DNA of 61,894 nt, the filler included, from Dimorphilus gyrociliatus (lineage: Eukaryota; Animalia; Annelida), in NCBI GenBank assembly GCA_904063045.1. It is 5 parts of 5 records of this genome, joined end to end, with 100 filler letters (N's around TTAATTAATTAA, not from the genome) between each part and the next. Parts side by side here need not be neighbours in the genome. Positions count along the whole stretch, not along the records: positions 1 to 17,659 come from CAJFCJ010000215.1; 4 more parts are not named here. One strand, given 5' to 3'. Below are positions 1 to 61,894 of this stretch, in pieces. A model generated the notes under the pieces. The model saw nothing but the letters and a program-made list of their open reading frames with translations, was not told the origin of the DNA and did not search any database. Every line of letters begins with the position of its first letter. Positions within the stretch are counted from its first letter, which is position 1. The translations under genes and the position numbers were made by a program.

Positions 1-99
1 ATACAACGCCTATCCTCTTTTTCGATATTCATTAAAGATCACATATGAATACTATTTCCATGGGGAACTCTCCAGAATTCAACAAAGGTTATAAATATA

Positions 100-700
100 T
101 TTTAAAATGATTGATTGCTTTTAAAAGTTTGTTTTTCGCTACAAATTGTATAACCAAAGGTCCCAATCGTTAGCAAATATTCTCGAAAAGGATTTTATTT
201 TGAGCGTCCATCAAAAACACCACATATAGATAACGGAAGAGAGTTTATAAACCAAAATAGAAACTGTGTGTTTAAATTTTAATATAGAACATATTTCAAG
301 GTGTTATAACATACTTTATAGAACGATTAAATGAGAATTAGAAAGGCTTTGGACAACTCTGATAACTCGATTATTGTTCAAGATAAAGTGATATATCAGT
401 ATGACAACAGTAAACACAGTCTACAGGGGAAAAAGTATTTGTACTTTCCATAAACGTTTATCCAAATAACTTTAATAAAAAAAGGGGGATCTTTTCAAAG
501 TGCTAAGAATAGTTACCTAAATTACAGAGCAGTTATATAAATAAATTCAATGCAAGGCTCATTAATAACAACCAAATTATTATAGGACAACAATGTTTAT
601 TAGTTATATACTTTGATAATAATATTAACACAAGACATTGAATATTAACAAACACTTAATAATGACAAGTTTTATATTGTGATAATAAAATTCCCATATA
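100..700 (+). pseudogene. Decayed retroviral-type (rve) integrase remnant
   Basis: GATAACGGAAGAGAGTTTATAAAC near 229-252 reads DNGREFIN, the second catalytic Asp motif of rve integrases. The region has many stops and an inverted paralogue at ~9250-10250. Boundaries approximate. Confidence 0.6.
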
Positions 701-1065
701 GAAGCAAAACAACAATAAAAAGTTGCATCTTAATATGTTGAGAGCGTTTTATTCAGTAAAGTAGACATTGTCTGGTATTTTTTATATTTTCCAAAAAAAA
801 ATTTATGTAATTAATTCTGGAAATATAGACATAAAAAACCGGGGGTAAAAGCTCATATTTAGATTTTTTGAGGGTTAAACACTCCGTACTAATTTAACAT
901 CTATTTAATTTTACCTTACCAAAATAAATAAAATAGGAGTAAACGTAATTTAATCAAAGAATTTTATACTAATTTAATAGAATGTTTATTTACTTAACAT
1001 TATTTGACATATTTTTATACAAAAACACAAGATTTTCTTATTTTTAAGTAGATTTTTAATAAAAA

Positions 1066-2149
1066 TCATGAATTAATACGCGGATTCCCCATTGATTGTA
1101 TTGTCCCTTCATTGTCTTTAGTTAGTTCACTTTCCTGATAAATTAAATAAGCGAATTGTTTAAAGTCTTTAACTGAATTACACATGGAAGATTCAAGGTT
1201 TCTGATCAAATCATCTTTTTGAACTTTAGCAACTTGGGAGACTTGTTTAGATAGCTTTAAATAGTGACCTTTAAGGTTGCGATCACTCTCTTTTATAGGT
1301 ATTCCATACTTACTACGTAAACTATCAATGTTATGTATTATTTTATGATTATCGATATGACATTTCCAATCTTCTACAGTACTTTTATCTAAAAAGTAGA
1401 AAAATATCACGTTGGGCGGTTTTAATCCCTCTTTATTATTTTCAATACTTATTTCTCTGTACACATCTTTAGGAATGTATTTCTCTTTGCTAGTAACATC
1501 ATCAATTTCTTCATATATACAATTTTCTAGATTTAATAAATATTTAGGCAATTCATCATTTGATTCTATTAATTTACCAAATACTTTGTTTTGTTCCTCA
1601 TAAAAAATGTCTTCAAATTCAGATAAACTTTTGTCATATTTTATTAGAAGCTCGATTGCGCAGTTATAAGCACCTTTATTGCTACTATGATTAGAATCAC
1701 TCACATTAGGTTCGAAAATAGGCTCGATATCCTTATAAGGAACTTTGTGTGTTTTAAAATGTGCTTTTTTAATTTCTATTATTATACTTTGCAGTTCTTT
1801 TATAAAGCCTAAAATTGTACGATACCATCTAATGATGTTCGAAATTTCATGATGGAGTCTGTTTAGAACAGCGTAGTTGTAATAAAAACTTGTTTCATCA
1901 ATTTTAAAGTCATGGGTAATTTTTTTTTTCCAGGTTATCCCTAATATAATTGAAAAATTCGCTGTTGTAGTCACGAAGTAGCAGCATTTTAGGAAATCCA
2001 TAGTCAAAACCTTCTATAAATTGTTGTCTTTCATCTTCTTCAAAGGATTTTATGTTTAGCAGTGTACTTAAGTCAACGGGTGCTACAGAACTACTTTCGC
2101 TTACTGCACTTTTTATAGACATTAAGTTTAGAAATAATTTGAAAATCAT
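1066..2149 (-). CDS. Orphan family-A protein, putatively secreted, split by a frameshift in a homopolymer
   Basis: ORF 1910-2149 (hydrophobic N-terminus MIFKLFLNLMSIKSA, CCC motif upstream of the ATG) joins ORF 1066-2007 across the T-run at ~1920-1929 (DNLEKK/ITHDF). Paralogues lie at ~4020-4560 and ~10715-15891. Confidence 0.65.
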
Positions 2150-2639
2150 TAAGGGACAAAAATTGATCTTATTTAAACATTTATAATATTCTAAAAATAG
2201 AAAAGCCGCTGATTTTATAAGACCCTTAATTAAATAATATCAAAACAATCACTGGTATTTTCATAAAAATGATCTGTTAGCTTATCAAAGCTAGAAATGC
2301 TCTTGGATTTCTGTACAGTTTAAAAATAGGGATAGTTTGAACCTATATCCAACTTGAAAAATACCAAATGTCTGATTTGTTAAAAAATCATATCGTTTAA
2401 ATGAAAATATAAACTTTTAATATATAGATTAAAACTATACTATCATTAAATTGTAGTAAAATAGAAAAAGCTCGATACTCATATCAGCCTATATAATATG
2501 TAAATCTTTAAATATAAGCATTGATATTATTGGGAAATTATATTAAAAAATTATAATAGAATAAATTATAACAATTCAAACACTTCGTCTCCCATTCTAT
2601 GACGAGTGTTGGATTCAGAAATTAACTCATTTAAAAATT

Positions 2640-3530
2640 GGTAAAGTTTTGTTGTTTTCACGCTTTTTCCAACTTTAACTTGTCTTTTAAACCAGTTGTG
2701 AAATACTTAATTTATTTATTTATGGGTGCCATTTTTGGATACAAAATTGTATTTATCACATACTGTGTCATGCATATAACTATACTCGTTAAAACGTAAA
2801 ATAAGCACCGTGTTCATCGGTGGATAGTATAGAAATACCTATAACTTGGTCACATATTATATGATAAATTGTTTATTCCCTTTCATTTGGGTCAGCCTGT
2901 ACTTTTGCGACGAAAATTTCATTACTAAACTCTATTATATATAGAAAGTCTGTCCTATTACTGAAAACACGACTTCTATGTGCTTTTATACTATAATTTG
3001 ACATAGTTATATCAACTCGTATTGTTTTACCAAGCACCCTAATTTATTTGAAAAATCAGCTAACGGTATTAATGCCTCAGTAGACCCTGAACTTTGAATA
3101 CACTATTTATATTAATATGGAATTATTTTACAATGATGTAATATGGCATTTATAAGAAATATTTTAATGTTATTCGTAAAAAGTTTTAATAGGCAGAGAT
3201 AATAAGTCAAATAAATTATCAAAACGGACATTAATACGCTTTTTTACTTAAACAGTAGCTACGAAGACATCTTCACGTCTAATTTTCAGAAGAGCTGGTA
3301 TAGTTTTCTAACATCATATGCGAATTGCATATGGGACAGCTTACCCTTGCTTTAAGAGTTTTATTTTTAAACAAGAAAATCATAAAAGAGTCATCTAATG
3401 ACTCTGTTAAAAAATTTGTTGAAGGATTTAGTAGAAAACATATTAGTCCACCTTGATTTTGATGTTTATAGTTTTTTAGTGACTTTGGAGGCATTTTTTT
3501 GTTAAAAGTTACTTTTATTATCATTAATTA
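2640..3530 (-). pseudogene. Degenerate Merlin (ISXO2/IS1595-like) transposase
   Basis: Minus-strand fragments LKARVSCPICNSHMML (N-terminal Cys motif), GISILSTDEHGAY (second Asp motif) and KYNFVSKNGTH...WFK, with multiple stops. A GGTAAA end at 2640 resembles the Merlin terminus at 16193. Confidence 0.55.
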
Positions 3531-4019
3531 CCCATTTGAATAACCATGTACTAGATATGATCGGATTATTTGAGGGAAAAAACATAATTGCTGTTGATAA
3601 ATTAAAGAACTAAAGCCCTTGCCCCTTTTTTTTTGCTTTAATGAATCTTTGTGTGGTTTAAAAATAAAAAAGGGGGACTTTTGGACTTGATCCCAGCTTT
3701 TAAGCTAACGATTTCCAAGTCTTAATTAATTAAAAATTCAGATTATCTTTCATATAATGGAACCATCAAACCCTTATTTATGATGTTAAAACACTCTAAT
3801 ATCATAAAAAAGGCGGGCTGATTTATTCTAATAATCATCTTAAAAAATTAGGAATTCTTCTAAAATGAATACAAAATAAAAAAGCGACATAAAAGAGCTT
3901 TTGATTTTTTGCGTACACATTAAAAAGTGTTCAAGTGTCTACTTCTGATCTTAGAGTGAATATTGATGGATGGTCACGTAAAATTTCAAAAATTCATTGT
4001 TTTTTATTGAATCTTTTGA

Positions 4020-4560
4020 TAAAAATCATGAGATAGTACACAGGCCCCTTCCATTTATACGGTCAATTTTTTTTCATCAGTAATGATTATATTTCAACAA
4101 GTTATCAAAGGAACGAAGATCGTAAACTCTATAGCTGGATGTCACATGGAAGACTTAAAATTTACCGATTGAATCATCTTTATTCTGGGGAATGGGCAGC
4201 CGCTTTAGAAAGCTGTTTGGATAACTTTAAATAGTAATCTTTAAGATCGAACCTATTTCTTTTAAAGGTATGCCATGTCTACTACGTAAACCATCAATAT
4301 TATGTATCATTTTATGGTCATTGGTACGATATTTCCAACTTTCTAAGCATTTTTATATGAAAAGTCGAAAAAACAACATTAGGTGATTATAATACCTTTC
4401 TGGGTTTCCTATGCTTACTTCTCTAAAAATACCTTATGGATGTACTCACTTCTTAAAATAGGCGGAAATCGTACGAACCCTTCCTTTTCTTTACAAAAAA
4501 GGCGTTTAGCTAGTTCATTATTTGATTCTCTGAACTTATTCACTGCTTTATTTCGATTAG
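4020..4560 (-). pseudogene. Degenerate paralogue of family A (3' half)
   Basis: Nucleotide similarity to 1066-1600, e.g. ctacgtaaaccatcaatattatgtatcattttatg vs ctacgtaaactatcaatgttatgtattattttatg; frameshifted. Confidence 0.65.
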
Positions 4561-6138
4561 ACTAAAAAGTCGATAAAAATTGCTTTCAGCAGGCCCCCTT
4601 AAAATATAACATTAAAGAAAACAAAAATATAATTAAATTCAAAATGATATTTTGTGCGGTTTTTAAGAAAAAATAGTTAAAAATGGGGCTCGACTTTTAT
4701 AAATAAATAATTGTTTTAAACAAGATTTATATTGTCCTTCATGCTACAGCTGTGTTTTTTAGGAAGTCTTTTAGTCATCTCCATTGATACTCAATGTTTT
4801 TTATGTATTTCTGGTATATTTTTGTTTTTAAAGTTAGTTTTATGCTTAATTGTAAAAAATCATGATATCTTATGTCATTATATCTTGTTTATTAATTAGT
4901 AATAACCCCCCCCTTCTTTATGTTTACTAATCATTTTTTAAAGAGTTAATGAATTTTTTCTATAAATTTAAAAAAGCGGGGGGGGGTCTGATTCTATAAA
5001 GACCATAAACTACTCATTAAATCTTCTAAAATTGTATTTTCGCCTATTAACAGCACCTCAATCAATTTCTATAATTAAATCAGTGGTTCTATATTAGTTA
5101 ACCTCCTCTTTGCAATTTTACTTCTAATTAGAAAATCACTGTTTTATAAAGCTTATAATCTTATTATTCAATTAAATATACCTATAACTAAAGTTTTTAT
5201 GGACTATTCAAGGTTTATAAAAATTGTTTTTTTTAGTGGAAAGCTAGCCATTATGAACTGTCTCCTTATTCCTACCAGATTTCTTTGATTTAAATATCCA
5301 AATTAAACCATCTGTATTATTATGTGATACTAAATTTTCATCAATTTTACATTTTTTTTGGAATGATTTTTTTTCAAAATGTTTAATTCAGTCAACCAAG
5401 AAAAAAAGTGTTCGGATAAATCATTTTTTATTGTAACTTGAAGCTCATTATTAACACTAGGAAGCAATATAGTCCAATTTAAAGGACGCCCTAAAAGCAA
5501 TTTTTACCAGTTTCTTATGTTGAGTATATAAAAAATACAACTTAATATAAGAGAGCTCCTTTATTTATTTTCACTAGGAATTGAGTATTTTAGGAGTTTG
5601 AAAGTCCAAATTTAATTTTTACTTAATTTGTTCTATGAACATGTTTTATTAAGTTGAAACACTTCTTAAAGCTTTTATAGCAGCAAAATATGATAATAAA
5701 AATATCTTATGATATCAAATCACACATGTCTGTTGATTTTGTCTAGTTAAAACACAATTTTTTTTAAAGAATTTTAAACTAATTAATAATAAAGCTTATC
5801 GACACTTTATTACAATGTTTTAGAAAATCATAAATTCAAAAATTTGTATAAGAAATAGTTTTTTGGATGAGTGACAATTCATTATTTACAAATATGATCT
5901 CACAATCATCTATCTCGTAAATTAAAGACATTTAAGGATTGAAGTATAATGTCTTTACACTTTTAATTTTTTTTTCCATTTACAGAACTAATGCAATTAC
6001 CAAATATAGAATGTAAAACACACTTGGATGATTTTTGTATATCAAATGCTATTATTATTTTCAGAATTACATTTATGGAAATATCACTTCCATTTTTAGT
6101 CATTGTTATATATTTAAGAAAGTAAAAAAAGGGGGGTA

Positions 6139-8283
6139 ATGGGGAATATTGTACTGTTAAGCGTCTTCTTGGTACAAATTGTTACTTATAGAGAACTAAT
6201 AAATGAAGAAAGCTTATCATTATCATCTAATTTTGATAAAATACAAAACAAAGAATCAAATTATAATTCTAGAACTAACTTATGTACTAAAGAAAATAGA
6301 AAAAGCGATTCTCTTTCAAAGCTTGATTTTGCTCGAAAATTTTCATCAGAACAAGAAAATACTTATTCTTCAAAAGATTTTTATCTAGATGATATTTTTG
6401 ACTTAGAATACTTAGAGGTGATAAATTTAGAAGATTGTGGAGTAAATAAATTTAGATGTAGCGGGCATCTTAAAAGTTTAATTTTAAACAAAAATAGCGG
6501 ATTAAGCCGATACAGTTTTGAAAAAATATTCGAGATTAAACATTTAGAGAAACTTTCATTAAAATCCTGTTTTTTGGAGAAAGGATTACTAAAAGATGTA
6601 CATAAATTAGAAAATTTGCAGTATCTAGACTTGTCTTCTAATATGATGTTATCCAAGAAAGATTTTTCAGAAATTTTTAGTTTAAAAAAACTTGAAGTTC
6701 TAATTCTAAACGATTGCAGGTTAAAAGAGTCATCATTAGAGGGGATAATTCAATTACAAGGACTTAAAAGGCTTATATTAGATTATTATCCAAAAATAAA
6801 TTCTATCGAAATAAGGGAAATATGCCAAATTGAGTCGCTTGAAGAACTTTCACTTATCGGTAGTTTAAGCAACTTTGTTACCCAGTTAAGCTTTAAGAAT
6901 TTAGAGAATCTTGTGAATTTAAATATTAGCAAGAATCCATATTTACTTTTAGATATTAAAGATATAAGAAGTTTATCAAAACTTGAGGTGCTTCACATAT
7001 CAGGGAAATTGTCATATAGATGCAATTTACAAGCGATCTATAATTTAAAGAAACTCAAATCTTTATGTATTACTAATTGTAAAAGATTAGTTTACAACGA
7101 TATAAATCCTAATTTGACTCTAGCAAATTTAACAGCTATTAAAAAACTAGACTTAAGAGGCATTGAGATTTCTTCAAATGACATATTTAAGAAAATATAT
7201 AAATTAACATCTCTTGAAGAATTATATCTTGTAAATCCAATATTTACGAATATTGATAAATTAACTAAACTAAAGTTCTTACATATCGAATCCATGAATA
7301 TGCGTTCACCAGACTTCCGTTATATTACATTGTTAAAAAAATTAGAAACCTTAATATTATTTAAATGCATGATTTCTGAAGCAAAAATAGCTGATATAAA
7401 CAAACTAGAGAGCTTAAAGAATTTACAGATGCATCTAAAATCAGACTATTATAGAAACATGTCAACTAAATTATCGATATTTCCTTTTTTAGAGACATTT
7501 AAGTTTTCTAGTGAACATCATAGGTGTAGTTCATTCTTTAAAGAAATGTTAAGCTCTACTTCACTAAAATCACTGGCTATATACCATAAAGAGGTATCTA
7601 AAGATGAGATGCAAATGATTTTTAACCTTTCATCATTGAGAGAACTTTTTTTCTACCAACAAAATATCAAGCTAACCAATTTTTATGGTATAAAAAAACT
7701 AAAAAAATTGGACGTACTTTATTTAAATTCCGTAGGAGTGCTAACCTACGAAAATTTAAATTCAATAATGCAGCTTAAAAGTTTAAAACACCTAAGTATT
7801 ATTAATTGTACTGTTGATTTTTTTGGTAATTGTCCGATCGAAAATCTTACAAATTTAAGAAGCTTAGATATGGATCAAACTGCAACACCTCTAAGAATAG
7901 TCATTCCTAAGATACTTGGATTAAATAACCTTGAAAGACTTACAATATTTGGTGATGACACAAGAGGCGGATTATTTTCACATATAAAAAATCTAAAAAA
8001 GCTAAACATCTTAAAAGTTTATGGTAATATAAAACTATCAGAAAGGGATTACGATGATATTATACAGCTTAAATCTTTATTCATGTTCAAAACTTGGTTA
8101 AAAAACTTTGAAAATCTAATTTATGCCAAAGAAATAGACCCAGGAATTTTTGAGTCTAGTAATGGATTGAAAATTGCTGAAATTTTTAGTAAAGCATCAT
8201 CACAAAAAAATGATAAAGATAATCAGACTTTAGAAAGGATAAAAGATAGAATTAAAAAGAGATGTCTCATTTATACTCACTGA
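6139..8283 (+). CDS. Leucine-rich repeat protein with a hydrophobic N-terminus (microsporidian-type expanded LRR family)
   Basis: 714-aa intron-less ORF with many LxxLxLxxN/C repeats, a signal-peptide-like N-terminus and GGGGGG 2 nt upstream of the ATG. Confidence 0.9.
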   Translation: MGNIVLLSVFLVQIVTYRELINEESLSLSSNFDKIQNKESNYNSRTNLCTKENRKSDSLSKLDFARKFSSEQENTYSSKDFYLDDIFDLEYLEVINLEDCGVNKFRCSGHLKSLILNKNSGLSRYSFEKIFEIKHLEKLSLKSCFLEKGLLKDVHKLENLQYLDLSSNMMLSKKDFSEIFSLKKLEVLILNDCRLKESSLEGIIQLQGLKRLILDYYPKINSIEIREICQIESLEELSLIGSLSNFVTQLSFKNLENLVNLNISKNPYLLLDIKDIRSLSKLEVLHISGKLSYRCNLQAIYNLKKLKSLCITNCKRLVYNDINPNLTLANLTAIKKLDLRGIEISSNDIFKKIYKLTSLEELYLVNPIFTNIDKLTKLKFLHIESMNMRSPDFRYITLLKKLETLILFKCMISEAKIADINKLESLKNLQMHLKSDYYRNMSTKLSIFPFLETFKFSSEHHRCSSFFKEMLSSTSLKSLAIYHKEVSKDEMQMIFNLSSLRELFFYQQNIKLTNFYGIKKLKKLDVLYLNSVGVLTYENLNSIMQLKSLKHLSIINCTVDFFGNCPIENLTNLRSLDMDQTATPLRIVIPKILGLNNLERLTIFGDDTRGGLFSHIKNLKKLNILKVYGNIKLSERDYDDIIQLKSLFMFKTWLKNFENLIYAKEIDPGIFESSNGLKIAEIFSKASSQKNDKDNQTLERIKDRIKKRCLIYTH

Positions 8284-9119
8284 ATCTACACCAAATCGTC
8301 CAGATGATCCATTTTGGTACAATATGCCTAATTAAATAAAATTATTTATTACTTTTTTTGTTTTCAAATTGAAAAGCAGTTTATGGAAAGACTTCCAGCT
8401 GGTCTAAATCAGTTAGCCTACAAGCCAACTAGTGCTAATTCTCATAAAAACTTTAAAACTCTGTTTTTATTTAATTATTGAAAGCACTCTAAAAACATAT
8501 AAAAGTTTATTAAAAGCCAAAAATAAAGTCGTGTCAAAGAACCAAAAAAAGATATCAAAAAAGATCGAAACCATTGTTTGATTTAGAATATTCTAATACT
8601 CGAGAAAACTGTCTTTATTGTCGATAAATATATATATTTTTTAATATATAATTTCTAAGGTATATTCTATATTAGATTCTCTGTTTTTAAGAAAATATTT
8701 TGAGTTTTTCCACCTGTTCCTCATTAACTGTGTACTAATTTTACAATTTTAGTTCTATAAAGTATTTTTTATAGATTATTTTCTTATGTTTAATATTAAA
8801 TGATTGGATGCAGTTATAGCCTTCAAAATGCTTGTTATCATTTTCTATTTTTTCTTATATTACGTTAGATAATTTTTTATAATTTATATTTAGTTTTCGT
8901 CTTTGTTAGAGTGAAAAAACATGTCTGTTGTCCTAAAACATCTACCACAACCCAACTATCTTTTATTATTTTATCTTATTGTTCTTACGTTTGGAGAGGC
9001 TACTTTCATCAATTTTCACCTCTTTTTCAATACCACCTATACGACGACATACTTCTTTTTTTTATTTTAGACCATAATAAGTATTATATACATTTAAGTA
9101 CATATACAGAATTGGCTAA

Positions 9120-10620
9120 ATAAAAAATCCCTATAAAAATACTTTTACTCATATTTTGTTTATTTTGGTAAGGTAAAATTGAATATATAATGAATTGAAT
9201 GGTAGTTTCTATTCCCTCAATAAAAAAGTAAATTTTACCACTACTTCTTGTGTCTATACTTCCAGAATTAAATACAGAGCTTTCAAAAGCCTTTTTTTAA
9301 GAAATATAAAAAATATTAGACAGTGTCTACTTTATTGAACAAATCGCTCTAAAAAATATCTAGACACAACTTTGCTATTGTTGTTTTCATTCTGTATGGG
9401 AATTCTATTATCACAAAGTAAGTATTGTCATTATTAGGCGGTGTTAATGAATGATGTCTTGTGTTATCAAAGTATTTAAAAGTATTTAGCTAATAAATGT
9501 TGTTTTCCTATTATAATTTGGTTGTTATTAGTGATCTTTGTATTATATTCATTTATATTAGTCTCTCGTAATTGAGGTTGTTTTTTATAGCACTTTGGAG
9601 AGATCAAATATCATTATTAAAGTTTATTGGATCAAGATTTCTGAATATCAGATATAATTTGACTCCTGTAGACTGTGTTTTCCCTTATTATAATGATTAT
9701 TCACCTTATATTGAACACTAAGCCAGTTAACAGAAGATTCCAAAATCTTCCTAATTCTTAATTTAAACGTTCTTCTGAATATTTCTATGACACTCTAAAA
9801 ATGTTCTATTTTAAAGTTTGAACACATATTTCTTACATTTTGGTTTATAAATTCTCTTCCATTATCTGTATAGAGAGTTTTTCAAAGAACCCCAGAATAA
9901 AACACTTTTTTGAAAATCTTTACTACCAATTTGGTGCTTTTATTTCATAGCTGAAGATATACTTTAAAAAGCAATCAACCATATTTAAATCACATTCATA
10001 TTCTTTGTTGTATTCATTTCAACTACTCAAATCAACAATATTCACGTGTAATCTTTCATGAATATCAAGTACTAGAAATAGCCGTTATAGATCTTTGATC
10101 ATTGATATTTACCTGCTTTTGGTATACTTTACATCTATTAATACTTTCTGTGATATCAATTAGCTCTTACACCTTGGTTTGACATCTATGACAAGATGAA
10201 CGTATTTGTTTAATAAAAGATACTTTTAAACCAGTTTAAAATCGTATACATACCTTTTTTTGATCCTATACTACCCAACTAGTAGAATTTAATAACAAAA
10301 TCTCTTTGATTTTCCTTCCAAGCTGTTTAATATTTTACCATGATTCATAAACTCTATAATATCAAATTTTCGTCTGATTTGATATACTTGGCATTCTATC
10401 TAGCCAATGGTGAAGATTAAAGTTCTAAAAAAAAGGAGCTTTTATTCAGTATTTTTCTTATTTTTTAATAAAAAAGTACTTAGAAAAGAATTATACCGAA
10501 AATTCTTATACATTTTTTTTGGGAATAGAAACAGCCCTCCAATTCATTATATACTTAATTTTACCATACCAAAATAACAAAATAGGCGGAAAAAGAATAT
10601 ACTCAAGTGTATTTTTTACT
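9120..10620 (-). mobile_element. Decayed integrase-containing element with putative inverted termini
   Basis: Minus-strand TLYTDNGREF at ~9850-9885. ~9150-9235 is the approximate reverse complement of ~10510-10590 (core caattttaccttaccaaaataaacaaaata / taattttaccataccaaaataacaaaata). No TSD found. Confidence 0.5.
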
Positions 10621-11275
10621 AATTTAATAGAATGTTTATGTTTTTAGGGTTATCTAACATATTTTAATATAAAGGATCTGTATTTTATTGTCTTGAGTGA
10701 CTTTTTGATAAAAATAATGAAGTAACAGACGGATTCGATATTGATTGTACTGGAAATTCATTATCTTTAGCTATTATCCCATCTTTGATTATTATATCAA
10801 CAAATCTTTTATAGTCTCCAACTAAATTACATATGAATGCCCCAGCGTTATCGATCAAATCATCTTTTTGTATTTTAGCAATTTCAGAGATTGTTTGGAT
10901 AACTTTAGATAGTGACCTTTAAGATTACAATTGTTGCAACAAAAAGTGTCCGGGTTGCAAAAAGTGTCCGGCCTTAAATAGCATTTATTTATAAAAATAA
11001 AGTGATTTGTAAACTTTTTTATTTTTTTTTCAATTATAAATTTACTAAAAAGAGTAAGAGCTTCGTGACAAAAAGTGTCCTGGTAATTTAATAGGGGTCT
11101 CCTTTAATAAATTAATAGGAAAAAATGGATAAGTGTCAATGGCTGACAAAAAGTGTCCGGGGTATTTTTTTAGAGATTTTATCAACATTATAAGGTAAAT
11201 TTAATAGATATTATGATTTTAATTAAAAATATAGTTTTTCTGAATTTTTTAGATAAAAATTTACTTATAAAGTAT

Positions 11276-11278
11276 CCC
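11276..11278 (+). promoter_or_regulatory. CCC motif directly before the ATG (microsporidian-type start signal)
   Basis: AAGTATCCC-ATG. Comparable CCC/GGG motifs precede the ATGs at 2149, 6139, 14605, 57171, 60051 and 60632. Confidence 0.55.
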
Positions 11279-12457
11279 ATGTCTACAAATTTACTAATTG
11301 AGAACGATGAAGAAAAAAATAATATAATTATTTATCTATCTAATAAAACATATCCTATGAACTTTGACGATTCCCAAAAGAGAGTGTTACGTAGGAAGTG
11401 TAAAAACCTAGTGTTAAGAAATGGACTATTGAAGATGGTTGATGATAGGATAGAGAAAGACATAATTCTAAGATCAGAAATAAATAAAAGAAAAGAAATA
11501 ATAATGGAGAAGCATAACGTTGATCATGCCCGGGGAAGAGTTGTGTTTAATAGAGTAAGACAAAGATATGTGGGGATTACCATAAATGATGTTAATAGTC
11601 TTTTAGAAAGCTGTGAAAATTGTTTAATGGAGACGCCTCCAGCTTTTGTTGAATCTATTACACCTATAATACCATCATATCCAAGGGAAAGGTTAATAGT
11701 TGATACTGTTGATCTCAGTGTATATTCCCAACATAACAATGGATTGAAATACGTTTTCACAATGATTGATAGTTTTACTAAATTTGGATGGGTTTACACG
11801 GCTAATAACAAGAACTCAGAGACCTTTTCTGCTATTCTAGAACAGCACTTTTATAAAGAAGGAACTTGGGAAATTTTTCATAGTGATAATGGAGGTGAAT
11901 TCAGAAACAATAGAGTGGAGAGTATTTTAACCAGATTTAATGTAATTTCTACACATGGCAGACCATATCATCCCCAATCACAAGGGCAAGTTGAGCGTTT
12001 TAATCGTACAATTAAATCGAGAATAAGAAAATCTTTTGGCTTTAACCAATTTGATTGGCATAATCATATTGATAGGATTGTATATTATTACAATAATACA
12101 GCTCATAGAAGCACAGGAATCAAACCATTTCTGTTATTTAAAGGATTCGATAGCGAGCTGTTGAATAATATGAATACAACAACTTTCTCTGATGAAGCAA
12201 GATTAAGTTTATTAAACTATGTAGAAACATATCGCAGAGAATTTTCCATTAGATCATCTCAGCAAATAAGAATAGGGGATAGAGTGTTACTGGTTAAGCC
12301 ATATAGCCCAACTATAAGAAGAAGGGCCCTTGAGTCACTTTATTTTGATGATATTTATGTAGTTGAAGAAATAAATGGTGAAAGAATCATTATTAAAAGT
12401 CAAAACTCTGAAGAGACAAAACAAACTTCAATACGCTGTGTGAAGAAAATTATCTAA
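11279..12457 (+). CDS. Gypsy-type DDE integrase/transposase
   Basis: HHCC Zn domain (KHNVDH...CENC), rve core D (IVDTVD), D (HSDNGGEF), E (QVERFNRT) and a C-terminal IGDRVLL tail. The likely start is the ATG at 11279, directly preceded by CCC; the tracked start at 11213 lies inside the TIR. Confidence 0.92.
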   Translation: MSTNLLIENDEEKNNIIIYLSNKTYPMNFDDSQKRVLRRKCKNLVLRNGLLKMVDDRIEKDIILRSEINKRKEIIMEKHNVDHARGRVVFNRVRQRYVGITINDVNSLLESCENCLMETPPAFVESITPIIPSYPRERLIVDTVDLSVYSQHNNGLKYVFTMIDSFTKFGWVYTANNKNSETFSAILEQHFYKEGTWEIFHSDNGGEFRNNRVESILTRFNVISTHGRPYHPQSQGQVERFNRTIKSRIRKSFGFNQFDWHNHIDRIVYYYNNTAHRSTGIKPFLLFKGFDSELLNNMNTTTFSDEARLSLLNYVETYRREFSIRSSQQIRIGDRVLLVKPYSPTIRRRALESLYFDDIYVVEEINGERIIIKSQNSEETKQTSIRCVKKII

Positions 12458-12962
12458 AAAATTCAGAAAAACTATATTTTTAATTAAAATCATAATATCT
12501 ATTAAATTTACCTTATAATGTTGATAAAATCTCTAAAAAAATACCCCGGACACTTTTTGTCAGCCATTGACACTTATCCATTTTTTTCCTATTAATTTAT
12601 TAAAGGAGACCCCTATTAAATTACCAGGACACTTTTTGTCACGAAGCTCTTACTCTTTTTAGTAAATTTATAATTGAAAAAAAAATAAAAAAGTTTACAA
12701 ATCACTTTATTTTTATAAATAAATGCTATTTAAGGCCGGACACTTTTTGCAACCCGGACACTTTATGCTACAACAACAATTAGTCTCTTTTGTAGAAATA
12801 CCATACTTACTACGTAAACTATCAATGTTATTTATTATTTTATGATTATTGATATGACATTTCCAATCTTCTACAGCGCTTTTATCTAAAAAGTAGAAAA
12901 ATACCGCGTTAGGCGGATTTAGTACTTCTCTATTATTTTCAATACTTATTTCTCTGTATATA

Positions 12963-15243
12963 CAGTCTGTCTCAAAATTCTTGCAAACCCTATTTTAATA
13001 CAAACTTTTAATACCAAAATTTCTGAAACTTAATATTTGAAACAATCACCATAATATGAATAAATTTATTGTTTATTATATTTTTTAATCTACAAAAATG
13101 ACGGGGTTTTATCAATTTGTGATTAAAAGTGTCTCAAAATTCTTGCAAAAAAACATAAATATGCTCAGAAACCATATTTAGGGAAAAAGTCTCCAGTAAA
13201 AAAGAATGAGCGTTCATGATAAAAAATGCATAAATATATTTTTTATTTTATGAAAACGACTTTTCATATCGCTAACGTTGATTTTTCCAAATTTGGAAGT
13301 TTTTGTGAATTAACGTATCATTGGTGGTTTTATGAAACCAACTTTATATCAAAATGGAGATAATAGACTTTTATAAAGACATTTGTATACATATAAATAA
13401 TAAACGTATGCAAAATTGGGGAGTTTTACAGAGAATTTCTTAATCAATTTGATGATCAATACATAAATATTGATTTTTTGATAGGGTCAAAAAAATAGAC
13501 TAAGCTCAATTAATCTAAAATATGATATGAATTATAAATATATAAATTTTTTTAAATAACAAAAGACTTTATACCTGTTTAAAGAAGTTTAATATTTTAA
13601 AGCTTTCCCCTTTTCTCTAATACATGACTTGATCCTTTTATAAAAGCTGTCAGATAGACTTACACATAAACTCACTGGTATACTATACCATATTCTTCTT
13701 ATACAAGCCTTAAGTTCATCAATATTTCGAGGGTTCGATTCAGATACACGTCTTTTTACATAATCCCAAAGGTTCTCGATGGGGTTGAGATCTGGTGATT
13801 GTGAAGGCCAAGGAACTGTTTTTATATTACGTCTCAGAAGAAAGTCTCGGGTTATTTTAGCGTTATGTTTTGGGTCATTGTCTTGTAATAAAAAATAATT
13901 ACTCATTCCCCACCTCTCACTTGATTTAATCAAATTATCTCTTAATATCTCTATATAATCAATAGCAGTCATTCTTTTTTCAATAAACTTTATTTCACCA
14001 ACACCATATAAACTAAAACACCCCCATACCATAACCGATCCTCCTCCAAACTTCACTGTTTTTATTAAATTTTTATCTTCTAAACCTTTACCATTCAACC
14101 TCCATACTTTTTGTTTACCATCATGGGATATCAAATTAAATTTCGATTCATCGCTAAATATTATCTTATTTTTAAACATTTCGTAGTCAAATAGAAGCTT
14201 TTTGCATATATCGAATCTCCTTTCTATATGTATTGGTTTTAAAAGAGGCTTCTTTATCGGAGAATGTGCATTAAACCCTCTATCATTCAAAAAGCGTTTG
14301 ATGGTATCCTTCGATAATTTAACGTTATGAGTTTCCTTTATATTTGAACTCAGTTTTCTTAAGCTTGTAAAAGGATCTTTTGTAATTTTTGAAATTATCT
14401 TTGTTGATATGTTAGAAGTGACTATCTTACACCTGCCTCTCTTTTGACTCACCTTTTTTGGCTCAATGTTATCTTTTTTTTTAACTATACGACTTATTGT
14501 TGATATTGAGCGCTTAGTTATTAGCGAGATCTGTGTCATTGACTTTCCTGCTTCATATAATCCTAAAATTTTTCCTTTTTCGATGTCTGTAAGGTTTTTT
14601 ATCATAAAAGGGGTTTAAATTTTTGTAAACAGGTATAAAGTCTTTTGTTCTTTAAAAAAATTTATATATTTATAATTCATATCATATTTTAGATTAATTG
14701 AGCTTGGTCTATTTTTTTTGACCCTATCAAAAAATCAATATTTATGTATTGATCATCAAATTGATTAAGAAATTCTCTGTAAAACTCCCCAATTTTGCAT
14801 ACGTTTATTATTTATATGTATACAAATGTCTTTATAAAAGTCTATTATCTCCATTTTGATATAAAGTTGGTTTCATAAAGCACCAATGATACGTTAATTC
14901 ACAAAAACTTCCAAATTTGGAAAAATCAACGTTAGCGATATGAAAAGTCGTTTTCATAAAATAAAAAATATATTTATGCATTTTTTATCATGAACGCTCA
15001 TTCTTTTTTACTGGAGACTTTTTCCCTAAATATGGTTTCTGAGCATATTTATGTTTTTTGCAAGAATTTTGAGACACTTTTAATCACAAATTGATAAAAA
15101 ACCGTCATTTTTGTAGATTAAAAAATATAATAAACAATAAATTTATTCATATTATGGTGATTGTTTCAAATATTAAGTTTCAGAAATTTTGGTATTAAAA
15201 GTTTGTATTAAAATAGGGTTTGCAAGAATTTTGAGACAGACTG
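12963..15243 (-). mobile_element. Tc1 DNA transposon with ~620-bp TIRs, apparently intact
   Basis: CAGTC...GACTG ends flanked by TA (12961-12962 and 15244-15245); TIRs ~12963-13581 and ~14626-15243 with few mismatches. An inner copy of GTCTCAAAATTCTTGCAAA at ~13130-13148 gives an IR/DR-like layout. Confidence 0.95.
13589..14605 (-). CDS. Tc1 transposase, DD34E
   Basis: N-terminal HTH, then IIFSDES, LQDNDPKH and DLNPIENLW, with 34 residues counted between the second D and the E. CCCC motif upstream of the ATG. Confidence 0.95.
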   Translation of the reverse strand: MIKNLTDIEKGKILGLYEAGKSMTQISLITKRSISTISRIVKKKDNIEPKKVSQKRGRCKIVTSNISTKIISKITKDPFTSLRKLSSNIKETHNVKLSKDTIKRFLNDRGFNAHSPIKKPLLKPIHIERRFDICKKLLFDYEMFKNKIIFSDESKFNLISHDGKQKVWRLNGKGLEDKNLIKTVKFGGGSVMVWGCFSLYGVGEIKFIEKRMTAIDYIEILRDNLIKSSERWGMSNYFLLQDNDPKHNAKITRDFLLRRNIKTVPWPSQSPDLNPIENLWDYVKRRVSESNPRNIDELKACIRRIWYSIPVSLCVSLSDSFYKRIKSCIREKGKALKY

Positions 15244-16192
15244 TATCTTTAGGGATGGATTTCTTTATGATAATATCAAAAGATTTTTCAAATTCCATCT
15301 TTTCAAGATATAATAAGTGTTTAGGCAGTTCATCATTTGATTCTATCAATTTACCAAATACTTCGTTTTGCTCTTAATAACCCCCGCTTCAAATTCAAAT
15401 AAACTCTTTTCGTATTGTGCTAAAAGTTCAATTGCATAATTCACCCCCTTTATTACTTTATGATATGAATCACTTATATTAGGGAGAATAGGTTTCCCTT
15501 CCTTAAAAAAACCTTTATAGATTTTAAACTGTTTTTTCTATTTCTTTTATTAAACTTTGCAATTCTTTTATATATAAAACAAATACTTTAAAACCATCTA
15601 TGATATTCATAAACAGATAGAAAAAATCGAACAAATCAACGTAATTAAAATAAAAATTCATTTGATCAATTTTGTAATTACTCTTACATTCATCTTTATA
15701 ATATTTAATATTAACACTTTTATAGTTACGAAGTATAAAGATTATACGAATCCATTTCTAAGTTGTTCTCTTTCGTCTTCTTTATATGATCTTTTATTTA
15801 CTAGAGCGCCAAAATTAACGATTACCACGGAGCTTCTCTCATTATCCGCACATTTTATAGATAATAAATTTATAAATAAATTGAAAATCATTAAGAATCA
15901 AAAGTTGATCTTATATTCTTAAAATGGATAAGTAGATGATTACAGGAGATCTCAGATTAAGTTCCTTTCGCAGAATTACATAACATTTAAACTAGAAAAT
16001 TTATGTTTTCTCATCAATTTTGAAATAACTTTCAGGTAAAATGATTTATAAGATTTACTTAATTAATGATTTAGATAAAATTTAAAAAATCAAACTAACT
16101 AAACCTTATTTATTGTTCTTGAAAAAAAATAGATTCATTATCCTATCAATTATCTTAAAAGATTAAAAATTCTATTAAAATAAAGACAAATA

Positions 16193-17169
16193 GGTAAAAT
16201 TTGCTTTGGGACGGCCTTAAAATTAAATTATTCTGCCCCCTAATGGTTTTAACACGTAGAGAACTTTATGAGAAAACAATCTGTCGTGAAAGTTTCTTGT
16301 CATGGTTGATGGATTTAAATATACCGAAAAAAAGTCATAAATGTAAAATAAACATGGGTTTAATTAATCATCATAGAGGAGATGGTTATATTTGGTCTTG
16401 TAAGTCCAAGAAGTGTAATAAAAGTAAATTATCAGTTCGTACAGGGTCTGTTTTTGCTGTAATCAAGGCCCCACTTGAAAAAATTATTTTTATTATTTAT
16501 GACTGGTGCGCTAAGACCAACTATGATAGGATTAAAAGAGAATACAACATCAATTATAAGCTATTCAGCACAGTTTTAGGTTTGATAAGACGATCCTATA
16601 AAAAAAAATAGCAAGCTGATCAGAGGGGATGGAAAAGTGGTTGAAATAAATGAAAGTGCACTAAGCAAGCGTAAATACAATATAGGAAGAGGATTAGAAC
16701 AGGTATGGGTTGTTGGAGGTATATGTAGGATAACGAAAGAGTGTTTTTTCGAAATAACCAAAAAAAAGATAGTGCATCTCTCGATAAAATAATCTTAGAT
16801 AATGTTAAAGAATATTCCGTAATCATAACGGATGAGTGGAAAGGCTATTATAACGTAAAAACACATAACTATACTCACTTTACAGTAAAGCACAAAACTG
16901 AATTTCTTTGTAAAGAAATGATGGAAGTCCACACTCAGAATATTGAAAACCAATGGAAATGGCTAAAAAAGTACCTTAAATCCCGAGGAAGTAATATAAA
17001 ATGCAATCTTAAAAATCATATTAATGATTATTTATTTCTAAAAAAATAAAATCCTTATTTAGAAATTATTAACTCGATGAAAGTTCTTGAAATAAAAAAA
17101 ATTATTTAAAAATGATGCTGGTTTAATTTTATACTCAATTTTAAGGGGGTCCCCAAAGCAAATTTTACC
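16193..17169 (+). mobile_element. Merlin (IS1016/IS1595-related) DNA transposon, disrupted
   Basis: ~32-bp TIRs GGTAAAATTTGCTTTGGG...CCCAAAGCAAATTTTACC; 8-bp imperfect TSD GACAAATA/TACAAATA (16185-16192 and 17170-17177). Transposase fragments VEINES (D to N), IITDEWKGY and HTQNIENQWKWLK, with two frameshifts at A-runs (~16600 and ~16765). Confidence 0.85.
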
Positions 17170-17337
17170 TACAAATACAAAAAGAGTGACATAAAAAAGT
17201 TCCGAGTTTTTTTGTTCACCTAAAATGTGCAATTATACTGTTTTAATTTAAATAATGATGATTAACTTTACCTTTATATATCATTATATAAATTTAGCTA
17301 TTTAAAGTAACTTTTTTAATAAAAATTAGATTAGTTA

Positions 17338-17659
17338 TCAATAATAAGAAAGGTCTTTTTCAAGTTTTATCTGTTCTCTAGCATCCTTGAATACCCAATT
17401 TTCCAAACCTTTAAGATCTTCGTATATTTTATAATCTTTAAAGCATTCATGCATATTCAAAGGGGTTTCTTTATTAGAAATGATACTTTCATAGTCTACA
17501 GCTTCCTCAAGCACTTTAAATACTTTATAACGAAAGCCATCTGTGAAAGAATAAAGCCTGGCGGATGGAGACGATCGCGATGTGTATATACCATATTTGC
17601 GATAGTATCTTTCAGGATCAAAGACTCGTATCCTATAACGCCCAATGCAATTTCTCAAA
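17338..17659 (-). CDS. Hypothetical protein, C-terminal part (cut by contig end)
   Basis: Open 106-aa frame running off the contig end; family not recognised. Confidence 0.5.
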
Positions 17660-17759
17660 NNNNNNNNNNNNNNNNNNNNNNNNNNNNNNNNNNNNNNNNN
17701 NNNTTAATTAATTAANNNNNNNNNNNNNNNNNNNNNNNNNNNNNNNNNNNNNNNNNNNN
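17660..17759. other. Artificial contig spacer (N-run/TTAATTAATTAA/N-run)
   Basis: 100-nt block with a central TTAATTAATTAA (stops in all six frames); the same design recurs at 33312-33411, 47128-47227 and 55560-55659. Confidence 0.98.
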
Positions 17760-20700
17760 TTTATACTAAAATTCAACTGATTTCCAATCAAAATGCACAT
17801 TTTAATTTATTATTTCTTGACTAAACATCAAAAAAAGCAACAGCAATAGGTTATACCAAGGCAAATAAATGTGAACAAAAATATATGTCCAGTTAAATTT
17901 TTCTACAAATATTTATTGCCTTATTTTAATAGTTTTGGAACTGGTAATGAATTGGATCATTTTGAAATAACAACTTCCTCTAACAATGGCCATGTGAAAA
18001 TAAAAAGTACTATTGATCCTGATGGTGGAAGTCACCTTCTTTCTATACATTGCAGGTAGGGACAGAAGATGATATTTCTATTTGCTAAAATCTCATACAT
18101 ACAAAATGTACATTTTATTATAAAGGTTAAAGTGACTGATGGGTCATCTACACCAGCAGCACTCACTTCTACAGCCACCATTCAGATTTCAATATTGGAT
18201 ATAAATGATAATAATCCATCATTCTCTCCAGCTCCAGCACCATACAATGTATTAAAAATCCTATACAATTATTGCTTTGCAAATTTTCTAATCAAATATT
18301 CTAAATAGTTGCCAGAAAATACTCCAGCAGGAACAACAATAATAACCCTTGTGGCCACTGATGATGATTTAATAGTGAACTAACATTTTCAGAAGGAAGT
18401 ATGTTCATTTCTTATTTTATTGTAATTTGATTTGAAAATAAAAATTTGTATTTATTCTTTCAGCTGGTGATACAAATGATAACTTTGCCATTCAAAGTGA
18501 TGAAAGATTGTTCTCCTCAAACAAATTGACTATGATACAATGGGAGTTAGCAAAATAATTAACCTCCAAGCAATTGTTAGTGATGCTCAAATACAGCAAC
18601 TGCTACTGCTCAGATTACAGTTACTGATGTGTCTGATTTAACACCAAGCTGCAACCCAGCTGCTGTATCCGCAAACATCAGTGAGACAGCATCTGTCAAT
18701 GATGCAGTTGTTCAATTGCCTGCTCTGATGATGCAGTTTAACATATTCTATTGCTAGTGGAAATACAAACACAGCATTCAATTTGTAAGTAATGAAATTC
18801 AAGTAAATGATATTGGAGCTGGTTCTACAGGTAATTTTCAATTATATTCTCAAATATAAAAACAAGGCTAATCAATGGGAAAATTTTCAGCCTTAGACTA
18901 TGATGCTGGAGTGAAAGTGTACAATTGATTTGAGTTTCTGATGGAACAATACAATCAATGTACCAGTAACAATATCAATAAATCCAGTTGATGAAGGAGC
19001 ACCAACTTTCACTAATACAGCAGTGAATGTCAATGAAAATGAGTGTTGCTTTAGTGTTGCAACTTTTGCAGCATCTGATGTTGATGCAAGTCCACACAAT
19101 GTTCAAAAGTACTCAATTACCTCAGGTTTTGTTCAATTTTTTTATCTCATATATATTACTGATGTATATAAATAGTAATAAGTAACTGATATATCTATCA
19201 TGACTTTATTTTATTTAAAATTCTATTCCAACAGGAAATAGCGAAGGAAAGTTTGTATAAATCCATCTACTGTCTTTAAAAGACACTTTAGATTATGAGA
19301 CAACCACCACATATGCTTTGACTATACAAGCAGATGATGCACTGCAACTGGAAGTGTATCTTGACAGTCAATGTTCAAGATATAAATGATAACACTCCTA
19401 GCTGTCCAAAATCTTTATACATTCCTACTGCAGTAAATGAAAATGAAGCAAGTGACACTTTGGTTTTGAATTTAACAGAATAGTGATCCTGATACTTCAT
19501 CAAATTTGGATCAATACTATGTCTATAACTGGAGATAATGGTCGATTTGCTGTATCCAACATGTTAATTAAAACTACTTCAACACCACTTGATTATGAAA
19601 GTGCAACAACTTATACTTGATTATAACATTGACCGATAATGGAGGTGTCAGTCCATCAAATACTGAACTGTTACAGCTATAGTCAATGTAATTAGAAATA
19701 ATGCAATATTCTTTTGGAAATGTATTTATTTTTTCTAAATTTCTTTTAAGGTTGCCCCAATGAATGATAATACTCCTGCATGGAGCTCAACCCCTACTGG
19801 ATCAACTATTTCAGAGAGTACAACAATTGGAACAACATTTAACATTGGCTGCCACTGATGCTGATCAGGGTCCATTGGTGATAGCTCAATTACATATTCA
19901 ATTGTCAGTGCTGAGGATCAAGGTAAGATTAGTCATCTATGAGTTTTTTTTTTAATTTCATCTATTTAAATTTAACAGCTGCAGTATCAACAATGAATCT
20001 ATTCAAAGTTGGCCATCATCTGGACATCTACAACTTGTAGCCTCATTGGATAGAGATGCAGGGTAACAGAACACCGCTTGTTGTAAAAGCAGCAGATTCT
20101 GGTGCATCAGTCCTGAGTGTGACTGCATCCTTGACACTTACAATATCAGATTATAATGAATTCACACCAACATTTGATCATTTATTATACAATACAACAG
20201 TTGCAGAAAGTGCAGCTGTTGGAACAACTGTTTTGTCATTAACTGCTTCAGATTTGGATGCAACTTCTACTTTTGCTTTCAGGTAGAATATTTTGTTTAT
20301 CATTGTAAGAGTTTAAGGAATATATATTCACAACTATTTATTGTCTTAATGACAAAAGCCAGCTTTTTCCTTTTAAAAAAATGCTTATTAATCATTTTTG
20401 TAAATATTTCTCTATATTGCAGCTATTCAAATAGTTGTAAACTTTTTTATACCCTAAATAATAAGATTTCTCTCTATTTATATTGTAAAATTTGCATGTC
20501 TTTAAAGATTTCTTTTCACTCATCAATTAATGATGAAATGACAACAATTGTTTTTACATCCAAAAATAGAAAGAATATTTCACTGTTTTAAAGATTTTCA
20601 AGCAAAAACTTCTAATTTATCAAAGCTTATCTTACCCATAATAAGATAGTACAACCAAACCCAATTATACTGAACCAATAGCTGTGTATAAGAGAACAAA

Positions 20701-23700
20701 CATTCATAGTTGTTCACCTAAAGTGGGTGAAGTTTAGTGAAAAAGGAAGAATTGAGTTTCAGAAAGGATTCATTAAAATACGACAGGTTTACCTAAACAG
20801 ACTTAATGAATTTATACTAAAATTCAACTGATTTCCAATCAAAATGCACATTTTAATTTATTATTCTTGACTAACATCAAAAAAAGCAACAGCAATAGGT
20901 TATACCAAGGCAATAAATGTGAACAAAATATATGTCCATTAAATTTTTCTACAAATATTTATTTGCCTTATTTTAATAGTTTTGGAACTGGTAATGAATT
21001 GGTCATTTTGAAATAACAACTTCTCTAAAATGCCATGTGAAAATAAAAAGTACTATGATCCTGATGGTGGAAGTCACCTTCTTTCTATACATTGCAGGTA
21101 GGGGACAGAAGATGATATTTTCTATTGCTAAAATCTCATACATACAAAATGTACATTTTATTTATAAAGGTTAAAGTGACTGATGGGTCATCTACACCAG
21201 CAGCCTCACTTCTACAGCACCATTCAGATTTCAATATTGATATAATGATATAATCCATCATTCTCTCCAGCTCCAGCACCATACAATGTATTAAAATCCT
21301 ATTACAATTATTGCTTTGCAAATTTCTAATCAAATATTCTAAATAGTTGCCAGAAAATACTCCAGCAGGAACAACAATATAACCTTGTGGCCACTGATGA
21401 TGACTTTAATAGTGAACTAACATTTTCAGAAGGAAGTATGTCATTTCTTATTTTATTGTAATTTGATTGAAAATAAGAAATTGTATTTATTTTTTCAGCT
21501 GGTGATACAAATGATAACTTGCCATTCAAAGTGATGGAAAGATTGTTCTCTCAAACAATGACTATGATACAATGGGAGTTAGCAAAATAATTAACCTCCA
21601 AGCAATTGTTAGTGATGGCTCAAATACAGCAACTGCTACTGCTCAGATTACAGTTACTGATGTGTTGATTTAACACCAAGCTGCAACCCAGCTGCTGTAT
21701 CCGCAAACATCAGTGAGACAGCATCTGTCAATGATGCAGTTGTTCAATTGTCCTGCTCTGATGATGGCAGTTTAACATATTCTATTGCTAGTGGAAATAC
21801 AAACACAGCATTCAAGTTTGTAAGTAATGAAATTCAAGTAAATGATATTGGAGCTGGTTCTACAGGTAATTTTCAATTATATTCTCAAATATAAAAACAA
21901 GGCTAATCAATGGGAAATTTTCAGCCTTAGACTATGATGCTGGAGTGAAAGTGTACAATTTGATTGTTGATGTTTCTGATGGAACTAATACAATCAATGT
22001 ACCAGTAACAATATCAATAAATCCAGTTGATGAAGGAGCACCAACTTTCACTAATACAGCAGTGAATGTCAATGAAAATGAGGTGGTTGGCTTTAGTGTT
22101 GCAACTTTTGCAGCATCTGATGTTGATGCAAGTCCACACAATGTTCAAAAGTACTCAATTACCTCAGGTTTTTGTTCAATTTTTTTATCTCATATATATT
22201 ACTGATGTATATAAATAGTAATAAGTAACTGATATATCTATCATGACTTTATTTTATTTAAAATTCTATTCCAACAGGAATAGCGAAGGAAAGTTTGTTA
22301 TAAATCCATCTACTGGAGAAGTGTCTTTAAAAGACACTTTAGATTATGAGACAACCACACATATGCTTTGACTATACAAGCAGATGATGGCACTGCAACT
22401 GGAAGTGGTATCTTGACAGTCAATGTTCAAGATATAAATGATAACACTCCTAGCTGTCCAAAATCTTTATACATTCCTACTGCAGTAAATGAAAATGAAG
22501 CAAGTGACACTTTGGTTTTGAATTTAACAGAATGTAGTGATCCTGATACTTCATCAAATTTTGGATCAATTACTATGTCTATAACTGGAGATAATGGTCG
22601 ATTTGCTGTATCCAACATGTTAATTAAAACTACTTCAACACCACTTGATTATGAAAGTGCAACAACTTATACTTTGATTATAACATTGACCGATAATGGA
22701 GGTGTCAGTCCATCAAATACTGGAACTGTTACAGCTATAGTCAATGTAATTAGAAATAATGCAATATGTTCTTTTGGAAATGTATTTATTTTTTCTAAAT
22801 TTCTTTTAAGGTTGCCCCAATGAATGATAATACTCCTGCATGGAGCTCAACCCCTACTGGATCAACTATTTCAGAGAGTACAACAATTGGAACAACATTG
22901 TTAACATTGGCTGCCACTGATGCTGATCAGGGTCCATTGGTGATAGCTCAATTACATATTCAATTGTCAGTGCTGAGGATCAAGGTAAGATTAGTCATCT
23001 ATGAGTTTTTTTTTTTAATTTCATCTATTTAAATTTAACAGCTGCAGTATCAACAATGAATCTATTCAAAGTTGGCCATCATCTGGACATCTACAACTTG
23101 TAGCCTCATTGGATAGAGATGCAGGGGTAACAGAACACCGGCTTGTTGTAAAGCAGCAGATTCTGGTGCATCAGTCCTGAGTGTGACTGCATCCTTGACA
23201 CTTACAATATCAGATTATAATGAATTCACACCAACATTTGATCATTTATTATACAATACAACAGTTGCAGAAAGTGCAGCTGTTGGAACAACTGTTTTGT
23301 CATTAACTGCTTCAGATTTGGATGCAACTTCTACTTTTGCTTTCAGGTGAGAATATTTTGTTTATCATTTGTAAGAGTTTAAGGAATATATATTCACAAC
23401 TATTTATTGTCTTAATGACAAAAGCCAGCTTTTTCCTTTTAAAAAATGCTTATTAATCATTTTTGTAAATATTTCTCTATATTGCAGCTATTCAAATAGT
23501 TGTAAACTTTTTTTATACCCTAAATAATAAGATTTTCTCTCTATTTATATTGTAAATATTTGCATGTCTTTAAAGATTTCTTTTCACTTCATCAATTAAT
23601 GATGAAATGACAACAATTGTTTTTTACATCCAAAAATAGAAAGAATATTTCACTGTTTTAAAGATTTTCAAGCAAAAACTTCTAATTTATCAAAGCTTAT

Positions 23701-26700
23701 CTTACCCATAATAAGATAGTACAACCAAACCCAATTATACTGAACCAATAGCTGTTGTATAAGAGAACAAACATTCATAGTTGTTCACCTAAAGTGGGTG
23801 AAGTTTAGTGAAAAAGGAAGAATTGAGTTTCAGAAAGGATTCATTAAAATACGACAGGTTTACCCTAAACAGACTTAATTGAATTTTATACTAAAATTCA
23901 ACTGATTTCCAATCAAAATGCACATTTTAATTTATTATTTCTTGACTAAACATCAAAAAAAGCAACAGCAATAGGTTATACCAAGGCAAATAAATGTGAA
24001 CAAAAATATATGTCCAGTTAAATTTTTCTACAAATATTTATTTGCCTTATTTTAATAGTTTTGGAACTGGTAATGAATTGGATCATTTTGAAATAACAAC
24101 TTCCTCTAACAATGGCCATGTGAAAATAAAAAGTACTATTGATCCTGATGGTGGAAGTCCACCTTCTTTCTATACATTGCAGGTAGGGGACAGAAGATGA
24201 TATTTTCTATTTGCTAAAATCTCATACATACAAAATGTACATTTTATTATAAGGTTAAAGTGACTGATGGGTCATCTACACCAGCAGCACTCACTTCTAC
24301 AGCCACCATTCAGATTTCAATATTGGATATAAATGATAATAATCCATCATTCTCTCCAGCTCCAGCACCATACAATGTATTAAAAATCCTATTACAATTA
24401 TTGCTTTGCAAATTTTCTAATCAAATATTCTAAATAGTTGCCAGAAAATACTCCAGCAGGAACAACAATAATAACCCTTGTGGCCACTGATGATGACTTT
24501 AATAGTGAACTAACATTTTCAGAAGGAAGTATGTCATTTCTTATTTTATTGTAATTTGATTTGAAAATAAGAAATTTGTATTTATTCTTTTCAGCTGGTG
24601 ATACAAATGATAACTTTGCCATTCAAAGTGATGGAAAGATTGTTCTCCTCAAACAAATTGACTATGATACAATGGGAGTTAGCAAAATAATTAACCTCCA
24701 AGCAATTGTTAGTGATGGCTCAAATACAGCAACTGCTACTGCTCAGATTACAGTTACTGATGTGTCTGATTTAACACCAAGCTGCAACCAGCTGCTGTAT
24801 CCGCAAACATCAGTGAGACAGCATCTGTCAATGATGCAGTTGTTCAATTGTCCTGCTCTGATGATGGCAGTTTAACATATTCTATTGCTAGTGGAAATAC
24901 AAACACAGCATTCAAGTTTGTAAGTAATGAAATTCAAGTAAATGATATTGGAGCTGGTTCTACAGGTAATTTTCAATTATATTCTCAAATATAAAAACAA
25001 GGCTAATCAATGGGAAAATTTTCAGCCTTAGACTATGATGCTGGAGTGAAAGTGTACAATTTGATTGTTGATGTTCTGATGGAACTAATACAATCAATGT
25101 ACCAGTAACAATATCAATAAATCCAGTTGATGAAGGAGCACCAACTTTCACTAATACAGCAGTGAATGTCAATGAAAATGAGGTGGTTGGCTTTAGTGTT
25201 GCAACTTTTGCAGCATCTGATGTTGATGCAAGTCCACACAATGTTCAAAAGTACTCAATTACCTCAGGTTTTTGTTCAATTTTTTTTATCTCATATATAT
25301 TACTGATGTATATAAATAGTAATAAGTAACTGATATATCTATCATGACTTTATTTTATTTAAAATTCTATTCCAACAGGAAATAGCGAAGGAAAGTTTGT
25401 TATAAATCCATCTACTGGAGAAGTGTCTTTAAAAGACACTTTAGATTATGAGACAACCACCACATATGCTTTGACTATACAAGCAGATGATGGCACTGCA
25501 ACTGGAAGTGGTATCTTGACAGTCAATGTTCAAGATATAAATGATAACACTCCTAGCTGTCCAAAATCTTTATACATTCCTACTGCAGTAAATGAAATGA
25601 AGCAAGTGACACTTTGGTTTTGAATTTAACAGAATGTAGTGATCCTGATACTTCATCAAATTTTGGATCAATTACTATGTCTATAACTGGAGATAATGGT
25701 CGATTTGCTGTATCCAACATGTTAATTAAAACTACTTCAACACCACTTGATTATGAAAGTGCAACAACTTATACTTTGATTATAACATTGACCGATAATG
25801 GAGGTGTCAGTCCATCAAATACTGGAACTGTTACAGCTATAGTCAATGTAATTAGAAATAATGCAATATGTTCTTTTGGAAATGTATTTATTTTTTCTAA
25901 ATTTCTTTTAAGGTTGCCCCAATGAATGATAATACTCCTGCATGGAGCTCAACCCTACTGGATCAACTATTTCAGAGAGTACAACAATTGGAACAACATT
26001 GTTAACATTGGCTGCCACTGATGCTGATCAGGGGTCCATTGGTGATAGCTCAATTACATATTCAATTGTCAGTGCTGAGGATCAAGGTAAGATTAGTCAT
26101 CTATGAGTTTTTTTTTTAATTTCATCTATTTAAATTTAACAGCTGCAGTATCAACAATGAATCTATTCAAAGTTGGGCCATCATCTGGACATCTACAACT
26201 TGTAGCCTCATTGGATAGAGATGCAGGGGTAACAGAACACCGGCTTGTTGTAAAAGCAGCAGATTCTGGTGCATCAGTCCTGAGTGTGACTGCATCCTTG
26301 ACACTTACAATATCAGATTATAATGAATTCACACCAACATTTGATCATTTATTATACAATACAACAGTTGCAGAAAGTGCAGCTGTTGGAACAACTGTTT
26401 TGTCATTAACTGCTTCAGATTTGGATGCAACTTCTACTTTTGCTTTCAGGTGAGAATATTTTGTTTATCATTTGTAAGAGTTTAAGGAATATATATTTCA
26501 CAACTATTTATTGTCTTAATGACAAAAGCCAGCTTTTCCTTTTAAAAAAATGCTTATTAATCATTTTTTGTAAATATTTCTCTATATTGCAGCTATTCAA
26601 ATAGTTGTAAACTTTTTTTATACCCTAAATAATAAGATTTTCTCTCTATTTATATTGTAATATTTGCATGTCTTTAAAGATTTTCTTTTCACTTCATCAT

Positions 26701-29700
26701 TAATGATGAAATGACAAATTGTTTTTTACATCCAAAATAGAAAGAATATTTCACTGTTTTAAAGATTTTCAAGCAAAAACTTCTAATTTATCAAAGCTTA
26801 TCTTACCATAATAAGATAGTACAACCAAACCAATTATACTGAACCAATAGCTGTTGTATAAGAGAACAACATTCATAGTTGTTCACTAAAGTGGGTGAAG
26901 TTTAGTGAAAAAGGAAGAATGAGTTTCAGAAAGGATTCATTAAATACGACAGGTTTACCTAAACAGACTTAATTGAATTTATACTAAAATTCAACTGATT
27001 TCCAATCAAAATGCACATTTTAATTTATTATTTCTTGACTAAACATCAAAAAAAGCAACAGCATAGGTTATACCAAGGCAAATAAATGTGAACAAAATAT
27101 ATTCCAGTTAATTTTTCTACAAATATTTATTTGCCTTATTTAATAGTTTTGGAACTGGTATGGAATTGGATCATTTTGAAATAACAACTTCTCTAACAAT
27201 GCCATGTGAAATAAAAATACTATTGATCCTGATGGTGGAAGTCCACCTTCTTTCTATACATTGCAGTAGGGGGACAGAAGATGATATTTCTATTTGCTAA
27301 AATCTCATACATACAAATGTACATTTTTATTTATAAGGTTAAAGTGACTGATGGTCATCTACACCAGCAGCACTCACTTCTACAGCCACATTCAGATTTC
27401 AATATTGGATATAAATGATAATAATCCATCATTCTCTCCAGCTCCAGCACCATACAATGTATTAAAATCCTATTACAATTATTGCTTTGCAAATTTTCTA
27501 ATCAATATTCTAAATAGTTGCCAGAAAATACTCCAGCAGAACAACAATAATAACCTGTGGCACTGATGATGACTTTAATAGTGAACTAACATTTTCAGAA
27601 GGAAGTATGTCATTTCTTATTTTATTGTAATTTGATTTGAAAATAAGAAATTTGTATTTATTCTTTTCAGCTGGTGATACAATATAACTTTGCCATTCAA
27701 AGTGATGGAAAGATTGTTCTCCTCAACAAATTGACTATGATACAATGGGAGTTAGCAAAATAATTAACCTCCAAGCAATTGTTAGTGATGGCTCAAATAC
27801 AGCAACTGCTACTGCTCAGATTACAGTTACTGATGTGTCTGATTTAACACCCAAGCTGCAACCCAGCTGCTGTATCCGCAAACATCAGTGAGACAGCATC
27901 TGTCAATGATGCAGTTGTCAATTGTCCTGCTCTGATGATGGCAGTTTAACATATTCTATTGCTAGTGGAAATACAAACACAGCATTCAAGTTTGTAAGTA
28001 ATGAAATTCAAGTAAATGATATTGGAGCTGGTTCTCAGGTAATTTTCATATTATTCTCAAATTAAAAACAAGGCTAATCAATGGGAAAATTTCAGCCTTA
28101 GACTATGATGCTGGAGTGAAAGTGTACAATTTGATTGTTGATGTTTCTGATGGACTAATACAATCAATGTACCAGTAACAATATCAATAAATCCAGTTGA
28201 TGAAGGAGCACCAACTTTCACTAATACAGCAGTGAATGTCAATGAAAATGAGGTGGTTGGCTTTAGTGTTGCAACTTTTGCCAGCATCTGATGTTGATGC
28301 AAGTCCACACAATGTTCAAAAGTACTCAATACCTCAGGTTTTTGTTCAATTTTTTTTTATCTCATATATATTACTGATGTATATAAATAGTAATAAGTAA
28401 CTGATATATCTATATGACTTTATTTTATTTAAAATTCTATTCCAACAGGAAATAGCGAAGGAAAGTTTGTTATAAATCCATCTACTGGAGAAGTGTCTTT
28501 AAAAGACACTTTAGATTTATGAGACAACCACCACATATGCTTGACTATACAAGCAGATGATGGCACTGGCAACTGGAAGTGGTATCTTGACAGTCATGTT
28601 CAAGATATAATGATAACACTCCTAGCTGTCCAAAATCTTTATACATTCCTACTGCAGTAAATGAAAATGAAGCAAGTGACCTTTGGTTTTGAATTTAACA
28701 GAATGTAGTGATCCTGATACTTCATCAATTTTGGATCAATTACTATGTCTATAACTGGAGATAATGGTCGATTTGCTGTATCCAACATGTTAATTAAAAC
28801 TACTTCAACACCACTTGATTATGAAAGTGCAACAACTTATACTTTGATTATAACATTGACCGATATGGAGGTGTCAGTCCATCAAATACTGGAACTGTTA
28901 CAGCTATAGTCAATGTAATTAGAATAATGCAATATGTTCTTTGGAAATGTATTTATTTTTTTCTAAATTTCTTTTAAGTTGCCCCAATGAATGATAATAC
29001 TCCTGCATGGAGCTCAACCCTACTGGATCAACTATTTCAGAGAGTACAACAATTGGAACAACATTGTTAACATTGGCTGCCACTGATGCTGATCAGGTCA
29101 TTGGTGATAGCTCAATTACATATTCAATTGTCAGTGCTGAGGATCAAGGTAAGATTAGTCATCTATGAGTTTTTTTTTTTAATTTCATCTATTTAAATTT
29201 AACAGCTGCAGTATCAACAATGAATCTATTCAAAGTTGGCCATCATCTGGACATCTACAACTTGTAGCCTCATTGGATAGAGATGCAGGGGTAACAGAAC
29301 ACCGGCTTGTTGTAAAAGCAGCAGATTCTGGTGCATCAGTCTGAGTGTGACTGCATCCTTGACACTTACAATATCAGATTATAATGAATTCACACCAACA
29401 TTTGATCATTATTATACAATACAACAGTTGCAGAAAGTGCAGCTGTTGGAACAACTGTTTTGTCATTAACTGCTTCAGATTTGGATGCAACTTCTACTTT
29501 TGCTTTCAGGTGAGAATATTTTGTTTATCATTTGTAAGAGTTTAAGGAATATATATTTCACAACTATTTATTGTCTTAATGACAAAAGCCAGCTTTTCCT
29601 TTTAAAAAATGCTTATTAATCATTTTTTGTAAATATTTCTCTATATTGCAGCTATTCAAATAGTTGTAACTTTTTTTATACCCTAAATAATAAGATTTTC

Positions 29701-32700
29701 TCTCTATTTATATTGTAATATTTGCATGTCTTTAAAGATTTTCTTTTCACTTCATCAATTAATGATGAAATGACAACAATTGTTTTTTACATCCAAAATA
29801 GAAGAATATTTCACTGTTTTAAAGATTTTCAAGCAAACTTCTAATTTATCAAGCTTACTTACCATAATAAGATAGTCAACCAACCCAATTATACTGAACC
29901 AATAGCTGTGTATAAGAGAAAACATCATAGTTGTTCACCTAAAGTGGGTGAAGTTTAGTGAAAAGGAAGAATTGAGTTTCAGAAAGATTCATTAAAATAC
30001 GACAGGTTACCCTAAACAGACTTAATTGAATTTTATACTAAAATTCAACTGATTTCCAATCAAAATGCACATTTTAATTTATTATTTCTTGACTAAACAT
30101 CAAAAAAAAGCAACAGCAATAGGTTATACCAAGGCAAATAAATGTGAAAAAAATATATGTCCAGTTAAATTTTTCTACAAATATTTATTTGCTTATTTTA
30201 ATAGTTTTGGAACTGGTAATGAATTGGATCATTTTGAAATAACAACTTCCTCTAACAATGGCCATGTGAAAATAAAAAGTACTATTGATCCTGATGGTGG
30301 AAGTCACCTTCTTCTATACATTGCAGGTAGGGGGACGAGATGATATTTTCTATTGCTAAAATCTCATACATACAAAATGTACATTTTTATTTATAAAGGT
30401 TAAAGGACTGATGGGTATCTACACCAGCAGCACTCACTTCTACAGCCACCATTCAGATTCAATATTGGATATAAATGATAATAATCCATCATTCTCTCCA
30501 GCTCCAGCACCATACAATGTATTAAAATCCTATTACAATTATTGCTTTGCAAATTTTCTAATCAAATATTCTAAATAGTTGCCAGAAAATACTCCAGCAG
30601 GAACAACAATAATAACCCTTGTGGCCACTGATGATGACTTTAATAGTGAACTAACATTTCAGAAGGAAGTATGTCATTTCTTATTTTATTGTAATTTGAT
30701 TTGAAAATAAGAAATTTGTATTTATTCTTTTCAGCTGGTGATACAAATGATAACTTTGCCATTCAAAGTGATGGAAAGATTGTTCTCCTCAAACAAATTG
30801 ACTATGATACAATGGGAGTTAGCAAAATAATTAACCTCCAAGCATTGTTAGTGATGGCTCAAATACAGCAATGCTACTGCTCAGATTACAGTTACTGATG
30901 TGTCTGATTTAACACCAAGCTGCAACCCAGCTGCTGTATCCGAAACATCAGTGAGACAGCATCTGTCAATGATGCAGTTGTTCAATTGTCCTGCTCTGAT
31001 GATGGCAGTTTAACATATTCTATTGCTAGTGGAAATACAAACACAGCATTCAAGTTTGTAAGTAATGAAATTCAAGTAAATGATATTGGAGCTGGTTCTA
31101 CAGGTAATTTTCAATTATATTCTCAAATATAAAAACAAGGCTAATCAATGGGAAAATTTTCAGCCTTAGACTATGATGCTGGAGTGAAAGTGTACAATTT
31201 GATTGTTGATGTTTCTGATGGAACTAATACAATCAATGTACAGTAACAATATCAATAAATCCAGTTGATGAAGGAGCACCAACTTTCACTAATACAGCAG
31301 TGAATGTCAATGAAAATGAGGTGGTTGGCTTTAGTGTTGCAACTTTTGCAGCATCTGATGTTGATGCAAGTCACACAATGTTCAAAAGTACTCAATTACC
31401 TCAGGTTTTTGTTCAATTTTTTTTATCTCATATATATTACTGATGTATATAAATAGTAATAAGTAACTGATATATCTATCATGACTTTATTTTATTTAAA
31501 ATTCTATTCCAACAGGAAATAGCGAAGGAAAGTTTGTTATAAACTCTACTGGAGAAGTGTCTTTAAAAGACACTTTAGATTATGAGACAAACCACATATG
31601 CTTTGACTATACAAGCAGATGATGGCATGCAACTGGAAGTGGTATCTTGACAGTCAATGTTCAAGATATAAATGATAAACTCCTAGCTGTCCAAAATCTT
31701 TATACATTCCTACTGCAGTAAATGAAAATGAAGCAAGTGACACTTTGGTTTTGAATTTAACAGAATGTAGTGATCCTGATACTTCATCAAATTTTGGATC
31801 AATTACTATGTCTATAACTGGAGATAATGGTCGATTTGCTGTATCCAACATGTTAATTAAAACTACTTCAACACCACTTGATTATGAAAGTGCAACAACT
31901 TATACTTTGATTATAACATTGACCGATAATGGAGGTGTCAGTCCATCAAATACTGGAACTGTTACAGCTATAGTCAATGTAATTAGAAATAATGCAATAT
32001 GTTCTTTTGGAAATGTATTTATTTTTTTCTAAATTTCTTTTAAGGTTGCCCAATGAATGATAATACTCCTGCATGGAGCTCAACCCTACTGGATCAACTA
32101 TTTCAGAGAGTACAACAATTGGAACAACATTGTTAACATTGGCTGCCATGATGCTGATCAGGGGTCCATTGGTGATAGCTCAATTACATATTCAATTGTC
32201 AGTGCTGAGGATCAAGGTAAGATTAGTCATCTATGAGTTTTTTTTTTTAATTTCATCTATTTAAATTTAACAGCTGCAGTATCAACAATGAATCTATTCA
32301 AAGTTGGGCCATCATCTGGACATCTACAACTTGTAGCCTCATTGGATAGAGATGCAGGGGTAACAGAACACCGGCTTGTTGTAAAGCAGCAGATTCTGGT
32401 GCATCAGTCCTGAGTGTGACTGCATCCTTGACACTTACAATATCAGATTATAATGAATTCACACCAACATTTGATCATTTATTATACAATACAGTTGCAG
32501 AAAGTGCAGCTGTTGGAACAACTGTTTTGTCATTAACTGCTTCAGATTTGGATGCAACTTCTACTTTTGCTTTCAGGTGAGAATATTTTGTTTATCATTT
32601 GTAAGAGTTTAAGGAATATATATTTCACAACTATTTATTGTCTTAATGACAAAAGCCAGCTTTTTCCTTTTAAAAAAATGCTTATTAATCATTTTTTGTA

Positions 32701-33311
32701 AATATTTCTCTATATTGCAGCTATTCAAATAGTTGTAAACTTTTTTTATACCTAAATAATAAGATTTTCTCTCTATTTATATTGTAAATATTTGCATGTC
32801 TTTAAAGATTTTCTTTTACTTCATCAATTAATGATGAAATGACAACAATTGTTTTTTACATCCAAAATAGAAAGAATATTTCACTGTTTTAAAGATTTTC
32901 AAGCAAAAACTTCTAATTTATCAAAGCTTATCTTACCCATAATAAGATAGTACAACCAAACCCAATTATACTGAACCAATAGCTGTTGTATAAGAGAACA
33001 AACATTCATAGTTGTTCACCTAAAGTGGGTGAAGTTTAGTGAAAAAGGAAGAATTGAGTTTCAGAAAGGATTCATTAAAATACGACAGGTTTACCCTAAA
33101 CAGACTTAATTGAATTTTATACTAAAATTCAACTGATTTCCAATCAAAATGCACATTTTAATTTATTATTTCTTGACTAACATCAAAAAAAGCAACAGCA
33201 ATAGGTTATACCAAGGCAAATAAATGTGAACAAAATATATGTCCAGTTAAATTTTTTACAAATATTTATTTGCCTTATTTTAATAGTTTTGGAACTGGTA
33301 ATGAATTGGAT
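17760..33311 (+). repeat. Tandem array of ~3.08-kb units (5 full copies plus a partial sixth)
   Basis: The marker ttatactaaaattcaactg recurs at ~17761, 20812, 23886, 26979, 30033 and 33117. The differences I could see between copies are almost all 1-few-nt indels. Confidence 0.97.
17933..33311 (+). CDS. Multi-exon cadherin-repeat (Fat/Dachsous-like) protein, six EC domains per tandem unit; partial at both ends
   Basis: Spliced consensus has the linkers DINDNNP, DVSDLTP, PVDEGAP, DINDNTP, PMNDNTP and DYNEFTP, plus LDYE/LDRD motifs. GT-AG introns. The last exon of a unit (...TTCAG|gtgag, 23346) joins the first exon of the next (aatag|TTTTGGA, 24059) in frame: FAF-S-FGTGN. Confidence 0.88.
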
Positions 33312-33411
33312 NNNNNNNNNNNNNNNNNNNNNNNNNNNNNNNNNNNNNNNNNNNNTTAATTAATTAANNNNNNNNNNNNNNNNNNNNNNNNNNNNNNNNN
33401 NNNNNNNNNNN
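33312..33411. other. Artificial contig spacer
   Basis: Same N/TTAATTAATTAA/N design. Confidence 0.98.
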
Positions 33412-34031
33412 ACAAAGGCAGAGAAGTCATTGCCTTGTGTGACACAGGAGCACTGAGATCCTTTATTACTGAAAAAGAAATCAAGTTAATGGACATTACG
33501 ATTCTGGATAAAGAAACAATTGGTTTACCAATCATAACTTCAGCTGATGGGAAAGCTTTAAAACAAAAAGGAAGCACAAAGCTGAATATTCAATTTGCTG
33601 GAGAAAGTATGGAACAAGAATTTATCATTATGGAAAATCTAGACATAGCAATAATACTTGGTTGTGATTTCCTACAAACTGTGGGAGCAAACCTCAATTT
33701 TGAAGCTAAACAGTGTTCTCTCAAATCTGATACAAGGAAAGGGAACCTGGCTGAAAGAATAAAGCAACCTCAACTAAACAAAATCACTATAGCAATGATG
33801 GGACAGCATGACTCTTCATCAGAAATCTCAGATAGTTATGATTCAGAGATGGAAGTTACTAATTCTGATACTGGTTATGACACAAGTGATACTTTTGAAA
33901 CAGAGTGTAATTATGGTCCTAATGAACTCTCAAGCCCAACTGAAAGTGATGACACAGTAATAAATAGTGAACTGGATCAAATAAACATTCAGAGGCAAAC
34001 ATTATTTCTGATATTAATGAAATTACCATAG
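33412..34031 (+). mobile_element. LTR retrotransposon (Ty3/Gypsy-like) aspartic protease fragment
   Basis: LCDTGALRSFI active-site motif and IILGCDFL motif; truncated. Confidence 0.75.
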
Positions 34032-34164
34032 GTAATGAAAATACTTGGATTTTGAATTCTACTTGGAAACCATTGAATTGGTCATTATTTGGATTATCAA
34101 TAAGGACTAATATGAAATTTTTTCAAAATACAGCTATGATTTTCCATCTTTTTCTTTTGTATAG

Positions 34165-36457
34165 AATTTAAAAAAGAATTAAATTATCTTAACCAGTTTC
34201 CATTAAAAAAAGATATAATAAACCATCCAAATGCATTCTATTGTTCAAAATCTGAAATATGTATAAATATTATTTATGTATCTGATGGATATAATGATTG
34301 CTTTTCAAATGAAGATGAACAACAACAAACTGATACAATCAACTTTTTTCAGTGTTTTACATCAAGAGAAAAAGTCTCTTTAGTAAAAGTTTGCAACTTC
34401 AAATTTGATTGTTATGACAGATCTGATGAATTGCAATGTGGTATTTAAAATAATCATAAATTTAGTATAGAAGGGGTAGTGATAGAACTAAGGGGCAAAA
34501 TTGGTGGTTTAATAGATATAAATATGATTATTGTTTTTCTTATTTGCCTTTACAGAATATACTAAATGCAGAAATGGACAAATGTAAAAAACAAAAAAAA
34601 CTTGTTAGGCTTACTGCCAACTAATATCTCTTCAACTCTTAGGTTATGCAATAATAAACAATGCATTCCTGCAATAATTTTTATTCAATTTCCAAAAATT
34701 TTACCAAATGTAAAAACAGGAAACTGTTTAAACTATATTTGATATCTTCACAAATTTTTACCAGTTTTTTGTTCAGCTTGCAATAAAAATACACAATTAG
34801 AATGTGATCGTTTTGTATTCCCAATTTCTTGATTAATGATGGAAAAAGAGATTGCGATGCTGAAGATGAGGATATACTGCATGTATCAGCAAGAAATTCA
34901 GATGAATACTTCTATGAAGTTAGCTCAAAGGGGATTTCAAAAACAAATTTGTTTAAAAGTACAATGAAATTCTTAACAAGAAAATGCAAAGTTGTTGAAT
35001 ATTTATGCCATACAAATAATTTTTGCATATCAATTGAACAAGTTTGTGATGGAATCCCTCACTGTTACTTGGGGGATGATGAAACTGATTGTGGTAAGAA
35101 ATGCAAAATAATTTAATAAAACCAGTCTATTTATTCATATATTATTAATAAGGTAACTTTATCCCAAAATTTTATTTCAAATGTTGGAATGAAACAATTT
35201 ATATAAAACTTGAAAACCTTTGTAATGGAGAAATCAACTGCTTAGGTGGAAGTGATGAGTTAAGTTGTCACTTGCCCAATTATATTAATGGAGATGTCAA
35301 TATGAATTGCAAACGAACTAGATATTTTCATTTAGAATGTAATTTTGTTAATCATCTAGAAATGGAAAACAATTTTTTACTTGAATATTTCACTGAAATA
35401 AAATTAAGTGGAAATATTCCAGTGATTTTTCACCAATTTTCAAATACTCTCCATTATTTACATATTGAAAATGGTTTAAATTTAAATTATCCAGTAACAA
35501 AGTTCTATCCAAATTTAGTATATTTATATATAAAAAATACTAAAGTAGAAATAAATAGAGTTTTTATATCAAGTTTATATTTATTGCAAAATTTAACAAT
35601 ATCAAAAACAGTAACAAATTCATTGTCATTTTTAATTCAATTAAAATCTATAAATTTGAAATATTTAGATTTTTCTTCAACAAAACTCAATAAGTTGTCA
35701 CAAAACATTTTTAAAAAATTCAAGCATTTAAAAATATTAAAACTTGATAACTGTCTTTTTAAATGTTTTTTTGCATATGGAGAACTTTATCATGATAATT
35801 AATAGTTTAAAAAACATTCAAACGATTTGTGTTGATTTTTATAAACATTGCCGTTATGTGTGGAAAAATTTGAGCAGTAATCTAATATGCAAATTTAGAT
35901 TTCAAATTTTAAAACATTGTAAAAATATTTTAAATTTTAAAATTATTATTATTGGGTTTTGGATTTTTGGCACTGTTGGTCTTTTATTTAGTATCATTTC
36001 TGCCTTTATCTTTTCAAAATCAGAAATGTCTTCTAAATATCATAATATCTTATTGAGCATTAGATCATTATCAATTTCTGTGTATATTTTCTCAATTTCT
36101 TCTGCCAATGTATATTTTGAGGGAATCTTCATAGAGTCAGAGCACAACTGGAAGAATAGAAAATTTTGCCATTGTCTTGGGATACTAGTGACATCATCCT
36201 TCTATATTTCATGCTTAACTGTACTATTCATAACAATAGACAGGTATGAAACTATTTCTAGTATTAATAAGGAAACATTTCTCAAAAAGAATATTAAAGT
36301 CGTTTTTGGTTTCATTTTCTGTTTTACCGCAATAATGTCAAGTTTTTCATACTTTATAGATATAGTATATACTGTTGAACGTACTTATTCATTCAATTAT
36401 CTATGGCTTTTTGCAGACAACTCAAAACACTACTCAGTGTTAATGATCTTTGTATAA
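34165..36457 (+). CDS. LDLa-LRR-7TM receptor (GRL101-like LGR), multi-exon, partial or frameshifted
   Basis: Several LDLa modules (CNFKFDCYDRSDE, DGKRDCDAEDE, CDGIPHCYLGDDETDC, CNGEINCLGGSDE), then LRRs, then TM segments ending in ITIDRY. Frame breaks are present. Confidence 0.75.
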
Positions 36458-36979
36458 AAACATCAATTACTGAAGGAAAGGATATCTATAATTTTGGTAT
36501 TATTCTTAAAAAAATTCTCCAAAAAAGAAACAGATTTTCTACTAAGAATTGCAATAAATAGCTTATCTTAATTAATGTTATTTTGCAGTTTTTGCTCTTG
36601 ATTTTGCTATTATTTCCCTTCTTTGTCCTGCACATAAAATATGATCAAATAGCAGAGAGATTGAAAAGTAGTCACCTTTACAATAGCAAATTAATGATAG
36701 AGACTGTCCTGAAAGTTGTCTTCATTTTTCTCTTTATAGTTCATTAGTATGATTTTTTATAATATAACAGATCGGTTCGTAAGTAGTTATCAGCCAGCTC
36801 TTCTCTACGCCAACGACAATACTTATAATATCTTGCTTATTGACCAACTTTCCAGTTTTCTCCAAATATCACATAGCTCTTTTCCACAGATTTCTCTACA
36901 CAATGTACATTAACCCAAGAATACAAACGAAGAAAACTCTATAAAAATTGGAAATATACTGAAAAGTCAATCTACAGAA

Positions 36980-38650
36980 ATTAGTCAACTACTCAAACAG
37001 TGCTGAAAATTGGAAGCATTTTTAAAATCTACAATGATGAATACATTAAAGGTATGCAAATCCTGTTTGATAAAGGTTACGCTTGCCCAGTGCCCCACCA
37101 CGAGGTTTTACCAGGTCCGTCATTGCTCTCAAACCAACTCCAACTGTTAACGCTAAGGAGACTACAACCTTTTTTTGTATTAGCCAACATTAAATCCATG
37201 TTTATGAATGTAAGAGTTCATAGACCACACCAATCCTATTTTGGCTTTCTATACGAGGACCCTACTCATAAAGGCAATATCCTCTTGGCGGTTATGGCCT
37301 GACGCATATTTGGCGCCTGAAGCTCACCCTTCGTGGCTTGTACCGCCCTACATTCAACTAAAACCCAAGCCACAACTTTAACCAAACAAGAGAAGGAACT
37401 GATCTTAAAGTCCTTCTACATGGATGATCTAGTAGGCGATAACGAGAAGGACCTGCAATATCTCACCAACCACCTACACAATGTGCTTGAAACTAAAGAT
37501 CTACCTCTTACCAAATACCAGTAGTCCCTGGATCAGTTCTAACTCTCCCTTACAAAATAAAATTTATATCTACACCTCTGAAGGTCCTAGGAATTACCTA
37601 CCAACCTAATTCCGATAATCTTCAAGTCGAACTCCCTCTAAGGGATACCTCTCGACAAATGACAAAATGAAATTTTTATTCATTCTTGGCACGTATGTAT
37701 GACGTACTGGGCTTTATTGAACCGAATAAACTCCATGTAAAGACCCTGATCCCCCTCTTTCACAGTTTACCATGGAATGAAGAAGTAAAGTAGTCTTAAG
37801 CTACGTTGAAAATGGAGACTCAAAATTATTGAAGAATATCAGATTTGTGGTCAAAAAATTATTAGCGACTGAAGAGAATGCTGAGTGGAGTTATATAAAA
37901 TCACCTGACAATCCCACGGACTACCTAACTTAAACTAGAAGAATAATGAAGGAGAATGGCCACTGTTCAAGATGATTCAAGTTGACACAAAACTAGTTAA
38001 TGCTACAGTAAACTTAACGGCAGCAGACATATTGGTCAATATTCCAGGATCCTGCGATTCACAAAGAACTGTTGCATTAAACTAGACGACAGATCAAAGA
38101 GTCGGAACATATCAACTGACGAATTAAACTCAGCTCAACGTTACCTATTTAAGGTAGTCCAAGGTTCTATGTTGATTCAGAAATTAACAAAAACATACTC
38201 ATTGATGAGAGATCACGATGGTACCTATATCACTTTGGGAATATAGATCTCTGGGAAGATCTGACAAGCTAATGGAGACATAGAAAACTATAGTGAATGC
38301 ATACCATCCCATCATCATAAAGCTTACAAACCACATCCATTACGAATGTAACAAATGGCGAATCTGCCAGTTTCCCAAACAGGAGAGTTCACCAGCCCAT
38401 TCCGAAATTAATCACCTGTCTCCATTCACGTGCCGTACAACTATTTACACAAACTTCCTTAACTTCAGAAGCATTGATGGTCGAAGTCCAACTATTTCTA
38501 AATAATAATGTCCCGAAACCATCATATCTGACTCAGCTCCGTCGTTCAAAAAATTATATCAAGCAATGAATCAATATTACCAAAAACAAGCCAAGGTGAA
38601 ATACCTATCTTGGAAGTTTACCTCTCCATATTCACCTCGCAAAATGGGAG
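36980..38650 (+). mobile_element. Degenerate BEL/Pao LTR retrotransposon pol
   Basis: RT motifs LANIKSMF, FGA*SSPF and FYMDDL; LARMYDVLG; SPDNPTD; integrase ISDSAPSF and WKFTSPYSP. Many stops. Confidence 0.75.
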
Positions 38651-38656
38651 TTATAG

Positions 38657-39625
38657 TCTCTATCGGTTCGCAGGTATTATTTTAATAAAACTGAATGGAA
38701 ATTACATAATTTTGATGTGACAGCTTTAACTTTTACGGATGTTTTACTCTCTATAAGTGTATTGCTTTTTATTTCTCTTCATACTAAAGATATGAATTAT
38801 TAGGGGTCGACAGAAAATGTCCACAAATGAGAAATTTCAGGACAAAAATTGGGATTGAAAAATAGTTAGGCAGAAGAAGACAGCAACTGATTTGTACTTA
38901 GAAGGGTCTCCTCTTAGGGTTAGGGGTAATGCAAAAGGTTAGGTACAGCTAAAGGCTGGGTTAGTGGACGTTTTCTGTCGTATCCGAATTATCACAGTTG
39001 TCTGATAGCAGTTCAAGTTGTTTTTATGATAATTGCAGGATCATCATTGACATTAACTCTAATTACATTTGAGAAGTTTATGGCTGTTGTAAAACCTTTA
39101 ACATTCTACAAATATTGGACATTGAGGAGAGCTATTGTATTACTTGCTTGCATATGGCTAATCAGCTTTGTCGTATGCTCACTTCCATTTATTGGTTGGA
39201 ATAAGTACAAGACTACTTTAAAGAGAAATAATACTTTTCAATGCAATACTCTTAATGCTGTTTCTTCTTCTTATATGTGTCTATGGCTATTCAGTACTGT
39301 TTTACCAAGTTCAATTACCAGTTTACTCTTATATATTCCTATTTTAAGGGCAATAAGAAGACATAGAAAAGTCATTTCTGATGTATCAAGTGTTAAAACT
39401 ATAGAATCTGAAGGGAGTAGTATTCAAATTTTAGCCAGTCTCTTAATAATAAACTGTGTCTTCTGGATTCTACCTACAGCATTGAGTATTGCTTATTATA
39501 ATAGGCGGAAGCATAGCTATTATGAAAATGATGTACTTTTTGATCTTGCAACAGTATTGGGTACTGTAAATTCAACAATAAATCCTCTTGTTCATGGCTA
39601 TACAAAATCATCTGTAAGACTTTAA
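38657..39625 (+). pseudogene. Class A (rhodopsin-like) GPCR disrupted by a MITE
   Basis: A TM2-like ALTFTDVLL lies upstream of the MITE and is in frame with NYHSC-TM3 (TFEKF) through TM7 (NSTINPLVHG) once the MITE and one TSD are removed. TM1 is missing. Confidence 0.7.
38803..38985 (+). mobile_element. MITE (Mutator-like, 183 bp) containing TTAGGG-like motifs
   Basis: TIRs GGGGTCGACAGAAAATGTCCAC / GTGGACGTTTTCTGTCGTATCC; 9-bp TSD GAATTATTA/GAATTATCA. A second copy lies inverted at 45807-46013. Confidence 0.85.
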
Positions 39626-40974
39626 ACCAAGAAATTTTATTTAAACATCTGTAAAAAGATTACAAGCAACAAACCTTAGGATACGCCAAACATTTGCTGA
39701 TTTGTCAATTGGATGGACTTAAAATAATAACTCTTCAATGACACAGCTCAGCAACTCTAATTCAAAACAATTTCTGAATAAATTGAATGATAAAAAGTAA
39801 GCTTAATAAATAGGTGATAATTGTTTAAATGATGTTTCAACCAATCTTTGAAGTTATGTTGTCACTTAATGGAGCCATTTCTTCCTCTAATATCTTTATT
39901 TCCTAATTTTATTACCTCTAGCTTCCTCCTCCAATCTTTGCAATTCCTCTTCTTCTTGTCTTCTTCTTTGAAGCTTTTAGTGATTACGCTAGAACGCCTA
40001 GCTCTAAATCTTGCTAAATAAGCATTTATTACAGCTGTAAAGCTAGTCATAGGTTAACGCCTTTAATGGCAGAGCTTTGCGAAACCGGTGTATTTTGGAA
40101 ACAAATTAATCTCCTTCCTTGCATCCTCAAAAGCTTGCGGTCCTTTTTCGAATATCACAGTAACGTCAGTCACCCTCCAAATTTTGCCCCCAGTAAATCT
40201 AGCTGTATTGGAATAGGAGAGCTAGCGATGGACATTGTTTTTCTTCTGCTACTAATTTAAATCTCTTGATTAAGCATCATGCTACTTACACTGCTATTTT
40301 GCCATAGAGAGAGATGCACTAATGTAGTGTTTGTACCTTTGTTTTTGCCGCCATGATTGAATTTTCACCCATTTCCTTTTGAATGAATTCAGTTTTAAAC
40401 AATACCAATGTATTAAAGAAAAGTCCAGAGTTTTGCCAATAAAATATGTGTTGAGTAAATAAGTTGCAATCTAACAGTATAGTGTAGTCTATGATAAGAG
40501 ATTAGAGGCTGCCAAGCTTTGTAAATGCATCTCTATTTATCCATTTACCAAAGCTTGGCTTCAATTGATCAAAGGTTTACTTGGATGAAATGTGACAATC
40601 TTATATTTTGCATGTAACAAAAAAACATGGAAGACTTTACATAACCTGTCTAAAATTTTCCACAATACCTGTAAATTTAAATATTACAAAATTCAATAGA
40701 AACTACTCATCAGTGTATAATTTTTCTCTTAACTGCAAAGCATACCAAAGCATATACACAAGCATTTCAGATGAATATTGAAATTATATACTTTAGGTTC
40801 CACTGGCCTAAATTTTAGACATTTGAACAAATTGTTTTCTAAATATCCCTAACTATTTAGAAAACAATGTTGAGAGAGATAATTTGGGTTTTTTTCTATT
40901 TGCTTATATAAAATGCCAGTTCAATCATAATTTATAGAAATGAATTTGGTGTACTAACTTTATGTCAGGTTGAA

Positions 40975-41835
40975 ATGTGGAATTTGAATAATATTGCTAA
41001 AAATAAGATAGGATCAGTGAGTAGTCAATATAACAGTCATGCAAAAGCTTCAAATGCTGTTGATGGTGAAGTTTGTTCATTGCTTGAACAAAATGGTCTC
41101 TATTGCATTCATTCAACAGATGAGAATGAACCGTGGTGGAAGGTTGATTTAGAGAAAATGAGTGTTGTCTATGGAGTACCAATAATTGGAAGAGGAGAAA
41201 TTATTAGTGAAAGATTAAAAAATCTTCGTGTGGCCGTTTCCACTGATGATGAGACTCCAACATCACAAACATCATTAAAGTGTGGTCTTTATGATAGACA
41301 GTTACCACTCTATACAACAATGAGATGTCCAAAATCAACAGTTGGTCATTATCTATCAACAACTAAAATTTCTAATACCAACAATGAAGCCATGATTATA
41401 TGTGAAATTGATGTTTTTGGTTTTTATTTGGATGAAAGTTTTACAATAAATATGATATTTTACAATGAAACTAACTATTCATACAAAACTAATGTACTTA
41501 CACAAGATTGTAATAAGCATATAAAAGCTACTATAGATATGTCAAATTTTCAAATTTCATCATTTCAACTAAAAATCCAAGGAGTAAACATTGAAAATGC
41601 TTGTAAGATGCGAATTTTTGACCTTCTCTCTACCTATAAAATAGATATGGTAGAGCTTATCAATGATTGTAAACTTTTATATGTAGTTCATGGATATTTT
41701 ACAGAGAGAGATGTGTATGATACTTGTACATTTCATTGCAATTGTGATATTTACAATTGTCAATCGTTCTCAATTGTTTATTCATCAAATATGGAAATGT
41801 TGTACAAAGAGATTTTTATCTTTTTCAAATATTAA
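40975..41835 (+). CDS. Fucolectin/tachylectin-4/pentraxin (FTP, F5/8-like) domain protein exon
   Basis: SSQY...ASNAVDG, CIHS...EPWWKVDL, GRG...ERL, C...C...GHY...ICEIDVFG. An upstream acceptor (tatgtcag|) suggests an internal exon. Confidence 0.8.
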   Translation: MWNLNNIAKNKIGSVSSQYNSHAKASNAVDGEVCSLLEQNGLYCIHSTDENEPWWKVDLEKMSVVYGVPIIGRGEIISERLKNLRVAVSTDDETPTSQTSLKCGLYDRQLPLYTTMRCPKSTVGHYLSTTKISNTNNEAMIICEIDVFGFYLDESFTINMIFYNETNYSYKTNVLTQDCNKHIKATIDMSNFQISSFQLKIQGVNIENACKMRIFDLLSTYKIDMVELINDCKLLYVVHGYFTERDVYDTCTFHCNCDIYNCQSFSIVYSSNMEMLYKEIFIFFKY

Positions 41836-42319
41836 TGACCTTTTTTGGTGAATGTGAATTCTTTAATTTGAATCTCTAATTTTTTTTACAGAATGAGCAG
41901 TTATTTGCACATTTCAAACTGTTAGGTTCTCTGTTTCTTCATCACATAAAAAATTCATCCAATAGCCTTATTGCTCATCATGACAATAGAATGTCTTGAA
42001 ATAAATGAAAAAACACTCCAAGAATATTTTATGATGTATAAGTAATTAAGTAATTCAAATAAAAAGTTTACCTTTTAAACTATTGAAATTTCATAATTTA
42101 TATAAAAAGCTTTATTTATAACATGATAATAATTTATATAAAAAAGTATTTAAAACTAGAGAGAATGATAACTATGAAAATTTTACTTCTTGTAAACTTG
42201 ATAATTTATACAGTATTTCTGTATTTTCTACACTTATGATTAAAAACTGTAATAAAAACTATTATTTCATATATGGTTGTTGTTTTTAATTACTCAATTT
42301 ATAAATTCTATAAATATTG

Positions 42320-43600
42320 CCAGGAATAAGGTTGCTTCTCAAAGTATATCTATTTATCCACTTTGTCCCTCTCCATCATTTGCAACTGATTCTCAAATTT
42401 CTGTGTAATTTATCAGAACTGCAATCAATTCAGCCTCATTCTTTTGCTCATCAGATAGCTTAAGGTTCATTCTTTGATGCCATCCCTCACAATCATTATT
42501 ACTTCTAATTGATAAACCAAAAACTGACCAATTATTTGGTTTCCATAATGTATTTTCCATCCAGTGTTTTTTGAAGTATTCTAAGAGATCTCAGAACTTG
42601 TTCTTTTCAAAAAGGTCTGTCTTTATGCTGGCAAAAAAGGGAGTGTCATCAATTACCTGTATATTCCTATATACTGCTTGTGTGAAATGAAAGACACAAT
42701 GTTGAAATTCAGTAATGGGGTATATTTATCAGATTCTTGATATGCTGCAAACACAATTATATTTTATCATCATTCTTGTAGAGAAAATAAGAAATATTCA
42801 GAGCACAGTATGCAAATATTTTAAAATTATTAACAAAGGTGATAAACTATTCAGGAAATTAATTTTCTAGCGATATCAATAAAATCTAAAGAATGTAAGT
42901 TTTTCAATTAAATCTTTTCTGTTTATTGAAATTTTATTTTTTTCATAATTCCAAAGAAATCTGGCCATGTATCTCTTATACTTTACCAAATGGCCTTCTC
43001 ACAGTCCAAAACAATTTTTTGAATAGAGATGTGACCAGTTAATTCATTTACAGACTAAATGAACAAATTTTCATTGATTTAAGTATTTAAAAATATAACT
43101 TACCTTGAATAGTAATTTATAAGCTTTTTTCTGTTTTAAAGTTAAGAATGAAAAAAGCAGTGGCATCTGCTTAAACCCTTCATCTTTCTTTAAGAATCTA
43201 TGGATTGACAACATTTGGAGATAATGGATCCTTGTCAATTTTAAAAGTACCATCCACATACCATATTTTAGCCTTATATACAAATTTTAACTGATGCTCG
43301 GTTGCAAATAGTAATATTCTTTGATTGTTTGAATAATATTTTTATTTAAAACTTCCAATGGTTTGAAACTAAAGTCAAGTTGAAAGTTGACATCATTAGT
43401 CTATTTTTTTGCTTGCTATAGCTACTTCTTTGCAGTTGTGTAAATTTCCATATGGATATTTTAAAAGAATATCTTCTGCTATCCTTTTTCCACATGATTT
43501 ATTATCATTAAAGCACTTCTCTTTTACATCTTTTCTAATTATACTCTTCTCTTCTGCATTTTTCATTTTTCTAATCCTTAACCTTAATGAAATTTAAGGA
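42320..43600 (-). pseudogene. Mutator-like (MULE) transposase remnant
   Basis: Fragments WYVDGTF-like, KQMPLLFSFLT, CVFHFTQAVYRNIQ, YFKKHWM and SNNDCEG; stops and frameshifts. Confidence 0.75.
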
Positions 43601-44173
43601 AGGTTGTAGAATATTTATTTTCAAAGACATATAATATAGGATAGCTAGTGCTTCATTATAGGTTAGGGTTTTTTCTGAGTGATCAAATGATTGTTACTAC
43701 TCAGCACTCTTGAATTTAAGTGCTGGGTAAGAAGTCAGAGAAGATTAACCCTGTTTATTAACTTAATTATTTTTTAGTACCTAAATTTCTTGATAACCCT
43801 TAACCCTCAGAAGAAACACAGTACAAATCAGTTGCTGTCTTCGTCTTCCTCATCACTTTTCAATATAAAATCTAGTCTTAAAATTATTTATTTATAATAA
43901 AATATCCCATTAAGTTGAAATTTGAAGTAACGTTTGGTCCATTTCTCAGGTTAGGAACAAAGTACATATACGAATTCTACTTTAAAATGCAAGAGCATAG
44001 ATTTACTGTAAGGCCTGTTGAAAACACCCATTTTCAGGTGAGATTTTCGGTAGGGAATTAGTTAGGAAAAATATTTAAGCAATTGAAATGTAATAAGATG
44101 AGTCCGAACTAAAGGTTAACAACATTGAAGTGCTTAAAACAGGGTCCAGGGTTGGGTTAGGGTTAGGGTAAAA

Positions 44174-44740
44174 CTACAAAGCTGTTGGGGTTTTCAATTT
44201 AAAAAGATTTAAATTACAATGATTCATTTCAATTTTCAAAACATTTTCACAGAATTCATGTAAAGTCAATAGAATATAACTTGCACAATTTCCCAATGAA
44301 TTATTACAAAGACTCAGCTCTTTTAGCATTTTTAAATATTTTAATAAATTTATTAAAGAATCACAAATTTTATCTGTAAATTCACAGTTGTCTAGATGAA
44401 GAAGTTGAAGATTTTTTGTATATTTTGACAATTGTTCCAATAAGATTTCACCAATTTTATCCCTAAATTGATTTCCACTTAAATATAGATTTGTTAAATT
44501 TTTTGTTTTAATAAAACAATTTTGAAATGATTTTAGAATTTGAATTTTTGAAATAGTATCATTTTTATTTCTTAAATTTTTCAATTCAATATTATCCAAT
44601 AGAATTTGTGGAAATTCAACACTTGACAATTGTAATTCCTTTATGCAATTGGCCATATGAACTCCAATAGCAGCAGACAATTTACAATCATAAATATATA
44701 ATTGCTGAAGATATGTACAATGAATTGATAAACCTTTCAA
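44174..44740 (-). CDS. Ribonuclease-inhibitor-type LRR fragment (NLR-like C-terminal exon)
   Basis: Repeats LTNLYLSGNQFRD, LQLLHLDNCEFTD and LKELSLCNNSLGN. Confidence 0.65.
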   Translation of the reverse strand: MKGLSIHCTYLQQLYIYDCKLSAAIGVHMANCIKELQLSSVEFPQILLDNIELKNLRNKNDTISKIQILKSFQNCFIKTKNLTNLYLSGNQFRDKIGEILLEQLSKYTKNLQLLHLDNCEFTDKICDSLINLLKYLKMLKELSLCNNSLGNCASYILLTLHEFCENVLKIEMNHCNLNLFKLKTPTAL

Positions 44741-44899
44741 TATCTTTTCACAACATAAATCTTCAATATGATATAGAAAATATTGTCAAAGCTGGAAGAT
44801 TTTGAGCAGCTGTACACAGTTCATCACATGGGAAATTTTCTTTACTAAGTTCGTTTACAAGTTTACAAACTAGTTAATATCTTAGAACAACTGGATGGG

Positions 44900-45120
44900 T
44901 AGTCTTGCCTCATCCAGCCTACAGCCCAGACCTGGCGTCATCTGACTATGAACTTTTCTGAAAATTAAGGGACCATCTTTGGGGTAAAATATATAACAAT
45001 GATGAGGAATTGCAAAATGCAGTAAGGACATTTTCCAAACTGCCCTTATACTTTGCCAAAGGAATTGACATGCTTCCCTCCAGGTGGCAAACATGCATTG
45101 ACAATAATGGGGAATTCAAA
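44900..45120 (+). pseudogene. mariner (DD34D-type) transposase C-terminal remnant
   Basis: LPHPAYSPDLASSDYELF*...GIDMLPSRWQTCIDNNG. Confidence 0.8.
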
Positions 45121-45233
45121 GCTATGAAGACAATAGTTAATATTTATGACTTAATCTTTTATCATTCTATTAACAGCATTTTTTGGTGTCTTGTTTAAAA
45201 ATGTTGACAATGTTACTGACACAGCAAATTTAT

Positions 45234-45512
45234 CTACACTAGTAGGAATTTTTTCTCAGATGCTGTGTTTCTGAGAATGTTAAAGGTAGCAGGGATGACA
45301 TCAGTTTTTAAGAATGGTAATGCCAGTAGTTTCTTCATTATCAGATACTCCTCTTCTTTCTTCTTATAAAGAGAACTATAACCTAGTTCTTGTATTTGTC
45401 TATAGACTGATTGAGACCAATGAAAACAGCATCCTCTAATATTTGCATCAGGGTAAACAGATCGAAGTGCTTTTTTGTCTAGGTCCCTTATATTTAGCAT
45501 CAGTATATACAT
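45234..45512 (-). pseudogene. MULE transposase fragment
   Basis: IRGCCFHWSQSVYRQIQELG...LLALPFL (CxxH motif). Confidence 0.75.
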
Positions 45513-45806
45513 AGGAAGCCTCTCTGATGAATGAGCAATAGCATTGTACTATTTATTTATTTAAGTGTATTTTTTTAAAAACACTACCAGTTTTGTTGAA
45601 ACATTAAAAAAACATTTAAACAGATATTTCTAAAATACAAACATTTAAACATTTGTGTCTTTTTTTTTCATTTTTACCAATAGATGTCATAGAATCAAGC
45701 ACAAGAATAATGGTAATTGAAACATTAATAAGAATCATGTTCTTGACATTGTAAGCACTGATTTTTAGTAGGATAATCCTTAAAGGGTTATACTATAAGA
45801 AAAAAG

Positions 45807-46013
45807 GGATGCGACAGAAAATGTCCACAAATTGGGGCTTTTATCCTAACCCTAACCCAGCCCTTAGCTGTACCTAAGCTTTTGCATTACCCCTAACCCT
45901 TAGAGGAGACCCTCCTAAATACAAATCAGTTGCTGTTTTCTTTTGCCTAACCATTTCTCAATCCAAATTTTTGTCTTGAAATTTCTCATTTGTGGACGTT
46001 TTCTGTCGACCCG
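45807..46013 (-). mobile_element. Second copy of the telomeric-motif MITE
   Basis: GGATGCGACAGAAAATGTCCAC...GTGGACGTTTTCTGTCGACCCG; internal sequence is a reverse-complement homologue of 38803-38985; contains CCTAACCCTAACCC. No TSD seen. Confidence 0.8.
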
Positions 46014-47127
46014 TTATTATCTCCCTCATTCAATACCTCTGCCAATTTATCTTGAAATGAGGCAGAAAATGATTAGTGGACAAACATCACCAGAAGGCAA
46101 ATTACAAGAATATTTTTCATATTTATCTGAATTTGGTGGAGAAAAGAGAAAAATTTCGGTTGCTATGGCAAATCAAACGAGTACAACTTTATTATACATA
46201 CAAAATTTCCTTTAAATAGTTGCTAAACAATTAAAAAATCAGTAAAACCAGTTTTTTTAAAAAACTAGACCTGACATAAAAAATATTGCTAAAGAGCATC
46301 ACCAGAAGAAGGCTCTTTCTCTTTCCACAACCCAGATAAACTGTCACCTGATTGTAATAGCAGAATTTTTGTAAAAGTTCTATGAGATTAATATAATTGA
46401 AGGGCGTTTGTGAAAATATACACACTTAGGTGGTGTTATCCCAACAACTTATGTAGAATTAAACTAGTATTGAGTACTGCTGATAGCACTGATAGCACTG
46501 ATTGCACTGATAGGCTTCACTTATTTTTGTGTAAGGTTGTGCACATACAGCGACTCTACAGTTTTCTAAAATATCATCTATATTGAGCTAAAGTGCACAT
46601 TCAGCTTTCTAAAATATTTTGTTTTACTTTGGACAACAAGTATTTTTTCACAATTATCTTTTATAATTTAAATTGTGCCATAAATATCCATACAAACATG
46701 TTTTTTGTCTAAATAATTTCTAAAAAATTTCAATTTCAAACAATTTGAAATTAGTAGACAATTATTTCAACTTAGTAGTCTCAGTTTATTACCATTAGTT
46801 CCCAAATTAGGACAATTTTGTTCCTCTTGAAATGTCTTTTCCCATACTCCTATTATTAATTCTTTTATAAGAGAATACAAGTTTTGATCCAATTTCCGAG
46901 GCAAAAACAACTGATAAGGAATTTGTATAAAAGCCAGGGTGTAGGTAGTAGCAGGCATTCAGTCATGGATTAACTCTGTTAGTGAATAGATCTAGTATTA
47001 CTTTAGTACATTTTTAAGATATTTATTTTCTATTAGTACTTAAAAAAAAACTCTATTTCTTAGGAAATAGACTATCTGACTGTAACAGATGGTGGCTACT
47101 TGTAAATTAACAAAGAAAGAAAGAACA

Positions 47128-47227
47128 NNNNNNNNNNNNNNNNNNNNNNNNNNNNNNNNNNNNNNNNNNNNTTAATTAATTAANNNNNNNNNNNNNNNNN
47201 NNNNNNNNNNNNNNNNNNNNNNNNNNN
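47128..47227. other. Artificial contig spacer
   Basis: Same N/TTAATTAATTAA/N design. Confidence 0.98.
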
Positions 47228-47640
47228 CATTCTTGATTGAAGAACACTTTCTATGTTTTTATGCAATTTATGAAGATGGTTTTCATTTTTTACAATGAAC
47301 TTTGATCCCTTTTGTAATATGAATGCAGGACAAGGAGCTTTGGCATATCTCTGAGTACATCTCTAGGTGATTGAACTTTCAGTTTTTCTTTTTACAGAAT
47401 ATGAACAGTTTTTGTGTAGAAGTAAGTCTTTATTTTTTGTACTTCCACCTACAACTATTTTGAAATCATCTCTTTCTGTTTCCATGATGTTATACTGCTT
47501 ATCCATCTCAAATGAAGTTTCATCACTTATATCAATTCTCTTTGCCATGTATTGTCCATCTTCAGGAAAGTTCAACTCTTTTTCATTGTTTGGTGATTCA
47601 GGTGAATTGAAGTCAAAGGAAAGTCTTAACTTTGATTAAT
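47228..47640 (-). pseudogene. FLYWCH-type zinc finger fragment (probable MULE N-terminus)
   Basis: GGSTKNKDLLLHKNCSYSVKRKTESSIT*RCTQRYAKAPCPA...NHLH, with the conserved Trp replaced by TAG. Confidence 0.6.
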
Positions 47641-47872
47641 TAATCAAAGAAATATTTTTCAAATTTCTTATCTTTTTTTACTGTAAGTGCGTTGATTACA
47701 AATGATTAATTGATTGAAAAGTTTGCCTTTTCAGATATCATTCCAGCTTTAAGTAGAATTACAATTCTTTTCCTTGCATTTCTAATTGAACAATATGACC
47801 AATAAAATACATAAAATTGAACTTTTCCTATTATAATTGTGATGTTTTGTTTATTTAAATATTTATTTTTAG

Positions 47873-48066
47873 TAAGAGGCTGTTACAAGGTTCAATATTT
47901 AGGAAGGTTATAACTTGGTCAAACCTTAACTAGCAGTTAAAGGATCACCTGGAGAATGACTAATCAAAGTCTATGTTTGGCAATGGTATTGCATTTTCTT
48001 ATGTAGGTTAAGAGGTACATGTATAAGTTGCATATAGTCATATATCATCATTTAGTTTAACTTGTT
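47873..48066 (-). repeat. Copy of a short interspersed (MITE-like) repeat
   Basis: Reverse complement aligns by eye with 52950-53212 (aaccttcctaaatattgaaccttgtaac vs aaccttcctaaatgttgaaccttgtaac; tatgcaacttatacatgtac vs tatgcaacatatacatgtac). Confidence 0.6.
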
Positions 48067-50132
48067 CAACTGTTTCACAGTATTCAAGTCTTTTACTCTT
48101 TAATCCTTTGATTTTGAAAAAAGCATTATTATTATATCGAGAAAACAGTTGACTTTTCCCTTGAAAATAGGGGGTTCTTAATAAAACTAGTGTAAAAAAA
48201 ATAGAAGCAAGTTGATACCAAAACTCTACAAATATATTGGTACTTACTTGGAAAATCATTTTTATAACACTTTATGCATATACAGTAGTCAATCTGTGAG
48301 CATTCCCTTGTATGAAACCTGTACAATGGATAATTTTTACACAGATTTTATTAACTTGACTAAAGTTATCAGTAGCACTGTAGAGCTTATAAACTATCTA
48401 CACTACATTATTGACAGTTACTCAAGTATACATGCTCACAATTTGCCTTTTTTCACTGACACATTCCTAACAGAACCCATATTTTTCTCTAAAAATCAAC
48501 AAATGAAAATAATAAAATATAAAAGTCACTTTTTCAGGTTCTAATAAAAAATATTTACTGCATTGCGTAATAACTGAATAGTCACCATCATAATTCATTG
48601 ATTCGCAAATTTTGTTTGCGTAGTATTGTTTAAAAGGATAAAATAATAAGGGTTGAGGACGTTTTCCACTGCTAAATACCAATAATCCACATACTGAAAA
48701 AGCAGTATCTTTTCTGCTGTCTTCATATATAGAGTATCCCTTTTTTTCTATTGCAGTCCATAGTCCAATTCCTCCATTTCTCTGACAATGACAAATTACA
48801 ACCAATGAAATTTGCAACAAAACAAACATTTGAAAAACATAAACCAGAATTATTTACTTATTTTATATTAAGCAATTTATTGTAATTGGAAATTTTTGAT
48901 ATTATTTCAAAATGTCACTTTTTCTCAAAGGACTCTCTGTAAGGTGATTTTCCAATATTTTCCTCAACCTAAATGTGAAATAAGGGAGAAGTAGACATAC
49001 AAAATATCCATAAGTGTGTCCAGGATTGTCATTTTATCAAAATGGGTGTGCACTTTCTTGATGAGTTTGGATTCTTTCATGTCAATACAAAAATAGTGAT
49101 GTAATTATTTATGATGTTAATAAAAAATCAGAAAATTTTAAATATAAATTATTAATTATTTTTGCCTTTTGCCTAACCAAACTTATGAACCAGTTGGTTC
49201 ATAAAGATGTATTCTTTGCGAAAACAATTAAAACCTAAATATGACAGCGATAAATGATAAAAAGATTCCTAATTAGAAAAATGGCATAGTATATTTATAA
49301 TCAATGAACATTTTCTTATTCTGTAATTATCAACAAATGAATTCATGTTTTTCATGTTCATGCAAAAGAATAAAGGAGTTTATAATACTGTTGTTTCTAT
49401 AAATAGAATTAAATTATAAAGTGATATCTGTTGGCTCTTTGAGGTTATTGTTTTTAAGGGGAACAACAGAAGTCGCCCAGGGCAGAAGTCGCCCAGGACA
49501 GAAGTCGCCCAGAAATTGATAGAAGTCGCCCAGAGCTGTGACAGAAGTCGCCCAGAACTGTGATAGAAGTCGCCCAGGACTATGACAGAAGTCGCCTAGA
49601 ACTGTAGAAGACATAATGTGTTTGTTCTTTGTTTCTATTGATTTCTGACAATTGAAATATATAATAAGTATTAATAAATATAGAATGCATCATTTAATAA
49701 TAACTAAATAGTGAATGAATTAAATAATAAAATACTGGCATTCTGTTGAAGGTTTCACATAAATATCATTTATTTGCTTAAACTTGTGCACAAACTTGAG
49801 GTTCTATTTGGATCAGTACAGCAGAAAATTCCCACAATCACAATACAAAGTACAGTATTGAGTTTTAAACTAAAAATCTTATGCATTTCATTTAATTTAT
49901 TAAATTTGTTTCTACATTCAAAGCAGAATTTTGCCATGTTCATCAATATTAATGGTACCCACCACATGATGCTAGAAGTAGTAGAGTAGATGTTGCCTCT
50001 AGGGTAGATGGTACCGAACTACCAGAATCAAGCCCTTTTATAGGCAAAAGATAAGATATTACATAACCAAACATGTTGACAACAACACTACAAAGTACAG
50101 TAATGAGTTTTAAACTACAAATCTTATGCATT

Positions 50133-51545
50133 TCATTTCATTTCTGAGTAGAGTTGACAACATTTTTCCAAAACTTGTGATGAAGTCATCTGATGAGCTT
50201 CAAATTTCTCCCAAATTTTAAATATTTCATTCTGCATATTTTTATATTGTCTTCTTTGATATCTTAATATCTTTCTCTCTGATAGCATTCTTTGATATGC
50301 TGGGATAAGATCTGCCTCTCGTTTTAATTCATCTACTACCAAATAGAATGAAGAATTTGCTCTTAAATTGCCATTTAGCCGATTATGGAACCCCTCCACA
50401 TCATTATTAGTTCTAATAGCATTTTTATAAATTGACCATTGCTTTGGTGACCAAATTCTATCCATCATCCAATTCCTTTCAAAGTACTTTATTAGATCAC
50501 CTAGTTTTTTTACTGATTGAAGGTAATCCTTAATTCTTCCAAATTCTATTGGAATTATGTGAAATGGAAGAAATGGTAATGCCATAAGCTGCCTCATTTC
50601 AAACCACTGTCCTCTTTTTTTTTTAAAGTCTGATGAATATCCAAGTTCCTATTAAAACAAAAAATGTAGAGTAAATCATCTTATATAAAAATAGCCTCAT
50701 TTTCACCTGAATTTTTCTGTAAACAGCTTGATTCCAATGGAATAAACAGCCTGTTAGTGTAACACTTTCCCAATTGTCTAATGCAGCTTTCCATACTGCT
50801 CTTTCATAGTCCAGAACAATTTTCTTTGGTGTTTTGTATTCCAAAAGTTCATTTAGTGTCTGTTAATAAAATGTTATTTACTTTGAAAAAATTGTATTTT
50901 TATAAATACCCTTACCCTAAACAAAATATTGTATGCTTTTTTCTTCTTTGATGTCATAAAAGCAAAGAGTAGAGGAACTTGTTTTAATGCTCCCTCTTTC
51001 TTCAAAAATGAATGAATAGAAAACAGCTGTTTGAAAGGTTGTTTTACAATGCTAAAAGTTCCATCCACATACCAAATTTTTGAAACTGAAAGCAGATTGA
51101 GTTGCTTCAATGTGGAGAAAATAATGATTCTTTCACCATTTTCAAAAATATCTTTTCTTAAAAAATCATCTGGTATGAAAGTATTATTTAAAAGAAAATT
51201 TCTTCCAATAGGTTCAGTAGGCTGAGTTTTTCTTCTATGGTAATTAATCATTTCTTTACAAGTATCTACCTTCAAGATATTGCCCATATTTGCATATGGG
51301 AGTATAGCATTTTCAGCTAATCTTTTTCCACTTACATTAATATTACATTTTCCACTTTGTTTTGCTGTCAGTTTAATTTCAATGTTTTGCTCTAAGTTTT
51401 TTTTAGGTGGATGAATGTGTGATTTAGAACCTAAGTGAAAATTGCTACCTCTTTGAATTATACTGGCAGGGCATCTGATTTTCTTGTTCCTGACACTACA
51501 TATCCAAATAGTACTACTTTTGTACTGTCCTTTTATAGTAAAAGA
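50133..51545 (-). CDS. MULE transposase with two introns (start not identified)
   Basis: FLYWCH-like WICSVRNKKIRCPA...HIH, then WYVDGTF, VLDYE, CLFHW and NNDVEGFH. Removing two GT-AG introns (after LFR at ~50915 and after KIQ at ~50705) gives a continuous frame to the TGA at 50133. Confidence 0.8.
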
Positions 51546-51552
51546 ATTATTA

Positions 51553-51670
51553 GGGGTCGGGTGTGAACGTACCTGGGTGCGAACGTACCCGGGTGCGAAC
51601 GTACCCTGGGCGGGTGCGAACGTACCCTGGGCGGGTGCGAACGTACCCTGGGCGGGTGCGAACGTACCTG
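51553..51670. repeat. Short tandem array GGGTGCGAACGTACC(CTGGGC) inside the MULE right end
   Basis: About six copies directly readable, abutting the TIR repeats. Confidence 0.85.
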
Positions 51671-51881
51671 GGCGACTTCTATCAATGTCTGGGCAACTTC
51701 TGTCCTGGGCGACTTCTGCCCTGGGCGACTTCTGTCGTATTCGTTTTTAAGCTCTGCAAATACCCTTAATGAGTAAAAAAAACTACTGTGTTTCATGAAC
51801 TTTAGGCCTATCATTCTTCTTACATAAGACTAAGTATTTGTCAGTAAATTGTTTTAGAAAATTACCATAATATTTTTAAAT

Positions 51882-52948
51882 ATGAATAATAGCAATGCTA
51901 CCAAAATTTATTACGAGGACGCTAGAGATTGGTTTTATGGAAGACAATCTGTTGGATCTCTTCTTGTCATTATGGGTATCTTTGGTAATGTTTGCAGTTA
52001 TGCAATATTTGCAAAAAGTTATATGAGTGGAACAACAACATCAATCTATCTTCGAGCTTTGGCTTTGGCAGACACGCTAGTTCTTATTGTTATGTTTACA
52101 TTAAATTTCTTTTATACATTTGAAGGAACATTCTACAGTAATGCGAAGATAGTTTTATATGTGGTTTGCATGAGTAAAAACTACTTTTCCCAGTTTTCAA
52201 AGTAACTTAGCGTATTATTTCTGTGTTCTATCACAGTTGATAGGAGCATTTACATTCTATTGCCGACAAGAGCACAAAGTCTAGTGAATAAAAACAGAAC
52301 TTACCTTATTATTCTAGCTATAACCCTCACTGCAATGGCAGCTAATTCTGTGTTTTATCTAATGTACGACAGAGTCTGGCTGATAAGTAATAAATCAATA
52401 AATGGGCGGGTATGATGTTTTGTGTGGCAAAGAGTAAAGACTGTGATTATTATTGAAAAAAAATCACACCAACATTGGAAATAGTCTTTTCTACCTTTAT
52501 ACCTGGAGTTATCCTTGTTATAACTAACATCCTAATACTAAGAGCTCTTGTCAGTGCAGGAAAAGAGAGACAAAACCTTTCTTCTACCGCAAATTCCAAA
52601 CAATCCGATAAAATGAGAAATTCTTCAATTATCCTAATAATGATTTCCATATATTTTATTATCTCTTCAGCCCCTAGCTCTGCATTGTTTGTCTATGTTA
52701 GATATATTTTAACAACTTCAACAATTGATGATGCACTCTTCCTAAAGAAGGCTGCCCTATTCTGCGAATTGACTGCCAAATCAAATCATGAATTTAATTT
52801 CTACTGTTACTGTTTAAGTGGTAAAAGATTTCGGCAAGAATTTTTCAAGCTATTTAACAAAAACAATCAATTATCCAAAAGTTCAATGGCCGAAACCTCG
52901 TTGACAACAGCCAACACTAGCAAAAGCTTTAAAAGCACTGGAATGTAA
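51882..52948 (+). pseudogene. Neuropeptide-type class A GPCR (FMRFamide/TRH-receptor-like) pseudogene
   Basis: GIFGN, YLRALALADT, ITVDRS and NHEFNFYCYCLSGKRFRQE. In-frame TAA at 52203, a second in-frame TGA near 52413 and a frameshift at the A-run near 52456-52463. Confidence 0.8.
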
Positions 52949-52949
52949 T

Positions 52950-53212
52950 AACAGGTGTTGTACAACTTTGGTTATATTTTACATGCTTGAACTCTATTAT
53001 TTTATGCAACATATACATGTACATCTTAAAACCTACGCAAGAAAATGCTATAACATTGGCCAAACATAAGTCTGATTAGTCAGCTTGAAGGCTCATCTTT
53101 AATTACTAATAAAGGTTTGGTCAAGTTATAATCTAATTAACTTGCCTAGGGTGTGGCATAGTTATAATTCAATTAACCTTCCTAAATGTTGAACCTTGTA
53201 ACATCCTGTTAC
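52950..53212 (+). mobile_element. MITE-like repeat
   Basis: Imperfect inverted ends TAACAGGTGTTGTACAA / TTGTAACATCCTGTTA; second copy at 47873-48066. Confidence 0.5.
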
Positions 53213-53596
53213 TACAGATAAATATGAACTACACATTTTGGCAACTGTAAAGTGATGATTGGATGTCAGAGGCAAATCTCAGAGTAAATAAATCTTCATT
53301 ATTCTCATTCGGCATGCAGCTTCCATCTGGACCCAAGGACCTGGGAAGATCATCTGGAAACAACCTCCCCTGGAACCCTCCATCTACTCCTCCACATTGG
53401 AAGACAGTTTGGTAATTTGGCAACCTGCTATTACGAACTATCTACTCTGCTATTGAACTCTCATATTGTTACTTGCTTAAGTATTATTATTGCAAATAAA
53501 CTGTTTTAATTTAAACATTTGTTTAAAGGTTCGAGTAGAACCAGTATTGTTATAACTTGCAAATGCATAAATTTTGCCAGCAAGAGCAGTTCAAAT

Positions 53597-54030
53597 TTGG
53601 TGCAGTTGGCAGGATATTCTTTTGGTTTATTCAAAAGTTTTGAGAAAGTAAATATGGCAGAAGGAGGAAATGGAAATGCCACTGGGGCAGTTACAGACTC
53701 TAACCCTTCAACCCCAGCAACTCCAACAATTACAATTCAGCCAGCAGAAATGCCAGAAAGGCAACAGAGACTAATTGAAGACTATGATAGATTGGTGAGT
53801 GAAATGAAAAGAAATCGAATCACAATTCCAACAGATCATGGAGATGGAACACATCACCCAGCACAGAACCCAAATGTTGATATCACAACAGTAATTTAAG
53901 CATTAAGGGCTGCTTGGGACCGCCCTCAAAGAACTATTCTCAAGTTGTATGATGGAAGCAAGGAGTGTTCAAAATTCAAGGAAGACTTTAATCAGGCATG
54001 TTATGCTTATGGTTGGATTGGTGAAGATGT
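53597..54030 (+). mobile_element. LTR retrotransposon 5' fragment (PBS-like site plus gag-like start)
   Basis: TGGTG PBS-like motif near 53597; ATG at 53654 (MAEGG...). After an in-frame stop the frame reads LYDGSKECSKFKEDFNQACYAYGW, resembling a gag capsid start. Truncated. Confidence 0.5.
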
Positions 54031-54317
54031 TGTGAAGATACCCATAAAAATATTAGGTTTTTTTAATTTTATTATTTAGAATTATAATATTGGAACCTAC
54101 AAAAATAAAAACACTGTTGAAATATAAACTGGCAGCCATTTTAAAAATGAAGGAACTGAAGGTAACTTTCCCTTTGGAAAGAATTTACTTTGAAGAATTT
54201 TACTTTTTACTTTTGATATTTCTAGCGTTCCATCTGGGCAATTTCTAGTAGCAATTGTTTCAGGTAAAACAATTACAATTACAAGTTTTTACCCAAAAAA
54301 CATGGTGATTAAAAATA

Positions 54318-54930
54318 TTGATCTTCTCAACAGTGACAACAGTAAATCCTCCAACATATTCTGAATTATTATATAACAATGTAGTTGATTCAGTGGTACT
54401 CTCATCAATTCCCAATGATTCAAATTATTTTACAAAATTGGCTGAATGGAACTCAAATGTTCTTATGGCTACTATTTCTTTTGCATATTCAAAATGTTTA
54501 GGAAATGATAAAAATAATCCAAACCAATGGGTATCAACCTCAGCAACCCCTAATGCAGAAAATAACTGCCCTCCTGGTATGATCAAAATAATTTCTTTTC
54601 CTTTTATTTATATTTATTTTGACTCTTTCTTTTACGCAATAAACCCAGGTGGAAATGGTGATCCTCACTTTACACAAAATGTTATTGATATAAAGACAAA
54701 ACAAATTGTTGATATTTGTTATGATATTATTGGAAAAAGTGGTCAACATATATCTATTCTACATCATAATTCAACCAATACAATTGTTAAAGGTGTTCTT
54801 AAAGATGATTATTACATGCAAAAGATCATTATCCAAAGTAAAGTTGGTACAATCATCATTGATGAATCATTTATTTTTGTCAATGAACAAAAGTTTCTTT
54901 GGACTGATTTTAAAGAACTTAAATTTGATT
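54318..54930 (+). CDS. Multi-exon gene with a GDPHF (ITIH C-terminal-like) domain, cut by the telomere
   Basis: 72-nt GT-AG intron at 54577-54648; the next exon reads GGNGDPHF...ICYDIIGKSG and has no stop before the telomeric repeats begin. Confidence 0.6.
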
Positions 54931-55559
54931 TTAGGGTTAGGTTAGGGTTAGGGTTAGGGTTAGGGTTAGGGTTAGGGTTAGGTTAGGGTTAGGTTAAGGG
55001 TTAGGGTTAGGTTAGGGTTAGGGTTAGGTTAGGGTTAGGTTAGGGTTAGGTTAGGGTTAGGGTTAGGTTAGGGTTAGGTTAGGTTAGGGTTAGGGTTAGG
55101 TTAGGGTTAGGTTAGGGTTAGGTTAGGGTTAGGGTTAGGGTTAGGGTTAGGGTTAGGGTTAGGGTTAGGGTTAGGGTTAGGGTTAGGGTTAGGGTTAGGT
55201 TAGGGTTAGGGTTAGGGTTAGGGTTAGGGTTAGGGTTAGGGTTAGGTTAGGGTTAGGTTAGGGTTAGGGTTAGGGTTAGGGTTAGGGTTAGGGTTAGGTT
55301 AGGGTTAGGGTTAGGGTTAGGGTTAGGGTTAGGTTAGGGTTAGGTTAGGGTTAGGGTTAGGGTTAGGGTTAGGGTTAGGGTTAGGTTAGGGTTAGGGTTA
55401 GGGTTAGGTTAGGGTTAGGGTTAGGGTTAGGTTAGGGTTAGGTTAGGGTTAGGGTTAGGGTTAGGGTTAGGGTTAGGGTTAGGGTTAGGGGTTAGGGTTA
55501 GGGTTAGGGTTAGGGTTAGGGTTAGGGTTAGGGTTAGGGTTATAGGGTTAGGGTTAAGG
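54931..55559 (+). repeat. Telomeric array (TTAGGG with interspersed TTAGG)
   Basis: ~630 bp with the G-rich strand running 5'-3' toward the contig end, as expected for a chromosome terminus. Confidence 0.95.
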
Positions 55560-55659
55560 NNNNNNNNNNNNNNNNNNNNNNNNNNNNNNNNNNNNNNNNN
55601 NNNTTAATTAATTAANNNNNNNNNNNNNNNNNNNNNNNNNNNNNNNNNNNNNNNNNNNN
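55560..55659. other. Artificial contig spacer
   Basis: Same N/TTAATTAATTAA/N design. Confidence 0.98.
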
Positions 55660-55916
55660 AAGAAGAAAAATTGTTTATATAATGATAGTTTATTTATTCA
55701 ACCACCTGTTTTTAAAACGGGTGCTAAGCTTACTAGTATTTTATATAAAATTTTAAAAAGACTTGACTTTATCAAATAAATCAATTGTTTATATATAATT
55801 TTATTTAGTAGAAATTAACATTTCTTTAAAAATTTTAAACAAAAAAATTGTTGAGCGAAAGATTTTAATAAGAAATTAAAATAAGTCAATTTTTAAATAT
55901 CAAATGGAGTTTTAAT

Positions 55917-57171
55917 CTATTCAAAGTCTCCAAAAGGACAGGTGTATTTCGAATAAACAATCTTTAAACTAGGAATTTTATCTTTTATAGTATCTCTAGC
56001 TATTTGGTTTATATTTTCATCGTACAAATATAAAGTTTCTAGCTTTTCCAGTTTTTTAATTTCATTTATATCAGCACTTTTGATTCTTATGTCTTCACAT
56101 CTTAAATCTAAAACTTTTAGATTAGTCAGTTTATCTATATTCTTTATATTTTCTACTTTAAATTTACAGCCACTTAAATTAAGAGTATCTAATGATTTAA
56201 AGCTATTAATCGCATTAAAGTCTGGAATAGATAAACTAGGGTTGTAGGAAATATCTAATCTTTCGAGTTTAGTTAAATTTTGAAGATTCGTCAAAGAGTT
56301 AGACATCAATTCACAACCTTTAAGTGCTAATCTTTTAAGTTCTTTTAGATTTCCTATTACCTGTATATCTTTTTGATTCAGATTAGTAATATAACTTAAT
56401 TCTAGTCGTTCTAGATTTTTTAATCCTTGTAGTAAATAAAGACTACCAGTTTTTATTTTTGTGTTATTCAAATACAAAATTTAAGGTTCTTAAAAAGACT
56501 AATTAATCTTAAGTTCATAGCACTTAACTCCATATTTTCCATATTTAATTCATTCAGCATATCATTTTTACACTATTTTCAAATTCATCCCAGTTTATTT
56601 TGCAACCTGGTAAACCCAACTTCTCAACTTTATTATCTAAGCAGAATTGAGAAATAGTACTTTCATGTAAATCTTTAGCATCTTGTAAAACAAGTCCTTT
56701 ATTCCATTTAAAAACTTCACATTATTCAACATTTTACCAATAGAACATTCCCTTAGTTTTAAATAACGTAAACTAGGCGTTTTTAATATATCAATAATAT
56801 TGTCATTATTAATTAAACATCCTCTAGTACTAAAAGCCCAGAATTTTTTTAGATCAGCTATGACATTTAATCTAGATGATCGTAAATCGATGAATCCAGC
56901 TTCATAGATTCCAACCTTTTCATTTTAGATATTGCTAATAAAAACTCAGCACCTAATTTATGTTTAATGGTGCTCTTATGACAATTTTTTGTACTTTAGA
57001 TAAAGCAAATCCTTTTTCTGCTAATTTCTTTTCAAAGTCCTCACCTTTGGAATTTATTCAAAATTTTATTATTGTAGTAAAAACGTAAATATAGAATGAA
57101 CTCTTGTCAATATTCTGCGTAGAGCGTATTAGTTGAAATATAACTGAAGAAAGGTATATCAATTTCATCAT
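55917..57171 (-). pseudogene. LRR protein (same style as 6139-8283), 5' part broken
   Basis: The 3' ORF 55917-56477 has clear LRRs. The upstream ATG at 57171 (MMKLIYLSSVIFQLI, CCC motif upstream) is followed by stops and frameshifts. Confidence 0.7.
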
Positions 57172-58320
57172 TAAAAAGGGTTTTTGAAAATTTAAGATGT
57201 ATAAAATCAAATTGATTTTAAATTACTTATAGATGTATAGTATTATATGCTAATATTTATACTTAGAATGTATATATTTATATAATATTCTATATATTAA
57301 ATTGAATTTTTAAAAAATCTATCTATTAGATAAGATCGAACTCGAAGTCCTTTTTAATCAAAAATTGATTTTTTAAGAAATGTAGAGGATAAGGTAATAA
57401 AATAAAATAAATAGATTTTTTCAAATGCTTTTATTTTGAAAATAACTATAACTATCCCTGAAATTAACAATAGAGAATTGGTTTTAGCGACTTCAGATAA
57501 AAACGAACATATTCTATAATAGACTCGAAGCTTATACAAAACGTGACAATAAAAGTGCTTTAATTGTAGAATATAAAAATTCTTTAGATATTAATTTAGC
57601 ACATGCAAAAGTGAAGTTTCAGTATATAAATGTACTACTCAAAAATTAGAGTAAATGTACTTAATGAGTTTTTTTATTTATGAACTAATTTATATAAATA
57701 AGGAATATCTATTGAGCTTTAAGATTTGTCTATGAATTCAACTAAAATCTATAAAAAATATATTCTTATTAGTACAAATAGATGAAAGTATGCTCTCCAA
57801 AAGAAAATAAAACTTAAGTCGGCTACTTTAGAAAAAATGGGTGATTGGTGGTATTGATATTTATACTAAGAAAATACTTTTTCTATATCAGTTATGAAAA
57901 AACAATGATAAAAAGCATAACTCGAGGCTTCAATTTGGTGATACCATGGTTTATGAATATAAATGGCCTAAATACAATAAATATTTAAGTATTAGAATGT
58001 ATACTAAAATTATAAACTATGACAGAAAATAAATAAATTTATAAACAGATGCAAAACTAACACCAAAAAACACAATATATGAAGAAGTATATTCGACATA
58101 ATTGGTTTTATAAAAATTTTGATTTTGCTGTATTAAATGTATACATAGAAGAAATATTTGTGATGTACAATATGAATAATTTTCAACCAAAAAAACTAAA
58201 ATCAGTTGGAATAAATTAGAATATATACTTATATCCTAATTTTATAGCCTTTCCCTTATAATCACTTAATAATAAAATTGACTTACTTTATTTATTAAAA
58301 AGCAAAAAATAACTTTATTA

Positions 58321-58449
58321 AAATTTCTCTTCTAAGTAAACAAATTTACATATCACTTAATACCACCAAATATATAATTAATATATTAATTTTTTAAAAT
58401 TTCTCTTCTAAGTAAACAAATTTACATATCACTTAATACCACCAAATAT
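58321..58449. repeat. 53-bp direct duplication downstream of RFC1
   Basis: aaatttctcttctaagtaaacaaatttacatatcacttaataccaccaaatat at 58321-58373 and 58397-58449. Confidence 0.9.
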
Positions 58450-58485
58450 GTTATTAAACGCTATTATTTAAAAACTAAAAAAACT

Positions 58486-60051
58486 TTATTCAGGCTTTTC
58501 ATAAACCTGTGCTTTCTTACATGCACTAGTTAAAGCTCTTTTTCTGCCAACATTAACTCTATAATTAATAGAATACACTTCAATAAGACTTTCAACCTCT
58601 GTTTTATATAGATTGTTCCTCCTAAGAAAATCAACAGCATCTTCTATTCTTCCTTCTTTTACATACTCAACAAAATCAATTAATAGATTAGGTATACCAT
58701 AACAAGCAAACAATTGATCATCTACTAGAAATTTCCTACAAATTTGGTTTATAAATTTCAAATTTTTATTTCTTTTGCTTAAATTTCCTAAATAGCTACT
58801 AAACTCAATACGCTTATTTAAATGTTTTTTAGCAGCAGAAATGTTTAATATTCCAATTGCTTGTAGAAGTGAATGTGATTGAGTTTCTAGTCTTTTAGTA
58901 TTTATCGTATCTGATAGACTAATGAGATCTGCTTGTGATTGAAAGTCTTCTAAAGGCCCCAAAGACTTTAAATAGTTCTGTTGTATCATCAAAGGTATGA
59001 ATTCATAGTCTTGAAAGAATAGGTCTAGTTTTGTTGTGATTGGTTTTCTTTGAAAAATTGAGGTTGTTAGTTCAAATAGATTTAAGTTTGTTGTCTTTGA
59101 CGTTGTTTGATTCTTCGTATGTGATTGTAATTGGTTTAAGATGTATCTTATGTCTGCCCCTGATTTAGCTACTACTTCGTAGATAATTCTATCAGGAATG
59201 CTCTCTTCTTCACTTTTTAGTATTTTTTTTATATATGAAATTATCTTTTGCTGTTCAGGTCTTCTAAATTTCAACTCTAAGGAATTACTAGAAAGTGTTT
59301 TGAGTTTTTGACCTACTTCGTTACAAATACAGATGTATTTATTATTTCCTTTTTTTATGAAACTAAGTAGTTCTGAAATACCACCTCTATCTCCTGTCAT
59401 TCCATCAACTTCATCCATAATTATTACCTTTTTAATTAGCTTAAAATTCTTATCTAGAGAATAACACCCATTTGATAATTTTTGTATTTTTGATTTGTTT
59501 CTTGTGTCACTTGCGTTAAACTCAATAAAATCCAGTCCAAGTTCTCTACAAGCAACTTGCGCCATCGTAGTTTTACCAATTCCTGGAGGACCACTCATCA
59601 AAACAGAATTAAAATCTGTATTTCCACTTAAAAATTCTATCAAACTCTTATACAAATTGTGATTACCTAAAATTCCATCTATAGTTTTAGGCCTATACTT
59701 TTCTGCCCAGTTCCCCATATTTTCTACACTTAAAACCAACTTTTCAGTCTTTTTCAGTCTTTTATTATTTACTTCTGAAAATTCATCATCTTCTTTTAAC
59801 TGAATGTCTTTTTCAACAGAACTAAGAATTTGATTAAATTGGTCTTCGTTAAGCACATTTATATTCAAGTCTTTAGCTTTTTTCAGCTTTGAAGGACCAG
59901 GTTCATTTCCTACTACTAAGTATGTAGTCTTACCAGAAGGAGCTGTAGTAACTCTCCCACCTAAACTAATAACTTTCATCTGTGCTAAATGGCGTTCTAT
60001 TGAAAGATCACCAGTGAATACAAATGTTTTACCTTTGAGTGATTTTGACAT
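58486..60051 (-). CDS. RFC1: Replication factor C subunit 1 (compact BRCT + AAA+)
   Basis: BRCT (GKTFVFTG...SGKTTYLVVG...PGPSKLKKA), WAEKYRP, Walker A GPPGIGKT, Walker B IIMDEVDG. The likely start is M18 of the tracked ORF (60051), preceded by a CCC motif. Confidence 0.95.
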   Translation of the reverse strand: MSKSLKGKTFVFTGDLSIERHLAQMKVISLGGRVTTAPSGKTTYLVVGNEPGPSKLKKAKDLNINVLNEDQFNQILSSVEKDIQLKEDDEFSEVNNKRLKKTEKLVLSVENMGNWAEKYRPKTIDGILGNHNLYKSLIEFLSGNTDFNSVLMSGPPGIGKTTMAQVACRELGLDFIEFNASDTRNKSKIQKLSNGCYSLDKNFKLIKKVIIMDEVDGMTGDRGGISELLSFIKKGNNKYICICNEVGQKLKTLSSNSLELKFRRPEQQKIISYIKKILKSEEESIPDRIIYEVVAKSGADIRYILNQLQSHTKNQTTSKTTNLNLFELTTSIFQRKPITTKLDLFFQDYEFIPLMIQQNYLKSLGPLEDFQSQADLISLSDTINTKRLETQSHSLLQAIGILNISAAKKHLNKRIEFSSYLGNLSKRNKNLKFINQICRKFLVDDQLFACYGIPNLLIDFVEYVKEGRIEDAVDFLRRNNLYKTEVESLIEVYSINYRVNVGRKRALTSACKKAQVYEKPE

Positions 60052-60631
60052 AATATTTTTGGGAGTTAATAAAAAAAAATATAAATATGTATGAAGTTTC
60101 AAAAATTGTATATAAATTGTATATAAATATTAAAAATTGTATAAAAATTTTAAAATTGTATATAAATTTTATAAAGATATATAAAGATATATAAAGATAT
60201 AAAAAAAATTCAAAATTGTATATAACTTTATATAAATAAATAAAAGATATTATAAAAATACTAAAATTGTATATAAATAAATAAAAGATATTATAAAAAT
60301 ACTAAAATTGTATATATAGCTATAAAAGATATTATAAATATTTGATAAAAATTTAAAATTGTATAAAAATAAATTTTTATTTTTTCTAGAAAATTCTAAA
60401 ATCTATATAAAAAAAATAATAATTTAACCCCATGCGACGTTAGTACTTTTCAGAATCATTTGTTAAGTTACTAAGCATTCCAAGTTTTTTATGAACTTGT
60501 ACCTTTTCCGACTAGAATGAAGAAAAATTTTATTGTAATTTTTAAAATTGAAAAATATTTTATTTTTGTGATTTTTTACAATTCAATTCTGACTAGTTTT
60601 TAAATTTATAAATTATTTTTACCCCTAAAAA

Positions 60632-61099
60632 ATGTTAAATAACAAAAAAACAACTAATAATCAACAAAAATCAAACATCATTAATATTAATAATATTACT
60701 AATATTAATACTAAAAAACAATCAAATGATATTAATAATACAAATGATATTAATAATACTAATCAATACATAGAAAAAGGTGAATATAAAATAATTCATG
60801 TATTAAACATAAGTCAATCTCTTTCAAAGGTTAAAAAATTAAATAACAATCTAATAAGTAATGATATTCATAAAGTATTAGTAAAAAAACAATCAACAGA
60901 TAAAAATATAATTTTATATTTCATAGAAAAAATTAACTTTGGTTCTGATTCTATTATTAAAATAAATAAAGATTTAAAAATACCATTTGTTAGAGAAAAT
61001 GATTTTGAAGTATTACTTAAAAAAAATTATAAATTGAATAAAGAATATATTAAAATAGTAGAAGATAAGAAAAATAATATAGATAATAACACTATATAA
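60632..61099 (+). CDS. Hypothetical protein with an Asn-rich N-terminus
   Basis: 155-aa ORF with CCCC shortly upstream of the ATG; family not recognised. Confidence 0.55.
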   Translation: MLNNKKTTNNQQKSNIININNITNINTKKQSNDINNTNDINNTNQYIEKGEYKIIHVLNISQSLSKVKKLNNNLISNDIHKVLVKKQSTDKNIILYFIEKINFGSDSIIKINKDLKIPFVRENDFEVLLKKNYKLNKEYIKIVEDKKNNIDNNTI

Positions 61100-61348
61100 A
61101 TAGACTATCTAAAATAAATTCTATTCTAAATTATAACAATTTATATTTATTTTAATATAAATTTATAGAAATATCTAAATATTTAATTTTACGCTAATTT
61201 TGTTCTATTAAAATAAATTGAATAAAAGTTTTTATTGTTATTTTATTTAAACATTCATATTTTATTATATCTCTATTGTAAAAAAATAGATATTATATAG
61301 TAAGTAAAAATAAAATAAAAATTTTTAATTATCCTTAGTTATCTTACT

Positions 61349-61894
61349 TTAAGACAGTTTGACACTTGATTTCTCCTTCTTCTCTCTGCTTTCTTCTTCT
61401 TTCGTAATATCTAGACTTATTTGCTCTGCTTTAAAAATGTCTTCTTCCCCTGATTTGTATTCCATCGAGATGCTCTCTAGGATCTTCTTAATTGTTAAGG
61501 ATTGCATGTAAGCTTCAATGGATTTATTTATTCCTATTTCCTTTAGATAGTATTTATGATGTTTAGTTACTATTCCGTCCCAAGTCATGACCCAAGGTAT
61601 GATTCTTGCTTTCATCTTATGGATCTGCCCTAGATAATTTGCTAATATTTCATACTTTCTTCTTTTCTCTACTTCTACAGTTTTTAACTGGTTTTGGCTC
61701 GTGATTCCTACTTCAATAATTGTAATTTGTTTATTTCTTTTGTCAAAGACTATGATGTCTGGTTTGTTTGCTTATATATTTATATTTGTGTATGCTCTGG
61801 TGTCAACATTGATTGTTACTTTTTGGTTAGATACTGTTTCTTGTACTGAGTACGATCTGATTCTTTTATTTCTGATAATTTGTTACATAGTAGT
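61349..61894 (-). mobile_element. Non-LTR retrotransposon 3' end with a restriction-like endonuclease (RLE) domain, degenerate
   Basis: The frame upstream of the tracked ORF reads VDTR...*ANKPDIIVFDKRNKQITIIEVGIT...EKKRKYE (PD-(D/E)xK) and continues into IIPWVMTWDG; one in-frame stop; cut by the window end. Confidence 0.75.

Follow-up and report, generated by a model that had tools for sequence, protein, structure and literature searches.

A Compact Integrase-Type Transposon with Long Inverted Repeats, of Probable Ginger2/TDD Type, in a Microsporidian-Type Genome

Introduction

The Ginger superfamily of DNA transposons has been known since 2010. Among the hallmarks given by Bao et al. (2010) are TGTNR tips and, in TDD-4 and TDD-5, a 5-bp target site duplication (TSD); for the 4-bp group of Ginger2/TDD an A+T-rich target preference, RTATAY, was reported. 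The HHCC zinc finger is carried only by Ginger1, Ginger2 and the integrases of LTR elements and retroviruses. Ginger2 has been described as very diverse, with identity down to 30% in the core, and was found near Polinton by Bao et al. In microsporidia, rve-only consensus sequences were counted as LTR retrotransposons (Parisot 2014), and Ginger repeats were already tallied in surveys of microsporidia and fungi from 2017 and 2020.

Here we describe an element in a 61,894-nucleotide stretch of DNA (the window) taken from an assembly deposited under Dimorphilus gyrociliatus (GCA_904063045.1). It lies in the first, 17.6-kb piece of the window (CAJFCJ010000215.1). A first-pass annotation made from the sequence had proposed an intact, Ginger/TDD-like transposon with terminal inverted repeats (TIRs) in a microsporidian-type genome, and our analyses agree on both points: the genome looks microsporidian, and the element has TGTNR tips, a 5-bp TSD and an HHCC-DDE integrase with no reverse transcriptase (RT) or LTR.

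Element Architecture and Target Site

The element and its target site comprise the following features, TIRs making up 35% of the 1,844 bp.

10932..12775, + strand: whole element, 1,844 bp, tips TGTTG...CAACA
10932..11256, + strand: left TIR, about 325 bp, aligned against the right TIR
12451..12775, - strand: right TIR, about 325 bp, with the integrase stop codon inside
10927..10931, unstranded: left TSD copy, ACAAT, 5 bp
12776..12780, unstranded: right TSD copy, ACAAT, 5 bp, a perfect match to the left copy
1243..1461, unstranded: target-locus paralogue without the insertion, 85–90% identical to the two flanks
4213..4345, unstranded: second target-site paralogue, more diverged, uninterrupted and in agreement with the first

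The first paralogue, over 1180–1340, is colinear across the insertion point and has a single 5-mer, GCGAT, at 1279–1283, which each of the two element flanks overlaps by exactly 5 bases. This empty site is a paralogue, 85–90% identical, and not an allele. The target is a repeated host sequence, and in one of its copies the insertion has duplicated 5 bp. Relatives of the 313-aa ORF of the target locus were sought, with zero matches. An LRR protein of the same piece gave generic LRR matches only.

The left and right TIRs differ by mismatches at TIR positions 6, 8 and 11 and by one 1-nt indel. Two of the three tip mismatches, those at positions 6 and 11, also occur at the right end of a relative with a 30% different ORF, and because they are shared across that divergence the asymmetry of the ends is inherited rather than a sign of decay. 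The identity of the TIRs is no age clock, since LTRs are made anew with every insertion and TIRs are not. The element may be young and may move by cut-and-paste, insertion with a 5-bp stagger being the step that is shown.

Each TIR contains four copies of a 14–15-nt repeat, giving 8 copies in the window against 0.03 expected by chance.

10940..10954, + strand: subterminal repeat 1, left TIR, 9 nt from the tip
10958..10972, + strand: subterminal repeat 2, left TIR, 27 nt from the tip
11069..11083, + strand: subterminal repeat 3, left TIR, 138 nt from the tip
11147..11161, + strand: subterminal repeat 4, left TIR, 216 nt from the tip
12545..12559, - strand: subterminal repeat 4, right TIR, from the repeat search
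12624..12638, - strand: subterminal repeat 3, right TIR, from the repeat search
12735..12749, - strand: subterminal repeat 2, right TIR, from the repeat search
12753..12767, - strand: subterminal repeat 1, right TIR, differs from the left copy at one position

Measured from each tip, the repeats start at 9, 27, 138 and 216/217. The offsets in four members of the family (9/27/138/216, 9/27/138/214, 9/26/107/192 and 9/25/94/146) are nearly equal, and the repeat sequences themselves differ between members.

In its outline of the element the first-pass annotation was borne out throughout: the length of 1,844 bp with TGT...ACA ends, near-identical TIRs of about 325 bp with three mismatches in the outer 11 bp (to which the indel is added), four internal repeats per TIR, the ACAAT duplication, and an empty site that could be rebuilt from a paralogue in the same contig, where two uninterrupted paralogues are now placed.

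Integrase Gene and Protein

The single gene of the element and the domains of its product are as follows.

11279..12457, + strand: gene for an integrase-type transposase, 392 codons and a stop, likely start ATG 11279
11306..11464, + strand: N-terminal helix/strand domain (residues 10–62), AlphaFold2 model with pLDDT 87–91
11513..11623, + strand: HHCC zinc-binding motif H79, H83, C112 and C115, invariant in 14/14 family members
11681..12058, + strand: RNase H-fold catalytic core (residues about 135–260), Pfam rve
12272..12454, + strand: C-terminal beta-strand domain, SH3-like (residues 332–392), from the alignment and the AlphaFold2 model

ATG 11279 has CCC directly upstream and lies just inside the left TIR boundary. 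An in-frame ATG farther upstream, at 11213 within the TIR, would open a frame of 414 aa (11213–12457); we favor ATG 11279 as the start because the relatives, of 392–409 aa, align from that methionine. A look-up of the 414-aa frame by exact sequence gave no match. With this start and length as a refinement, the single open HHCC-DDE integrase ORF of the earlier annotation was confirmed, all motif residues being present. Pfam identified rve (3.5e-13) and rve_3 as the only domains and found no protease domain. D142, D203 and E239 form a D,D(35)E triad, with 35 residues between D203 and E239, and were invariant in 14/14 family members.

Within the PDB, the Ty3 intasome (7q5b) and the prototype foamy virus intasome (3l2q) matched best in both sequence and fold. 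These profile and fold matches begin at the N-terminal domain, whose placement in the model is like that of the N-terminal extension domain of foamy-virus and Ty3 integrases. The protein aligns colinearly with foamy-virus integrase (profile E 3e-27; Foldseek E 4e-18) and, over its whole length, with the Ty3 integrase, the profile match to which extends to profile position 395. A literal GPY/F motif is absent from the C-terminal domain, which keeps an aromatic-x-V/I at that place; GP[YF] occurred in 0/25 family members and is present in Gypsy-like matches. In the family alignment there was no conserved proline in the approximately 40 residues before the HHCC motif. Compared with the closest relative, the codon-position identities were 76, 86.5 and 47%, and the ORF is under purifying selection.

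Relationship to LTR Retrotransposon Integrases

No RT or RNase H was found in the 17.6-kb piece. Gypsy-type pol queries aligned to the window with their integrase part only, and those bearing RT and RNase H matched nothing but the integrase ORF. There were no LTRs in the piece either, the repeats being inverted and not direct. The earlier statement that the element lacks gag, RT and LTRs holds. An integrase nested in the pol of an LTR retrotransposon, with flanking LTRs, which that annotation had named as fatal to its reading, was looked for in a profile search of 1.84 billion representatives.

The search returned 1,846 proteins at E<=1e-30, and 136 stand-alone proteins ranked above the first long, RT-linked protein. 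The best RT-linked single domain scored 140 bits versus 150–566 bits for the higher-ranked stand-alone proteins. The top 150 of the 1,846 matches were mostly stand-alone proteins aligned from residue 1 and without an informative name; none of the names of 20 representatives of the stand-alone assemblage was informative. Very low E-values had suggested that the family might be nested in Gypsy pol. This was rejected, as the gene models concerned hold two or three integrase copies, and the long RT-linked proteins rank high because the scores of several copies add up. Pairwise identity to RT-linked integrases was 24–25%.

In a neighbor-joining tree the family formed a split in 146/200 bootstraps, and the largest RT-free split containing it held 125 of the 161 taxa, in a tree whose deep integrase branches were poorly resolved (transfer support 0.77). 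By the domain scores and this tree the family lies in an RT-free assemblage, which in the same tree it shares with HHCC-less and approximately 500-aa stand-alone integrases. One of the latter integrases was located in a gene-dense, virus-like contig.

We weighed these data against the reading that a Ty3/Gypsy LTR retrotransposon left the ORF behind as a solo integrase relic, the inverted repeats being incidental. The relatives have been deposited as Pro-Pol or Gag-Pol polyproteins, and long RT-linked polyproteins do stand high in the profile search, as such a relic would lead one to expect. However, those long proteins are distant, both in identity and in the score of their best single domain, the piece contains none of RT, RNase H or LTR, the 325-bp TIRs stop exactly at the 5-bp TSD with a matching empty site, and the relatives begin at their own methionine and are also flanked by TIRs. 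A Ty3/Gypsy relic is thus the least probable of the explanations considered here, and we give it almost no credence. The element is a compact new member of the Ginger/TDD kind and not retroelement debris; it introduces no new principle.

Relatives in Microsporidia and Metagenomes

Full-length stand-alone relatives, with 31–71% identity, were identified in three microsporidia: Dictyocoela muelleri, Cucumispora dikerogammari and Enteropsectra breve. In GenBank they are named ‘Pro-Pol polyprotein’, ‘Gag-Pol polyprotein’, ‘Transposon Tf2-9 polyprotein’ or ‘hypothetical’. The relative with 71% identity is present in SRR265965xx runs. The GenBank names, like the LTR counts of Parisot (2014), bear out the warning of the first-pass annotation that stand-alone integrase ORFs in microsporidia are easily labelled as retroelement debris.

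Where the flank was long enough, TIRs with TGTTG or TGTGG tips were found around three relatives: TGTTG in the Dictyocoela copy, and TGTGG in one Cucumispora copy and the Enteropsectra copy. A second Cucumispora copy (L002) also lies between TIRs, with tips that are not clear. Between the window element and its closest relative, identity over the outermost 125 nt of the TIR is 90–96%. The Enteropsectra breve copy has a perfect 5-bp TSD, TTTAT; inspection of the flanks of the Dictyocoela copy (L001) and the two Cucumispora copies (L008 and L002) gave no readable clean TSD, and two of the relatives without one are described as older. The contexts of two further proteins (P0034 and P0065) had no usable TIRs.

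These comparisons also bear on whether the window copy, although intact in appearance, is immobile, that is, a fixed and possibly co-opted host integrase gene with its TIRs as fossils. A single copy was seen in the piece, and purifying selection on the ORF would also be expected of a host gene. Against this, the relatives lie at loci unrelated to one another, in several genomes, and each has TIRs and flanks of its own; moreover, the 17.6 kb hold two decayed related integrase copies, the usual pattern of a transposon family. In addition, conservation of the TIR tips and of the site positions far exceeds that of synonymous sites, a pattern to be expected only of ends in use. We consider an immobile copy improbable and prefer the transposon reading.

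A metagenome scan with the family alignment gave best relatives of 27–32% identity and none above 32%. Some of these carry an OTU, PHD or SUMO-peptidase domain, which recalls Ginger1. Two metagenome loci (L021 and L032) are stand-alone elements bounded by TIRs, and neither is close to the window element.

Comparison with Known Systems

Taken together, it is probable that this is an autonomous, intact-looking TIR transposon of the Ginger superfamily, of Ginger2/TDD type by its hallmarks, in a microsporidian-type genome. The Ginger2/TDD assignment fits, resting on hallmarks set against published descriptions, with none of the named Ginger2/TDD proteins (TDD-4 transposase, Malassezia XP_001728957.1, KRBA2 and SCAND3) among the protein-search matches. 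As in Ginger2/TDD, TIRs bound a single transposase gene encoding an HHCC zinc finger and a DDE core; the tips, TGTTG...CAACA, agree with TGTNR...YNACA; and the 5-bp ACAAT duplication agrees with a TSD of 4 bp, or 5 bp in TDD-4/TDD-5. Also in common is the lack of GPY/F, protease domain, RT and LTR. The targets, ACAAT and TTTAT, are A+T-rich, although these are only two sites, in genomes that themselves have 26–33% G+C. The window element differs in its length (1,844 bp versus 2,751–6,676 bp) and in its TIRs (about 325 bp versus 45–297 bp), being smaller, with longer TIRs, than every Ginger in the list of Bao et al. It further differs in having four regularly placed sites per end, a microsporidian host, and a protein that retains an N-terminal extension and an SH3-like C-terminal domain colinear with the Ty3 integrase.

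These differences could instead mark a separate, unnamed lineage of HHCC-integrase TIR transposons, neither Ginger1 nor Ginger2/TDD, centered on microsporidia and numerous unlabelled environmental eukaryotes and working in the same way. The nearest matches (the top 150 of 1,846), mostly stand-alone with no informative name, are in line with this, as are an element length, a TIR length and a four-site end structure that the tabulated ranges of Ginger1 and Ginger2 do not cover, and a C-terminal domain that keeps the GPY/F aromatic when Ginger2 is described as lacking that module. Yet Ginger2/TDD is matched by every hallmark that could be tested here, the 5-bp TSD of TDD-4/5 among them, and Ginger2 is itself described as very diverse, with core identities as low as 30%. 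We view a separate lineage as unlikely, though the most serious competitor to the Ginger2/TDD assignment. The broader proposal, that the microsporidian family and its more than 100 nearest unlabelled stand-alone clusters make up a third lineage of HHCC-integrase DNA transposons, next to Ginger1 and Ginger2, is marginally more doubtful still. If it were true, no other autonomous representative would be as compact as the 1.84-kb element, which would pair a retroviral-type integrase with defined multi-site inverted ends in a minimal natural form and serve as a clean descriptive model of the relation between integrases and cut-and-paste transposases.

Ginger1 likewise has TIRs, TGTNR tips and a Gypsy-like HHCC-DDE integrase as transposase, and an N-terminal extension and SH3-like C-terminal domain accompanying the HHCC-DDE integrase, together with the OTU, PHD or peptidase domains of some distant metagenome relatives, would suit a Ginger1 element. 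However, Ginger1 has 4-bp CCGG/CCGT TSDs, and those of the window element and the Enteropsectra copy are 5 bp and A+T-rich. Its proteins, of 500–800 aa, contain YPYY and GPY/F and carry an OTU or Ulp1 domain (with or without PHD) at the C terminus, whereas the window protein has 392 aa and neither of these domains, with no GP[YF] in the family and no protease domain by Pfam. Membership of Ginger1 is therefore very improbable, and Ginger2/TDD remains the preferred placement.

The transposase shares with Ty3/Gypsy and retroviral integrases the order of N-terminal extension, HHCC, D,D(35)E core and SH3-like C-terminal domain, as well as CA-3' ends and staggered joining of 4–6 bp. Unlike those enzymes, it is encoded by a free-standing gene between inverted repeats, without RT, and must use a chromosomal donor rather than reverse-transcribed linear DNA. 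The integrases of Polinton/Maverick and virus-like elements have a related rve core, but Polinton integrases lack HHCC and leave a 6-bp TSD, and Polintons are 15–20-kb elements with protein-primed polymerase and capsid genes rather than one gene. IS481EU, IS3EU/GingerRoot and bacterial IS3/IS481 have DDE transposases of the same broad clan, and some of them have TGT...ACA tips and short TSDs as here. They lack HHCC, however, and have TIRs mostly below 150 bp, with TSDs of 6 bp in IS3EU/GingerRoot (mostly with TA..TA tips) and of about 4, 15 or 25 bp in IS481EU.

Proposed Mechanism and Significance

We propose that a 392-aa integrase-type transposase would be made from a short-leader gene starting 23 nt inside the left TIR boundary. 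The protein would bind four 14–15-nt sites per TIR, two abutting at the tip and two farther in, and pair both ends in an intasome-like complex with the 3'-OH of the terminal CA exposed. D142, D203 and E239 would then be used to join both ends to the target across a 5-bp stagger, and host repair of the gaps may have produced the ACAAT duplication. The donor copy may be either excised or copied in the process.

The novelty is modest because Ginger repeats in microsporidia have already been tallied in two surveys. With one 392-aa protein, four sites per end and offsets conserved across genera, the element is uncommonly small and orderly for an integrase-type transposon, and it illustrates well, at a descriptive level, the connection long discussed between retroviral/LTR integrases and DNA transposases. 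Recognizing the Pro-Pol and Gag-Pol entries of Dictyocoela and Cucumispora as TIR DNA transposons would alter the reported class I/class II balance of microsporidian mobilomes. Besides the one intact copy of the element, the same 17.6 kb hold decayed remnants of two related integrases, a Tc1-like element that looks intact and a broken remnant of Merlin, content that shows DNA transposons accumulating in the repeats of a large microsporidian genome.

Structure of the element and its target site

The Ginger-like element is a DNA insertion with a 5-bp target-site duplication (TSD), and its transposase gene is open with all catalytic and zinc ligands present. The first-pass annotation had described a 1844-bp element with TGT...ACA ends, terminal inverted repeats (TIRs) of ~325 bp with three outer mismatches, and a 5-bp ACAAT duplication, and the same structure was found in our analysis:

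10932-12775: element, 1,844 bp, TGTTG start and CAACA end
10932-11256 and 12451-12775: TIRs, ~325 bp, reverse complements of each other
10927-10931 and 12776-12780: TSD ACAAT, perfect, on both sides of the element

The left and right TIRs differ only at tip positions 6, 8 and 11 and by one 1-nt indel. Four internal repeats per TIR had also been reported, and counting bore this out: a 14-15-nt repeat (first copy, 10940-10954) has eight copies in the 17.6-kb genome piece, all within the element and four in each arm, versus a chance expectation of 0.03 from shuffles. Their starts lie 9, 27, 138 and 216/217 nt in from each tip.

The empty site that had been proposed from a paralogue in the same contig agrees with two paralogues of the target locus. 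The first (1180-1340) is colinear with both flanks and has its own 5-mer at 1279-1283, where the match to the left flank ends and the match to the right flank begins; the second (4213-4345) is more diverged and is also uninterrupted. The continuity of these paralogues across a single 5-mer, together with the flanking ACAAT, indicates that the element was inserted via a 5-bp staggered cut. This empty site is paralogous (85-90% identity to the flanks) and not allelic.

The near-identity of the TIRs is no clock, because TIRs, unlike LTRs, are not regenerated at insertion. The predicted intactness of the element rests on its open, fully conserved ORF and its perfect TSD.

The transposase gene and protein

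The one open frame of the element spans 11213-12457 (414 aa). A Met codon at 11279, directly preceded by CCC and 23 nt inside the TIR boundary, corresponds to the alignment start of the 392-409-aa relatives, and the stop codon falls within the right TIR. Pfam searches identified rve (3.5e-13) and rve_3, and all seven residues of the single HHCC-DDE integrase ORF that had been recognized at first reading were found (H79, H83, C112 and C115; D142, D203 and E239, with 35 residues between D203 and E239). These seven were invariant in 14 of 14 family members. The family profile matched Ty3 integrase nearly full-length (50-395) and the integrase of prototype foamy virus over residues 44-298 (E 3e-27). 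An AlphaFold2 model of the transposase (mean pLDDT 72) had four predicted parts, namely an N-terminal helix/strand domain, zinc-binding helices, a core with an RNase H fold and, at the C terminus, a beta domain; as in the profile search, its best fold matches were foamy-virus and Ty3 intasome chains.

Relationship to retroelement integrases

Pol queries from metagenome loci, in which Pfam identified reverse transcriptase (RT) and RNase H domains, matched the window solely via their integrase part and inside the transposase ORF. These queries found no RT or RNase H similarity within the piece, and no direct long repeats (LTRs) flank the ORF there. An LTR-retrotransposon pol fragment is contradicted by these results, consistent with the initial description of an element without RT or LTRs.

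A profile search over 1.84 billion representatives yielded 1,846 proteins at E<=1e-30. Among the best 150 of these, most were 340-600 aa long and aligned from residue 1. Several long 'polyprotein' gene models of animal genomes also ranked high, among them one of 2,120 aa from Globodera as well as frog and pseudoscorpion models (P0058, P0076, P0088, P0089). These are Gypsy-type pol models with two or three integrase copies, only 24-25% identical to the window protein in pairwise comparison, and they rank high because the scores of their several copies add up. Since whole-sequence HMMER scores thus overstate the closeness of such models, per-domain scores were used for ranking. By single domain, 136 stand-alone proteins preceded the first long protein, and the best RT-linked domain scored 140 bits versus 150-566 bits for the stand-alone proteins ranked higher.

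In a neighbor-joining tree of the HHCC region and core (226 columns, 161 sequences, 200 bootstraps), the microsporidian core family was a split in 146/200 bootstraps. The largest RT-free split containing the family held 125 of 161 taxa (bootstrap median also 125), and transfer support for RT-linked sequences against the rest was 0.77. Nesting of the integrase within LTR-retrotransposon pol, which the first-pass annotation had raised as evidence against its reading, was found in neither the ranking nor the tree.

The RT-free assemblage includes HHCC-less integrases, a clade of ~500-aa proteins, and metagenome ORFs that fuse HHCC-rve with an OTU, PHD or SUMO-peptidase-like domain. Two JGI metagenome loci are Ginger-type elements from environmental eukaryotes: one (L021, 505-3007) is an HHCC-rve element whose TIRs measure 107 bp and whose ORF of 703 aa carries an OTU domain at its N terminus, and the other (L032, 1-2697) is a 2.7-kb contig encoding HHCC-rve, bounded by 46-bp TIRs starting TGTTA. 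One member of the ~500-aa clade, a stand-alone rve protein of 501 aa, is encoded at 4001-5506 of a Logan contig (L092, SRR33394791) that is compact, gene-dense and intron-free, with most genes in the same direction; among the neighbors are genes for HNH homing endonucleases and for a collagen-repeat protein of 837 aa, and this context looks virus-like.

Comparison with known transposon families

Ginger transposons have been known since 2010. Ginger1 has a 4-bp CCGG/CCGT TSD and a 500-800-aa protein with YPYY, GPY/F and a C-terminal OTU or Ulp1 domain (PMC2836005). Ginger2/TDD elements have TGTNR tips, a 4-bp TSD (5 bp in TDD-4/5), A+T-rich targets and an HHCC + DDE protein without GPY/F or YPYY (Bao, Kapitonov and Jurka, PMC2836005). 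IS481EU, IS3EU/GingerRoot, Polinton, IS3 and IS481 lack HHCC (Kojima, PMC10045372). GP[YF] was absent in 25 family members, which retain an aromatic-x-V/I at that place. Judged by the hallmarks in these published descriptions, the element fits Ginger2/TDD in each one that could be tested and does not fit Ginger1, Polinton, IS481EU/IS3EU or LTR retrotransposons. Phylogenetically, Ginger2/TDD is defined by clustering with TDD-4/5 and the Ginger2 transposases, and none of the searches returned a named reference of that group (TDD-4 transposase, the Malassezia vestige XP_001728957.1, KRBA2 or SCAND3). Compared with the Ginger2 elements of PMC2836005, it is smaller (1.84 kb vs at least 2.75 kb), its TIRs are longer (325 bp vs at most 297 bp), and it has four-site ends and a different host.

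Ginger has been recorded in Anncaliia algerae and Rozella (Muszewska et al. 2017). De Albuquerque et al. 2020 (Additional file 5) put it at 1.9-5.6% of the Hamiltosporidium mobilome and at ~1% in both Nosema bombycis and A. algerae Undeen. Our literature search found no structural description of Ginger elements in microsporidia or of this family. The element is a new, compact representative of a group already tallied in microsporidia in the 2017 and 2020 surveys.

Relatives in microsporidia

A word-index search identified full-length stand-alone relatives with 37-71% identity; all those with names are microsporidian (Dictyocoela muelleri and Cucumispora dikerogammari). An exhaustive profile search added a relative in Enteropsectra breve (31% identity). 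The concern that stand-alone microsporidian integrases are easily labelled retroelement debris proved justified, as the deposited names are 'Pro-Pol polyprotein', 'Gag-Pol polyprotein' and 'Transposon Tf2-9 polyprotein'. Relatives with enough flank are integrase genes enclosed by inverted repeats:

D. muelleri (L001): arms 2671-2948 and 4328-4607, TGTTG tips
C. dikerogammari (L008): arms 2468-2928 and 4389-4850, TGTGG tips, internal palindrome within each arm
C. dikerogammari (L002): inverted-repeat arms found, arm tips not resolved
E. breve (L091): TGTGG...CCACA ends, perfect 5-bp TSD TTTAT

The Logan contig with the closest relative (L003, 71% identical) aligns to the right arm of the window element up to the same CAACA end, followed by unrelated flank. 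This 392-aa relative was assembled identically in 33 runs of one accession series (SRR26596527-SRR26596589; L003-L007). Most of these contigs extend no further than ~20-80 nt from the ORF, the pattern expected of assemblies broken at inverted repeats.

The long internal palindrome in the Cucumispora TIRs (e.g., L008 2473-2599 vs 2692-2818, 98%; also L002 90-677) makes these ends foldback-like. Hairpin MITEs, the dominant component of microsporidian mobilomes, may have arisen from ends of this kind.

Conservation of the ends and the transposase gene

The ends and gene of the element are conserved across genera. Repeat offsets are 9/27/138/216 in the window, 9/27/138/214 in L003, 9/26/107/192 in D. 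muelleri and 9/25/94/146 at the left end of E. breve; the offsets are nearly kept although the sequences of the four repeats vary among genera. Conserved offsets with changing sequences are what co-evolving, predicted transposase-binding sites look like. Based on this architecture and the homology to solved intasomes, the transposase probably binds the four sites at each end, synapses the two ends and uses the terminal CA-3'OH of each to join them to the target 5 bp apart.

The ORFs of the window and L003 are 69.9% identical in nucleotides (first, second and third codon positions: 76, 86.5 and 47%), and the low third-position identity indicates purifying selection on the transposase. Over the outermost 125 nt of the TIR, these two subfamilies were 90-96% identical (window right arm, 12451-12775; L003, 1229-1534). 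This could reflect strong constraint on the ends, an exchange of ends from one subfamily to the other, or chimerism of the contig, as L003 is a short-read graph contig in which a join inside the TIR is possible. At TIR positions 6 and 11, the right-end bases are equal in the window and L003, unlike the window left end, and therefore at least two of the three tip mismatches represent inherited left/right asymmetry and not decay.

Host genome and neighboring elements

A microsporidian origin of the piece is supported by the named relatives, a G+C content of 24-32%, start-codon signals and the transposon mix. In three ORFs (integrase, Tc1-like and LRR), the start codon is directly preceded by a CCC- or GGG-like signal, a microsporidian trait (PMC10815200), and the Merlin/Tc1/Ginger mix is typical of large microsporidian genomes. 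The neighboring features are:

12963-13592 and 14615-15243: TIRs of a Tc1/mariner-like element, ~630 bp (unusually long), CAGT...ACTG ends, TA duplication
13589-14605, minus strand: Tc1-like transposase, 338 aa, Pfam DDE_3 and HTH_Tnp_Tc3_2
16191-17171: Merlin-type remnant, inverted repeats of 41 nt (16191-16231, 17131-17171)
~36-954 (plus) and ~9133-10072 (minus): decayed related-integrase remnants, ~30-40% aa identity to family members
961-2172; 4213-4345; 10611-10931 + 12781-12962 + 15244-15914: target repeat unit, ~1.2 kb
6139-8283: LRR protein, 714 aa, Pfam LRR_14 3e-24, GGGGGG run right before the ATG

The Tc1/mariner-like transposon (12963-15243) looks intact and lies 187 bp downstream of the Ginger-like element in the same host repeat copy; its target site is uninterrupted in the paralogue at 1430-1520. 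The copy hit by both transposons is in three pieces (10611-10931, 12781-12962 and 15244-15914). Another copy, 961-2172, carries an open 313-aa ORF on the minus strand (1066-2007). This ORF matched no Pfam family, and 5.8 billion proteins contained no relative of it. The unit could be either a host gene family or a further mobile element.

Both integrase remnants sit in an inverted duplicated block whose arms are 73-85% identical. That near 9.6-10.1 kb has at least one frameshift and ~3 in-frame stops, with only core residues ~132-278 recognizable, and that near 0-0.5 kb has up to four stops and is likewise reduced to the core. These two remnants indicate an older history of the superfamily in this genome.

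In the Merlin remnant, an ORF at 16741-17049 (102 aa) matched DDE_Tnp_IS1595 (1.8e-10), with only the C-terminal part of the domain open. The 714-aa LRR protein had generic LRR relatives only, its best microsporidian match being in Pancytospora epiphaga (E 8.5e-8).

Follow-up and report, generated by a model that had tools for sequence, protein, structure and literature searches.

A tandem array of near-identical six-domain cadherin cassettes in the annelid Dimorphilus gyrociliatus

One contig of the annelid Dimorphilus gyrociliatus (CAJFCJ010000232.1, assembly GCA_904063045.1) consists of head-to-tail exon–intron units, each of which, once spliced, would encode six cadherin repeats (extracellular cadherin domains, ECs). 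The five complete units are identical within sequencing error, introns included. In our interpretation, the contig is taken from the interior of a tandem array that forms part of a large cadherin gene with short introns, and we put the probability of this reading as a whole at about 0.7. What is new here would be another cassette cadherin array; judging from predicted proteins, the design itself is already present in public protein sets.

Organisation of the array

Coordinates refer to the window, the whole stretch of 61,894 nucleotides that was analysed, in which this contig occupies positions 17760–33311. The piece comprises 15,552 nt with 32% GC and is repetitive throughout. It holds 5.06 head-to-tail copies of a unit of ~3.1 kb, and families of direct repeats spaced 3035–3105 nt apart run along its entire length. 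Cutting at 17760, 20821, 23885, 26978, 30032 and 33116 yields five complete units, followed by 196 nt from the start of a sixth:

17760..20820, + strand: unit 1, 3061 nt; opens the contig; error-rich, with 66 singleton differences from the majority; defined by the repeat families and the unit alignment
20821..23884, + strand: unit 2, 3064 nt; its exon 6 holds the longest stop-free piece, used as search query (22362–22745); Pfam Cadherin at E=1.3e-12 on 22350–22820
23885..26977, + strand: unit 3, 3093 nt; the copy with the fewest errors (11 singleton differences); consensus length kept in exons 1, 2, 3 and 8
26978..30031, + strand: unit 4, 3054 nt; most errors of all copies, with 1-nt deletions in two splice sites
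30032..33115, + strand: unit 5, 3084 nt; defined by the repeat families and the unit alignment
33116..33311, + strand: start of unit 6; the contig ends 25 nt into exon 1

Tandem Repeats Finder reported no repeat in 17760–33311, because the period of the unit exceeds the longest period allowed in that search (500). Within the contig, no unique flank was found on either side of the array. The piece contains array units only, and neither a start, a stop, a signal peptide, a membrane anchor nor a cytoplasmic tail was found in it.

Gene model of the unit

A majority consensus drawn from the five units spans 3115 nt. In this consensus, every AT-rich spacer contains a GT...AG pair that joins the flanking frames without a stop, which resolves the unit into eight exons, seven short GT-AG introns of 73, 61, 66, 60, 111, 66 and 57 nt and a 716-nt inter-unit intron. 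The coding length over all eight exons is 1905 nt. This corresponds to 635 codons with 0 stops, and the chance of so long an open frame at 32% GC, estimated from base composition, is ~1e-22. The splice sites are canonical in all five units, bar the two sites of unit 4 that carry a deletion. The model is best followed on unit 3, in which exons 4, 5, 6 and 7 each fall 1 nt below the consensus length. The six ECs are designated ECa to ECf:

24059..24182, + strand: exon 1, 124 nt; middle of ECa; opens with the third base of the codon split by the inter-unit intron
24254..24376, + strand: exon 2, 123 nt; end of ECa with the DINDNNPSF linker, then the start of ECb
24438..24528, + strand: exon 3, 91 nt; N-terminal part of ECb
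24595..24965, + strand: exon 4, 371 nt, 1 short of consensus; remaining ECb and most of ECc
25026..25267, + strand: exon 5, 242 nt, 1 short of consensus; end of ECc and start of ECd
25379..25847, + strand: exon 6, 469 nt, 1 short of consensus; remaining ECd and nearly all of ECe; Pfam Cadherin at E=1e-10 and 2.5e-9 on two stop-free halves
25913..26086, + strand: exon 7, 174 nt, 1 short of consensus; ECe linker and N-terminal half of ECf
26143..26449, + strand: exon 8, 307 nt; remaining ECf and first third of ECa; its last two bases are part of the split codon

The introns that separate successive units follow a single model:

23347..24058, + strand: intron separating unit 2 from unit 3; phase 2; consensus length 716 nt; GTGAGA...AATAG
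20283–20979, 26450–27146, 29510–30204 and 32577–33286, + strand: equivalent inter-unit introns, same model

The original prediction described nearly identical head-to-tail units of ~3.08 kb, each with six cadherin repeats, and an in-frame phase-2 junction at 23346/24059. All three points stand, and the junction coordinates proved exact. Position 23346 is the end of unit 2 exon 8 and 24059 the start of unit 3 exon 1, with the canonical donor CAG/GTGAGA and the acceptor TTTTAATAG/ (slashes mark the splice points). The inter-unit intron is in phase 2 at both ends, so that units succeed one another in frame. It splits ECa: exon 8 closes with the first third of this domain, and exons 1 and 2 of the following unit supply the remainder. 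Once joined, ECa is 27–36% identical to the other five ECs, within the range found among those five (24–37%). Because the joined ECa aligns like the other ECs, the junction rebuilds a complete domain. The array thus has the features of an intragenic exon–intron repeat: introns within the units, head-to-tail order, a coding length divisible by three and equal phase at both ends. Rfam detected no RNA family in the piece 17760–33311, inter-unit intron included.

These junctions bear on the suggestion that the contig represents a cadherin gene fragment amplified like a satellite, dead and lying outside any expressed gene. Copies as young as these would look intact even without selection, an open consensus frame is no proof of function, and the ends of the gene are absent from the contig. 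However, the unit keeps the frame exactly and its intron phases match, an outcome with a chance of ~1 in 3, and its ends fall at the same position within an EC, so that a whole domain is rebuilt. Moreover, the same design recurs in predicted cadherins that are complete, signal peptide and membrane anchor included. We consider a dead amplification quite improbable and favour an array within an expressed cadherin gene.

Encoded domains and sequence relatives

Database searches were run exon by exon, while the joined reading served for the frame check and the alignment of the six ECs. PF00028 (Cadherin) scored above its gathering threshold on four exon pieces (48.4, 42.2, 40.4 and 37.9 bits against a cut-off of 28.8), with E-values of 1e-10 to 1e-12 on the best exon pieces and weaker matches on four more. 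Against solved structures, the 128-aa piece 22362–22745 matched CELSR1 (E 6e-31) and also protocadherins, Dachsous (protocadherin-16), Fat4, Cdh23 and Pcdh15, over a range of 6e-31 to 1e-12; the PDB search returned 104 cadherin chains at E<=1e-3. The presence of EC domains places the predicted product in the cadherin superfamily.

The spliced consensus unit consists of six EC domains of 100–114 aa, which are 24–37% identical to each other. In our reading of the alignment, the acidic xEx, DxD and LDYE/LDRD-type motifs, candidates for calcium binding at the junctions between ECs, are present in all six. Measured against DxNDNxP, the linkers of ECa and ECd are canonical (DINDNxP) and that of ECe is nearly so (MNDNTP), whereas ECb (DVSDLTP), ECc (PVDEGAP) and ECf (DYNEFTP) carry altered forms. 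Since the ECs are diverged within the unit and the units are identical within error, six old, diverged ECs appear to have been amplified recently as a single block.

A search of 1.84 billion representative proteins gave 6050 matches at E<=1e-3 with best identities of 29–37%, and none of these representatives was more than 37% identical to the ECs of the array. The animal's own protein is therefore missing from that collection. The named matches comprise predicted 'protocadherin Fat 4-like' and 'cadherin-23-like' proteins of Nematostella, Branchiostoma and Haliotis, a bacterial cadherin-like protein, and further proteins of Babylonia, Ylistrum, Corticium and Glandiceps. The best single-domain scores are low (50–59 bits) and evenly spread over amphioxus, mollusc and other matches, so that they favour no clade. 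As the ECs are 29–37% identical to every match whatever its name, the 'Fat 4-like' labels assign no subfamily. A word-index protein search with a 157-aa stop-free piece gave no match in the length window of 86–275 aa. In metagenome contigs, an exact 33-mer common to all five units and a protein-guided scan retrieved nothing close, with two loci at 34–42% identity.

A signature of sequencing error rather than decay

Aligned with MAFFT, the five full units differ pairwise by 0.3–1.9% substitutions and 46–91 gap openings, and almost all differences between copies are deletions of 1–2 nt. Differences confined to one unit amount to 156 deletions, 16 insertions and 58 substitutions. The per-base deletion rate climbs from ~0.9% at single bases to ~5% in homopolymer runs of at least 5. 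Exons and introns are both affected, with 12.6 and 19.0 deletions per kb per copy respectively, a gap that plausibly stems from the introns being richer in homopolymers. Units with more deletions also have more substitutions, as units 3 (10 deletions, 0 substitutions) and 4 (46 and 29) illustrate.

Differences shared by two units follow the same pattern. All those inspected are homopolymer or short-run indels, or alignment shifts adjoining an indel. The most frequent sharing pairs are found among units 1, 2 and 4, the three units with most private differences, a concentration that fits independent errors at error-prone sites. Variants marking a subset of units would show distinct genomic copies and give their age; among the candidates inspected in the five units, none was reliable. 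The cleanest pair, units 3 and 5, sets true divergence at 0.3% or less.

Indels of this kind mark an unpolished long-read contig; decay would have left substitutions in the majority. The original prediction had attributed the broken copies to long-read errors and proposed a recent or homogenised amplification. Both views agree with these data: the changes are biased towards deletions, depend on homopolymer length and are tracked by the substitutions, and the copies do not differ beyond error. As written, 0 copies are fully open and every copy is frameshifted, the open frame being that of the majority consensus only. Identical copies carry no dN/dS signal, and selection on the array therefore gives no readout.

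The same error pattern has to be weighed when counting units. The array could exist and its unit number still be a product of assembly, either an assembler loop through fewer or many more copies or a single noisy unplaced read. The contig is all repeat, with no unique sequence to anchor it, and its residual error of long-read type, ~2% over 17760–33311, indicates an unpolished sequence with probably few supporting reads. On the other hand, spurious head-to-tail copies are not a usual artefact of long reads, errors are distributed differently from unit to unit as expected for five separately sequenced stretches, and arrays of up to 12 units occur in chromosome-scale assemblies of other animals. 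An assembly product seems rather unlikely to us, and we retain a genomic array of several units, although the unit count in such a short, unpolished and repeat-only contig may be wrong.

Units indistinguishable beyond sequencing error would also be expected if they all derived from one template, for instance a concatemer read from a 3.1-kb circular DNA generated by rolling-circle copying during library preparation, and not from a chromosomal array. Ordinary genome libraries include no such copying step, however, and a circle of exactly one in-frame cassette would most easily come from an existing tandem array. This origin is highly improbable, and a chromosomal array remains the preferred reading.

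Proposed origin and consequences

We propose that the ends of the duplication fell in introns of equal phase (2) and at matching points of two ECs lying six domains apart. Splicing from one unit into the next, exon 8 to exon 1, would then rebuild a whole EC and keep the frame. The identity of the copies, introns included, points to a very recent expansion or to continuing homogenisation by unequal crossing-over or gene conversion between units. Such exchanges would in turn make the copy number unstable.

In cadherin structures, one EC measures ~4.5 nm. The five units seen would accordingly give at least 30 ECs and a calcium-stiffened rod of ~135 nm, each unit adding ~27 nm. The ectodomain may thus come in different lengths, through changes in copy number and perhaps through the skipping of cassettes.

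If the array lies in an expressed gene, it would neatly illustrate how proteins can evolve in length when entire exon–intron cassettes undergo unequal crossing-over. A step of six domains (~27 nm) would be gained or lost at once, with intron phase and position rebuilding the domain at each junction. The contig is also a warning for annotators, as genes of this kind break into error-ridden contigs devoid of flanks and escape gene prediction.

Comparison with known systems

Near-identical EC cassettes had been implied to be rare in the original prediction, a view that does not hold. Among 160 cadherin-like proteins fetched, 50 have a strong internal period, defined as many exact 8-mers at one fixed offset, in a sample biased to periodic proteins because repeated good matches add up in the ranking. 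Even so, proteins of this type span at least five animal phyla. A named example is XP_048581438.1 of Nematostella vectensis, a protein of 4407 aa with 12 tandem units of 303 aa (3 ECs each). These units are 89–100% identical, the central ones 100%, whereas ECs inside a unit are only 17–37% alike. The array is flanked by a signal peptide and by a membrane anchor with cytoplasmic tail. Its predicted RefSeq isoforms shorten by exactly one unit at a time, from 4407 through 4104 to 3801 aa, which hints at length variation by whole units. Among the isoforms, the names 'cadherin-23 isoform X1' and 'protocadherin Fat 4' are both used. A second Nematostella gene, LOC116612238 (XP_048580320.1), has ~7 units of 437 aa that are 88–98% identical.

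Both Nematostella proteins resemble the Dimorphilus array in their near-identical tandem multi-EC units with ECs diverged inside each unit. They differ by the number of ECs per unit, 3 or 4 against 6, and their genes are complete with signal peptide, anchor and tail, whereas the gene described here is known from its array alone. At only ~32–33% identity to the ECs of the array, they are not its orthologues.

Comparable units of multiple ECs, ~90–100% identical, are found in long cadherins of the following species, all with fewer copies (~2 to 4 or 5) and other unit sizes than the array described here:

Corticium candelabrum (sponge), XP_062507613.1: 835-aa units, 2 copies
Ylistrum balloti (mollusc), XP_060065380.1: 505-aa units
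Ylistrum balloti (mollusc), XP_060076862.1: 374-aa units
Glandiceps talaboti (hemichordate), XP_077996449.1: 501-aa units
Babylonia areolata (mollusc), XP_076448228.1: 224-aa units

These four species are represented by computer-predicted proteins, which assembly problems may affect too. If such cassette cadherins are defined by units at least ~90% identical and ECs diverged within the unit, the Dimorphilus array, with units identical within error, falls among them. The homogenised multi-EC cassette design is not unique to it, being predicted in a sponge, a cnidarian, molluscs and a hemichordate as well. Taken together, these examples suggest that cassette homogenisation recurs in lineage-specific giant cadherins. 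Our literature search found no paper describing near-identical multi-EC cassettes in cadherins. It is tempting, if speculative, to regard the array as one instance of a widespread and apparently undescribed class of animal cadherins, in which ectodomain length would be set by a homogenised, copy-number-unstable cassette array. Alleles or splice forms differing by whole cassettes might then tune the reach of an adhesion or of a tip-link-like filament.

Long cadherins of known EC structure offer a different comparison. Fat, Dachsous, CELSR, Cdh23 and Pcdh15, which provided the best PDB sequence matches, likewise carry many domains of the EC type in a row, but their ECs are all mutually diverged, unlike those of successive units here. 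The parts that define the Fat and Dachsous subfamilies, EGF and laminin-G modules in Fat and conserved cytoplasmic regions, are absent from the contig.

Outside cadherins, the closest mechanistic analogues would be the kringle IV-2 array of human LPA and the triplicated exon block of nebulin. Although they belong to other protein families, both are near-identical, in-frame intragenic exon–intron repeats, with units of several kb that add whole domains. In both, unequal crossing-over alters the number of copies, and copy-number polymorphism is documented for LPA as for nebulin.

Differences between units and intron placement within the array

Units 2 and 4 of the five tandem cadherin units have in common three small deletions inside 20 nt of exon 1, all of them absent from units 1, 3 and 5:

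Unit 2, ~21020-21045 of the window: deletion cluster, exon 1, ~215-235 of the five-unit consensus
Unit 4, ~27190-27215 of the window: deletion cluster, same consensus interval

We read this cluster as a recurrent error in an error-prone context; that it is a real variant alternating along the array is the less likely reading.

In all units (17760-33311), introns 3, 5 and 7 (phase 1) and intron 8 (phase 2) occupy a roughly equal position in four different extracellular cadherin (EC) domains, directly after the 'YSI.SG'-like strand. The position seems to be one where introns have recurred since early on, and if truly so it would favour in-frame duplications in domain register.

Cadherin-like repeats in other sequences

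Coding sequence for distant cadherin-like relatives lies on two metagenome contigs, the identity being 34-42% across 50-87 residues:

L001:1382-1642: cadherin-like locus
L002:5001-5147: cadherin-like locus

A set of proteins mostly from ENA assemblies, together with one Tistrella mobilis protein, also repeat one or two cadherin-like domains in nearly identical form, with periods of 94-105 and 200 aa; the copies in P0074 are 98-100% identical across ~25 windows. By their appearance they would be giant adhesins of bacteria in which the cadherin-like repeats have been homogenised:

P0003, P0031, P0029, P0071, P0074, P0019, P0145, P0006: near-identical one- or two-domain repeats

Our literature search found no description of near-identical multi-EC cassettes in giant cadherins. 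Among the fetched proteins, many predicted giant cadherins carry tandem multi-EC units of 224-835 aa that are ~90-100% identical, their hosts being Nematostella, one sponge, two molluscs and one hemichordate:

P0155 (Nematostella XP_048581438.1), P0002, P0153 (Nematostella XP_048580320.1), P0001, P0032, P0100, P0042, P0136, P0021: tandem multi-EC units

The length gap between predicted Nematostella isoforms is exactly one 303-aa unit.
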